A stretch of 64,000 nucleotides of DNA from Utricularia gibba (lineage: Eukaryota > Plantae > Magnoliophyta), in NCBI GenBank assembly GCA_002189035.1, contig NEEC01000031.1, positions 62,001 to 126,000 on the forward strand, in the 5' to 3' direction. Shown piece by piece: positions 1 to 64,000 of the stretch. How positions within the stretch are numbered: the stretch's first letter is position 1; every line of letters starts with the position of its first letter. The notes below the pieces were generated by a model, which searched no databases, was not told the origin of the DNA, and saw nothing but the letters and a program-made list of their open reading frames with translations. Position numbers and translations under genes: made by a program.

Positions 1-984
1 CAATGTATGGAACCCTCATGTTCAAGGGCAAGAAGAATACAGTTCGGGTCAGTTGTGGCTTATTGCGCGCAGCGATGAAGACGATGTGGAAGCCATCGAG
101 GCCGGAATGCATGTAACTTTCCTGTACTTTGATCCCTTCTGAAAGCTTGCGAGCACCTGAACCCGTCGGTAAAACTGCAGGTGCATCCCAAACTCTATGG
201 AGATGACCGAACGAGACTCTTCATCCACTGGACTGTAAGCATAGTTGCCATGGATTAAACATTCATGTTTTTGTTTTTACAAGAAAAGGGGTGGCTGTTT
301 TCTCATCGTATACTTCTCTCAGACACGATCTTTGAATGGGCAGGTCGATCCTCTTCAAAGAACAGGGTGTTATAACTTGAAATGCTCAGGATTTGTTCAA
401 ATCAATTCAAAAGTCGCATTAGGGGGTCAACTGCATCCAGTTTCCACATACGATGGTGCACAGTATTTCTTCAGCTTGAACATATGGAGGGTTTGTCGGC
501 TTTTCGTGTTCCTTTTCTCCTATACTGCTCATCAAGACATCATATCATTTGAATGGAAATACGAGAACGAGAATGAAGTTATGGAATGGTTGTGTAACAG
601 GATGCGCGTACCAGAAACTGGTGGCTGAAATTCCAAAACTACGTGGTTGGATACTGGCCGGCGACTCTGTTCGACAAGTTCCCGACGGAGGCTACGAGTG
701 TGGAGTGGGGCGGTGAAGTTCTGGCGTCGGGCACCGGAGATGAACAGCACACCACCACTCAGATGGGAAGCGGCCACTTTCCGACAGAAGGCCACAGCAG
801 AGCAGCCTACATCAGAAAACTAGAGATCGTGGATAAGTCAGACAAGGTCCAGCCGTACAAGTACCAGGATTTGGATCTCCGAACGTATGACAATCTTTGC
901 TATGACGTGAAGTCTGGTTACAGCAACACCTTTCAGAACCATATCTACTTCGGAGGCCCCGGGAGAAATCCCAAATCCCCCTAG
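1..984 (+). CDS. Neprosin (DUF239) glutamic peptidase, copy 1, 5'-truncated by the window edge
   Basis: GT-AG exons <1-112, 181-234, 344-490, 601-984 give NVWNP..SSGQLW..AIEAGMH / [18 protein letters not shown] / TGCYNLKCSGFVQ / [38 protein letters not shown]. Both catalytic Glu motifs are present. Confidence 0.92.
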
Positions 985-1238
985 GGCTGACGTCATCATG
1001 ATAGTGATCAAATCGGCTTTCCAGTTTTTTTTTTTTTTTGAAAATTAATGCAGAATTCAAGGTTCAAATCTCAAAAGCGATTTATTTAAATAAAAAAGGA
1101 AAAATGTTACACAACCATAGGAAAAAAAAAATTGTAGTATAACAAGTAAATTTTTAAGGAAAATATCCATATTTATGATAGATTATAGATTTAGGATTGA
1201 TGTATAGAAAAATGGCATTACATACGACATTCATTAGA

Positions 1239-1264
1239 ATATATATATATATATATATATATAT
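1239..1264. repeat. (AT)13 microsatellite
   Basis: Direct reading of an uninterrupted AT run. Confidence 0.9.
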
Positions 1265-1588
1265 GCATCTGATTGTCAATGTAATTACATAAGATTTTTT
1301 CAAATATCATTTCAAACTCTACGTAAATAACTTGTGTTTTTTAACGTGGAAAAATAACCCGAATTCGTTATTCCTATAGCTCAAATTCATTTGATTCATT
1401 TAGAATCAATTTTCTAGGTTAAGATCCAGGTCAGCAAAAACCCTAGTCAAAGCTTAATTTAGCAAGAAAAATCTTATTGGTTTCAGTGTGGATTCAAAAT
1501 GGGGGATCAACATTAAATGAATTTAGGGCAGTCTCTTCAATAAATAAGTACAGTGGCTAACCAGGCCTAGCAACGAACAGAAGAACAA

Positions 1589-4365
1589 ATGAGAAGGCCG
1601 GCCTGGACGTCGTTTTGCTGCTGTTTTTTGTTCATAGCGACGGTGCTGCACGGCGGCGCCACCGCGGATCGGAATCCTGAAGTAGAAGAGCTCTTGGCCC
1701 GCCTGAACAAGCCTCATGTCAAGTCCATCAATGTATCGTCATAATTCAATTTAATTACCAGCAACAAATTCCAAAAAATAATAATAATGCAGAATAATTG
1801 GTTGATTTTTCACTTGAAGGAAGCGATTGGAACATGATTTTTGTATTGAAATCTGTAGGTTTCCAATGGAGATATCATCGATTGTGTGCCCATACTTCAA
1901 CAACTGCTTTCGATCATCCGTTGCTTAGAAACCACACCATTCAGGTATGCTTCTTCGGAAAACCGGATTGGATTCATTTTGTTTTTCCACGAAATTTCTT
2001 TAAATAAAATAGCTAGATATATTTTAATATAATCATAAAATTTAAGAAATAAAATTATCCTATATAATTTTATAAAACATAAAATTGATTAACTATTCAT
2101 TTATATCAATTTAGACTTTGAAAAATATCCATTTTTTATATTCATATTTATTGATAGTTTATAAATTGTATTTTTTCTAATAACTTTTTGATGAATATTC
2201 AGATTGTGTGAAACATTTTTAATTCATTCGATTTCAAATAACCTAAAATACAATATTTTCATTGACACTCTTTGTGAAATACCATATGACTACTCTCAAT
2301 TATCATGTTCATTCCATTGAGGATGTAATCTACTGTTATATTATTTTAGGTTAATTTAGTAGTCTGTGTGAAATTTTAATTATATGATTTAAAATAAACT
2401 ATAATTTATAAACTTAGATCTAAAATCTGTTTAGTACACAGATTAGATTATATTAAATCCTAAACCATCCATCAAATATCATCCAATTAGGGTTTTAGGA
2501 GATCATGTACCTATTTTTGTGAATATGAGTTTCACGTTTTTTGTCTCAATATCGTAGATGAGTCCTAGTAGCTATCCCAAAGGGTTGAACGAGGGCAGAT
2601 CGGGAGGAGGAACGACACCGAGCTGGCTCACGAATGAAAGTTGCCCTGAAGGAACTGTTCCGATACTTCGAACAAGAAGAGAAGATGTACTCAGAGCATC
2701 TTCAGTAGAGGGCTATGGCAGAAAAGCTCAACCCTCCGTGATCCCCGACGCAGCACCTCCTCTCCCAGATACGACTACCACCCATGAGGTATCTTCGGGA
2801 TCTGGTTCTCCTCCGATATGTGATGTTTGGACGACGCGGTGCATTTGTTTTTGTTTCTCCAGTTCGCAATAGCGATCTCCAAACGGGGCGTTTATCAAGG
2901 AGCCAGTGCAGGGATCAATATATGGAATCCCCACGTTCAAGTGGCGCAAGAACGCAGTGGAGTACAGATCTCGATTATTGCACGCGACCCTGATTCTCAT
3001 ACTATCGAGGCTGGGTTCCATGTAAGAAGAATCACTCACAACTCACAAGTTCGATTAATCTTTTTCTTCTGAGAGGACGAAGGACCAGGACTGGCTTCAA
3101 ACTACTCCGATGTGGGATGATAATGTTTATGATGACAATGCAGGTCTACCCGATAATGTACGGAGATCGTAAAACCAGATTCTTCGTCCACTGGACTGTG
3201 AGCTTCCCCGCCTTTTTCCATGTTCAAGTCAATAAGACTTTAATCTGATATACAGGGTTTTAAATGGGCAGAAAGCCGGTAGAAAAGTTACAGGGTGTTT
3301 TAACTTGAAATGCCCCGGGTTTGTTCAAACCAGTCGGACTGTCCTTTTAGGGGCTTACATAGATCCCATTTCTGTATACAACGGTGAACAATTTAAGCTC
3401 AACATAAACATATGGAAGGTTTGCTGCCTTTTTCTTCCCTACTACATTGCAAATCGCATTCTCCTTCGTCCTCCCGTCGAGTAAAATCATGATTCAGTTC
3501 AGTTAAAAAAACGTGACAGGATCCGTATACCGCAAACTGGTGGCTGACGGTGGAGAATGATGTGGTGGGATACTGGCCGTCGACCTTTTTCAGCAAGCTA
3601 AGCCGAGGGGCGGAGTCGGTCGTCTGGGGCGGCGAAGTGATCAACTGGAAGGCCGGATTTCAGCATACGACCACTGAGATGGGAAGCGGACACTTTCCGG
3701 TGGAGGGATTGAAAAGGGCGGCACACATGTCCAAACTCCAGGTCATCGATGGGGCTCACAGAGTGCATCCGTATCCGTACGCGGACTTGCTGCTCAAAAT
3801 GCATAATTCTCATTGCTACTCGGTGATCGCCGATCACAACGAAGATTTTGAAAACCACATCTACTACGGCGGCCCTGGGAGGACACTGATGGGTCCCTCC
3901 ACCTGGGGCCCACACACAAAAAAAAAGAAAAAAAAAGAAAGTAGTTGGTGCACGGGGGTTGGTGTGCCAACCCAAGGTGTGCGCTCCCCTCTAGCTCTCC
4001 CTCACAATACACATACAACAGTTAGAAAAACTCTAAAGCCTATTAGGTGTTTTGAATGATTTTTCGGTTTCGGAGGGTAGAATAGTAAAAGAAGAAAGAT
4101 AGTATTCTTTCATATTTATGTTTCTCGTCCGATAGAGTTTTTAGGGAGAGCGTAGAAAGAGAGGGTAAAATCCGATAGTTTACCGAGGTAAATATCTTTG
4201 TATTCACTGTGGTAAATAGTGAATTTCTCTAGGAGTTGAGTGTGGACGTAACCCTTATTTTGTGGTGAACCACGTTAAATCTCAGTGTCTTTTTCTTGAT
4301 TTTTGCGGTCAATTTTATTGTCTGATATCAACTACGCACAACAGACACCTAGGTGCCCTATCTAA
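1589..4365 (+). pseudogene. Neprosin copy 2, disrupted by a solo LTR in the last exon and an apparent -1 frameshift in exon 2
   Basis: Exons 1589-1732 (signal peptide MRRPAWTSFCCCFLF..RLNKP), 1859-1944 (86 nt versus 87 in copies 3 and 4), 2558-2788, 2863-3021, 3144-3197, 3272-3418, 3520-3886 plus 4349-4365. Removing the LTR and one TSD restores GGPGRTPRCPI*. Confidence 0.8.
3887..4343 (+). mobile_element. Solo LTR, probably Ty1/Copia type
   Basis: Starts TGATG and ends CAACA. Perfect 5-bp TSD GACAC at 3882-3886 and 4344-4348. Internal GTGGACGTAACC..GGTGAACCACGTTAAATC resembles Copia LTR U5 segments (recollection). No PBS or internal domain follows the 3' end. Confidence 0.9.
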
Positions 4366-5028
4366 TAATAAGAGTTCCGAAATCTGTGTTTGTAATAAAC
4401 GGATTGGATTGTTAACTGTAGTGTCTTCTATGGAAGTTGTCCGAATCAATTATCCGACTTTTTAAAAAAAAAAATGTTTTCGGATGAAATCATGAAAATT
4501 AATACAGAAATTCGAAACACTATCTCGAACAGGCATCTGTATTGGAGGATCGACGGGGCTCTATTATATGTTTAAATTACTTGAAACTTGAATTTACTTT
4601 GTAATAATTTACAATTTTGGTAATTTTATTAATAAGTTAGTACTGCTTTTTGTCGTTTCTGAATTCGCTATAATTCATGTTAGTATCCAGACAAGATAGG
4701 GAGGTACTTGGAGTTTTACAATCTACTATTTTTATAATTAATTTTTTCTGTTTTTTATTTTTATGGAAGCCAATTCTTTTAATCAGTTTTTAAAATTTAT
4801 CTTATTTATGACGTCTGAAATAGTATTATTTTTTAATTTCCTCCGAGAAATGGCTTATTTTCCTTTGAATCCTAATGGGAAGTATTCCCAGAAGGAAGAA
4901 ATCCACATGCATCAAGGTAGACTTTGAATGGGGATAAATTTGATTAATAAAATTTCCAATAGAAAAAAAAAGGCAACAAATTCAAATGGTAAGTCTATGG
5001 CTTGCTTTGGGTACATATCCTCCCCTTG

Positions 5029-5035
5029 TATAAAT
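5029..5035 (+). promoter_or_regulatory. TATA box of neprosin copy 3
   Basis: TATAAAT about 45 nt upstream of the ATG. The same position carries TATAAAT in copy 4 (7714-7720) and the degenerate AATAAAT in copy 2 (about 1539-1545). Confidence 0.6.
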
Positions 5036-5075
5036 AAGCGCTGTGGGTGAACCGAGTCCTGCAATGAGCTGCAGA

Positions 5076-6938
5076 ATGAAGGCGGCCTCAGTTGCTGTGC
5101 TGCTGTCTGCTGTTCATATCGACGGCGCTCCGCTCTGACGCCTCCGTGGATCGGAATCTTGAAGTGGAGAAGGTGCTGGCTCGGTTGAACAAGCCTTCTG
5201 TCAAGTCCATCAGTGTATCTCATCTTCCACCGAATACTCTTCCATTCTTCGCCTGTATATGTGGGCGGTGATCGCAGCGTGATGATGAACTGTGCAGGTT
5301 CCGGATGGAGATACCATCGACTGTGTTCGTGTTCTCGACCAACCGGCCTTTGATCATCCCCTGCTTCGGAATCATACCATCCAGGCATGTGCTCTTTGAA
5401 AACCGAAATGCATTTGACTAGATGAAGAGAAAACTGCAGGAACTAGAATGAGAGAATGGTGATCACTTGAACACTTTGCAAGTTTATAGGCGAGGAGTGA
5501 TTATTCTACATGTCTTATATTTCTAGGACATTCAAGAACCTTCTAGAATATTAAGGGTGTTCTTAGCATACTTCTAGGTTAAACTTTTAAACGTGTCAGA
5601 ATTAGAACAAGTTAGATGAAACGCATTATTGTTCTTGGATCAAATGTTGCAGATGGGTCCTAGTAGTTATCCCACGGGAGTGGATGAAACTGAAAGCCAA
5701 GTGGGAGGAGAGATAGGCCAAGATTGGCATGCGTACGGAAGTTGCCCGGAAGGAACAATTCCAATACTAAGAACAAGAAGGGAAGAGGTACTCCGAGCAT
5801 CTTCTCCGGAGGCATATGGCAAAAAGCCCTTGAACTCCTTTAGGGTTCAGCCCAATAACGACGGGTTAGCCCCACGATAGAGGTATTCTGAGACCCCCTT
5901 TTTACGCATGGTTTCGATGCGGAATACTCAGTGCTGGTTACCTTTCAGAACGCCATGGGATGGTCCGCAGATGGCTCGTACCAAGGAGGAAATGGGTGGA
6001 TAAATGTATGGAACCCTCTGGTTCAAGAGCATGAGTACAGTTCCTCACAGATGTGGCTCGTCGCGTTCGGCAGCCAAGCCGAAGCTATTGAGTCGGGAGT
6101 GCACGTAAGGCGGTCGTCTCAACTTTTGTTCTTCTTATAAAAAGAATATTCCGGTGGGGTGAGTGAATATCTGTGGTCGTACTCTTTCTTCTGACATACA
6201 GGTGTATCCGGAACTGTACGGAAGTAACAAGACGAGACTGTTCATCCACTGGACTGTGAGAATTGTCATGAATTCAATGCTTTCTTTTTCCGATTTGTTT
6301 TCCGGTCGAATACCAACAATTTTTTTTTTCGGGAACTTGCAGATAGACGCTCTGGATCAAACGGGTTGCTTCAACTTGAAGTGCTCCGGATTTATCCAAA
6401 CCAATAGGAAAGTCGCTCTAGGGGCTGTTGTGCATCCACTTTCTGTAACCAACGGCCCACAGTATTACGTCAGGATAAGGATTTTCAAGGTCTGGACCCG
6501 CCATGGATTCCGTGTTACAACTCACTTCATTTACTGACGGAATCCAATAAACAGGATCGGAAAACATCCAACTGGTGGATGCAATTCCAAAACACGGTGC
6601 TGGGATACTGGCCGTCGTCGCTCTTCAACCTTCTGGTCCCCGGCGCTCAGAACGTGAACTGGGGCGGCGAAGTGATCAACACCAAGGTCGGGGGACGCCA
6701 CACGACAACGCAGATGGGGAGCGGGCAGTTTCCCTTCTTCGGACACACGAGAGCCGGGTACATCGGAAGGCTCGAAGTCATCGATGAGACCTTCACCAGT
6801 AAGCCGTACGGCGTCAGGCGGTTGAAGCTCAAGGCGTTCGACTTTCAATGCTACGATATTTATAAGCTCTACAAGGAAGATGACATGGAGAACCAGATCT
6901 ACTTTGGAGGCCCGGGGAGAAACCATCGCTGCCCCTAG
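5076..6938 (+). CDS. Neprosin copy 3; the ATG is out of frame and there is an apparent -1 lesion at the end of exon 3 (gene or pseudogene unresolved)
   Basis: Exons about 5076-5214, 5298-5384 (GC donor at 5385), 5653-5882 (230 nt versus 231 in copy 2), then [33 protein letters not shown] and a last exon ending [10 protein letters not shown] at 6938. The homologous frame [12 protein letters not shown] is preceded by TGA at 5077-5079. Confidence 0.8.
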
Positions 6939-7761
6939 TACGGTACGGAAACCCTAATTCTTGCAGTTATCATTTTAATAATCGGGGCACTGAAATTGTC
7001 CACTGCATCAATGATCCTATACTTTTTTTCTGGTTTATTTTCCCATAATTTATCCACACAAAAAACACGTTATGACAGACTTGTCCAAACGACATCGTTT
7101 GAATGTCTATGGAAACCCTAATCGCAGTTAGATGACATATGTTTTGTCAAAAATTTTTATTATTCAAATTTAATTTACATGAATTCAACTAAAAAATATT
7201 ATAAAAAACGATATGATCTCTAAAGAATTCATCGTTTCCACATTCCAAAAAAAAAGAAAATGTTACACAAAAAAATCATTTATATTTCCAAGTATGAATT
7301 ACTTCCATATATTAAAAGGAGTACACACCAATTTACCCCTAAAAAAATCATTTTTCGATAATTTATTAAAAAATGGATTTTGAAAGCATAGAACCAAATA
7401 AAATCTTAAATTTTAGGGGTTTTTTTTCGATATTTGAGGTTAATGAGTATTCAATGAATTGTTTTGTACCTATCTTTTGTAATATTCACATTAAAAAAAG
7501 ATTTGAACAGTATAAATGATAATGGCTGGATATTTGGTCCACGTATCAAATCCTTAGACATTGAAAATCAGTTTAATTTTTTCCGCGTAATTAGTGATTT
7601 TTTAATTTGATTTCCATGCTTTAATTTTTTATAGAAATGCGTATTGGATAAGATTATAAAAATGTAAATTGCAATAAAGTAAAATTCCCAGTAAATGTTT
7701 GTGACAAATACAGTATAAATAGTGAATCACGCACTCGCTGTGGCTGAGCGAGTGGATCAGC

Positions 7762-9455
7762 ATGGCGAGGAGCTGTGTGTTGTTCTTCTACTGCTGTTTT
7801 CTGTTGGCATCGGCGCTGCCGCGTTCCTCCCCCGCCTCCGATGGGAGCCTCGAAGTTGAGATGTTGCTGGCGCGGCTGAACAAGCCTTATGTCAAGACCA
7901 TAAACGTTATCACCTTTCTTTCTTTACAGTTGCACATTTCATTACTAGTTGGCATGTTGTGAAGGTGATCACAAGCTTACAGTTTTGCCGAAAAAAATGC
8001 AGAGTTCGGACGGGGACATCATCGACTGCGTTGATATTCTTCGGCAGGCGGCTTTCGATCATCCTTTGCTTCAGAACCACACCATTCAGGTGTTGTGTGA
8101 TCATCTGGAACAGCGTTTCCATCTTGTGGATGACTGTTTCGTGTATGCTGGATGTTGCAGTTGAGTCCAAGTGTGTATTCAGAAGAAGTGAATACGAGCA
8201 CAAGTGGAGTGCAAGTAACCCAAATTTGGAACAAGAACGGGAGCTGCCCTAAAGGAACAGTCCCTATACTCAGGACAAGAAGAGAGGATGTGGTTAGAGC
8301 AAGATCCTTGGATGCCTACGGTATGAAAGATCCGGCTTCAGTAAACGCATTCCGTAGTCGACTCACCGATCGCACTGGCCATGAGGTACATTTCCACGAT
8401 ATTTGAAGCATTATCAGTCCATCTTCTGAGTGATGACGCATCGTGCTCCTTCATGTCCAGTACGCATTCGGCGCAGTTGAAGGCGGCAGATACTTTGGAG
8501 CAAAGGGCTACTTCGACGTGTGGAACCCTGACGTCCAAGGGCTACAAGAATTCTCACTAGCTCAAATCTGGGTCGTTGCAGGCCATGACCCTTCTGTGAA
8601 TACAGTAGAGGCAGGATGGCAGGTACAAATACAGCAAATGTATTAGAATTTGTGGCAAACACTGCCTTCAAATCTCTTACAAGGGTTTGATCATGGGTAC
8701 TCCATAGGTCTCTCCAGCTACATATGGAGACCATCAAACAAGATTCTTCATCTATTGGACTGTGAGGATCACTAAGCGTCTACTTCTTTTAGTTTTTTTT
8801 TTCGACATTATTATGAATGATGGTGTATTTTTGCTTCTGTCGAAATTTCGAAACTGCAGAGTGATGGGTATCAGAATACAGGATGCTACAACTTGAGATG
8901 CTCTGGATTTGTTCAGAGAAGCACGAAGTTTGTTCCTGGCGCAGCCATATCCCCTGTTTCCACCTACGACGGTGCACAATTCGAGATAGGCATAAAGATA
9001 TGGAAGGTGATGTTCCTACTAAAACATCTCCTGATTTTCATCAAGACTGAATCCGTAAGAGATCGTATTAACAGGATCCCCACACTAGAAATTGGTGGCT
9101 GCAAGTGAATAACGAGCCTATGGGGTACTGGCCAAATGAGCTGTTCAATTCTCTGCACGATTTCGGGAGCCTGGTGGAATGGGGCGGAGAGGTGACCAAC
9201 TTTCGGCCCGGCGGCGGTGTTCAACACACCACTACTCAAATGGGAAGCGGCCATTTTCCTGAGTTGGGAATCAGGAAGGCGGCATACGTCAGAAACCTTG
9301 AGATCGCTGATAGTTCGGCCAAGTGGAGGCCGATCAAGCCTCAGGCATGGCTCCAAAGTGCAAGTGGCTGTTACAGAGTGAAGTATCGCTACAACAATGC
9401 TTATGAAAACCATATCTACTACGGAGGCCCTGGGAGAAACCCCGGTTGTCCTTAG
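7762..9455 (+). CDS. Neprosin copy 4, intact with canonical motifs
   Basis: Seven exons in frame: signal peptide, pro-domain ([25 protein letters not shown]) and catalytic domain ([37 protein letters not shown]). Confidence 0.95.
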
Positions 9456-9840
9456 GATCATTCAAGCTGTTTGAAATGGAGAAAACTACTCCAGTTCCCT
9501 TCAAATGTTAATTCTCGATATTGACATGATGTCCTGTCTTTTGACATTCAAAAGATCACGCGGAATGAAAATTCAAGGCTAATAAAAGCATTTCTGAAAG
9601 ACAAGAAAGATAAAAAAAAAGTCTTTATTGTACCAGAAATATGGGCGAGGAAGAGACAACAAGTTACAGAACAGGGACCCCTATTTTATCAAGATGTCCT
9701 ACCTGTGGGTCAGAGAATATGGCTCGAAAGTGTGGGCAGCTTCGTTTCTTTTGGTAGCCTCTTGCCCAAGACAAACTTGGTCGCCGAGCCACTTGGTATC
9801 TGTGACAACTTGGCAACGTAGAACTCACTGATGGATTGCT

Positions 9841-12326
9841 CTAAAGGAAGTAATCGGGTGTCCTTCGAGTCACATCTGGTTCTCCCCTCCTTGGAGCTGG
9901 CTCAAACTGCAAAGATGAACAAGCGGCAAAGAGTTGAAGTTTTATGTGTTTATGGAAGTCGAGGGAGATCTTTATGGAACCTGAATAAAGGTGTGATCTC
10001 TGCAATCATCTACTTCAAGGATTGATGCCATGTTCCCACAGCGATAGCAGTAGTTTGGAGCACTGAAAATGGTGACTACTTTTTGCTCCTGCATTTCCAC
10101 AGATTTATCATAAATGTCATATTACGATAGATGGTAAACAGTCACAGGTGAACACAGAAACAATGGTGATAATACATGGGCCCAGTTGTATCCCTCCATC
10201 ACCAGCTGATGAGCTCTAGCAATTAACTTCAAGTTGTTGGTGTGATTGAATTGCTCAGATATATCCTGGGAATGTGAAGGAAGGTTATGCCGATTGAGAA
10301 GTAACTTGTGAGGAATAATGGTAAAACTGGTGGAATTGAGTGAAGGTACCTGGCCAAAAGTGTATCCAGCACCACGAGGTGAGATACCCCAACCACAACG
10401 ATCATCTGGATCCGACCATAGCAAATCACACATTGGGCCTTCGTGAGGGACCTCTTGTACACGATCAAAGTTTCTTATATTATCAAGGGTTTCAACCGAG
10501 GGAGACAGGCCCCCATGGAGACAAAATATTTCAGATTCAACCTACATGGAGTAAAAATGCAACAATTGAAGGACAGCTGGAAGCTGAACATAAAGAGTTC
10601 TTTATAAGCCAATTGCCAAATTTAGAAAGCATTATATACACGTAAATCATTGAAATAAAGAGTTCAACTAACCAATGCGGTCAAGGGGAAATAATCAAAG
10701 AGGTCGGTGAATATTTTCCACACATTTGCATTTCCATACCTGTGATTGGTATTGGGAAGTTATTAGTGTTCAGTCCTGACAACTACAGGAAACATGGCAA
10801 AGGAGCAATAAGGCTAAACATATGACTTAATACTTTAACTGGTTTGCAGGCAACACAATGAGAAACTAATCAATACAAACTTCCAATGCTTGCCTCAACA
10901 AAGACGCATTAAAAGAAATAAAGAACGTGTTCCCATATAAAACATGTTATTTACCAAGTGACACTCCTTCAAATTCAAAATATGTCACTAGATAAAGTGC
11001 CAAAAGATTATCAGGTGAATGATAGGAGCAACTCACTTCCGCAGACATTCATCATAGAAACCATACACTTGTGTTATCTGAAAAACAAAGAACTGTGATC
11101 AATCCAGTGAACATTTGGAAGGAGTTCACAATAAGCAAAATCAGCGAAGGGAAGAGAAAAGGTCTCTCCAGTGTCATCGCACCTGTCTACTCTCATGGTT
11201 GCCTCTAAGAATAGTGATCCTCTGTGAGTATCGTACTTTTAAGGCGACTAAAAGCTGCAAAAAAGTTGGCTCATCATAATTGTATCTTCACATCCCACCA
11301 ACCATTTCCTCTCCACAGGCAAGAAAAAAGGGTGAGGTATACGGAAAACCTAAAAATTAACGACCCAACACTTACAGTAACAGTTTCAACAGAATAGTAG
11401 CCACGATCAACATAATCTCCCATGAAGAGATAATTAGTATCCGGGCACTGTCAACAGCACAATAAATGGAAATGAATCAATCAATTATTGATAGCCAAGA
11501 AGAGGCCATCATGATGTAAAATGAAAAATGGACAGGATCTTATCATTACACAGATGCTGTGGTACCTTTCCCCCAATTCGAAAAAGTTCAGCAAGATCAT
11601 GAAACTGGCCATGGATATCACCACAAATCGTCACCGGACTTTTCACGGGCTGCACATGGTAAGAACATGCTTAATATAGTATTGTAAGAAGAATAACACA
11701 AATTCACTCAGAAACGCCCAAATGAATACTAGAAGTAGCGACAAGAATCCACCTTCAGCTTCTCAAAAATTATCTGAGGGAAAGAAGGAGCTCATACCTG
11801 AACATTGCTTTCCTCCATTAGTATCTCCTTTGCCTTCTCACACAAGGCCCGTACCTATGCTTACAAAAATGATCAGCGTTCAGACATAAGCATCGCGTCG
11901 GTTAACCCAACCAAGAATTAATCAGAGATAGTCCAAAAAAAGGATAACTTCGCATGCTTAACACTTAAATCAATTGACTGACTTGTAAAAGGAAACATGC
12001 AGTTTCCCTCCCACGAACACGAATCAATTGCCTAGAATTAACATCAAGAAGCAACATTTCGAATGTAAAACCAACACCGAAAAATCCCCCAAATCAACTG
12101 AAACCCCATGAAAAAAGTTTAATCCAACACAAGATACGGTCACCCAATCCCTAGATCTATCGGAATCAGAACCCAATCCATTGAAACCACAATAACAAAA
12201 GAATTAACGACGACAAAACTTTAATTACACAACCTCGGGCTCGGACAAGGGCTTGCACTGCATGAGCTGCGAAATCTGCTCGTCCAGGTTCCCATGGGTG
12301 CTCGAAGCCACCAGATCTGCGCTCAT
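9841..12326 (-). CDS. PP2AC: Protein phosphatase 2A catalytic subunit (PP2A-3/4-like subfamily II)
   Basis: Spliced [73 protein letters not shown]. All exons traced in frame. Confidence 0.97.
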
Positions 12327-12569
12327 CTCCCCTCGATTTAAAAGACCTACCTCAAATATTCACCCCTCCTCTCCTAACATGCGTTCGAATCCGAGCAAAA
12401 AGACGATACTTGGGTGGGAACTGGGAAACCAGATTGATTCTACCCCCAAAAAAAAAAAAAGGAAAAGAAAAAAAATCCACGAAAATGAAGGAATAGATTA
12501 AAATGGGAAAAAATCAAAAATCAAATATTCAACGAAAATGAGGTTTACATAAAATACAAAAATGCTGGA

Positions 12570-12658
12570 TGACGTGGAATTCAATAATGGACTGGAGGCC
12601 CTTTCAAGGCTTCATCACTCGCTCTCCCCAGGCCCATTTCGACAACTTTCCAGGCCCA
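12570..12658. promoter_or_regulatory. Bidirectional PP2A/RING promoter elements
   Basis: TGACGT at 12570 and two site-II GGCCCA motifs at 12631 and 12653 in the 675-bp gap between the divergent ATGs. Confidence 0.4.
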
Positions 12659-13001
12659 CTTTTATCTGCCTGACTTTGATGTGTTATTTTTAACGATTTT
12701 TTTTTATCCGGTTGAAATTTTAATTATTTTAAACATAATTTATTTGACGTTTTTAAGTTCATAATATTTGAAATAATTTATTTCTTCAATTTTTGGACCT
12801 CTATTTTGTTGTATTTAATTATTAAAAAAAAAGAAAAGAAAAGCAAACTTTACTGAAGCTGATAAGAACCGAGGACTTCCGAAAAAGGCCCTACCAGCTA
12901 CCTACGGTCTACTGGCGCAGATTCCGCCCCGAGCTAGGAAGCTTCCCAATCCGGACCATCTCGCCTAACGCCGGCAAACCATCGCCGTCGTCGCTGCCGT
13001 C

Positions 13002-13816
13002 ATGTCCGCCTGGCCGTCCACTGCGTTGCCCCGCCTTTTCTATCACCCGGCATATTGGTGTCACTCCTGCGACATGAGCATCGGGCTTCCCCCATCTCCG
13101 ACACCCGACTCCCTCCTCTGCCCCACTGCCACCGTGACACCCTGGAGCAGATGGATGCGGATGTTCCTTCTCCGACGCCAGTGGAATCTTTAGCCACCGA
13201 AGACAGCTACCTGCTTGCAAGTCCTTATCTCCACCGCCTAATTCACCATCTGACAACGACAATCGCCGATTCCGCGAATCCTCGACCGGAGCCCGCTTCG
13301 AAATCGGCAATCAAGGCACTGAAAGATGTGATCATCACGTCTGAGAGTGATCCGACGATGCTCTGCGCCGTTTGTAAGGATGCCTTTGCGGTTAGTTCAG
13401 CAGCGAAGGTGATGCCCTGTAAACACACTTATCATTCTGATTGTATCGTTCCGTGGCTGGAAATCAACAATTCTTGCCCAGTTTGCCGGTACAAACTCTC
13501 GGCGCCAGTGGAGGATAAGAAGGATATGGTGGAGCAGGATTTCACTGGGTCAATGAGTCTTGAAGAATTGTCAGATGATATTTATGGGTTTAGAGGAACT
13601 TTGGATCGAATTGCTAGAAGTCGTAGATGGAGCGATGATCGCAATGTTGGGGGAAGTGGGAGTGAAAGGCATCCGTTTGTTATATCTCCGAGTGAAATTG
13701 CTGAGGAGATTCAGAGGAGTGTGGAGTCTGCAACAGGTTTTCCATGGTGGCTAGCGGAGGAGACTGGAGATGGCCGTGGGAATAATGATCACCTTGATGG
13801 ATTTTCACCTAGGTAA
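13002..13816 (+). CDS. Zinc-ribbon plus RING-H2 E3 ubiquitin ligase (BTL/RNF126-like), apparent -1 frameshift at 13121-13124
   Basis: YWCHSC..LLCP lies in one frame and HCHRDTLEQMD in the next. One extra C joins them into a CxxC..CPxC ribbon. RING-H2: CAVC..MPCKHTYHSDC..WL..SCPVC. Confidence 0.9.
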
Positions 13817-14701
13817 AATTTTCTGACGTTTTCATTTGGATGCTCTGTTTTCCGATTCATTTCTGTACTGTTGTAAGAGTTGGCTACTCTGCTCAAGAAA
13901 AAAAGGGATTTTGCGTAGATCTTGATGAGTATGAAGTTAATCTAATCTACCCTGCAAAGCAAGTCTGTTGTGTTTCAAATGCGATCTTTTGAGTTCAAGG
14001 TTCTCATCTGTCCTTGATGCATCCAGATGTCTGTGCATGGTTACCATGGTAGATAAATCTTTCTTTGCTGTGATCGTTCATGATTCTGGAACTACTGCGT
14101 TATATTTGCCCTACTTTATCATGTCCAGTCTACTTTATCTTGAAGATTTCGTCTTTTCAGGACCGTTAGAATTCATTTTTTTCTGAGAAAGAGGCTTTCC
14201 ATACAGGGTTTATTTGTTTTATTTGGCAGAAGTTCCGTCGAATGATCTTGCACTTAAGTTTTTTTGTTCTTCCGTGTAGCAAATCTGCCCCTTGAGATTC
14301 CAGGAAAATACCTGTGCATCTATAAGTTTCATATGGAAGCATACCAGTTATTATTTGTACCTGTGCTGAACATGTCACTCTGTTTTCAGGTAATGGCATT
14401 CATTCCCAGTTGGGTGGAACTGCAACTGTAAATGCTGATGAATGGCTTTGAAATTATGTAATGAGAAACCTCTTGACTCTCACCGCTTGTGTCTTGTTTA
14501 CTGAGATTCATTTCAGGAGAAGCACGATCCACAACATTACACCAATACATTCAGAGGAATGCCCTGAAACTTACTATCCAAAAACTGAGACAGAACTGAT
14601 AAAAAGGACGTAAACATAATCCAACCCGCAAAGGACAGAAATCAACAAGGGTAGTTCTTCAAACAACTTCTCATATTTTGAGAACGAACCTCGAGTCTAG
14701 T

Positions 14702-15795
14702 CTAGTCTATGCTGATGGGGTTGGTAGGTTCTCCATGGCTGCCTACATAAGCAAGCAATTCGGGAGGGACATCACACCTTAGAATCTGAACCTTGAACTC
14801 AACCTTGGCTACACTACTTTCCATCAGTTCAAAAACCAATGCATCCCCTGGAAGGAGGCCATTCTCCTTCAGAAAGGACTTCCAGTTCGCACAATAAAAC
14901 CTTGGGAGCGAACCATGTGTGTTGCACATTACATGCCATGTCTTGCCATGGTATCGGAGAGCAAATGGCATTTCAGCACAGGGAAGCAGTTGACGTATCT
15001 TTTTTGAGATGTACTGTGAACAAGAAAACAGCAAATGCTCATTCAAGGGGTATGGTAAAATGGGTAGGTATACCATAGTTGAATACATGACTCAGAACAA
15101 GATGGATGCAGAAAGGAAGCTCAAAACGTGACCTTTATCACAGACTAAGCAGTTTCGGTAGCAAGCACTAGAAGAAACGGGGTGGGTGGGGAGGCAACAT
15201 CCATGAACATGGGAAAGCATGTAAAGCTTGGTATGGCATTAAATTACCAAGGGTTTGCTGAGATGTCTTGGTTCCAAGACAACATCGAAGCGTGGCTTGC
15301 CGGTAAGATAGGGTGGCTCATCTTCATCAATGCCAGTATCACCGATTTTGTCACTGCAATCTTTAGGTTCTTCTTCAGAGTCAGTTGAAGGCTGAGCAAC
15401 TTCATTAGATTTGCCTTCCTCCTCCTCACCCCCTTCTGCACCCTCAGATTCCGTTGATGAATCAATATCAAGATTATCTTTTTTCCCCTCAAACTTTTGA
15501 TAATTTACAGTAGATCTGGTTTTCATTCTCCTTGGTGCAATTTCTAAAACAAGAGAGGGTTCCTTGACAGATTCCTGAAACATTACATCCTCGGAGGTTC
15601 AGAAAAAAAGAAACTCAAGTGTAATTTTTTATCTTCACATTCGTACCAAAATTTGTAGTTCAGATAGTTCACTCAGCGCACAACATGAAGAGCTACAAGT
15701 ATACAATACAGTAAAAGAAGAACAAATTGCCCAGAAAGAACCGCATCATATACAGCATTGGCGCTCGAAGAACTGCCGCTGGAAACATTCGCCAT
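14702..15795 (-). CDS. B3 domain-containing protein (REM-like); start exon uncertain
   Basis: Acidic exon ending ..GKPRFDVVLEPRHLSKPL spliced to YISKKIRQLLP..GKTWHV..NWKSFLKENGLLPGDALVFELM..FKVQILR..PISID*. ATG 15795 (MANVSSG..) is tentative. Confidence 0.75.
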
Positions 15796-17307
15796 CGGAG
15801 AAAGAAATCGACGGGGAAAATGGGTTCTACAAAAACTTATTTTCGAGTTAGAAAGCGGCCATCTTTTTTTTTAATCTTCCCTGTCATCATCTCCTGGCCT
15901 TATTCAGCATGTTCATTCCTCAGGATGCTTCTACTGTACAAGAAAAGGAAGTTTCAAAAATGATGGAAAAAGTGAAGCATATGTAAAGCAGCAGAAAATG
16001 ATTCCTCATCATGGAGGTTGTTGGGTTTCCTAGACACATTTTCTTCTTTTCCAAGTCATTAATTAAATACTGAATTAAGGAAAAGTTGCAAAAATGAGCA
16101 GGAAAATCCAAAAGGTAACAAGCAATTACAGTTTACAAACCCTGTAAATTACAGAGTGTAACCCGCGAGGAATGCCTTCCTTTGTTTGTGTGCTTGCCAG
16201 ATAGGACCTTTTTCAAATGGAACTCCTTTCAGTCACATCTACGTGTCAGCCCCAACCACTCTAGTATGGGTTTTGTTTGCTGACTTTTCTCAATTCTTTT
16301 TCTTTAGAGATTTTTGTATGAGATTATCGAAGTAGGAAGCTCCCCTATGCTTTTCTATGGATTAGACAAGAAAGCAACTTTTGGTAGCCGCTTGGAACCA
16401 TTGAACCTGACGTAGCTTTTATCGGCTGACAAGGTTTTGATGGTTTGATGCTTTTATGTCTGTATGAATCCCCGAGACGGAATATTTAGATATTTTTTCG
16501 ATGGGTTTTGTTTTATGTATCGTGCAACATAAAGCTTTTGTAAAGCTGCTCTCTTTCTGCTGAAGTTGCTGGTTTTGTTTCACGAAACAGCGTAATCAAG
16601 AACTGCAGACTGCAGTTTGGAGGTAGGTGGGGAAGATTGATAAATTCGCGCGTCTTTCACTTTTGCCGGCTTTTATGCTGCGTTTTCTTATTAGAACTGT
16701 ATGTTGAAGGTGGTCTGTGGATGGTTAAGAAAGGATTGAAATTGGCAAAATCTTTAAGCTTTCTGTGGTGGCTCTGAACATCCCAGGACCTCCGTGGGAC
16801 CTGCTTCATTGATACTAGAGATAAAAAAAAATCAATTTTTATTTAAAATACTTTTTGATATATAAATTTACTAAAGAGTGAATTGAATGTTTTTTTTTCT
16901 TTTTCAATATGCTTTGATCATGCCCAAAATCAGGCGCATTTGAAGTCCAGAATACCTGCACATGCTGATCCTTGCATTGCTTTGATCTTAAATTATTGTG
17001 CCTCTCATTTAGAAGTCAAGGATGGGTTCCCATTATAATTCACCCTTGGACTATTTCACCGTCTGGTCATTAACCAATGACGGTGAAGTAGCAGTTTTAT
17101 GGATTTCTTGCGTATTTTAACTCATATAGACACCCTGTGTGTTTTTCATGTTTGGTTGCACTTTTCAGAGTACTCAACCAGGCTCAAACTATGGACTTCT
17201 ACTGTGCTTTGATTGCTCTAGGCAAAAATTCATGCTGTGTGTCTTTCCTTTTTGGTTTCATTTCTCAGTATATTAAACCAGGCTAAGAGCTACCAAGATA
17301 TCATAAA

Positions 17308-20300
17308 ATGGCGTATCAGAGGAGGGGATCTGATATGCAGCCACAGAGGCCACTTCTGCGCACTCGGACTGCTGGTAATTTAAGTGAGCCGGTGATGGAC
17401 AGTGAGGTCGTCCCTTCATCCCTCGTTGAGATTGCACCAATTCTCCGTGTTGCCAATGAGGTTGAGCACATCAGTCCACGTGTGGCTTACCTTTGTAAGT
17501 CTCTCTAGTATTTCTGCATTTGCTACCTCGTTTTACATCGTGCATTGAAGTTCTTCGATAGCATATTTTGCTATGTTACTTTAAAAAGGATGCAAACACC
17601 CATCTTGCTTTCATTGAGTAAAATAGAAATGGATTAATACGTAGCACTATATTTTAGTGTTCATTTATCATACTTTTGACATTGCTGAATATATTGGAAT
17701 TAGGTCGATTCTTTGCCTTTGAGAAGACTCACCGTCTAGACCCTGGTTCTAAAGGACGTGGAGTTCGACAATTTAAAACAGCACTTCTTCAACGCCTTGA
17801 AAAAGTACGTTTTAAATCATTACCACCTCTTTCTGCTTTTCATAGTCAGTCTAGAATGCAAATACATGTGGCTGAACCTGTTTTATCAACTTTGAGAAGG
17901 GACAGGAAGGGGCTGTGAGTCATGGCATTTGTCTATATGATAAGAAAAATGTTCATGTGTTCAACTTTGATGATCAGCGAATCACAAATATATAGTATAA
18001 TTTCAAGTGCATTTTAACTCTAAGTACATGCTTTACTAGATGTCGGCTATCTTGAGTGTATACTCATTTGTTGCTAATTTAATCACCACACTACTTCGTT
18101 GAATGTTTATTCCTCTAGTACTTCACTTTATCCATTCTGCTGTGATTCTCATTGTGAAGGAACATGAAAATACAGTGGAAGCAAGAGCAGGCAGTGATGC
18201 TCGTGTAATGAAGAAATTTTATCAGAATTACTATGCAAGTTATATTGAAGCTTTGCAAAATGATGCAGATAAGGCAGATCGGTAATTTAATTGAGAAAAG
18301 AGATTTTTTTTTTCGTATTCATTGTGATGGTTATTACCATTTTTTATATCTGCCTTGCATAGGAAAACTATGTAGGTCTAATCTAGTTTATTAGGATGAG
18401 GGATGAAACTTTTGTCATTTTTCTTTTTATGAATTTGATTTCCTGTCCTTGTATACTATATTTGGATACACCCCTTGATATGGGTTGGAGCCACATTTTA
18501 AAATCATTTCGGAGTTTCACTCTACATATTCTGCAGTGCCCGACTTACAAAGGCATATCAAACTGCTTCTGTACTGTTTGAGGTCTTGAAATCTGTTACC
18601 AAGGAAGAACCTGTAGAGGCGGATAACGAGGTGAGGCTTTTCTGCTCTATGTTCTTTCATTCCCATGCATTCTAAAACACCAAGCTGCTGTTTGCACATT
18701 AAGAAAAATGATGTAGTATAGATGAATTGCATGTTTTGGCCTCACATATTTTTGCATCTCCCTGCAGATCATGCAAACACATAATAAGGTGGCCGAAAAG
18801 GCACAGATTTATGTTCCCTACAATATTCTCCCACTTGACCCCGAAAGTTCGCACCAGCCCATCATGCGTCACCAAGAGGTACTTTGATGCCATTTGCAAT
18901 GGTGCATTGATGTTTTCTTTATACTTTATCTTATTTCTGCTCAGATTCAAGCTTCTGTTGCTGCACTTCGTAACATAAGAGCCCTCCCATGGCCAAAGGG
19001 ACACGAGAAAAAAGTTGGTGAAGATGTATTAGACTGGCTTCAGACTATGTTTGGCTTTCAGGTGACATACGAATTTGAACATACAAATGTCAAGTAGATG
19101 TCCTGAAAGTGTAATCTTGTTCAAAGATGATCAGAGGGAGGTGTTTTTCTGTTGGTACACAAACATGTGCATATTTAAAACTGTTTTCTTATGCATAAGT
19201 GTTTCGAATGTGGGTGCTACTTTGTGTTTGCAGAAGGATAATGTGGCAAACCAGAGAGAACACATGATTTTATTGCTTGCTAATGTGCACATCCGGCAAC
19301 CGAATCCAGATCAGGCCAAGGCAATCTCTCTTTATTTACATTATTGTGTTTTTGTTTGTTGTGTTTAGTAGCATGACATAGCTCTTTGATCCCAATGTCT
19401 TTTAGTTGGATGAACGTGCACTTAATGAAGTCATGAAGAAACTTTTCAAGAACTATAAAAGGTGGTGTAGATACATTGGGCGCCAGGAAAACTTAAGGTA
19501 AGGAGGAGTATTGTACACAAGGTTCGCATACCTTCATTTCTTGCTCATTGTCATTATGTTTCTTTGGATGATATAGGGTATTAAACCATTGGTTTCCCAT
19601 TTTTCTCCAATCCCATTGTTTTCATATGTTTGCTCTTGATTCTACTTTGTTGGACATCAAGGCTTTTCTGAAATCCTGTGTTTTTTTAGGATTCCAACCA
19701 TCCAACTAGAATATCAGCAACGAAGATTGTTATATATAGGTCTCTATCTTCTAATTTGGGGAGAAGCTGCAAATTTAAGATTCATGCCAGAATGCTTATG
19801 CTACATTTACCATCATGTATGTAACTGTGTAAATTTCATCCTGCACAAGAAACGCAGGCAGACAATGCTGTTTTATTCTATATGTTTATGCAGAAAGGTT
19901 TTCATTTGTAGTAACTTAAACTTCATCATATTCATTTTGTGAGTTTCATTTGCTTTAATGTTTGAAGCAAAGAGAAATGAATTTTTCCCAAATGATCTTC
20001 ATATTATAGGACCTTTATTCAGGAAGCCATTTATTTAATTGTACATTTTTTGAAACTCTTCTCATGGTTGGTCTAGTATCTTTTTCTTTCCTTCACTAAC
20101 ACCTGTGTCCCTTTTCTGTCTCGTGATGTGTAGATGGCATCCGAAATGGATGCAGTTCTTACAGGGAAAGTCAGTCCAGTGACTGCTGAGACTGTAAAAC
20201 CAGCTTGTGGTGGTGAAGAAGAGGCCTTCTTGAAAAAAGTTGTAACTCCCATTTACAATGTTATAGCCAAGGTGGTGTTCAGTTGTTGGTTTTACAAAAT

Positions 20301-23300
20301 AAAACGTCGTACTTTTCACTCTGGAACAATTGTTGTTATTACCATTATTTTATTTTATAAAATTTAATTTCTCATGTTCCTAAGGAAGCTGCAGAAAGCA
20401 AAGTTGGAATACCCAAACATTCTGAATGGAGAAATTATGATGACTTGAATGAATATTTCTGGTGAGAATTTTCTTTTTAGATCTTGTTTCAGTGTTCAGC
20501 TTTAATAATCATGTTGTAGGTCGGAAAACTGTTTCAAACTCAATTGGCCAATGCGTGTTGGTGCTGATTTCTTCTGCACTAGAGAAGCAATATCTGATAG
20601 AAAAGGGCCTAATAATGGAGAGGTGAATATACTCTGTAATATGTGCACTTCCACATGCTATTAATTCATGAATCCTTATTCAGGATACAGAATCTGTGAA
20701 AGGGAATCATTGGATTGGAAAAATTAACTTTATCGAGACTCGCTCCTTTTGGCACTTGTATCGAAGTTTTGATAGGATGTGGAGCTTTTTTATACTGGCG
20801 CTACAGGTAATCCTGTCACTAAAATGCATCTATTCTCTTCAATATGATGCCTTAAAAGCACTTGATTTGAAAATAAATGGTATTCTTCAGGCAATGATCA
20901 TAATTGCGTGGGATGGATCTGGCAATATTGGTGGTATATTTGATGGCAATGTGTTCAAGAAAGTCTTGAGTGTTTTCATCACAGCAGCAATTCTCAAATT
21001 TGCCGAAGGTAAGGAGCAAAGGTGATTGGCTCCTTGCTGTTGAAGGCAGCCATGACCATCTGAGCATGTTTTTTTCTATTCCTTGCTGTGAGAATGATTG
21101 GATTAGAAAATGCCATCTAATGTTGCTCTCCTCCGAATCTACAGCATGCCCTTTTTTCCATCTTTTTTAACAAAAAAATGCAATGCATGCACCGAATAAT
21201 GATCTTGTTTTGCAGCTGTTCTTGATTTCATCATGAGCTGGAAAGCACGAATGAGCATGACCTTTTATGGCCAACTTCGTTACATATTGAAGATTGTTGT
21301 TGCTGCCATATGGATGGTTCTTCTTCCAGTTGCCTATGCGTATAGCTGGAGATACCCTCCTGCATTTGCCCAGACAATCAAGAACTGGTTTGGGAACACT
21401 GTCGGACACCCCTCTTTTTTCATCATTGCAGTTTTAATATATGTAGCTCCAAACGTGCTGTCTGTTTGTTTATTCATACTCCCGTTCATTCGGAGGCCTC
21501 TTGAGAAAATAGATCACAAAATAGTAAGGCTTCTTTTGTGGTGGGCACAGGTATATATATGTAATGTTCTTTCTTCTATACATTTTTATCTGAATGTGCA
21601 TCTTCTATCCTGAATTTATCACTTTGATGTTTCTTACAGCCACCGCTTTTTATAGGAAGAGGGATGCAAGAAAATGCTTTTTCCGTTATCAAGTATAGAT
21701 GTTTCCCTCTTGAGATAAATATGTTTGTGCTACGGATTTAATTGTGATGGTTTCATTTTTCAGATACACTTTGTTTTGGGTCTTCCTTTTGGCAGCAAAG
21801 TTGGCATTTAGCTTTTACATAGAGGTGATGTGCTTCTCTTGCATCAACTCTGTAAGTGGTTAGATTACCAAGTGAATGGTCTCATTTTGTGATTGTAGAT
21901 AAGACCACTCGTTGGCCCAACAAAGGAAATTATGCAGGTGGCTGTGAGGAACTACCAGTGGCATGAGTTCTTTCCTCGAGGTATACAAGGAATCATTCTT
22001 TTTTCACTGTAATCGTACACATCTGAAAGCTACTGAAGTCTTTCTTTTTCTTTTTCAGCAAGAAACAATATTCCAGTGGTGATAGCACTATGGGCTCCCA
22101 TTGTTATTGTAGGATTATGATTGTGTCCTTTTGGACTTGATATTGCACTTTTTGGCATAATCTCATAAACACCATATGGTCCAGGTGTATTTTATGGACG
22201 CACAGATTTGGTATGCTATCTTCTCCACAGGAGTTGGGGGTCTTTCTGGAGCATTCTGTCGCCTTGGAGAGGTAAGGTTTTGTCACTTCAAAAACTCTGT
22301 TTCTTTTCTTTACATTAAAAAAGACAAAGATAATGAAAAATGCTAGAAAGGGGAGAAATGTATTAGTCTTGAGAAGATTGAGAATTATGATTTTATGTTA
22401 AAAGATGGTTGATGTATAGTTTCCATGTTTTCAGGTTCACTGCTCCCTCATTACTTGGGGGCTTAATCTGAGTTCTTTGGCATTTCAATCTATGTATTGT
22501 TTTTGTAAAATAATTCTCTATATGCTGAATCATTTCCCTTATAAAGAACGATCAGGAACTTGGGAATTTTTTGGTGATAACTTTGATAGGAAGGCTTTAG
22601 CAGATTGTTAGATTTACTGTGGTTAACCTGATTAAATTCATTATGCTGTACAACTCAGATTCGAAATTTGGAACTCTTGAGGTCTCGCTTTCAGTCCTTG
22701 CCTGGTGCTTTCAATGACCGCCTGATTCCAACGGAATCAGCTGAGAGACCCAGGGGGCTTATGCCTTGGTTTGCACGCAAAAAAGCTGTCGAGGTTCTTT
22801 ATTAAATTTTCTAATCAACTGCAGTTTTTCTTCTTTTTTCTTTCATGTACTGATTACCTATTTGAGAAATTCATTCCATTGTCTATTGCAGCTTCCTTCA
22901 AATAAAGGGAAGGAGGCAGCACGGTTTTCACAAATGTGGAACAAAATAATTGAGGGTTTTAGAGAAGAGGATTTGATTGATAATGGGTAACTGTCTTATT
23001 CACTGAAAAAGAGTTTTTCTTGGTTTCTTTTTGGGTAACTTCTGGTTAAGTATTTTTTTGTCATGCATCTCTTTTATGTATCAATTTTGTGTGTTGATGA
23101 AAACAGGGAAATGGACCTGCTACTCGTTCCATATCATGCTGACCGTGAACTGAACGTGATCCAGTGGCCTCCATTTCTACTAGCTAGCAAAGTGGATGCA
23201 TTCCAAATTAGTTTCTTTTTTAATTTCCTTGTTCTTGAAGAATCGGTTGCATAATGTTTTTTCTTCTTGTCCATAGCTTCCTATTGCTCTGGACATGGCG

Positions 23301-26300
23301 AAAGATAGTCAGGGAAGAGATAAGGAGCTCATTAAGAGGCTGGATTCCGACATATACATGTGCTGTGCCGTCAAGGAGTGTTATGATTCTTGCAGAAGCA
23401 TACTCAACTTTTTGGTTCTTGGGGAAGAGGAGAAAAGGTAACCTTACAAATGCATCACAAATAAAATTCATTAATGTTTCTAATTTAGCATTTTCTTTTT
23501 GTTCTATGTTTTTAGTGTTTTGAACGACATATTTTCCACGGTTGATAAGCACGTAATGAACAGCCAACTGTTGAAGGAGTTCAATATGAAGGAACTTCCT
23601 AGACTGTATGGACAATTTGTACAGCTTATAGAATATCTGGTAAGAGCATGCAGTTGTGTTGTAGACACAGCATTGTAGATGCTGCGTGACTAAAAATTTC
23701 ACAATAACGTATACCATGCAGAAAAAGAATGACCAAGATGACAAGGATAATATTGTAATTCTCTTGCTAGACATGTTTGAAGTTGTGACTAGAGACATCA
23801 TGGATGGTATTATTACTGGGTAATGATTTGAGATTTTGCTTTTATTTTTTTATAAGGTTGTGTTACTGAGTTACTTTCTGAATGCTATGTTCACAGTTTT
23901 CAAGAGTCCAGTCATGGAGCTTCTGATGGGATAACACTTGAAAATGAACTAAATCATCAGTACTTTGCCACGCTTAATTTTCCGGTGACTGAAGAAAACG
24001 ATGCTTGGAAAGAGAAGGTAAGTTAAATTACTGCATTTACTGTGATATTATGTTAAGACTAGCTCATTATATGCTTAGATTCCTTCACATGAAATATATA
24101 ATATTTGCTTTTCAGACAGGAATAGTTACCGAGTTGACTTAGTTACAAGCTGCTTCACTATGTATCAGATTAAACGGCTTCTCATGTTGCTGACTGTGAA
24201 GGAGTCAGCCATGGATGTTCCCTCCAATATGGAGGCCAGGAGGCGCATTTCTTTTTTTGCAAATTCGCTCTTTATGGAAATGCCTGCAGCTCCAAGAGTT
24301 AGGAATATGCTTTCCTTCAGGTAAATGTTTTTTTACAGTAGCACTTGAAGGTGTTTTAAGCAAAGCTTACTTCTAGGAAATGTCACCATTGTGAAGCCGT
24401 ATAGACACAAATGAAAAAATGACCATTTTCTGCTTCTTGCAAAACTTACATCCATATAGGCTACGTGAGCTTCTGTGAATAAAATCGTTGCTTCATATTC
24501 TGTCTTCCTTTGAGCATCTTCTGTTTTTTCTTTTTTCGCTCTTGTAGCACTTTGACTCCTTACCATGATGAAGAGGTTCTCTTCTCTATCGATTCACTGG
24601 ATAAGCCAAATGACGATGGCGTTTCCATATTATTTTACTTGCAGAAGATTTTTCCAGGTTTTTTTTTTCTGATGTACTGATTACTTGATTTGATGGCTGT
24701 GATGAAGAGGCTCACTTCTGCATTTGTATTGTACAGACGAATGGAATAACTTCTTGCAAAGGGTTGATTGCCGTGATGAAGATGATTTGAAAGATAAGAT
24801 AGAGAGGGAAGCCACGCCATCTAATCAAGATGGGGCAAAGGGAAGGATAAACCTGGAAGAAGAACTTCGACTATGGGCATCGTATAAAGGACAAACACTA
24901 ACAAAAACAGGCGTGTTTCCTAACTGTTTTGATTTAGTTATATCATTTTCAATCTTTTTATATTGTTTTCATTTCGTCTATGATGAAGTACGAGGCATGA
25001 TGTACTATCGGCAAGCATTGGAACTTCAAGCTTTTCTTGATATGGCAAAGGAGGAGGGTAACCGAAAAATCTCTCTTTTCCTGAATTTTTTAGCCGCTAG
25101 CTACTCTCCTGAGTTAGCATGTGCATAAATGCTCAACACAGAGCTAATGAAAGGGTACAAGACTGCTAAGATGAACAACAATAATCAAGACAAAGGTGAA
25201 GTTTCATTGCTGGAAAAATGTCAAGCTGTGGCAGACATGAAGTACTCGTTCGTAGTATCATGCCAAAAATATGGCATTCACAAAAGATCAGGGGATCATA
25301 GAGCTACAGATATTTTGCGGCTCATGACAAAGTAAAATTGCTTTGTAGCCTTTTTTCAATTCTTGGTGATAACTAGCGAGTTTCACTCCGAGTTTTGCAT
25401 GCATCTCTGCAGATACCCATCAATTCGGGTAGCTTTTGTCGATGAGCTTGAAGAACGAGAAGCTGGTAAAAATGGTAAATCAAATGAGAAATTATATTAT
25501 TCAGTCCTGGTTAAGGCTGCTCCTAAGTCTATGGACTCTTCTGATCCAGATAAGCTTGATGAGGTACATGGTGTCGATTGAGTTCTTCCAAAAAAAAAAA
25601 AAAAAAGCAATGCAAGGACCATTCGTCCATGATATATTTTGAATCTCAGTTAAATCCTGCTAAAGAGTTGTTATGCAATATTTTTTTATTGTCATACAAT
25701 TTTTTTGTCCAAGGTTATTTATAAGATAAAACTACCCGGGAATCCTATATTGGGTGAAGGAAAACCAGAGAACCAAAACCATGCAATAATCTTTACCCGT
25801 GGTGAAGGGTTGCAAACAATTGATATGAATCAGGTATCACTTGTGGGATAGTCTAAGGTTTTGGTAAGGGAATTTTGTTTTGAAGATAATGAAAATGGTA
25901 TTTGTAGGATAACTATATGGAAGAAGCATTTAAAATGAGAAATCTTTTGCAAGAATTTCTCAAGCCACATGGTGTCAGGAAACCGACCATTCTTGGACTA
26001 AGAGAGCACATATTTACTGGCAGGTATGGCCATTTAAAGGCTTGAAAAGTGGCATGACTTGAGGTTGTTAGAACGCATGATTGTTGATCTGTGAGGATTG
26101 TTTTGCAGTGTTTCGTCTCTCGCCTGGTTCATGTCTATGCAAGAACATAGCTTTGTGACCATTGGTCAGAGGTTGCTGGCCTATCCACTGAAGTAAGCAC
26201 TGCTGGGAAGGCTTTCGATCGAAGCTTGAAAGAAACTAGTTGATTCACACTTTTCTTCAATCTACAGGGTTCGTTTCCATTACGGGCATCCAGATGTATT

Positions 26301-28282
26301 TGATCGATTATTTCACTTAACAAGAGGTGGTGTCAGCAAGGCTTCTAAAATCATCAACTTAAGCGAGGATATCTTTGCAGGTATTGCACTTTTATGTTGG
26401 CTACTTTATAACTTCGGTTCTAACTTAACATTTTTGTTTTCGCCTGTGAAGGTTTCAATTCCACTCTTCGTGGTGGTAATGTCACTCATCATGAATACAT
26501 TCAAGTTGGTAAAGGAAGAGATGTGGGGCTCAATCAAATTGCAATGTTTGAAGCAAAGATAGCATGTGGCAATGGAGAGCAGGCTGTGAGCCGTGATATT
26601 TATCGTCTCGGCCATCGCTTTGACTTCTTCCGTATGCTGTCCTGTTATTTCACAACAGTGGGATTCTATTTTAGCACCATGGTAAATAATAGATGTATCC
26701 ATGTGATTTCCATCAACCAGGGGAGTATTCTTCGCATTGCCAGCTTATTCCTGTGTTTTCTTTGCAGCTCACAGTTATCATTGTATTTGTATTCCTCTAT
26801 GGCCGTCTGTATCTTGTGCTAAGTGGCCTCGAACAGGCGTTGAGCAGCAATCCTGCCATTCGAGACAACAAACCTCTTCAAGTTGCTCTTGCATCTCAAT
26901 CTTTTGTGCAGATTGGTCTGTTAATGGCATTGCCCATGATGATGGAGATTGCCCTTGAGAATGGCTTCCGCACTGCTATTACAGATTTTGTTCTGATGCA
27001 GCTACAACTTGCTGCTGTGTTTTTCACATTTTCTCTTGGTACAAGGACCCATTACTTCGGCCGAACCTTGCTTCATGGTGGTGCACGATACCGAGGCACT
27101 GGTCGAGGATTCGTTGTCTTCCATGCCAAGTTTGCTGACAACTACCGAATGTATTCAAGGAGCCATTTTGTCAAGGGACTTGAATTGATGATTTTGCTCA
27201 TAGTTTACCATCTATTTGGCCAAGCATACAGAGGAGTTGTTGCTTATATCTTCATCACTGTGTCAATATGGTTCTTGGTGGGCACTTGGCTTTTCGCTCC
27301 CTTTTTGTTCAATCCCTCAGGATTTGAATGGCAGAAAATTCTAGACGACTGGACAGATTGGAACAAATGGATGAAAAATCGTGGAGGCATTGGTGTAGCT
27401 CCTGACAAGAGCTGGGAGTCCTGGTGGGAGAAAGAAAACGAGCATCTGCTTTATTCCGGTACCCGAGGCATCATCTTCGAGATTCTGTTGTCCCTTCGCT
27501 TTTTCATTTATCAGTATGGGTTGGTTTATCACCTCAGCTTCATCAACGGATCGAGGGACTTCTTGGTACGATTCCAGAACTCCATCTATCCTCAATGCTT
27601 TGTTTGTTTGAGCCACGAATCAGAGAGGCTTTTGAACTTACATGGTGCAGGTATACGGCATATCCTTGTTGGTGATCTTACTGATACTCGTAATCTTGAA
27701 GGTAAGATTCTTCCATTCCACTTGCTCTTTGCATTACACCATTTTAAAGACGAGTTCTTCCTGCAGTTGGGATCATATGGTAGAAAGCGACTCAGTGCCA
27801 ATTTTCAGTTGATGTTCCGACTCTTCGAGGGCTTCACCTTTCTAGCATTCATCGCGTTGGTGATCGTCCTTCTTGTCCTGGCTCACATGACCCTTCGGGA
27901 TGTTGTAGTCTGCATTCTTGCCACGATGCCAACAGGGTGGGGGTTGCTTCTGGTAAGTGGCTCTCTGTGCACTCCAGATGCCTCCTTGTTGCTGCCTCCA
28001 TGTTTACCAGCTTCTGGTTCATCTCTGGTGCAGATTGCTCAGGCCTTGAAGCCTCTGCTGATCCGGACACCAATATGGGATCTGGTAAAGACACTCGCAC
28101 GCGGCTACGAGTACATGATCGGGCTGTTTCTGTTCACTCCGGTGGCGTTCCTGGCATGGTTCCCCTTCGTGTCAGAGTTCCAAACGAGGATGCTGTTCAA
28201 CCAGGCGTTCAGTCGGGGCTTGCAGATCTCTCGTATTCTGGGGGGCCCGAAGAAGGACCGATCATCGAACCACAAGGAGTGA
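17308..28282 (+). CDS. CALS: Callose synthase (glucan synthase-like, CalS1/2/3-type), 42 coding exons, intact
   Basis: All 42 exons traced in frame: [116 protein letters not shown] donors at 19321 and 24911. Confidence 0.97.
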
Positions 28283-28422
28283 TGAGTAGGCCATCGGCGG
28301 ACTTGTCGTCTGGCCATGAATTCCTCTCAACGAAACAAAAGGGAAGTATGATTCTGAAATATGGTAATAAAGTGGGGCACTCTCGTGCATGTGTGGTGTC
28401 ATTTGTCATTCCCTTTTCATTG

Positions 28423-28431
28423 CAATGATTG
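28423..28431. promoter_or_regulatory. HD-Zip II consensus binding site CAATGATTG
   Basis: Exact match to CAAT(G/C)ATTG, 386 bp upstream of the HD-Zip II ATG. Confidence 0.45.
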
Positions 28432-28816
28432 ATGTTTCTTCATTTGTCTCCCGGATGGTTTTTGTACAAAGTTCACAAAGGTCCGGTCGACCGGAAAAAG
28501 CTTCAGATGATATAATGCCGGTCTGGTATATGATTTCGAAGCTGGTTCGGATTATGTCGGTCAAACCCTACTTTTGTGGATATCATCATCACCATTATCA
28601 TCAAAACCCCAACTTCCTGAAATTTATTGAACCCGCAGACCGGAGAATTAGGAAATCTGATTCAATTCGCTGTATTTACTCCTCGTCCTGCTTGTTGTCG
28701 TCTCTCACGTCTGTTTCTCCTCTCTCTCACTTCTTTAAAAACCGCAATCACGACACCACCAACAACATAACCCACAAACGAACGAATCCCCTGTTTCTGT
28801 TTCTCCGCCGCCATTG

Positions 28817-29868
28817 ATGGAGCTTGACTTGTCCTTGGGCGGAGACTCTGCCAGATTCCATGTGGGTTCTCAGCCGAACAAACCCATTACCCAGAAAAGC
28901 CCCGGCTTCGATCTGCGCATGATGGATTTGGGTCTTCGTTTTAACCGCCACCGCAAATCCGTCGTTGATGACGATGATCCCACCTCGGAGGAAGACAGTC
29001 AGGCTCCGACGCTGCAGTTGGGCCTTCTCCCTCGCCGGGGTTCTCCACGTTCTGAAAATGGTGAGTGAATCAAATCTCTGGCCGCAGTTTTATGTTGTGT
29101 GTTGTTTAGAAAGGGCGGGTTCGTTTGAAGGGAGTTCGGAAAACGTGTCGTCGGGGAATACAACACCGGCGGCAGCGGTAGTGACGGAGGACGCATCGTC
29201 AGGAAATAGGCTGAGCGGCGCCACCGCGGTGGAGGGTGAAAAAGTGACCGACGATGAGGAGAACGCGAACACTAGAAAGAAACTCCGGCTATCTAAAGAA
29301 CAGTCTGCGTTTCTAGAAGAAAGCTTCAAAGAACACAACACCCTGAATCCAGTAAGTTCCTGTAAATCCATTCCCCAACCATTTTTTTAAAAAAACTCAA
29401 GTCCATTTCTGGCTTTTGATTCAACAGAAGCAGAAACTCGCGCTCGCTAAACACCTGAATCTTAGACCACGACAAGTCGAAGTTTGGTTCCAGAACAGAA
29501 GAGCAAGGTGAAAAAACGTTAAACAAAAATAGTTGATACCCAATTCCAATCCAATGGCTTGACAAATTGGAGTTCTCAGGACGAAGCTGAGGCAGACGGA
29601 GGTGGACTGCGAGTATCTGAAGCGGTGCTGCGACGCGTTGACTGCAGAAAACCGGCGACTTCAGAAAGAGGTCCAGGAGCTGAGAGCCTTAAAAAGCGCG
29701 GCCCCATTATACATGCAGGTCCCAGCGACGACTCTGACGATGTGCCCCTCCTGCGAGCGTGTGGCGCCGTCTTCCTCCCCGGCAGCCGGGGCGAAGGAGG
29801 GGGATTCGAGGCCGAGATTCCCTCCGGCAGCGTCGACGAGTAATCAGGAGGCTGCCGCTACCGGATGA
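28817..29868 (+). CDS. Class II homeodomain-leucine zipper transcription factor (HAT/HOX-type)
   Basis: Four exons. LDLSL EAR motif, [41 protein letters not shown], zipper DCEYLKRCC.., and the CPSCE motif. Confidence 0.96.
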
Positions 29869-31164
29869 TGAAGCGAGCGAGCGAGCGAGCGAACGCGATA
29901 ATGATGCGATATTGTGTTGCGGTGGCGGAGATAATCAGAATATTTTTCAGATGTCTCCCGCTGTGGTCCTGCCTGCGAACAACACTAACTGTAAATCATT
30001 TTGCTGTTCCCGTTTTTTTCCCCCCTAAAACCTAAACCACAGAAACAAGAAGGAATGGAATTAGCCAAGGAACTGGCTGCCAAGTCATCGTCTTCATTTT
30101 CCGGCCAAGAGGTTGAGCTGAGCTGAGCTTGTTATGGGTAATTCCAGAGCAGTTGGTGTTGAACCTTAATAAGGAAAAAAAGGGGGCGAGACACATGACG
30201 TCAACGGCAGCCCATGCTACTAGTGCTCCTCCTCCCTCCCTCCATTCATAGCCTTTTTGGGCTTTCAAACCGCAATTAATTCAGATAATCATTTTCATTG
30301 ACGGGGGAATTCCCCTCCCTTTGGACATCAATTGGAATTGGGGGTGCCCGTACGACTTACCAGCAATAATTACATCAATGATTAAAAGCAACAACAATAA
30401 TAATGATGATAAGTAATGATGGATGAGGAGGGGGTTTGATAGATGGAAAGTGAAATTATGGAGGGGGCCGGGGGTCTGTGGGAAAAGGCAAAAGGGAGGG
30501 GAGGGAGGGTTGGGTCGCCAGGCCAGGCCATTAAATGCAAAATACGGGGAAGGTATTGGTGTTAATTATTTATGAGGTGAGGTGAGGAGAGTTGCTGGGC
30601 GGGTTGCCCGAATTGTCTGTCAGCCCGCTTCATCACTTATCTGCTGCTATACGCATTCACTTATTGCTTGCTGCATTTCACCCTCTCCACGTGACCCACC
30701 CACCGCCCCCTCCCCCCCGTGATGCCTAGGGCTCCTTCCTTTTTCTCCTCTGTGGGCCCCCCTTCAAACCTCACACCCTCGTTTATTTTTATTTTTTTTT
30801 CAGAAGAAAATGCATGCGGACCCGAGACACTTCCCCCAAAAGCGCCATCGTTGGGGGCGGAAGCCCATGGCCTAGGCCCAACGGCCCACAATGGCCGCCA
30901 GACGCTGTACGGAACGAATGAGAGGGGGCCCGGGCAACTGACCTCCCATCCTAAAATGAAGATTTTCCTTGACGCTGAAGCAAGCACAAAAACTTCTTTG
31001 GCGACTTGCTATATTGCCTAACGTTGGGGAGCTTCTGCTGCTGCTTCAGCTTCACCCTGAAATAATACAACAAATGCCTATATCAGATCAGACATCTTTT
31101 TCTCAACGAACAGCTCCCATGTGTCCACTTCCAGTCACTTTTGGGTCAAGAGGAATGAGCTGTC

Positions 31165-33801
31165 TTACTCTCCGTCCATCGGTTTTGAATTTACAAAGCC
31201 CCGGTCCTCATCTGTCAAGACAATCCTATCCAACACAGCAGTCCCTACCGAGCACGACGAGATTATGGAGGGTGAAAGCTGGCTGACTACCTACCACTTT
31301 CACCATCGTATAAACCTCCCAGCCTCGCAATGGCTTCGGTTAGAGCTTGCTCATGGTCCTGATTTTCCAAAAGTTTCAAGTGTTGGAGTTACTGATTGCC
31401 CAGAAAATGAAATCATAGTCTCTAAGAACATGAAAGGTATCTAAAAGATGGTCTGACCTTCAGCACTAACTTGGCTTCCTCTATCTCAACGGGATCGGGA
31501 TGTCTAGCACTAAATAATCTCTCGATCTGCCAGCCAACGATGATGCACTTCAACCCAGGTTCTGCATATCTCCGTATATATGTTAACCAGCGCATACCTC
31601 ATTTATTAGTGTGTCAGTGTGAAGCAATTGGATGTCATCAGGTCCCCTCTTTCCAATGCCGTTCTCTGGTGGTAGGCCCTTTCTTGAATGAGGTTTAGCC
31701 AATCCTCTGCCCCGTCCAGCCCCCGGAGCATTACTTCGACCGAGAGTTCTATTCTTGCTGAGTCCAGATCCGCCATAACCTCCACGATGGGAAATTCCAG
31801 GGTCTTCACCTTCCCATTGTAGGTCTCCGGGAGAAATCTGCAAGGCATTAGCGAAGCATAAGAGTATTTCAGAATATTTTTATGAAACCAGAGGTATATA
31901 GGAAATACCACCAGCATATTAAAGGAATCAAATAGATGGTTGAGTACACACTATGTGATCATTGATTGTTATTAGCATAAAACTTGCACTTCAAAATAAT
32001 CATGGAAGTATATTTACCTCTGAAAGATTGACCCATTCCCAAGTTTCATTAGCAGTACCCATATCATAAACAAGAAAATGGCGACCCTGGAGAAAGTAAA
32101 CAGCCAAATCAAGAACAAGTTATCACACAGGCCATGTGAGATAAGTTACATTCAACCTCCACAGGATTATAATCCATAATCACAGCTTCATAAAAATTAT
32201 TATCATCAGGCCACCTGGTCCGCACTTTCCGACCAATAAGAGAATCAGATTGAGCTCCTTCAACAGCTTCCATTGCATGATCTCCAGCAGCAATACGATG
32301 TCCAAGTTGGCCTCTTCCAGATGAACTAAAGGGATACTGCATTTTCACCCCGGGCGCCCCTACAGGCATCTGCACAAGAATGAACAGATACACAAAATAA
32401 TGATCAGTAGGTGACCAAAACATTGAACTTGTGTACAACAAGTCACACTCACAGATTTTTTCCTTCTACCATTAGCTCCCATCAAGGGTCCACGCTTTCC
32501 AGGGATGAAGATGGCATATTTACTGGAGCCATAGGCTCAGGAGGGTAAGAAGGCGAAGGAGCATGAAAGGATTGAGAAGGTGGAGGCAATGCTTTCTTCT
32601 GTTTCTTACGAGAAGTTGAGATAGAGGGGCTCGGTACAGGTTCTTGGGCAGTTTTACCTACTTGACCAACACCATATAATCCATGTTGAAGTCCAAAAGA
32701 TTGTCTCCACTCCCTGGTACGGGTTTTAGTTTTTTTTTTTTTTTTTTCAACCAAGGGGAACGGAGAAGAATCATTTTAGTACTTTTTAAGATAAAACGGA
32801 CAGAATTGGTAATCAATGCTGGGTCTACGCACACAACCTTATGCTTTGAATTGTTTCATCAGCATTAACCCTACTCAGAAGTTCCCTGTGTTCTTCATTT
32901 GATAATCTCAACTCCCTTCTAAGCTCAGTTATCAAATCTTCTTTCTCCTGAAGACAACACATTTCATTGTTGATGATCATGACAAGAAAAATTATTCATA
33001 CTCTCATTGCATAAGAAGTACCCAAGAAATAGCATCGGCTTGAACTTTAAAGGCTCTTAAAACGGAACTGTAAGCCTCTTGCTCAAGTTGATGAATTCTG
33101 GCCTCTATATCAGTTTCCTCATGCATTCTGACATATGTCATTGAGCCCATTGCTGCAGACTTTCCATTACCAGAAATCCGGCCTGCTCTCGACATTTTGT
33201 TCTGATGTGGTGGGGGCAAATCATCATCAGTTCCTGAAAGGCATTAAAAGGAAAAACAGGAGATTACGCAATTAAATTCACGAAGCTAGCCCAAGCAAAG
33301 AAATCCACTGCACGGGATTCAAAAATGTCACACGATTTGCAATGTTAATAGAACAACGTCAAGTCAGTCCCTTGCATATCGCCAACAGGCATAGTCAACC
33401 TATTATGTAGCTGAAGTCGCTATGAACTCTCAGCATTCTCATCTTTCAAAACAACTGCATTTTTCTAAGCACAAATGCCAAAAACGCAGTCAAAGCACCT
33501 ATCCGTAAATAATGTTTTGATCGTCAAACTAGTAACTGCAGAAATCACTCAAAAAAACAAATAAAAAATGTAAATAAAAAAGTTAAGTTACAGGAAAGGA
33601 AGTTAATCACAGTGGCATTCAAAAGATTTGCCGTCAACGCCATTACGATCAGGACCCATATAACTTCACAAACCCTACCGCCAATACTGCCCTATAATCC
33701 AAATGCTAAACGCGAAACAAACAATATAAACCAAATCTTCCAAAACTATGAAATCATAAAACGAATTACATACCGCTGCTATCGTGTTGCCGGAAATCCA
33801 T
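31165..33801 (-). CDS. EML: EMSY-like (ENT plus Agenet/Tudor) protein, apparent -1 frameshift at 32502-32504
   Basis: [88 protein letters not shown]. One extra C in exon 4 restores PGKRGP..GRRKKS and a phase-0 donor. Confidence 0.92.
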
Positions 33802-34355
33802 AACCAGCTTGTGCAAACCGATTCAGAAACACGGTAGCTATGAAACTCAGCCAGAATAACTTGTAGATTATGCGATTACGCCGGAAGCCCGATCGAAAAG
33901 GCAAAAATATCAGGCAGCACCAAACGAACAGGCCACTTGATCGGCAACGCCAACTTAGATTTCCGCAATTTCCACAGCAAGAGTGGTGACACCGGACGTC
34001 AACAAGTTTATTCAGTTCCGTTAAATGTTTGGCCTGAACTCCGCCGTTGATTCACTAGCGCGGGTACGTTGTTTTGTCGAGTGTTTTCAAACCCGGTTTT
34101 TAGATGAATCCCGAAATTGTATAAATCATATATTTAATTGTAATTAAATATTCATTTCTGTAAATATATCTATTTTTTTAGAATATAAATTTGATATATA
34201 TATTTTTTATTAAACGAGTTACACCACCATAGCACATGCGCGCTATCCACGGACTGAACTCGAACTCGAAGCACCGACATTTCACCAACCTCGCCAGCTT
34301 CTTGGTATCTCATCTTCTTTTACTACTTTTTCTCCTTGGTTGCATGCCCCTCCAT

Positions 34356-34523
34356 TCACAACTGCGGCTGTCTTGCAGCGATCGGGAAGCTGGGGACGAC
34401 GATCTTGGAACGCGGTTCTCCTCCGCCTAAGCTCTTGGGCTTAAAATTCTTCAGAGAAGCATCGGATACGTGAGAAGACGAGAAGCAGCAGAGGAAAGAC
34501 AGCAGGCTTGAAACGCAAGACAT
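34356..34523 (-). CDS. Microprotein A (55 aa) MSCVSSLLSFLCCFSSSHVSDASLKNFKPKSLGGGEPRSKIVVPSFPIAARQPQL
   Basis: Manual translation. TATATATA about 40 nt upstream (34559-34566). Clear paralogy with B, C and D. Confidence 0.8.
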   Translation of the reverse strand: MSCVSSLLSFLCCFSSSHVSDASLKNFKPKSLGGGEPRSKIVVPSFPIAARQPQL

Positions 34524-35821
34524 TTTACTGGCGAGTAGGGGCTCACCCAGGAGATGAGTATATATAGCAGACAGAGCATGAGACCCGAAGTTACTGGATT
34601 GGAGATTAAGTAAAGAAATGTGGGTGGATGGTTGACCTCTTGAAACAAAGTTATCTGGATTTTCTCATGCCTACTGAAGTGAGCTTGATAGTTCTGACTC
34701 AAGCAGGAAGATCTGGTGCACGCGTTGCGGGAGAAAAACAGTTGCGAAGGAACATGCTTTAGACCAGGGGATTAACTTAACTTAATCTCGTTGGATGAGT
34801 AAGCGTGATTACTAAGAAACCAGTAGCATTCAACGCTACTCTATAGAGGCACAAGACTTTCGTCATCCATCCAATCACATTGCGTTGCTTGCTCTCCAAG
34901 ACCAGTAAGTAATAACACGTTATGATTTTTACTTAGGCAATCAGATCAGAAAAATTCTGTGATTTCGTGGCCTCGAAGCAGAGGATTACCTCCATATTAT
35001 AAGCGTGTGTGTGTATATAGTCGAATTAGGGTTATATTCGAGGGGTTTCAATTAATGCATTTATTTGTTGTCATTTCAGTCAACCCCAATAATCACTCCA
35101 CAATCTTTCTAAAAATCGGATAATTCAATTAACCTGAAACCTAATCGATTTAATTCAGTTCGATTAAAATTATCAATTTACACACTTATTCGATTATTGA
35201 TTCGATTCAATTAACCCTAATACTCACTCGTAATCCTCACTCATTAGATAATGATAATAAATAACAATATCGGATGGTATTATGTATGGAAAGTTGTTTC
35301 ATCCATAAAATTCTTTTGTATTTAAAAAAATAAAATAAGTGGATATATCTAGTTATAAAATCAATTAAATATCACTTGATAATAATTTTCTATGAACATT
35401 TTTTTTAAAATTAAACCTTAAAAATAATTGAGTATCTAGTTATATTTGGGGTTTTAATGAACCCTGAATTCATAATACTGGATAAGTATTCCCAAAAACA
35501 GAAATCGAATAAAAAACGTCCACGGCGGCGCTGTTGACCATGGTGGCGGACTCTGCAGTCACCCAGTTCAACTCTCTAGATTCAATACTTCAAGTGGCTG
35601 TATTTTTTTAACAATTTAATACTGTTTTTATCTTATACAAATCGGTATTACAAAGAACTTTATTTTATCGAGAAAAGCACTGAAAGAGCCCACAGGATCA
35701 CATTGAGCCTTCAAAGACATCCATGCCCCTGCAAACGGGGCTACTAACTTCACTTCCGCTATCTATCCCTCTCCCTGTACAGACAGATAGACAGACTTCT
35801 GCATCCCTCTGGGGCTGGGCT

Positions 35822-36001
35822 CTACAGTAGCGGCAGCTGCGTGCTCACCGGAAAATGCGGAACGACGATCTCCGAGCGCGGTGTCTTCTCTCCTTTCCCC
35901 CTGCTGGTGTGTTTACTGTCCGAGGAAGGGACGCCGTCGCAGACGCGGCGGGGAGCCGAGGGGAGGCAGAAAAGGGTGAGCAAACTTGAGAAAAGAGGCA
36001 T
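35822..36001 (-). CDS. Microprotein B (59 aa) MPLFSSLLTLFCLPSAPRRVCDGVPSSDSKHTSRGKGEKTPRSEIVVPHFPVSTQLPLL
   Basis: Manual translation. GC-rich ORF in an AT-rich context with the same N- and C-terminal motifs as A and C. Confidence 0.8.
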   Translation of the reverse strand: MPLFSSLLTLFCLPSAPRRVCDGVPSSDSKHTSRGKGEKTPRSEIVVPHFPVSTQLPLL

Positions 36002-36486
36002 GGCGGCGAGTCTCGATCCTGGATGGAATATGTCTGCGGCTTACAGCTTACGTTGTGGAGTGTGTTGGTATGTTGGGAACTTGGCAGCGTATTTATGGAG
36101 GAGGAGTGGGATGCAAATAGCTCTGAAGTCAGTGGGCTTGGGGAGCAAGGAATGGGAATTGACCATTCCACACATCTTTAGTAACTTTGCGTGCACTAAT
36201 TGTCATTAGTGTGGGGACTAAATTTGAAAATGTAGGTTTTACGGGCCCTTACCTTTTTATTATTTATATTTCGTTTGAGCCCCTCTATTTTTCTCTTTTT
36301 GCACTCATTTGCATACACAGAAAAAAAGTCAAAAGTACCCCCAATACACGAGAGAGACATAAAGCCCTGGTCTGAGCGTGCTCTCCAAGACCGGGTGGCA
36401 TTTCTTGCATTCTCCACGTGTGTTTTTCTCATTATAAAAGGGGGAGTACCTCAGCAGCCTTCTCCACAACACTGACACTAGCAAAA

Positions 36487-36651
36487 ATGTCTTGGGTTTC
36501 AAGTTTCTTCTCATTTCTGTGCTTCTCTCCGCCTCCCCGCATTTCCGATCTGCCGTCATCCGGTCCTACGCCGAAGAGAAAGAAGAGATCACCGGAGTCG
36601 AAGATCGTGGTCATGTACTTCCCGGGGACTCAACCCTTGCCACGACTATGA
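36487..36651 (+). CDS. Microprotein C (54 aa) MSWVSSFFSFLCFSPPPRISDLPSSGPTPKRKKRSPESKIVVMYFPGTQPLPRL
   Basis: Lies within track ORF 36418-36651. TATAAA at 36433-36438, G-box at 36415-36420, and AAAAATG start context. Confidence 0.82.
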   Translation: MSWVSSFFSFLCFSPPPRISDLPSSGPTPKRKKRSPESKIVVMYFPGTQPLPRL

Positions 36652-37044
36652 GGAGATACTGAAGTTTGGGGGGCGTGTACAGGTAACCTTGGAGGGGTCG
36701 GATTGGATCGAGGCGGTGGGGATGACGAGTGCCGTGGTGCCGACAGACCGAGCCATCGAGGAGGCATAGCTCATTAGGCCGTGGTGTTTGCTCTAGAATA
36801 AAAAAGATTGTATGCACTAGCTACTTGCAAAATTTACCTGAATGTGCGTCTGAGGTGCTGGTTCTCTTCTCACCACTTCTTTCGTTCTAAGCTCTCAGTT
36901 CCATTGTAATTTTTGGGTGAACCAATTCAACTTTCAATTTTCTAGTACTTCTTGTTATTTTATACAAATAATGGATTCGATGAGTATTACGATCACACAT
37001 AAAATTGATTAATAGCTTAGATTCTACTAACCCCTCTCCCACTA

Positions 37045-37187
37045 TCAGACTGGTGCATCCCTCTGGGACTGTACCGGAAAATGAGGAACGGCGATCCCCG
37101 AATGGGGGGATCATAACTATGTGTGCACGGTGTTAGTGTCCCGGGGAAGTTGCAGAGAAATGAGGGCAAACTTGAGACACAAGGCAT
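37045..37187 (-). pseudogene. Degenerate microprotein D, paralog of B
   Basis: MPCVSSLPSFLC.. then, after a frame change near G6 at 37104-37109, SGIAVPHFPV. About 28 nt covering the C-terminus and stop of B are missing. 3' flank cccagagggatgc and an upstream block (36128-36170 versus 37196-37240) are shared with B. Confidence 0.72.
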
Positions 37188-38365
37188 GGTGCAGAGTCAG
37201 TGGGCTTGGGGAGCAAGGAGTGGAATTTGACGATTCCACGAATCCTCCTCCCCAAATCCCTGGTCAATGGCGTGGGACTGAAGCTCGAAAAAGCAGCTTT
37301 TGGGTGGTCAAATTCAAATTTTCGATGACTTCATCCCCAATACATGCATACAAATCACGTTTGGAATTAGCATGCGGTCATCAGTATTTTGATACAAAAA
37401 AAGAATTTGTTTTCAAATATTGGTTCATTCCAACTCGGCGCCCTTAAAATAAATATTTTATTTAATCCAAACATGATTGAACCTCTCACCAATTTTGACT
37501 GGTCAAACCAAATGATTGCGCCCCAGGCCCCCATGTTTAAAACAATGGCAAGTTTTATATATGATTTGGTTCCACTTCCATTGATAATGGATATATTTGA
37601 TAGTTAATATAACAAAAAAATAGAATGGAAGTAAAGTTAAATATTATCATTAAAGAATATCATGTTATTCCTTATCTTTACCTATATCCATTTTTTTTGT
37701 TTTAAAGAATTTTTAAAATAAAAAAAAATCTGTCATATCATACCAATGGGAACTTTGGGATGGATGGGCCTGATTCAGGTTTCTATAACATTTGGGCCAA
37801 AGCAGTTCCCTGAAATCCTCTGCAGCACCGTTTCTGCGTGTCCACTGATGCAATCTGAAAAAGCGGAAAAAGAAAGCTGGGTAGGACTCTCTACTGATGT
37901 CCTCCCCCACATTTGCCATTGAGATAAGAGAAGATTATTATAAATCAAAATCTAAATCTAAATAATGAATCTTACAAATTTAATCTAATCTTGAACATCA
38001 TATATTTGTATATATATATATATTATAGTGATGTGCTTGTTGTTCTCAACACATTCACTTCGCCCAATGCCTTTTGATTTCATAAGATGGATTTGTTTCT
38101 CTTTATTTCCCAGATTTTTCGCATATTTTGAAACAGAAGTCAATAAATATTGCTCTGTTTGTTGGTTGTCATGGAGTTTCCAGAACTTTAGGAACAGTAA
38201 ATTGTAACGCATCCTTTGAGCCTTCTTGCATTCCATCTCGATCTTCAAATTTTGAAAACCTCAGAGGGTACGTTTTCTTTTTTTTTTGATCACACAATGC
38301 ATTATTCGTTTGCTGTGTACCCATCACTTCTGAAAGTTTGAGGCGGCTTATTTTCTGCAGACTCC

Positions 38366-40731
38366 ATGGGAAAACAAAACAAGATTCAGAATCAAGGGAG
38401 GCCAATGCAAAAGAATCACGAAGGTGACAAAAGCATGGACATGGAGGGAGATTTCAATCTTAGAGAGACGAAGCCGAGTCTCGGTGGCGGAAGGCTGTCC
38501 GGAAATGATCGTGGAAACGCCTTTGATTTGGTGGAGCAAATGAACTATTTGTATGTGAGGGTAGTTAAAGCCCGGGAGTTACCAAGGATCCGTGATCCGT
38601 TTGTGGAGGTCAAGCTTGGTGGGCTGATGTCCTGCACCAGGTGTTGCGAGAAGACATTCAATCCAGAATGGAATCAAGTGTTTTCCGTATTTAAAGATAA
38701 TATCCAGGCTTCTTATATTGAGATTTCCGTCAAGGAGAGAGTAAACAATGGTGATGATTTGATTGGAACGGTGGTTTTTGATGCGCTTGATTTACCGAGG
38801 AGGGTGCCACCGGATAGCCCTTTGGCTCCAGAGTGGTATCATTTGGATAATCTGCCACATGATCGTGTGAAGGGAGAGCTTATGCTTGCTGTTTGGATGG
38901 GGACACAGGCTGATGAAGCTTTTGCAGATGCTTGGCATATGGATGCGAATATTGTTAATGGAGATGTTGTTACCGGCATAAGATCAAAGGTGTATCTTTC
39001 TCCAAGAATGTGGTACCTCCGCGTTAACGTGATTGAAGCACAAGAATTGCTGCTGACAGACAGAAACAGACAGCATCCAGAGCTATTTGTAAAGGCAATA
39101 CATGGGAATATGGTCTTGAGAAATAGGATTTCTCAAAGCAGAAGCCCTCATTGGAATGAGGACTTGATGTTTGTGGTAGCCGAGCCTGTTGAGGATCGCT
39201 TGATTTTATCTGTTGAGGAAAGAACAGGGCAGGCGAAAGAAGAAGTTTTGGGACAGTGCACCATTCCTTTACATTGTGTGGAGAAAAGGGTAGATTCAAG
39301 GCCTTTGACCTCTAGATGGTATAATCTTGAGAAGCGTGTGGTATCGGAAAACGGTGCGAAAAATGTGATGAAACTGAGCAGTAGGATTCACATAAGGATC
39401 AGTCTGGATGGAGGATACCATGTTCTTGATGAGTTGACACAAAACAGCAGTGATCTTAGAGCAACAGCAAGACAGCTTTGGAAACCTTCTATCGGAGTGC
39501 TGGAATTAGGAATCTTGAACGCCCAGAATCTTGCACCGATGAAAATAAAAGAAGGTGGAGGTGTGACAGATGCATATTGTGTTGCCAAGTATGGACAGAA
39601 ATGGACCAGAACAAGAACAATTCTCAACTGCTTCAATCCCAAGTGGAATGAGCAGTACACTTGGGAGGTTTTCGATCCATGCACTGTGATCACCATCGGT
39701 GTCTTTGATAACTGCCACCTGCATGGCAGAAATGGAGGTGGAAGCATCGATACACGAATCGGAAAAGTCCGTATCCGTCTCTCGACTCTTGAAATGGGGC
39801 ATGTCTACACCCATTTGTACCCCTGCTCGTCCTCACACCTTCTGGTGTGAAGAAGATGGGGGAAATTCAGCTGGCTGTTAGATTCTCGTGTGCATCATTG
39901 TTCAATGTTTTGTCAATGTACCTGCAGCCAACGCTACCGGAGCTTCACTATCTTGAGCCTCTGAGCTTTCAGCAGATTGAGATTCTAAGGCATCAAGCGA
40001 CACAAATAGTGTCTGCGAGGCTGGGACGATCTGAACCACCGCTGCGAAGAGAGGTTGTGGAGTACATGCTGGATGTCGGATCCAACATATGGAGTGTAAG
40101 GAGAAGCAAAGCCATTCACTACAGACTTGGAACATTGATCTTATCCATTGCCAAATACATCAACTGGGTGCAGTACATAAGTAGTTGGAGCAACCCCTTG
40201 TTGACAGTCATCTTCCACATTGTGTTTCTGGCTTTTGTCTGCTTCCCCTGGCTGTTTTCCACCACCGTTTTCATGTACCTGCTGTCGATCGGGATATGGA
40301 ACTACCGCACCCGCCCGAGGTATCCACCTTACATGGATGTTAAGCTGTCTCAGGCCGATACAGCCCAGATAGATGAACTAGAAGAGGAGTTCGACACCAT
40401 TCCAACATCACAGAAGCAAGCTGATATCTTGAAGCTCAGGTATGACAGGCTGCGAGCGATTGCTTCACGGGCGCAGACCGTATTCGGCGACTTGGCGACG
40501 CAAGGGGAACGGCTTTCGAATCTACTCAGCTGGCGGGATCCTCGAGCCACCGGCTTGTTTCTCATCTTCTGCATGGTGGCTTGTGTGTTCCTGTTCGTTA
40601 CACCTGGCAAATTGGTGGTCGTCGCCATTGGGCTCTACATGATGAGGCATCCCAAGTTCCGGACTCGCCTTCCGTCGTCTCCGATGAACTTCCTGAGACG
40701 GTTGCCGGCGAAAACCGACTGCTTGCTGTGA
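38366..40731 (+). CDS. MCTP: Multiple C2 domain and transmembrane protein (FTIP/MCTP), intronless, apparent -1 frameshift at 39820-39823
   Basis: DLVEQMNYLYVRVVKAR, three C2 domains, DTRIGKVRIRLSTLE and the C-terminal PRT_C/TM region (LRYDRLR..GDLATQGER..LLSWRDPRAT). One extra C gives YPLLVLTPSGVKKMGE and a single 788-aa ORF. Confidence 0.95.
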
Positions 40732-40992
40732 GCAGTTGTAGTGACACAGAGAAATAGACAGGCGAGAGCTACATGCTACTCTGCTCTGTTTGGGTATCTT
40801 AAGCTAAACCGTACAAATGATTTTAACAATAAATTGGAGGTTTCTTTGCCAGAGGAGTTCACACTCTGTACACAGCGCGGGGTTTCCGATTCTAATCCGG
40901 GCATCCTTCATGTACACGAATTGCTTATTCACGAGGATCTACGATCGTCCCTAACAACGGTTATTCTGATTTTTTGAACACCCGGCGGCGGC

Positions 40993-43157
40993 TCATTTCC
41001 CGGTGTTCCTCTCCGGCGGCGAACAGACGCACTTGGTCTTCGTCTCGGAGAGCGTCTGTGGAATAATACAGGCAAAACGCCACTGTCAGGATGACACAAA
41101 TGTGGTGCCACCCACATGCGAAATCATTAAAGAAAACATGCTTCATAATGCGAAGGGAGCACTCCCACATGAAAAAGCTCAGAGGAAGTGCATTCTGGCC
41201 TCAGATTCAGAACAACGCATTGGTCTGAAAAAGATGAGACCGTTTTATTATTACCTGAACTTGCCTTTGAAGGTCTTTAATGTATTCAACTGCCATATCC
41301 AGCATGTCAGCCGTACTCGTCTGCTGCAGTAAGATTGAAGGTAGATTTCATAAGGTTAATCAGTCCCATCGGGTCCGCAAAGCTCTGATCTTTGACCCAT
41401 ACAAGGTGCTAGAGATCACGTCTGTACCTTGTCCATGTTGGGGAAAAGCTCCTGCAACTTCTTCATCCGTTCACTGATTCTCGTTCTCCTCATCTGCAAG
41501 TTGAAACCAGAAGCTAGAGATCAATTGGTGGTGCAGCACTGGGCGGGACCAGAAAGAAGGGAGGAGCGTTTACTCTTTCAGCGATGCTTCGTGGATGCGT
41601 AGCGCAGCCTCTTTTTGCTCGTATTTGGCACGGGACGACGTCGGGTTGAAACTGCAGAAACTTGAACTTCTCAGGCTCTCCCTTTTCGTTCAAGCTTTTG
41701 GGTAAGTTCAAATGGTGAACCAGACTTGCTGAACTCTTCACAGTGTCCACTGAGGCATTATGCACCTGATTCTGCATTTCGTTGAAAGCCGAGAACATCT
41801 TCAAATTGCCATCACGGTTTCTCTTCATGTCATTGATCCTGCTGGAGTCACTCCATGTTTCATGGGAGAAAGGCGCTGCCTCAAGCTCTCGAATATTGCC
41901 ATTCCTCGGCCGTCCGTTCTCGCAGCCATCGTCGATGCTGCCGTTCTCCGGTATGCTCGGCATCATCCTGGGGCTCGAAGATGCACCAGAGGAAGAGAAA
42001 GCCAAGTGACTGCTACTCACACCAAAACCTGATGCAGGAAGAGACATTTTTTATACAATCCATCCACCTTACTGATCAAACCAGAGCGCAATCACCATCT
42101 CAGCATCAAGAAAGAGTAGATATTTTTAACTGGAAACTGCACATCAGAAACAAAATGCCAAGAGAACATAGCATAAACTCTCATGGAACGAATAGAATCT
42201 TGCTCAGCCTGTTGTTTTGCAGATTGATTCCAATCGCAAAAAACAGAATTTGGGTGATTTCAATCTTTTTCTTACTCCTTACCGTTAACTCCCTTTAGTT
42301 CACCCTTCAAAAGACACTCACAAAGTCAACTTACCCAAAACATACACAGCTTTTTTTTCACACCAAATCTGTACTGCAGTTTCTGTTTTCCTACCAACCG
42401 CAGCAGATTCTCATATTCACATATGACACTGCTGGAACAAGAGGCCAAAAAGGTCATACCAGTCTCAGGAAAACAACGGCCTCTACGAGATTCGAGAAAA
42501 GAAATAAAAGGAAAAAGATTGGAGGAGAGCGAAATCAGAAAGTGGAGTTGTTCACATGAAAAAAAGCGAAAACTTTTCCCGATTTTCTCAATTTTTTTTG
42601 TGTTAAACTCGGATCACACAATTATTAGCTCTTACCATTGAAGAATCCAGCTGGGGAACTGCTCTGCCTGAGGAGATTTGATCCACTGATCCCGTTTCCA
42701 CTGTTCAATCTAACTTGAACTTGGGTCTCTAATCCGGCAGAATAAGATCCGACAACCGTGCCCCGCCGGATACGGCCGCCGGACTTTCATAGCTAGTCAA
42801 ACCCGGCTCAGCTCCGATTTCTTGCTTCAGATGAAACTGCGGCTGCATCTGAGAATCATCACCCCCTCCTCCTATTTTGTGATTCAAATCACGGGGTCCA
42901 CTCCAAATTGCAGAAAACAGAGCAGCATCAGATTCATCGCCGCTGCTGCTGTTATCCGCCGGGGAATCCAAGAGAGCAGCAAGAAACGAACTTGGGGCGG
43001 ATCGATACCGGGCTAAACCCGGACTCTGTTGGAAAAAATCGGACCCCATAAACTCCCTACTCTTCACAAACTCCATCTCCAGATGCTTTGAATTCTGGTT
43101 CCCACTAAAGCTACAACTGCTGCTCATATCTCCGGCCACCGTCTCCAAACTGAACAT
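40993..43157 (-). CDS. FBH: bHLH transcription factor of the FBH/AKS (bHLH122/130-like) group, apparent -1 frameshift at 42761-42764
   Basis: GLARYRSAPSS, NLLRQSSSPAGFF, PCQIRAKRGCATHPRSIAER, LQELFPNMDK, QTSTADMLDMAVEYIKDLQ, and last exon TLSETKTKCVCS..*. Confidence 0.92.
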
Positions 43158-46100
43158 AATTGAGGACAAACGAAAGTAAAAAGAAGAAACCACTCTCAAA
43201 AAGCCGAAGGCATGGATGAAAAGCTTCAGGATGGATCTTCGAAAACAAAAACGTTTCTTTATCGGGTTTTGGGAACCGGAGAACAAGGCCGGAGCTGCTG
43301 AAAGAGTTGCTATTTTGGTGGGAGCGCACAAATGTCAAAAATGGCAAATTGGTGAAGAAAACCTTGGCTTCCAATCACATCTTTCCTCTTTTATAACAAA
43401 CAACACACCACCACAACGACGGATACATCCAATCCAGCCTTTGCAAAATAAATTATAATTGCTTTATAAATCTGATATTTGGTATCAAAATTGAAAAAAA
43501 AAGCCGAGCTTTACCGACAGTGAGGGCCCACATGAATTTACGAAGTGCCCCCTTGTCTCCATTAAATTTGCTTTACCAACCCCCACCCCGCCCAGAAATA
43601 CACACACACACAATCATCAGCAGCAAAAACAAACAGTATCGGGGCCACAAATCTAATTACACTTTTCCCTCTGTACTTTCCAAAAATTGAAAAACTAACC
43701 CTCTTCCTAATTTTAAAAAATAAAAGTTATCAAAATTTTAATTAATTTCTCTGGTTATTTAAATCTTATCCTCGGAGTCCAGATCAGATTCATTGCATAC
43801 AACTCCCACGCGTTCGCCGGGCGCGTGCAGACGGCAAATATGCCAAAGCTATGCCTTTTTTTATTATTATTCCTAGTGCACTCGCTTCAATGAACGCCAT
43901 AAATGTACATATCTATTAAACATAATCTAATATATTTTCATAATCATATAATACATACATATTCAAATAATTATTACGAAACCCAAATCATAGTTCTCTT
44001 CCTTAAGCTGCAGCATAGTTTAATTTAATTTAATTTTAATTTTAATTTAATTTACCCAGTGAGAAGGTTAAAAGGATTTACCTGGAAGGGGAAAATAACT
44101 TCCAACGACCAAGCGCATTAATACAAAGTAGGGGCTAAAGTCTAAGACTTACTTTCAATGCACCTATTTACCACGTGCGTCATACACATTTTTTAGCTCA
44201 AGGAATATTATTTTGCATTTTGAAAACAACGCAAAAATTTGATTTTTCTTTGAATTTTTTATTTACCGCACGTTTATATACTTGAAATATATAATAATTT
44301 TGACAAAGGAAGGCTGGGTAAATTGGTGAAATAGTCATCTGCAAATTTTATATTTACACAATAACCCTATTTGGTATTTATTAGTGTAATAGTTCTATTT
44401 TGTATATTTTTTATTAAATAGTCCTATTTTTATATATCATAGTTAACATAATAAAAATAACTGGTTTTATTAAAAAATTGAAATACAACCTTATATTTTT
44501 GATTTTATATTGTTATTTTTATGAAAAAAAATATAATTAATGAAGATTAGTAAAATTTTTAATATTTTAAATAAACATTTTTAATTTTTGAATATTCTTT
44601 TCAACTAATTTTAATTTTTTAAAAATATATAATTCACAATAAATAGAAATCTAATGCTTGACCCATAGATTTAATAAAAATAAAAATATCAATTAAGTTA
44701 CAGACATGGTTTATTCATAATCCACGCTTGTATGTATCACAAAATCACACTCACGTGGTTTTCCTACATCCCCAAAAGAACAGATGCATCTACTGGTGCG
44801 AGTGGTGAACACGAGGGAGGGAGGCTGGATCTTCCAAAAATAAGACTAGCTAGCGCCTACGACTAGTAATTATTTTTTCACCTCGCGGTCAAAAATAATA
44901 TAATTGCGGACATTAATTACCTTAAGTGCGTTGACCCACAACCACAAGAATGGAGGGATGGATTCCCCTCTCCCTCTGAGAACTCATTTCCACCAGTTCT
45001 TCTTCTTTTTGTTGATCCAAGGATGCTGCGAATGTTGAAACAGGTTGGGATGGGAAATGACGGAGGTGCCCCTGTGGGGGTAGGGGCAGATGAGGGACAA
45101 GGACGTCTTTGGGGGACTACCCATGACGGAAAAGGATGGTGATGCTCTTTGATTGCAGGAAGATGCATGCATGGAGACTGACTCACACTTTTTTAACTTT
45201 TAATCATTTTTTTTCCTTTTTCCGTAGGCCATGTTATTATTTTTATTTATAATAATAATAATGAGTGGAGGTGAATCCTACAATTAATTGTGCATGGGTA
45301 ATTTATGTACGTGCAAGAAAAATCATCATTTTATATATTTGAAAAATGAGCAAGTATGAAAGTCAAACAATAGGATCGAGGTCAACGCCCTATTGCATAC
45401 ACTAATTACCCTATCAGATACACGTATTTACGATAAGTCGATTTATTTATTAAAACATTATTGTTTATAAAATAGTCAATTTCATTTAATGCTGGAAATA
45501 TGTGCACCACACACGTCACTCGGAAAGATTTTTTTATACTTAAAACTGGAATTATTAACCTAGACTCTGTATTAAGACTGTTAAATCTTTTTCAAAAACC
45601 AATTAATTACTTGAAAATGGATATTAAAATAAAGGAATCCTTTTTAATAAATAAGAGCCATGGCCACGAGAAGAGTCGCTCTCTTGCATTATTTGTATCG
45701 AGAGGGTGACTTGGGGTGCATGGATTGGGTCGGGTCGGGTCGGGTCGGGCTTGATATTCGGGTTGACCGAACCATTGAGAGGAATATGGTTAACTCGGGC
45801 GGTGGGGGTGATGGACCATATGGTGCAGGTCGGATGGAGCTAACCAAACCTTTCGTCTTCAGTGATTTGTTGTCTTGTGGTCATGAGAATCTTCATCAAA
45901 TCCATTGGAATGATGATGGCTAAGGTGAGTTCCTGGGGTCTCTGTACAGAATCTTTTCTTTTTTTTTTTAATTTAATTTGATTCTAAAAATGTCACCTTT
46001 TAAATAATGTGATTTGTTTTATTTTAAATTCATATCATAATTGGACATTAGGTTTGTAATGTAAGAATTTGGGGTTGTTGGGATCCATGGAGACAAAAGC

Positions 46101-46407
46101 ATCAAGAACAAGGGACAAGGACCGGTCGCCTTTCTTCAGCAGCAAGCTTCTCGTGGATCGCGAAAACGGAGCAAGACGCCAAGTTTGGGCCTTTCCCTTC
46201 AACCGCAAAGCAGGTGAATTGAAATGGATTGACAACCAGCTGGAAAAGCTGACGGATTTCGGAGACCCGGGAGCTGTTGGACGAAATGACTCAAAAGTGT
46301 TGCGGTCTCCTGTAACTGCGGTCCACCCCATACGAGCGAGTTTACATGTGAAAGACACAAACTTGGAACAGGAAAAGGAGAAAAAGGAGTGGCGTCGCTT
46401 AAGCAGA

Positions 46408-48748
46408 TCAAAGTCCCTTCTCGAGCATTGCACGGACTCTCATAGGCAACCCGTAGAGGCGTATAAAGCCAGCAGCATCGGCTTGATCATAGATATCCCC
46501 ACTCTCGAATGAGGATATGTCCTGTCTGTATAGAGAATTGGGGCTTTCCCTGCCTGATACGCTGACAGATCCCTTGTAGAGTTTGAGGGTAACGGACCCG
46601 GTGGTAGACTTTGTGATTTCCTTCATGAAGGCATCAATGGACTCACGGAGCGGGTCGAACCATCGACCAGCATACACTAACTCGGCATACTTGAGGGCGA
46701 GAGAGTCCTTGGTTTGAATGGTTTCCCTGTCCAGTGTAAGAGACTCGAGCTCACGAGCTGCGGCGAAGAGGATGGTACCTCCAGGGGTTTCATATACTCC
46801 ACGGCTCTTCATGCCAACAAGCCTGTTCTCAACCATATCCACGCGCCCAATTCCATGCTTTCCTCCTATATCATTGAGCTCGGCAAGAAGGGATGCAGGT
46901 GAAAGCTCCTTTCCATTGACTGAAACAGGGAGGCCTCCAACAAAGCCAATTTTCACATATCTGCAAGGTTCGAGCAAGACATTCTCGTGGGATCCATTGG
47001 AATATGAAACAAAAATCTGGCAATGCAAATAGATGAAAGTGCATAGAATTTTTACTCAGGCTGATCTGGTGCTTCTTTTGGTCAACTGTCATCATGTACA
47101 TGTCTTCCTTGGGCTCATTTGCTGGATCCTCTAATATATCCCCTAAAGCATGATGGTTGATCAAAACTGTACCAAAAACCAGTAGAGAAAAGTGACATTT
47201 GGAATGAGAAATTACCTCATGACTGAGATGCCACAGATTTCTATCTCTGCTGTAGATGGATTTCTTGGTTACCGGCACAGGGACATTATGCTTCAGAGCA
47301 TATTCAATTGCATCTTCTCTTCCCCTTATTTCCCATTCTCGCCAAGGAGCAACAACAGCAAGTTCAGGATTCAAAGCAAAGAAAGTGAGCTCAAAGCGCA
47401 CCTGCAAGCAGGCATACATCAGAAACCAGAACACCGCCAGCGCAACATCTCCCACATGAAAGAGAAATTATCTAAAGAATTTAGGAAGCCTGCCTGATCA
47501 TTTCCCTTCCCCGTACAGCCATGAGAAACTGCATCAGCACCAACTTCTTTAGCAACATCAACCATGGCCTGCAGTAAAAAATCATAAAGCATATAGCAAC
47601 TTAACAAGAACTATCACGAATGAAAAAAGCTACTTGCGACAGTGGAAACCCTGGAAATAATAACAGCATGGGATGAAACAGAGACTTGCATAGTTTGCAA
47701 AGATTATATAAAAGAGGCGAGAAAGTTTGTATCTTGGATGCAAGCAATGTAAAAAATTCACCTTTGCAATAACAGGACGAGCCATTGAGGTCCCAAGCAG
47801 ATATTTCCGTTCATAAATTGCACCAGCTCGCAAGCAAGGAAAAATGAAATCCCTAACAAATTCTTCCTTCAAATCCTTAACCACCAATTGGCATGCACCG
47901 CTAGCCTTGGCTTTCTGTTCTAAACCCTCTAATTCTTGCAGACCCTGGAGTGAAAATTCATGAGTTCGTCAATATTGAAGGAAGCATTATGTTTTTTTTT
48001 TTTAATTTTCGGATATACATACTTGACCAACATCTGCAGTGAAGCAAACAACCTCACAGCCATAATTCTCCCTGCATTGCAAGACACACGAGAAAAAACA
48101 GAAGCCAAGTGTGAGCATTTGAAGACAACCTTCCACCATTATCACAAGGAGATCCCCCCATACCTCAGCCAAGGAACAATAACTGAGGTATCAAGTCCGC
48201 CACTGTAAGCCAAGACCACCTTGTTCAGCTTCTTACGCAGAAGCTTTCCCTCCACATTGCCAGAGATCCCCACCTCGTTTTCGGCTGACGCCATTGCTTG
48301 AATAGCTGCAGGTAGTGACAAAGAACTATTAATTCATTTTACAAAAGAATATCACAGAGCACCGATCATAGCAAACACCCTGAAGTTATGCAGTTCTCGA
48401 CCACAAATCCGAGAATTGATCTAAATAAACATGTCAGGACTAGGTCACTAATGCAAATCCACTTAACGAATCATGTAAGCAAAATTCAGTTTTTCTCAAT
48501 AATAAATATAAAATGACTATACGGAATCAGAAAAACCACATATAAGGGACGTAGAACAGGACTTCTGGCTATGAAGGTGGGGCTTTACCACGACATCCGC
48601 GTGGAAGACTGGAACCAGCCATGGTTTTGGAAACTGTAAGGCCATGAAAGCCACTTGCTTTTTCCCTGAGGAAACTCATCTTTCACGTTGAATGAAAGAA
48701 GGGAAAGCTGGATATTGATTTAAGAAGTACCTCGTGTTTCGAAGACAT
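46408..48748 (-). CDS. ASSY: Argininosuccinate synthase, plastidial; transit-peptide exons unresolved; apparent -1 frameshift at 47080-47081
   Basis: [76 protein letters not shown]. The start at 48748 is tentative; an upstream exon ends near 49407. Confidence 0.93.
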
Positions 48749-50905
48749 TTTTGGGGGAAATGGACAAGGTCAAGTATTCGGCTCCATCTATGATGGAAGA
48801 AGAAATTTACGTAATTTGAAGAAAACAAGGGAACCAAAGAGAATTTTCATATTCTACACAAGAATGTACCTCCATTGGAACAACGGGAAATAAGGGCAGC
48901 AGAAGAACAAAATGACACTGCTTGTAAATTAGCCATCTCCTAAAGAACAACGCAGAGTTGTGAAGAAATTAGTCCCATTTACTGAAAGGCAGCATCTCGA
49001 TCAAAAAGACTAATGACAAGAAACGCCGACGAGGTCCATGTAAGGATCTTTGTGATTTCAAACAAGCCATGACATTTCAATTTGAAGAACTCCGGCAACG
49101 CAATACACAATGACAACGAGTTATAAGAGAAAGAAACAAGCGAAAATAATGCAAAGGAAGCCAATGAAAACAAAGAACGTAAGCAAACGAGAAGAACACA
49201 TCGGGGTGGCAACCTTTGATCGCCGAATCACCGAAGTCTAGCACAAAAACATGCCAAACTCGGGGAATCCAGCGCGTGTATAAAAGCAGAAGAACCAGGA
49301 AAACGTAAATCTAAAATCGATGGCTTACGGTCACAATAGGCGGCGGCGGCGGCTGAGAATTTAGACCTAAAATGTGCACTCCAATCGGTCAGACTTGCAA
49401 TCACCTCGTACCGGGCTGGCGTAGGTAAGTGGGAATTTTCGGACTGGAGTTGCTATAAAATAAAGAGAGAGATTTGCAGTTATTTTGAATTTTAAGAATA
49501 TTAGTTACCATATTTGTAAACCTGTGAACCACAGCCATAACCATAGCCCTAGCAGGGGAACTGCGCTGCCTCCTACTCAGATGCCAGGTATGCATTCTAA
49601 CTCCACGTCTCCAATTTGGTTCTCCCTTCCGGCAACTTAAGATCCAGCAACCGCCGCCGCACACGGCCGCCGGACTTCAGTAGCCAACCAAGTCTGACCC
49701 AGCATCGATTTTCCAGCTTAAAACTCAACCCCGGCTGTATCCAACGCTTTGAACGGGGATGTTGAAATTAAAAATATGAATCATATTTACGTTCAATAAT
49801 ATTATACCTAATTAAGTATCAATAATTCATAATTTTATTATGTATTTAATAGTATCATTTTAATTTTTGAATATAAAATTGTTTTACTCTAATACTCAAT
49901 TTCAAATTGAATTAGCCTTTTTTTGTTTGGTTAAGCTTTTTTTAATTGAAATTGATACTAGCATGTGACCCATTAACTATCCATATCATGTTGTAAGATA
50001 AACAAACACTTTGATAACATGTTAAAAAGAATCTAATTGATAGGAATAATATATGTGTGAAATCCAGATATATTATAAATATAGAATATATTTTAAAAAT
50101 TAGACTTAATTAATTGGTGATAATTCATAAATTATTATATATATAATATTATCCATTTAATTATTCTATATGAAATTGTTGTGCTCTAATAAAAAGTAAA
50201 AATGCAATTAGATGGAAATTTGTACGGAAAATGAGATACCGGATAGAAAGGCGTGTCCTAATCAGCAGCCTCACGGTTTGAGTTTGCGCAGGTCTGGACA
50301 CCCCATTCGTCCAAAACCCCTTGCCCATGGGCCCTGGACATTGGACAAGACCCTTCAATTCCCGCAAGCACCACGTCCCTCTCACAACCAACTCATCATC
50401 CTACACAGTTTTTGCCGACGTTTTCTTCGACCGTTGCTTAATTACCATGCACCATGCATGCTCTCTAACAACACACCATAATTGTATGTAATAAACGACC
50501 CCTTCGTTAATTCCTAACAAACTGATTTCTTCTGATTTCGAAGTTGAATGAGTCGAGACATGAAACGGGGAAAATGCGTTTGGGGATGATGATTGTAATG
50601 TAATGTGTGATGATGGTTGAATAATTAAGGTGGTTGTCTTGAAAAAGAACAAAAAAAAAGGAAACCAGGTTGTTTGTCGTATCGGTAGGAAGAACTTCAC
50701 GTGACCTTCGCTATCCAAATTTATGATGGAACGACGTGGTTAGTGTGCCCGTGGTCGGATGTCGTAGTTTCGAGAAGAAGGCGAGGGTGTTTTGGGTTTT
50801 TCGCACCGCTGCTCCAGCGCTACTTATAGCAAATGCGCCGAATGTGTCTGCCCACTGCAAACTTCATTCATTTCGCTCCGCGTGACAGAGAGAACCCCAG
50901 CGGCA

Positions 50906-52018
50906 ATGCAGCAGCTCAACGGTAGCTTCCTCTGTGCCGCCTCAGTCGCGGTTGTTTTGCTCTTCGCCGGGGTGGTGACGGCATGCCAGCCGTCGGACAG
51001 GGCGGCGCTTCTCTCCTTCCGGGCGGCGCTCAACGAGCCTTACCTGGGGATCTTGGACACTTGGAGGGGTGAAGAGTGCTGCACCAACTGGTACGGCGTC
51101 AGCTGCGACCCGGAGACGAAGCGAGTCGCTGATGTGGTTCTACGCGGCGAATCGGAGGATAAGATTTTCGAACGGGCGGGCCGTACGGGTTATATGACCG
51201 GTTCGATTTCGCCGGCGATATGCGGCCTCGACCGTCTCACGACGCTGGTTATCGCTGACTGGAAGGCGATTTCTGGCGAGATCCCGGAGTGTATTACAAC
51301 GTTGCCTCACCTGAGGATCCTGGATTTGATCGGGAACAAAATCTCCGGCAGAATCCCCGCCGACATCGGCAAACTCAGCCACCTCACGGTGCTGAACCTC
51401 GCCGATAACCAAATCTCCGGCTCGCTTCCCCCCTCCATCGTGAATCTCAACAGACTTATGCACTTGGAGCTCAGCAACAACCACCTCACCGGAGAAATCC
51501 CATCCGACATCGGAAAACTAACGATGATGAGCCGATTCCTCCTCCGCCGTAACCAACTCACCGGCCAGATCCCTTCCTCCCTGGCCTCCATCTACCGCCT
51601 CGCCGACGTAGATCTGTCAATGAACCTTCTCTGGGGACCAATCCCGTCGGAATTCGGCTCAATGCCTGTCCTCTCAACGCTCAACCTCGACAGTAACCGC
51701 CTCACCGGCGAAATTCCCACCGGATTATTCTCCAATTCCGGTATCAATATCATGAACCTAAGCCGGAACTCTCTTGAAGGACATCTACCAGACGCATTCG
51801 GTCCCAAAACCTACTTCACCGCCATCGATCTATCGCATAACAACTTACGAGGCGCGGTTCCACGGTCGCTGTCCGCGGCGCGGTACATCGGACACATAGA
51901 TCTGAGCCATAACCACCTCTGCGGCCCGATCCCGAGCGAGTCGCCGTTCGATCGCCTGGGATCATCGTCCTTCGCAAGCAACGACTGCCTCTGCGGTTCG
52001 CCGTTGAAAGCCTGCTAA
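50906..52018 (+). CDS. Secreted extracellular LRR protein, DRT100/PGIP-like (370 aa, intronless)
   Basis: Signal peptide, LRRNT (C..SDRAALL..W.G..CC..WYGVSC), plant LxxLxLxxNxLxGxIP repeats, and C-terminal SFASNDCLCGSPL. No TM or kinase domain. Confidence 0.93.
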   Translation: MQQLNGSFLCAASVAVVLLFAGVVTACQPSDRAALLSFRAALNEPYLGILDTWRGEECCTNWYGVSCDPETKRVADVVLRGESEDKIFERAGRTGYMTGSISPAICGLDRLTTLVIADWKAISGEIPECITTLPHLRILDLIGNKISGRIPADIGKLSHLTVLNLADNQISGSLPPSIVNLNRLMHLELSNNHLTGEIPSDIGKLTMMSRFLLRRNQLTGQIPSSLASIYRLADVDLSMNLLWGPIPSEFGSMPVLSTLNLDSNRLTGEIPTGLFSNSGINIMNLSRNSLEGHLPDAFGPKTYFTAIDLSHNNLRGAVPRSLSAARYIGHIDLSHNHLCGPIPSESPFDRLGSSSFASNDCLCGSPLKAC

Positions 52019-52886
52019 AAGTTTTCACTCATTAGAAGCACGAATCAATCTATTATTAGCACGTTGTGTGTCTGAAAGCTTTGTATGTCTTAAATTCCCC
52101 CACCCCTCAATACTAAAATTACACACCACAGGGATTATTGTGTGGTCCCCGCCACAATTCCCCTAAGTTTCCCAAAAACACCCACAACGGTCGAAACCGC
52201 ACCTGCCAATTAAGAAAATAATTAAATGGTAATTGCTTTATTTATTTATTGTTAATTATAGGATCATTTAGAAAAATATCCACCTTCATATTTTCACATA
52301 TATTTAATAAAAAATGCATCACTTTTTTCATAAGTCAAATTTCTAATTCATCCCTATAAACATGTTTGTCATACCATCCCATCACATCTTCTTCACATGC
52401 GATCACATGTTTTTTTTGTGTTGAAAATAAGTAAATTTATTTGTGGGTGGCATGTGATGGTGCATGGGACCAATGGCGTAATGCAGTGTAATGGTCATGA
52501 ATGCGCCACCACTCAGAGCTTTTTTCTGGGTTGGGACACAGGGGTTCACCCCGCAGTAAACTGCTGATAATTTTGTTATTATTACGCCCTGTCTAGTAAC
52601 TCCTGTCATAAATGTACAGGCAAGTTTATTTACGTTGTATTTGATAATAAAATTTTGTTTAGAAAGATAAGCAGATGCACTGAATTACAGGGAGAGAATA
52701 CAGACAGCATACAGCAGAAGGAACTCCAAGGCCACACACCACAAGAGTTTCAACAGCACAAATCATAAATACCAACCAATCATAGAAACTGCCTTGGTAA
52801 TGGGAGTTTTAACAGGGACGAGTGCAAGGCACGTATCAGTACAGGCAAATTCTTTATACTGATGCAAGGAGGTGATCTTGGAATGT

Positions 52887-53402
52887 TTAAATCTTGTCCA
52901 GCTTGTCTGCCTTGACCACTGGGTTGGCCTTGGCAATGGCTTCCTGGCCTGCAGAGCGATAATCGAAGGGGCAATCGTGTTTGTCAGAGTAGCGATGAGT
53001 GGAGCAGAAGATGCTGCCACAGCGACAGGTGAAGCCAGTGAGGCCTACACGCTTCTTGCAAGAGCCACACCTTTTTGGGCCTTCTTTAACTTCCTTAGCT
53101 TCCTGCAGATGCAATGCAGCAGAGGGTTGTGGTGATGATGCTACCTTGGTGTCGATAATCACACTTTGTGTGGCTGAAGTCATTGTAGCAACATCAGAAT
53201 CCGTTCCAGATGTACTGGAAGCCCCGTTCACAATGCTCTGGATGGATGATGCGGCAAACTTGACCTGCTCCTCCTTTAGTACAAGGTCTTTGTAGCATTT
53301 GGAGCACATGTTCATGGTGGCTGCTGTTCCAAAGAATCCACAGTTGTTGACACAGAGGATAGGGGCCTGAGGAGCTTGGCAGCCGGTCTCGTTTTGTTCC
53401 AT
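52887..53402 (-). CDS. SAP: A20/AN1 zinc-finger stress-associated protein (171 aa)
   Basis: [15 protein letters not shown] (A20) and [32 protein letters not shown] (AN1), ending [13 protein letters not shown] 5'-UTR intron of about 53409-53968 is likely. Confidence 0.97.
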
Positions 53403-54550
53403 TTTCAACTGTTGCTATAATCACACAGAGCACACTGTTTGCAAATCTACTCATTTCTTACGGCAATAAATATGCAGAGATCAACAAATTTGTGTTCGGA
53501 AAGGAGTTAACAAACCAAGATATATTATTAGCAACACGCCACAAAGCAAGTTTCAGATGAATATGAAAAAAAAAACTTGCCTTTTTTCTTCTGGAAACAG
53601 ACTCAGCAGCCAACGACCTCCGTTTCAATGTATCTGAAAAGTTACACGTCCCACTCAATGGTAGTAATTCAGAATGAAAAAGGTAGAAAAACTACACGCC
53701 AAGATCTACATTCAATCAATACCAAAAATTATCTCGTAAAATATTAAAAAGTATGATTTTCATCGCACCCTTTTTTCCCAACTCCAGCAGAATATCCAAA
53801 ACCCAACAGGCACCCCCATAATACGAAAATTACTTTAGAACTTGAAGTTGCCTCTCGCGATCAAACCCAATTAAACATACGCAAAGCAAGGAAACCGGAT
53901 GACAAGAACAGATAATGATAAGAAAACAACCTCGCCACAAGAAAAGGGGCTCTTGAGATTGAACTCACCCTTTGGAGCTAAAAAGCGATATCTGAATCAG
54001 CTTTTCGGCTCCTTTATCCCCTGACGAATCAAGTCCCGCAGCTGGATCGCTGAAACACCATATAAACATAAGAAGAAACTGTAAACAAAGAATCATATGA
54101 TTCCCATATGTGAAATAAAACACAAACAAAAAACGTAAAGATTTACACGAAGAAAGAGATCGCGATTGAGAAACCCTAGAAGCAAAGAAATTGAGTTTAT
54201 GATGAAGATTGAAAGGAGAAAAAAAAGGTTGTTATCGTATGTGGTGAGGCCCAGCTAAGCCTCAGGAAGAATTCAATTACTAGCCGTTAAAAAAAGTTAA
54301 TATTTTCATACTGAATATTTAATAATGGCCCCAAAGTTATTAAGAAAATTAAAAAAATGATGTCGAAACTCATAATTTTATAACTTCATGCACCACAATT
54401 ACAATTATTGAACATTTTGGGGCCAACACGAAATATATGTGGGCTCGCCTCAAAGATCCATAATCCATTTTCTTTTTCTATCGACATCCATTTACACCAC
54501 TAAAATTAGGGTTTTAAGAAACCCCCAAATCATTTACAGGCAGCACGGTC

Positions 54551-57500
54551 TCATCTTCTCTGGAAGACGAGGAACTTAATACCAAGAGCGAAGACGACGC
54601 AGAAAAAGATAGCCCATGCAACGTGAGCAAGCGCGACGAAACCCAAGAAGCTGTAATCAAATCCCAGGTAGTAGTGGAGAAGATCCTTTAATGGTATGTT
54701 GCCGTAGCCAGGAACTTCAATTGTGCCGCCACTGTCACCCACTTGAGATGTGATCAAGCCATATATTGTCCATGAAGCTGGATTAGCCCAATAATACCAT
54801 CTCCACCAGATCGGAATTTGCTGCAGGTTTCAGTAATGTACAAGTAAGTTCGTGTTATTTAAATTGTTACAGAAATGTAGTTTATTTAGTTTACTTACTG
54901 GTCTTGGTATAAGAAATCCGGAGAAGAGATTCCAAAAGCTGAGAATGAATGTCATGACCACGGCAGCAATGTGGCAATTTGGGGTGAGCGCTACTAGCAT
55001 CATTCCGTATGCAGTGAAATAGAGGAAGCACATGAAAACGTAGAAGTAGAAGTTGAAGAATTTATCCACCCGCAGTTCGAATCCCATCATCGTGTAAAGG
55101 AGAAAGCTGTAGATGAATGTCTGCACTCCTGTGTAAATGGTCTCAATGGCAACCTGCGGAGTGTGCGATGTTAAGAGTGTGCATGGTATCTTGAATTAAG
55201 GAATTGTAGATGTAATCTTTATTGTTTTTTTTTTTACCTGGGCAAATGCATATGGTAAAGCTGAGTACATCCCAGCAGCTTTTTCACGGTAAAAAGCTGT
55301 TCTTTCGATTTCCACTACTGATTGCACAGCATAAGTGTTCATCCCCCCTAGGAAATTAACTGCTGCGTACATGGCTCCGATGACGTTCATCAGATCTTGT
55401 AGTTTATGTCTGTAGAATCATTGGACAATATGAGAAGATGAGTTGATGTTATGATTGAATGGAGCGCTGGTCACTTACATTTTGTCTCCTCTTTTCCAGA
55501 ATGTGACTCCAAAAACAAGACCAATAATCGTTGTCAAGAAGAAACGCACAACGTTGTACTGTGGATTTCTCCAGTAGGATAAGTTTTGTTTCCAGAAGCA
55601 AGCTCTGCATTGAGAAAGAAAGGATTGGGCGTATTGACTTGCAAAATGTAGATCCTGTGACCCTGTTGCAGGAGTGCTGAGTTGCTTGATCAATTCTTGG
55701 TTTTTCCTGTTTGAAAGGATACACAATGTCAGTAATTCAACAGGGGGAGCAAAACTTTTGAAAAGCAGTTGTTAAGTGTTTTCTTCACCTGTAAAGATCA
55801 GAATTTGCATAAATTTCTGCATAATCAATGCCAAGTTGTTCTTCCATTGCGGGTGTACTGATATCGAGCATCCACGTAGAAGGATTGGCGCCCTTTTCGA
55901 TCCTAGGTATCCCCGTCACTGACTGCATGAGCATAAGCGCTTTTAATATCACACTCAGTTATGCATACAAGCCACCTTATGTTTCACTTATAAAAGACTC
56001 ACTTGGAAGTAGTCTATCAGCTGGCGAGAGTTATGTCCTAGGGGCCCTGCATAGATCATTCGCCCCCTCGTTTCAAGAGCAGAAGCTACAGTTTGACAAC
56101 AATGAGTATCTACATTCATCATCTACTTAGAGAGTGGAAAATCCAGTATCTACCTCATCAAATGCTTCAAAGATGTCTATACTTGGTTGATGAATTGTGC
56201 ACACAACAGTTCGTCCTGTGTCGACTGTGTTACGAACTGTTCGCATGACGATTGCAGCGGCTCTGGCATCAAGGCCGGATGTGGGTTCATCCATGAAAAT
56301 TATGGATGGATTGGCTACAAGCTCCACAGCTATGGTCAGTCTCTTTCTCTGTTCGATTGACAAGCCATTCACCCCTGGAAGTCCAACCACAGAATTCCTC
56401 AATGGTTGCAACTCAATCAGCTTCATCACTTCCTCCACGAACATCTTCAAATCATCAGCAAATTTCAGTAAATGAGCCAATACACATCATCTCTTAATGC
56501 ACAGCAGCACTTACCCTTCTTGATTCCTTGTTTATTTCAGGTGAAAGGCGTAGCCAAGCAGAGTAGACAATCGACTCATAGACGGTAACATGTGGAGAGT
56601 GGATATCTGTCTGTTCACAATATCCACTGATACGAGCAAAAGTTGTTTGATTCTTTGGGAAACCAGATATACTGATGCTGCCCTCGATGTATCCACCAGT
56701 TTTTCTTCCGGCTAAGACATCCATTAAAGTAGTCTTTCCAGCACCACTCACTCCAACCAAAGATGTTAGAATTCCAGGTCTGAATACTCCACTCACATCT
56801 CTCAGTAGCTGCAGCCTGTTCTCTTGCACCCCTTTCTTCTTCATTTCCTGTAGATGCAGAATCAAGCATGTCTTATGTTTCGTAGATCCTTTCATCAAAA
56901 AAATGAAAAGTTGAACTTCACTTACAATCGGGATATCGACATAATAACTGACGTGGTTAAACACCAATGACAACGGAGTAAATGGAAGCACCATTCCCTT
57001 CTTTGTACAACAAGACATTTCCTCATCTGCAAAGTTTACACCATCTTCATCATCAACATTCAGTGTTTGAAGTAATTTGGATATGCTCCCATAAGTCATA
57101 CCTTCAACTGCACAAACTTTGAAGTTCACTATTTCTGTCGGAGTAGGCACAACAATTTTCTTTTCGAGCTTGCTTTCCTTGTCCACAGCTGTCGACTTTG
57201 TAGTTCCAAAAGCTACATATGTAGGAGTGTGAACACATGTATAGAGAAAAAAGAAAACCAAATAAAACTTACGATTCAAGTATGTCAATGCGATGACGAA
57301 GCCAATGTTGAAGACAATGGAGAATGCAAATAATGCTGCAACACAAACCCAGTACATGTATTCCTCTGTGAACATGCCTCTCATTCTCAAGAGAGCTTTT
57401 CCTATGGTTGGTTCCGAGAGCCTTGGATCTGTATTCGGCTGCGACAAAAATCCAAGGCCACTTTTAGTGAATGATGAACTAAAGGTTGAATGTTTAAGCT

Positions 57501-60346
57501 AGGAATCATCATACAGCGCTCCATCTTTTGTCGAGGAACTCATTGATGGATATTGCATTCTGACCATATGTCATTGGAGAAAGGTAGTACCCCCAAAGCA
57601 TCCATGCATCAATGTCATCTGAAAACAGGGAGTATATGTAAAGTAAATATAGAGATATTGAAAACCACATTACTAATTTGAATAAGGGAGTTAGAGAGTA
57701 ACCTTTTGATATAATAAAACCACCAAGAACAAAGACTATTAGCAAAGTGAAGGTGGAGAGTGCAAAGGACACGATAATTGTTCTTCCAATTGCAGAGAGA
57801 AGTCTAAATAGTGATAGAGCCATTTGATGTAGTGCGAAAAATGCCAAAAACTGACGAAGGAACCTGAAAAGCAAATCCACAACCATGTTTCAGTTCAACA
57901 GAATGGTAGAAATTTGCAAAAGATCATGTGTTACAACATCAATACCTGCCAGGATCCGGAGCGAATCCTATTGTATAATAAGTAAGAACCATCCATATGA
58001 ATGATTCTATAAAGGAAATGGGAATCCTGAGAAGGCAGATTGGTAGAGAAAATGCCCAAGCTGGAAAGAACAAAGCATCCCTCTGTTTGAAGAACACAGG
58101 AAGCCTAAGAACTGTCAAGCCGAGCTCAGTTGTTCCATTAAACATCAAAGTGATGAGGCTGAAAAACAGGGCACCATAGAATTTCCCACCATCTTCTAAT
58201 CTTCCAACTTTCATTTTACTTCTGAAGAAGACTGAGAATGTGATTATGGACATTACAGTAACCTGAAAGATCTTAAATATATAAACGATGGAGTTGCGTT
58301 TCATCAATAGGTATTCCCTTGATAAGCATGCCATAAACAACTCCATGTTAGATATCCCATATTTTTCAGTAACCAAAGCAGCTGGGTGAGCTTTGTTTTT
58401 GTCGTATGGCACTGCAAGCTCATCAAAAAGTGTGTGTCCAACATTGGAGGAGCTGAAGTGATCCGCAAAATCAGATACTGATACGTAGCTGTAAGGTTTC
58501 TCCTTTCTAGACCAGTACTGCTCTTGGTCTTTAACTGAAATTACTTCTTGCAAAAAATCTGTGACTCCTTTTCTGTCGGGACACATGAATCCAGCACTCT
58601 TGAAAAACGGGAGAATGTTCTCACGAGGACCATGATACACAACATTCCCCTCGGAAATCAAGATAATATCATGGAAAAGCTCAAATAGTTCTGGAGCAGG
58701 TTGCAGAAGCGAGATGACCATCGTCATATCCATGATATGAACCATCTGTCTCATGTACTTGATAATTTGAAAGGTAGTTGAACTATCAAGACCAGTTGAT
58801 ATATCATCCATGCAGAAAACCTTCGCAGGCCCAACCAGCATTTCACCTAAGCCATCCAAAAGGAGAAAAATGATTCAAAAACTAAGCCGTAATATACTAT
58901 ATTAATATGCCAATTTCATTCACATACCAGTTGTGAGCCGCTTCTTTTGGCCACCGGAGATACCTCGTCGCATCTCATCTCCCACAAGAATATCACCACA
59001 TATGTCTAGTCCAAGATGCTGCACTCAAACCAAGTTCATTAGTATTGTATATTTTTTTGAATTTCTTTGCTTTGAAACAAGTATACAAATGCATACCTTA
59101 AGAGTGTGGTCTATTATCACACCAAAGTCTCGACCATCTTCTGCTATGGCTGATGAGAATGCTTCAATCTCTGGGTCATGTTCGATCCCTGCCTCCTTCT
59201 CCCTCCTCAGCAATTCCTTGAGGATTTTGTATTGGCTACCAACTCCTAAGCATCTTGCTGAGAAGTTCAGTGTCTCCCTTACTGTCATCTCCCCATGGTG
59301 AAGATCATACTGACTGATATAGGAGCATGCCTTCTGAGGAATGAACTCTGAAAACTCATGGCCGCAATAGGTGACTCTCCCACTCACCTAACAACATAAT
59401 AACAAGATACTTATTATTTCCGTCAACACTGTGATTAGCATCCAAACACTGAACCAACACACACCCTGAGATCTTCCTCCAATTTTCCAGCAAGTGCCTT
59501 GAGAAATACGGACTTCCCAGCTCCGGGAGGGCCAAGAAGCAATGTAAGCCTTCAAAATATTCGTAAAAAAAGTTAATAAATGACCATCATCCCTCGCATA
59601 AAAACACAGAGGGCATTTACCTGGAAGGCTTTATGATCCCACTAACATTGTTGAGAATTCTAACACATCTTTTTCTTGATGGAAGAATCCTAAGTTTCTC
59701 AAACACCCCCTGAAGAATCAAAATGTAGTGGACGGTTAGAATCGAAAAGCAGAAGTTTGAGGATCATATGAAATTACCTCTACAACGTTCAATGCAGAAT
59801 TTGACAGAGTGGGGAGCACCCTTGATCCTAAATCTGCATCTCCTTCAACCGTCAGATGCTCATAACGGACCTCCACTTTTGGTATATGAATCCCAACTCT
59901 ACTCCATAAACACAGAGCCACACGCACAATCATATTTATTCTTTATTCTTTATGGAATAGAAAAATAATTTAGTTATTTATTTTATCAAAGTAACGGTAT
60001 ACCTTTGAGCCCTGTCTCTCAGTACTCTGAGAAACCTCCCATTGTCATCTTCGCATATTTTATTCGAACTTTCCTGAAACTCCCGCTTCGCCTGGATCCC
60101 GATTCCGGCAAAATCCGCTCCTCTCTCCTCCGCATTTGTAGCGCTGAACGTCGGCAGCCGCTCGATAGCCGCCAAAATCAACTCATCCTGCTCGTCTTCG
60201 CACAGCTTCCCGTTCCTTTGAAAAACATCTCGGCCGGATAATCCGAACGCGGACGACAAGTTCCGGGAGCTGATCGACGAAAAACTGACTCTCAGGCTGG
60301 TAGAGCGGCGGCTGAGGGAGCTCGCTGACGGCTCATTAGCGGTCAT
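54551..60346 (-). CDS. ABCG: Full-size ABCG (PDR) transporter, ABCG34/39-like; apparent -1 frameshift at 56063-56067
   Basis: NBD1 [30 protein letters not shown]; NBD2 [27 protein letters not shown]; two TMDs ending FLVFQRR*. One extra G restores [17 protein letters not shown]. Confidence 0.94.
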
Positions 60347-62453
60347 CTTGAGATGCACCAACGACGAAAAGGTAAAGCTAAGACAAAGTTGTTTGGGAGA
60401 GCATGCACTGCACTAGTAGTATGAGGAATACAGGAAGCTATCTCCTATATATAGCACTTGTGCAAGGCTTCCACCGAAATAAAATAATAATAATAATAAA
60501 TTTAAATTCAGTTGCATGGAGTATAGTAGTAGTTGGCTAAAGGGAGGAGGAGGAGGTCATTTTCAGAACACAATGCAGTTGAAATGTGTTCCACCGGAAG
60601 CCCCTACATGGAGATACCTTGAATCTGCGGCTAGAAACTGGAACATAAACACGACAAACTATTTCTACCTTTCTCTGTTTTTGTGATACATGGCAGGCAT
60701 AAACAATTCGTGATGAGGGTGAAGGTGGCCCATGGAGACCAACATGATCTTAAATGCAGACGCGGGGTGTGGTCATGGGCAGCGGATTCAGAAGAAGAAC
60801 AGAAAGGGGGCAGTTGGAAGCTTTAAAGTTTCTGTGCACTTGGGAAAGAGTAGTAAAGTGTAAGATATCATGAGCGCCACCGGTATGGGATCCGGAATAG
60901 TTGAGAAGATAGAAACCGAGTGAATCAAGTAACTGTTGCAGAATGTTATTGCAAAAATGTACCATTCAACTCTGGAAAAGGATGATTATGATACGAGTGA
61001 TTTGTGCTGTAAACTCAACTAAGGTTTTTGGTTGGGGTGGGGGGCATTAACGTCTAGTGTGTTGGCAAAAGAGATAAAAAAAACAGGGAAACAAGACTCG
61101 GTCAAGGAGGATTACCCCCACTCACAGACCGTCTGCAGACGCTGCATGTGAAGTATTACAACTTTTGATTCTTGCAACTTGACACACCAAGGGCTTGGGC
61201 TGTCTTGAATGCTGTCCCATGCGTGGTGGGTGCATGAGGGACGAGTATGGATTAGATAAATATTTACTACATAATGAATGAGTCGCGTTAGTCAATGGAT
61301 GGGAAAAGAAGGGCCTTTGCAGAATGGGCAAAACAGAGTGCCTTCCTAGAAGAGTATGCTCATATAAATTTGCATGACAGGTACAGCTCTTACAGGTTCT
61401 CGAAGCTATTGAACCGATGCAGATGGACGGTTTCCAAAATCATGACAAACCATTCATTCAGGTCAAGAATTGGGGTTTCTTTCATACTCAGTAGAAATAA
61501 ACAGGACATGAAATGCATCAGGTGGCCTGGGACATCTTTCCGTTACCACTACTTGGAAAGTTGACGAGTCGGATACCGACCCATTAAAAAACTGGAGACC
61601 CTCATGGGAGAACATGGAAACGCTGTGGACACGGCTTGCAATATTAGGACACCTGTCCTCTAGAACTCAATACGCCCTTCGTGCAGATAACTATTCAATC
61701 ACCGCTGGTAATAGAAACTCATTTATTAGTACTTCAACGGCGACAGGTTCCTTATCCGACCGACATCCGAAGGCCACGTAGCGCGAACAAAGTAAAGACG
61801 ATGGGAGCAAGACAGCGCTGCCGGCGATTATTTATATTCGGAGAGGGGGTCGTGAACGATTTCAGGTATGGGGGAGGAGAACGTATGTAATGCCCGCAGA
61901 TCTGAACATGGGGCATTTGTACTTCCATTTTCGTTCCATGTGGCAAGCAGAGCAATGGAGTTGAATGATTCAAAAGCAAGCATGCTGTTTTCAACAAGGT
62001 AAAGAATGGCGAAGTGCAGTGTACCCAATAAATTGAAGCTTATCCCTTTGTGATACTGGGTGTGAAATGAAAGTTCAAAGGTGGTAAGGTGCGTTGTACA
62101 GATAAAAACCCAGGCTGGTTTTTAATTCCTATGGTCGACAGATTTTCAGTGAATCACAGTGGACTCTTATAGGGTCCATAAAACTACTAGACATTGACAT
62201 AGATAGTGTTGTAAATCAAATCCAAAAAATGAAAAACGATCAAAACCTCAACCACGTAATACATTATTCTAAAGAATTTATCGATCTCATGGTTAACAGC
62301 CTCTTCGAAAATATGATCTCTGATTTCCATTTTAGAAATCATCAATTGAATATATATGAGAAATGTGTAATCTCTACATCTTCTCAAATAGAAGAATTTT
62401 CGACAGATCCAATGATCCCCATTACCAACATGCAAATGATTGATTATACAAAT

Positions 62454-62639
62454 CTAATGCATGCAGAGGGCAAACATGGAGAATAAGTAGGCTCCGATGA
62501 ATGACAAGGAGGCTGGCAGGGCGGTCGTAGCGGCGCTCGCCGGAGCGGGGGCCGGTGCGGGTGCCGCCTCCTGAGCAGCCACAGCGCTCACGACCGCGGA
62601 TGCGAAGACGGCGAAGATGACGATCTTCTTCGTGTCCAT
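62454..62639 (-). CDS. Arabinogalactan peptide (AG-peptide), AGP23-like, 61 aa
   Basis: MDTKKIVIFAVFASAVVSAVAA (signal) QEAAPAPAPAPAS (Ala-Pro glycomodule) AATTALPASLSFIGAYLFSMFALCMH (GPI-type hydrophobic tail). Confidence 0.88.
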   Translation of the reverse strand: MDTKKIVIFAVFASAVVSAVAAQEAAPAPAPAPASAATTALPASLSFIGAYLFSMFALCMH

Positions 62640-64000
62640 TGCGATCGCTGTGCAGGATCTAATGTTGCTGCGATTGGAGCTGTTTGTAGCCTCTTTTTTT
62701 CCTATTTTTAGGAAATCATTTCGACAAATGTCAACGGTCCATTTTTGACACGTCCTATTTTGGGCAGCATTGAGCGTCCATTTCGGGACATGGTGCCACT
62801 GCTTGTCCGAGGGGCGATGGTGATTGGGCCCCAAGAAGAGAGTCTTGGGCCATATGTATGTATACTCTTCTGGGTCAAGGCCCATAATCTCTGTAAAAAC
62901 ACAGTTGCCAGCGCGTGTCCGGAGAGACCAGCCCAATTAAAGTTGTCCAGATGGTCTAGTTTTGGGCCCCCAAATGGAAGCTACTAGAAGTTACTAGAGG
63001 TTAAACTTGGAAGTGATGGGTTTGAATTCTGGGGTGGGGTTGTGGAGATAATGTGAATTGTTAAATGGTATGGATGAGGGGTATGAGTAGGGGGGGCCAA
63101 ACAAGACATGAGGGTGAGCAGACAAGTAAACATCAAGTGCTACGAGCATCAGATGAGTGATGCATCTAAGTACACGAAAGCTGGTGAAGCCCACTTATTA
63201 GTAAATGCCCAAATGGATCCTTTTCCACGGTCTGCATTCATCACACTTACCAGCAATATTGGGCACTTGAACAGAGAGTGGCACACAGAAACAAGAAAAA
63301 AAAAAAAACTAAAACCAGCAGCAGCCAAGCAGATGATGACTCATTTCTTCCTCAGAACAGGTACAGTGTCCTCCAAGGCTTTGGTGTCTTTCCTCTCACG
63401 CCCTTCTCTTAGTTTGATTACAAAGGTTATTACAGTAACCAACAGTCCAGGAAAGACAACTATAACGATAGTTACAATAAAAAAAAAAAAAAAAACAGAA
63501 GAAAGAAAGAAAGAAAGTAGGGAAGGAAATCATAAGCCACCACTGTGGAATGAAACCATGTGCTTTTGGCAGAAGGGAAAAATCTGAAGGCCTTGTGCTC
63601 ATTGACAGCACGCAGCAGCATGGATCATGGCAACACAATCATGTGCGCACTCAGTGCAGGCATGAACAGGAACGAGAACAAGAAAAATTAAACATGTACT
63701 GCCACAAGGATGGGGCCCTGCTGGTAAGTTCAGTGAGCCATGAGGCTGAAACAACAACAACAACGCGACATATACAGCACTATGTTTGCCATGCGATCAT
63801 CTCCAGCGCTCTTATTAACTTTGGCGTTATGATTTAACTGGTGTGGACTGTGGAGGAAGTGGGGTTACCTTAGTCTGTGATCGGAAAGGTAGATAGATAG
63901 ATAGATCTCTTCGTCTTCGTTAGTATAAAACATGGGAATGGGGTCTGTGCGGGGGAGATCGAACATGTACAAGGTTCCCTCCAAAACTAGGCGAGGCCCG

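Follow-up and report, generated by a model that had tools for sequence, protein, structure and literature searches.

Results

Four small paralogous genes, three of them intact

The window analysed here is a 64-kb stretch of the Utricularia gibba genome, within which the ORF listing places a tandem cluster of four copies of a very small gene inside 2.8 kb (> marks the C-terminus of a protein):

34356..34523, minus strand: gene A, SPPiDDR-like, CDS of 55 aa with tail ..FPIAARQPQL> (ORF listing)
35822..36001, minus strand: gene B, SPPiDDR-like, CDS of 59 aa with tail ..FPVSTQLPLL> (ORF listing)
36487..36651, plus strand: gene C, SPPiDDR-like, CDS of 54 aa with tail ..FPGTQPLPRL> (ORF listing)
37017..37187, minus strand: pseudogene D, frameshifted ORF of 56 aa (alignment and tBLASTn)

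The length of C is counted from its ATG and would be 77 aa from a GTG further upstream. The first 14 residues of D are still in frame and are followed by a deletion or frameshift, while the remnant of its C-terminal box (..SGIAVPHFPV.. at 37063-37110) lies in another frame with stops ahead of the box. ORF listing and alignments thus agree with an earlier note on this DNA, which had described three intact copies and one decayed one, and the alignments also bear out the architecture that it proposed: M1, S5, S6, and C12 are common to all four copies, and A, B, and C carry the motif (R/H)(V/I)(S/C)D as well as P(R/E)S(K/E)IVVxxFP, behind which a tail of exactly 8 residues closes with PxL. Genes B and C stand head to head on a common promoter of 485 bp, and no further copy was detected elsewhere in the window by tBLASTn.

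Nucleotide likeness among the copies is limited to the coding sequence. Coding selection on the paralogs, another claim of the earlier note, is upheld by a dN/dS of 0.19-0.35 at saturated dS (>1.3), with values of 0.19-0.30 for A against B and C, and by a pS of 0.63-0.72 vs a pN of 0.34-0.36 (Fisher p 5e-5 to 2e-3). The C-terminal third of the three proteins is likewise constrained (pN 0.26-0.38 vs pS 0.65-0.78). None of the four ORFs matches a Pfam family (hmmscan, E<=10), and the whole window is free of Rfam matches. The exact sequences of A, B, and C are absent from a collection of 15 billion sequences, and the genes are therefore unannotated in public gene sets, as had been supposed.

Transcription of the intact copies

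Transcription was assessed with Logan contigs, which carry no strand, from runs X5, X7, X8, and X13, whose conditions are coded. Each of the intact genes has one unspliced RNA contig of its own of about 400-450 nt that is discrete in the four runs, so that the transcription check asked for in the earlier note finds an RNA contig over A, B, and C alike:

34172..34831, minus strand: transcribed unit of A, unspliced; contigs 34172-34562 (X8), 34243-34558 (X7), and 34260-34540 (X13), up to 34831 in X5
35610..36057, minus strand: transcribed unit of B; contigs 35610-35967, 35625-36057, and 35643-36010; word depth 757 in X5
36482..36968, plus strand: transcribed unit of C; contigs 36482-36931, 36483-36913, 36511-36922, and 36525-36968; word depth 1106 in X5

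Since the contigs are strandless, the orientation of the A transcript is taken from its ORF. Depth differs about 20- to 100-fold between runs with their coded conditions (B, 757 vs 24-62; C, 1106 vs 9-20), and it reaches up to 1106 for the cluster genes vs 7-27 for neighbouring genes. It is zero in the spacers between the genes and also over the promoter and 5' end of D (37148-37883), and the bin covering most of the D ORF (36964-37147) is reached by the tail of the C contig in X5 only. The ORFs are real: Three of the genes are transcribed, and the fourth copy is dead.

Relationship to the SPPiDDR family

The earlier note had mentioned plant proteins ending in ..IVVSYFP..LSRL, and such proteins exist: A profile of A, B, and C scanned against 1.84 billion proteins retrieved plant relatives at E values of 5e-9 to 9e-4 (e.g., P0003 and P0004), and the enlarged profile gathered 138 eudicot proteins of 54-70 aa without any Pfam domain that end in APIVVSYFPVNSxLSRL. 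This eudicot-wide family of "hypothetical proteins" has the consensus MxxFSAxFSCF..SSSRVSD..K/S-rich..APIVVSYFPVNSxLSRL>. It was this full HMMER scan that opened the family; a word-indexed protein search with the alignment of the four ORFs gave no match (the index requires shared 5-mers), and a literature full-text search for IVVSYFP-type strings found no paper.

The relative P0129 is AT4G12735, which is SPPiDDR2; the Arabidopsis genes SPPiDDR1/2/3 correspond to AT4G09215, AT4G12735, and AT4G12731 (Hammoudi et al., bioRxiv 10.1101/2023.12.20.568739). SPPiDDR proteins, described in 2023, are short, stress-induced, and Ser-rich, with an N-terminal Cys, a C-terminal SRL> of the peroxisomal PTS1 type, and tandem gene copies, and most but not all members have SOG1 CTT(N)7AAG motifs in their promoters; they were shown to target peroxisomes in Arabidopsis (bioRxiv 10.1101/2023.12.20.568739). 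YFP-AT4G12735 goes to peroxisomes (PMC5207514), and mCherry-SPPiDDR1 under its native promoter decorates them, while a C-terminal GFP fusion gave a signal at the cell periphery (bioRxiv 10.1101/2023.12.20.568739). The same study reported localisation at the peroxisome periphery and SPPiDDR2 peptides in membrane fractions, together with a translational GFP reporter and ribosome profiling.

When the 1639 six-frame segments of the window are ranked by an HMM built from the family alone, B comes first (E 8e-9), followed by C (6e-6) and A (2e-3), and all three align collinearly from M1 to the tail. This ranking, the CDS-only similarity, the excess of pS over pN, and the plant relatives of the profile together place the likeness beyond chance. 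In a tree, A, B, and C form one clade (99/86) adjoining Lamiales members, on branches 5-10 times the family median length. We therefore regard A, B, and C, as judged from their sequences, as new and fast-evolving members of the known SPPiDDR family. The earlier note had itself foreseen that assignment to a characterised family would remove the novelty and leave the genes in place, and this is the outcome.

The resemblance extends to size (about 55-60 aa), the single exon, and a tendency to go unannotated or be misannotated as lncRNA; to the layout of a hydrophobic N-terminus with Cys, R-V-S-D, a variable K/S linker, and the IVVxxFP box plus 8 residues; and to CTT(N)7AAG promoters, clustering of paralogues by species, and similar omega (0.13-0.36 for tandem pairs of other species). 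Tandem clusters with decayed copies are a further shared feature, and tandem copies were also seen at Arabidopsis, Erythranthe, Dorcoceras, and Fagus loci. In contrast, the family's APIVVSYFPVNS is (R/E)S(K/E)IVVxxFP in A, B, and C, their Ser content is lower (A 22%, C 19%, B 15%, vs a family median of 24% and 24-29% reported for SPPiDDR), and the head-to-head arrangement of B and C and the very abundant RNA in one run also set the cluster apart.

A Fagus homologue carries the name "protein QUIRKY-like", which had prompted the idea of conserved synteny with a neighbouring MCTP/QUIRKY-like gene; this was rejected, as none of the homologues in Arabidopsis, Erythranthe, Dorcoceras, or Fagus has an MCTP within 10 kb.

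N-terminal segment and C-terminal tail

Cys12 of A, B, C, and D lies two residues downstream of the family Cys column, in which F or L stands, whereas the family Cys is at 10 or 11; among 116 relatives, the first Cys falls at position 10 in 92 and at position 12 in 4. AlphaFold2 (69 family sequences) predicts a helix at residues 5-11 and essentially disorder for the rest (pLDDT 64, pTM 0.18). Predicted disorder with a short N-terminal helix would be as expected for a linear-motif ligand. By analogy with Arabidopsis, a hydrophobic, Cys-bearing membrane anchor at the N-terminus would fit the peroxisome-periphery localisation and the membrane-fraction peptides of SPPiDDR2.

The spacing of exactly 8 residues after IVVxxFP in A, B, and C is also obtained for 82/116 relatives by a simple count that starts behind the last [FY]P; the tail of most other relatives contains a second Y/F-P. 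The end itself differs: SRL> closes 100/116 relatives and 0/3 of the cluster proteins, which have P-[R/Q/L]-L> instead. The PRL> of C is a validated plant PTS1 of the low-frequency class, which depends on upstream context, while the PQL> of A and the PLL> of B appear in neither of the two validated plant PTS1 lists (PMC3427985 Table A1 and PMC9542071 Table 1). Given the change from SRL> to these tripeptides, C would be expected to show weaker peroxisomal import, and import of A and B would be doubtful.

SOG1-type elements and core promoters

Exact CTT(N)7AAG motifs stand upstream of A, B, and D, against a window background of 35 such motifs in 64 kb; C has the motif of B in the common promoter and a one-mismatch copy of its own. 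All these elements have a nearly identical N7 (CTTGCTCYCCAAG). The elements are as follows:

34888..34900, unstranded: SOG1-type palindromic motif of A, CTTGCTCTCCAAG, 365-377 nt upstream of A's ATG
36090-36096, minus strand: TATA-like ATAAATA of B, about 35 nt upstream of the B contig end
36137..36149, unstranded: SOG1-type motif of B, CTTGCTCCCCAAG, 136-148 nt upstream of B's ATG, in the B/C promoter
36377..36389, unstranded: one-mismatch element of C, CGTGCTCTCCAAG, about 45 nt upstream of C's TATA box
36433-36439: TATA box of C, TATAAAA
37205..37217, unstranded: SOG1-type motif of D, CTTGCTCCCCAAG, 18-30 nt upstream of D's former ATG

The 13-mer of A, CTTGCTCTCCAAG, also precedes the Fagus homologue P0010, at a distance of 213 nt, and the motif of D lies within a 50-nt block with 88% identity to the upstream region of B. 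As a core promoter of A, TATATATA at 34559-34566 was ruled out because RNA contigs already span it.

Discussion

Weighing the explanations

The reading that we favour, with a probability of roughly 0.7, is that A, B, and C are stress-induced members of the SPPiDDR family whose PTS1-type tail has been weakened. Several observations sit uneasily with it: The conserved SRL> is missing from all three copies, two of the replacing tripeptides are outside both validated lists and the third is a context-dependent, low-frequency signal, the Cys is displaced by two residues from its family column, and Ser content is 15-22% vs the family median of 24%. The peroxisome-lumen results from Arabidopsis, moreover, come from N-terminal tags, by which an N-terminal signal of any kind would be masked. 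An unlikely competitor takes the same tails further and holds that these SPPiDDR-derived microproteins have left the peroxisome, their PTS1 having decayed, certainly in A and B, while the IVVxxFP box and the Cys helix play another role, for example with a membrane partner in the cytosol. The Pro at -3 in all three, the additional loss of the basic -2 residue in PQL> and PLL>, the absence of these two from both validated lists, a C-terminal third that is still constrained, and branches of 5-10 times the family median all speak for such a departure. Yet validated plant PTS1s include some with P at -3 (PRL, PKL, and PSL) and others with Q or L at -2 (SQL, SLL, and ALL), each change on its own, the -2 residues found elsewhere in the family are the same three (R, L, and Q), the terminal Leu and its exact C-terminal position are retained as required for PEX5 binding, and C still ends in PRL>.

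Readings that place the proteins in the secretory or signalling world fare worse. It is improbable that they are precursors of secreted peptides, with residues 1-17 as a cleavable signal peptide, the K/S linker as propeptide, and the C-terminal 16-19 residues as mature apoplastic peptide. On this reading the signal peptide would comprise a hydrophobic core and a Pro/Ser-rich c-region and be cut before R/H-V/I-S-D. The three-part layout resembles precursors of small signalling peptides, automatically assigned UniProt names include "Secreted protein" for several relatives and "Transmembrane protein" for AT4G12735, a signal peptide would be hidden by the fluorescent tags that the Arabidopsis work placed at the N-terminus, and the C-terminal GFP fusion lay at the cell periphery. 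However, the hydrophobic stretch spans about 11 residues (by eye), contains interrupting Ser, and lacks a charged n-region, the supposed cleavage site would have Pro at -1 in B and C, the family's invariant C-terminus is the strongest plant PTS1, and mCherry-SPPiDDR1 from its native promoter sits on peroxisomes. Precursors of the CLE/IDA/PIP/CEP type do share a hydrophobic N-terminus, a variable middle, a C-terminal motif of about 15 aa, and tandem families, but there the signal peptide is clear and 20-30 aa long and the motifs are Pro/Gly/His/Asn-rich, whereas the N-terminal stretch of A, B, and C has only those roughly 11 residues and the tail of their family is an experimentally supported peroxisomal signal. 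More improbable still is the proposal of the earlier note, a leaderless, S-acylated, and membrane-tethered phytocytokine precursor of the PROPEP type that is released by proteases. Like PROPEPs (PF17232, Pep1_7), the proteins are small, have no obvious canonical signal peptide, and keep a conserved C-terminus behind a basic linker, the N-terminal Cys is conserved, and a Pep1_7 cluster came third in a protein-language-model search, albeit at a score of only 0.70. The top atlas clusters in that search (0.87 and 0.85) consist of Streptophyta hypothetical proteins of 65 aa that probably belong to the SPPiDDR family. No Pep1_7 match was obtained at E<=10, nor any other sequence or profile similarity; PROPEPs measure about 75-110 aa, and in place of a hydrophobic IVVxxFP box with a PTS1-type end they have a Gly/Ser/basic 23-mer as their active Pep. 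With no Pep-type C-terminal motif, a family tail that is an SRL> PTS1, and homologues that reach peroxisomes through it, this proposal is disfavoured, and no new class of peptide hormone emerges from the cluster. Least probable of all is that the transcripts are non-coding and the ORFs untranslated: The ORFs are below the usual lncRNA length cut-offs and SPPiDDR1 of Arabidopsis was for a long time annotated in this way, but dN/dS of 0.19-0.35 at saturated dS, similarity limited to the ORF, a protein-level family across eudicots, and, in Arabidopsis, ribosome profiling, peptides of SPPiDDR2, and the translational GFP reporter (bioRxiv 10.1101/2023.12.20.568739) all speak against it.

A possible course of events

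If weakened SPPiDDR members behave as their Arabidopsis relatives do, DNA damage or oxidative/salt stress would switch on transcription via SOG1 and other factors, and the protein product would remain cytosolic until the PEX5 import receptor binds the extended C-terminal box with its PTS1-type tripeptide and delivers it to the peroxisome, where the hydrophobic, Cys-bearing N-terminal segment could tether it at the membrane. In the U. gibba genome, SRL> has given way to P-[R/Q/L]-L>, with C keeping a validated low-frequency PTS1 and the rest of the box conserved.

Implications

With this cluster, a compact plant genome gains three expressed genes and a pseudogene that had been missed in annotation because of ORF-length filters, and the SPPiDDR family, which was described recently and is still poorly understood, is extended to a further lineage. 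The turn from SRL> to PRL>, PQL>, or PLL>, with persistence of the adjacent box and of the SOG1-type element, also constitutes a natural experiment, and these tails bear on whether the C-terminal box is a peroxisomal address alone or something more. With the whole cluster having exchanged SRL> for P-x-L>, and two of three highly expressed paralogues also being without the basic -2 residue, it is conceivable, though we consider it doubtful, that the conserved tail of 16-19 residues would serve beyond peroxisomal import. If so, the tail may have a PEX5-independent partner or be subject to tuned competition for PEX5, and one or two nucleotide changes could retarget SPPiDDR proteins off the peroxisome lumen.

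Three expressed genes and a decayed copy

The earlier note had described four paralogous microprotein genes, three intact and one decayed, and their places and shared residue pattern are borne out by the mechanical ORF list, which contains all four, and by alignments, respectively:

34356-34523, minus strand: gene A, 55 aa
35822-36001, minus strand: gene B, 59 aa
36487-36651, plus strand: gene C, 54 aa counted from its ATG
37017-37187, minus strand: copy D, decayed

The N-terminal MxxxSS..C12 is common to all four, while A, B, and C additionally share (R/H)(V/I)(S/C)D and P(R/E)S(K/E)IVVxxFP followed by exactly 8 residues ending in PxL. The in-frame match of D is limited to its first 14 residues, and what remains of its C-terminal box (..SGIAVPHFPV..) is out of frame with stop codons before it. 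No fifth copy was found in the 64-kb window.

DNA similarity between the copies stops at the ORFs, and the UTRs are unalignable except for a block upstream of B and D. Among A, B, and C, pS is 0.63-0.72 versus a pN of 0.34-0.36 (Nei-Gojobori), and dN/dS values of 0.19-0.35 (dS 1.35-2.35; Fisher p 5e-5 to 2e-3) uphold the coding selection that the note had claimed. An equal omega (0.13-0.36) is seen for the tandem pairs of Arabidopsis, Erythranthe, Dorcoceras, and Fagus.

Logan contigs of four RNA-labelled runs (strandless, library type guessed, conditions coded) were placed on 33100-38600. They form three separate unspliced units over A, B, and C (~34172-34562, 35610-36057, and 36482-36968), the first of which reaches 34831 in run X5, so that the transcription on which the note had made its reading depend is indeed seen. 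In these four runs, the spacers have zero RNA depth, as does 37148-37883 upstream of D, whose ORF is touched (bin 36964-37147) only by the tail of C's contig in run X5. The discrete units and zero-depth spacers argue against DNA carry-over, and word depth in run X5 reaches 757 for B and 1106 for C versus 7-27 for the flanking genes. Run X13 shows few variants, which in our own comparison of RNA contigs with the codon alignment are a synonymous change at D21 of C and the linker replacements L32V in A and S25P in C. A, B, and C are real, expressed, unannotated genes, and the original observation is sound.

RNA contigs of several runs concur on single-base insertions relative to the window at 34202, 34537, 34621, 35725, and 36717 (T, G, G, C, and G), all in UTRs, which points to indel errors of homopolymer type in the assembly or to differences between strains. 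On the minus strand, the neighbouring transcript (33100-34067) comes within only ~100 nt of A's 3' end; its exon 33773-34067 is spliced to 33100-33232 across a 540-nt intron (CT..AC on the plus strand), and an alternative joint at 33201/33234 appears as loose ends in three runs. On the other side lies an MCTP/QUIRKY/FTIP-like multiple-C2-domain gene (38366-40731, plus strand), represented by ORFs 38366-39850 and 39847-40731, which overlap and differ in frame; this may reflect an assembly frameshift or a real break. The 5' UTR of this gene contains a 93-nt GT..AG intron (38267-38359) with RNA-contig support.

Assignment to the SPPiDDR family

No match for the ORFs or the locus came from Pfam, Rfam, a word-indexed search, or exact look-up. 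A language-model protein search returned two Streptophyta clusters of "hypothetical proteins" 65 aa long (scores 0.87/0.85 for C and 0.88/0.86 for B), and an A/B/C profile run with full HMMER against 1.84 billion representatives found plant proteins such as the relative P0003 (MVVFSAIFSCFFPSSPARVSD...APIVVSYFPVNSQFSRL). Enlarged with these matches, the profile retrieved 138 proteins of 54-70 aa, all eudicot. None has a Pfam domain, all bear hypothetical or uncharacterised names, and their sources are Populus, Salix, Fagaceae, Camellia, Rhododendron, Erythranthe, Dorcoceras, legumes, Brassicaceae, Vitis, Daucus, Sarracenia, and Cucumis. Their consensus reads MxLFSxxFxCFxPSSSSRVSD, a K/S-rich linker, and APIVVSYFPVNSxLSRL>. 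In the reverse direction, an HMM from 116 relatives that included no window sequence ranked B (8e-9), C (6e-6), and A (2e-3) on top of all 1639 six-frame window segments, aligned from Met1 to the tail.

A search in Brassicaceae gave AT4G12735, with a 60-aa gene in tandem beside it, next to FLA2 and NUDT7. AT4G12735 is SPPiDDR2, AT4G12731 is SPPiDDR3, and AT4G09215, formerly mis-annotated as a lncRNA, encodes the 59-aa SPPiDDR1 (bioRxiv 10.1101/2023.12.20.568739, the only source using the name in our literature search). The preprint's hallmarks are a high proportion of Ser, a conserved N-terminus whose Cys is strictly conserved, and 15 conserved last residues ending in the peroxisomal targeting signal (PTS1) SRL>; dicot genomes have several copies, often in tandem, including truncated ones and SRM>/SLL> variants. 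Full-length homology, length, a single exon, and the C-terminal box with its fixed 8-residue tail are present in A, B, and C, as is tandem multiplicity at the locus. By simple count, 8 residues follow the last [FY]P in 82 of the 116 relatives, most others having a second Y/F-P inside the tail. Cys12 lies two residues past the family's Cys column, and Ser content is 15-22% versus a median of 24% among relatives. A, B, and C are new, divergent members of a described, partly characterised family; the genes are unannotated, as the note had claimed, and its claim of novelty is otherwise mostly lost.

A maximum-likelihood tree of 69 family members groups A, B, and C as a clade (support 99/86) that adjoins the Lamiales sequences from Erythranthe and Dorcoceras, the latter placement being weakly supported (81/81). 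The terminal branches of A, B, and C measure 0.56-1.32 versus a median of 0.12; duplication is therefore lineage-specific here, and the genes evolve fast. Some database relatives (Salix viminalis, 87 aa; P0001, 113 aa; listed under P0001 and P0005) are head-to-tail double SPPiDDR units and probably gene-model mergers of tandem copies. One Fagus relative is labelled "protein QUIRKY-like", with no MCTP nearby.

A shared promoter motif

SOG1 directly targets SPPiDDR1, with the motif CTT(N)7AAG (bioRxiv 10.1101/2023.12.20.568739). Upstream of A, B, and D stands a nearly identical 13-mer of this form, CTTGCTCYCCAAG, found also upstream of the Fagus homologue P0010; SPPiDDR2 has CTTGGCCGCCAAG at -158.

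34888-34900: SOG1-type motif upstream of A
36137-36149: SOG1-type motif upstream of B
37205-37217: SOG1-type motif upstream of D
36377-36389: one-mismatch copy of the motif, ~45 nt before the TATA box of C
36433-36439: TATAAAA of C, placed correctly relative to the contig end
36090-36096, minus strand: ATAAATA of B, placed correctly relative to the contig end

CTT(N)7AAG matches 35 times in the whole 64-kb window versus 26 expected. The motif is a further SPPiDDR feature of the window copies. The paralogues are not independent, yet the 13-mer is the sole promoter element surviving divergence of dS>1.3. B and C stand head to head around a shared 485-bp promoter (36002-36486) with one exact and one near-exact motif, each standing ~45 nt before a TATA-like box, and both genes are high in run X5 (757 and 1106). 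A second palindromic CTT(N)7AAG, absent in B, spans codons 2-6 (S-C/W-V-S-S) in the other three copies, A, C, and D (34507-34519, 36491-36503, and 37171-37183); it may arise as a by-product of N-terminal peptide conservation, or may be an intragenic SOG1-type site.

The C-terminal tail and possible functions

GFP-SPPiDDR1 co-localises with peroxisome markers and lies at the peroxisome periphery after UV-C, and SPPiDDR1 and SPPiDDR2 redundantly slow rosette growth under salt (bioRxiv 10.1101/2023.12.20.568739); YFP-AT4G12735 was targeted to peroxisomes in an independent study (PMC5207514). For the role there, the preprint proposes PEX5 competition, piggy-back import, or stress-time peroxisomal metabolism. 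The AlphaFold2 prediction, made with an alignment of the family, is of a disordered chain in which residues 5-11 form a helix and an extended segment at the C-terminus has better confidence; this predicted disorder fits a short-linear-motif ligand, not a folded domain. In the best-supported model, stress or DNA damage would induce transcription via the observed CTT(N)7AAG, and translation would, judging by the homologues, occur in the cytosol. PEX5 would then recognise the C-terminal tripeptide within the conserved sequence around it for delivery to peroxisomes, as shown for Arabidopsis; among the window copies, C is a plausible candidate for this, A and B doubtful ones. The hydrophobic, Cys-containing N-terminus may mediate membrane association, consistent with the periphery localisation and membrane-fraction peptides of the preprint and with the acylation suggested in the earlier note.

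Among 116 relatives, 100 end in SRL, 3 in SLL, 2 in SRM, 1 in SQL, and a few in others; in the window, C ends in PRL>, A in PQL>, and B in PLL>, and none in strict SRL>. PRL> has been validated by experiment as a plant PTS1 (PMC3427985 Table A1; PMC9542071 Table 1), in a low-frequency class leaning more on upstream context (PMC9542071 Table 1). PQL> and PLL> are in neither of these two lists, although validated tripeptides individually allow P at -3 (PKL, PSL) and Q or L at -2 (SQL, SLL, ALL). At the codon level, the LPRL of C is one nucleotide away from the family's LSRL, and we infer that Arg was then lost separately in A and in B. That targeting was lost and the conserved box serves a new role is the rival to be taken most seriously, if still improbable. 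We regard a secreted-peptide precursor with a short signal peptide as distinctly less credible, although the published N-terminal tags would have hidden such a signal and some relatives carry the UniProt auto-name "Secreted protein". The PROPEP-like, leaderless precursor proposed in the earlier note is not borne out, with no match to Pfam PF17232, and seems very improbable; a non-coding RNA is more improbable still.

For SPPiDDR genes of U. gibba, the remaining interest lies in a systematic change from SRL>, the invariant tail of the family, to P-x-L> in a cluster that is otherwise constrained and highly expressed.
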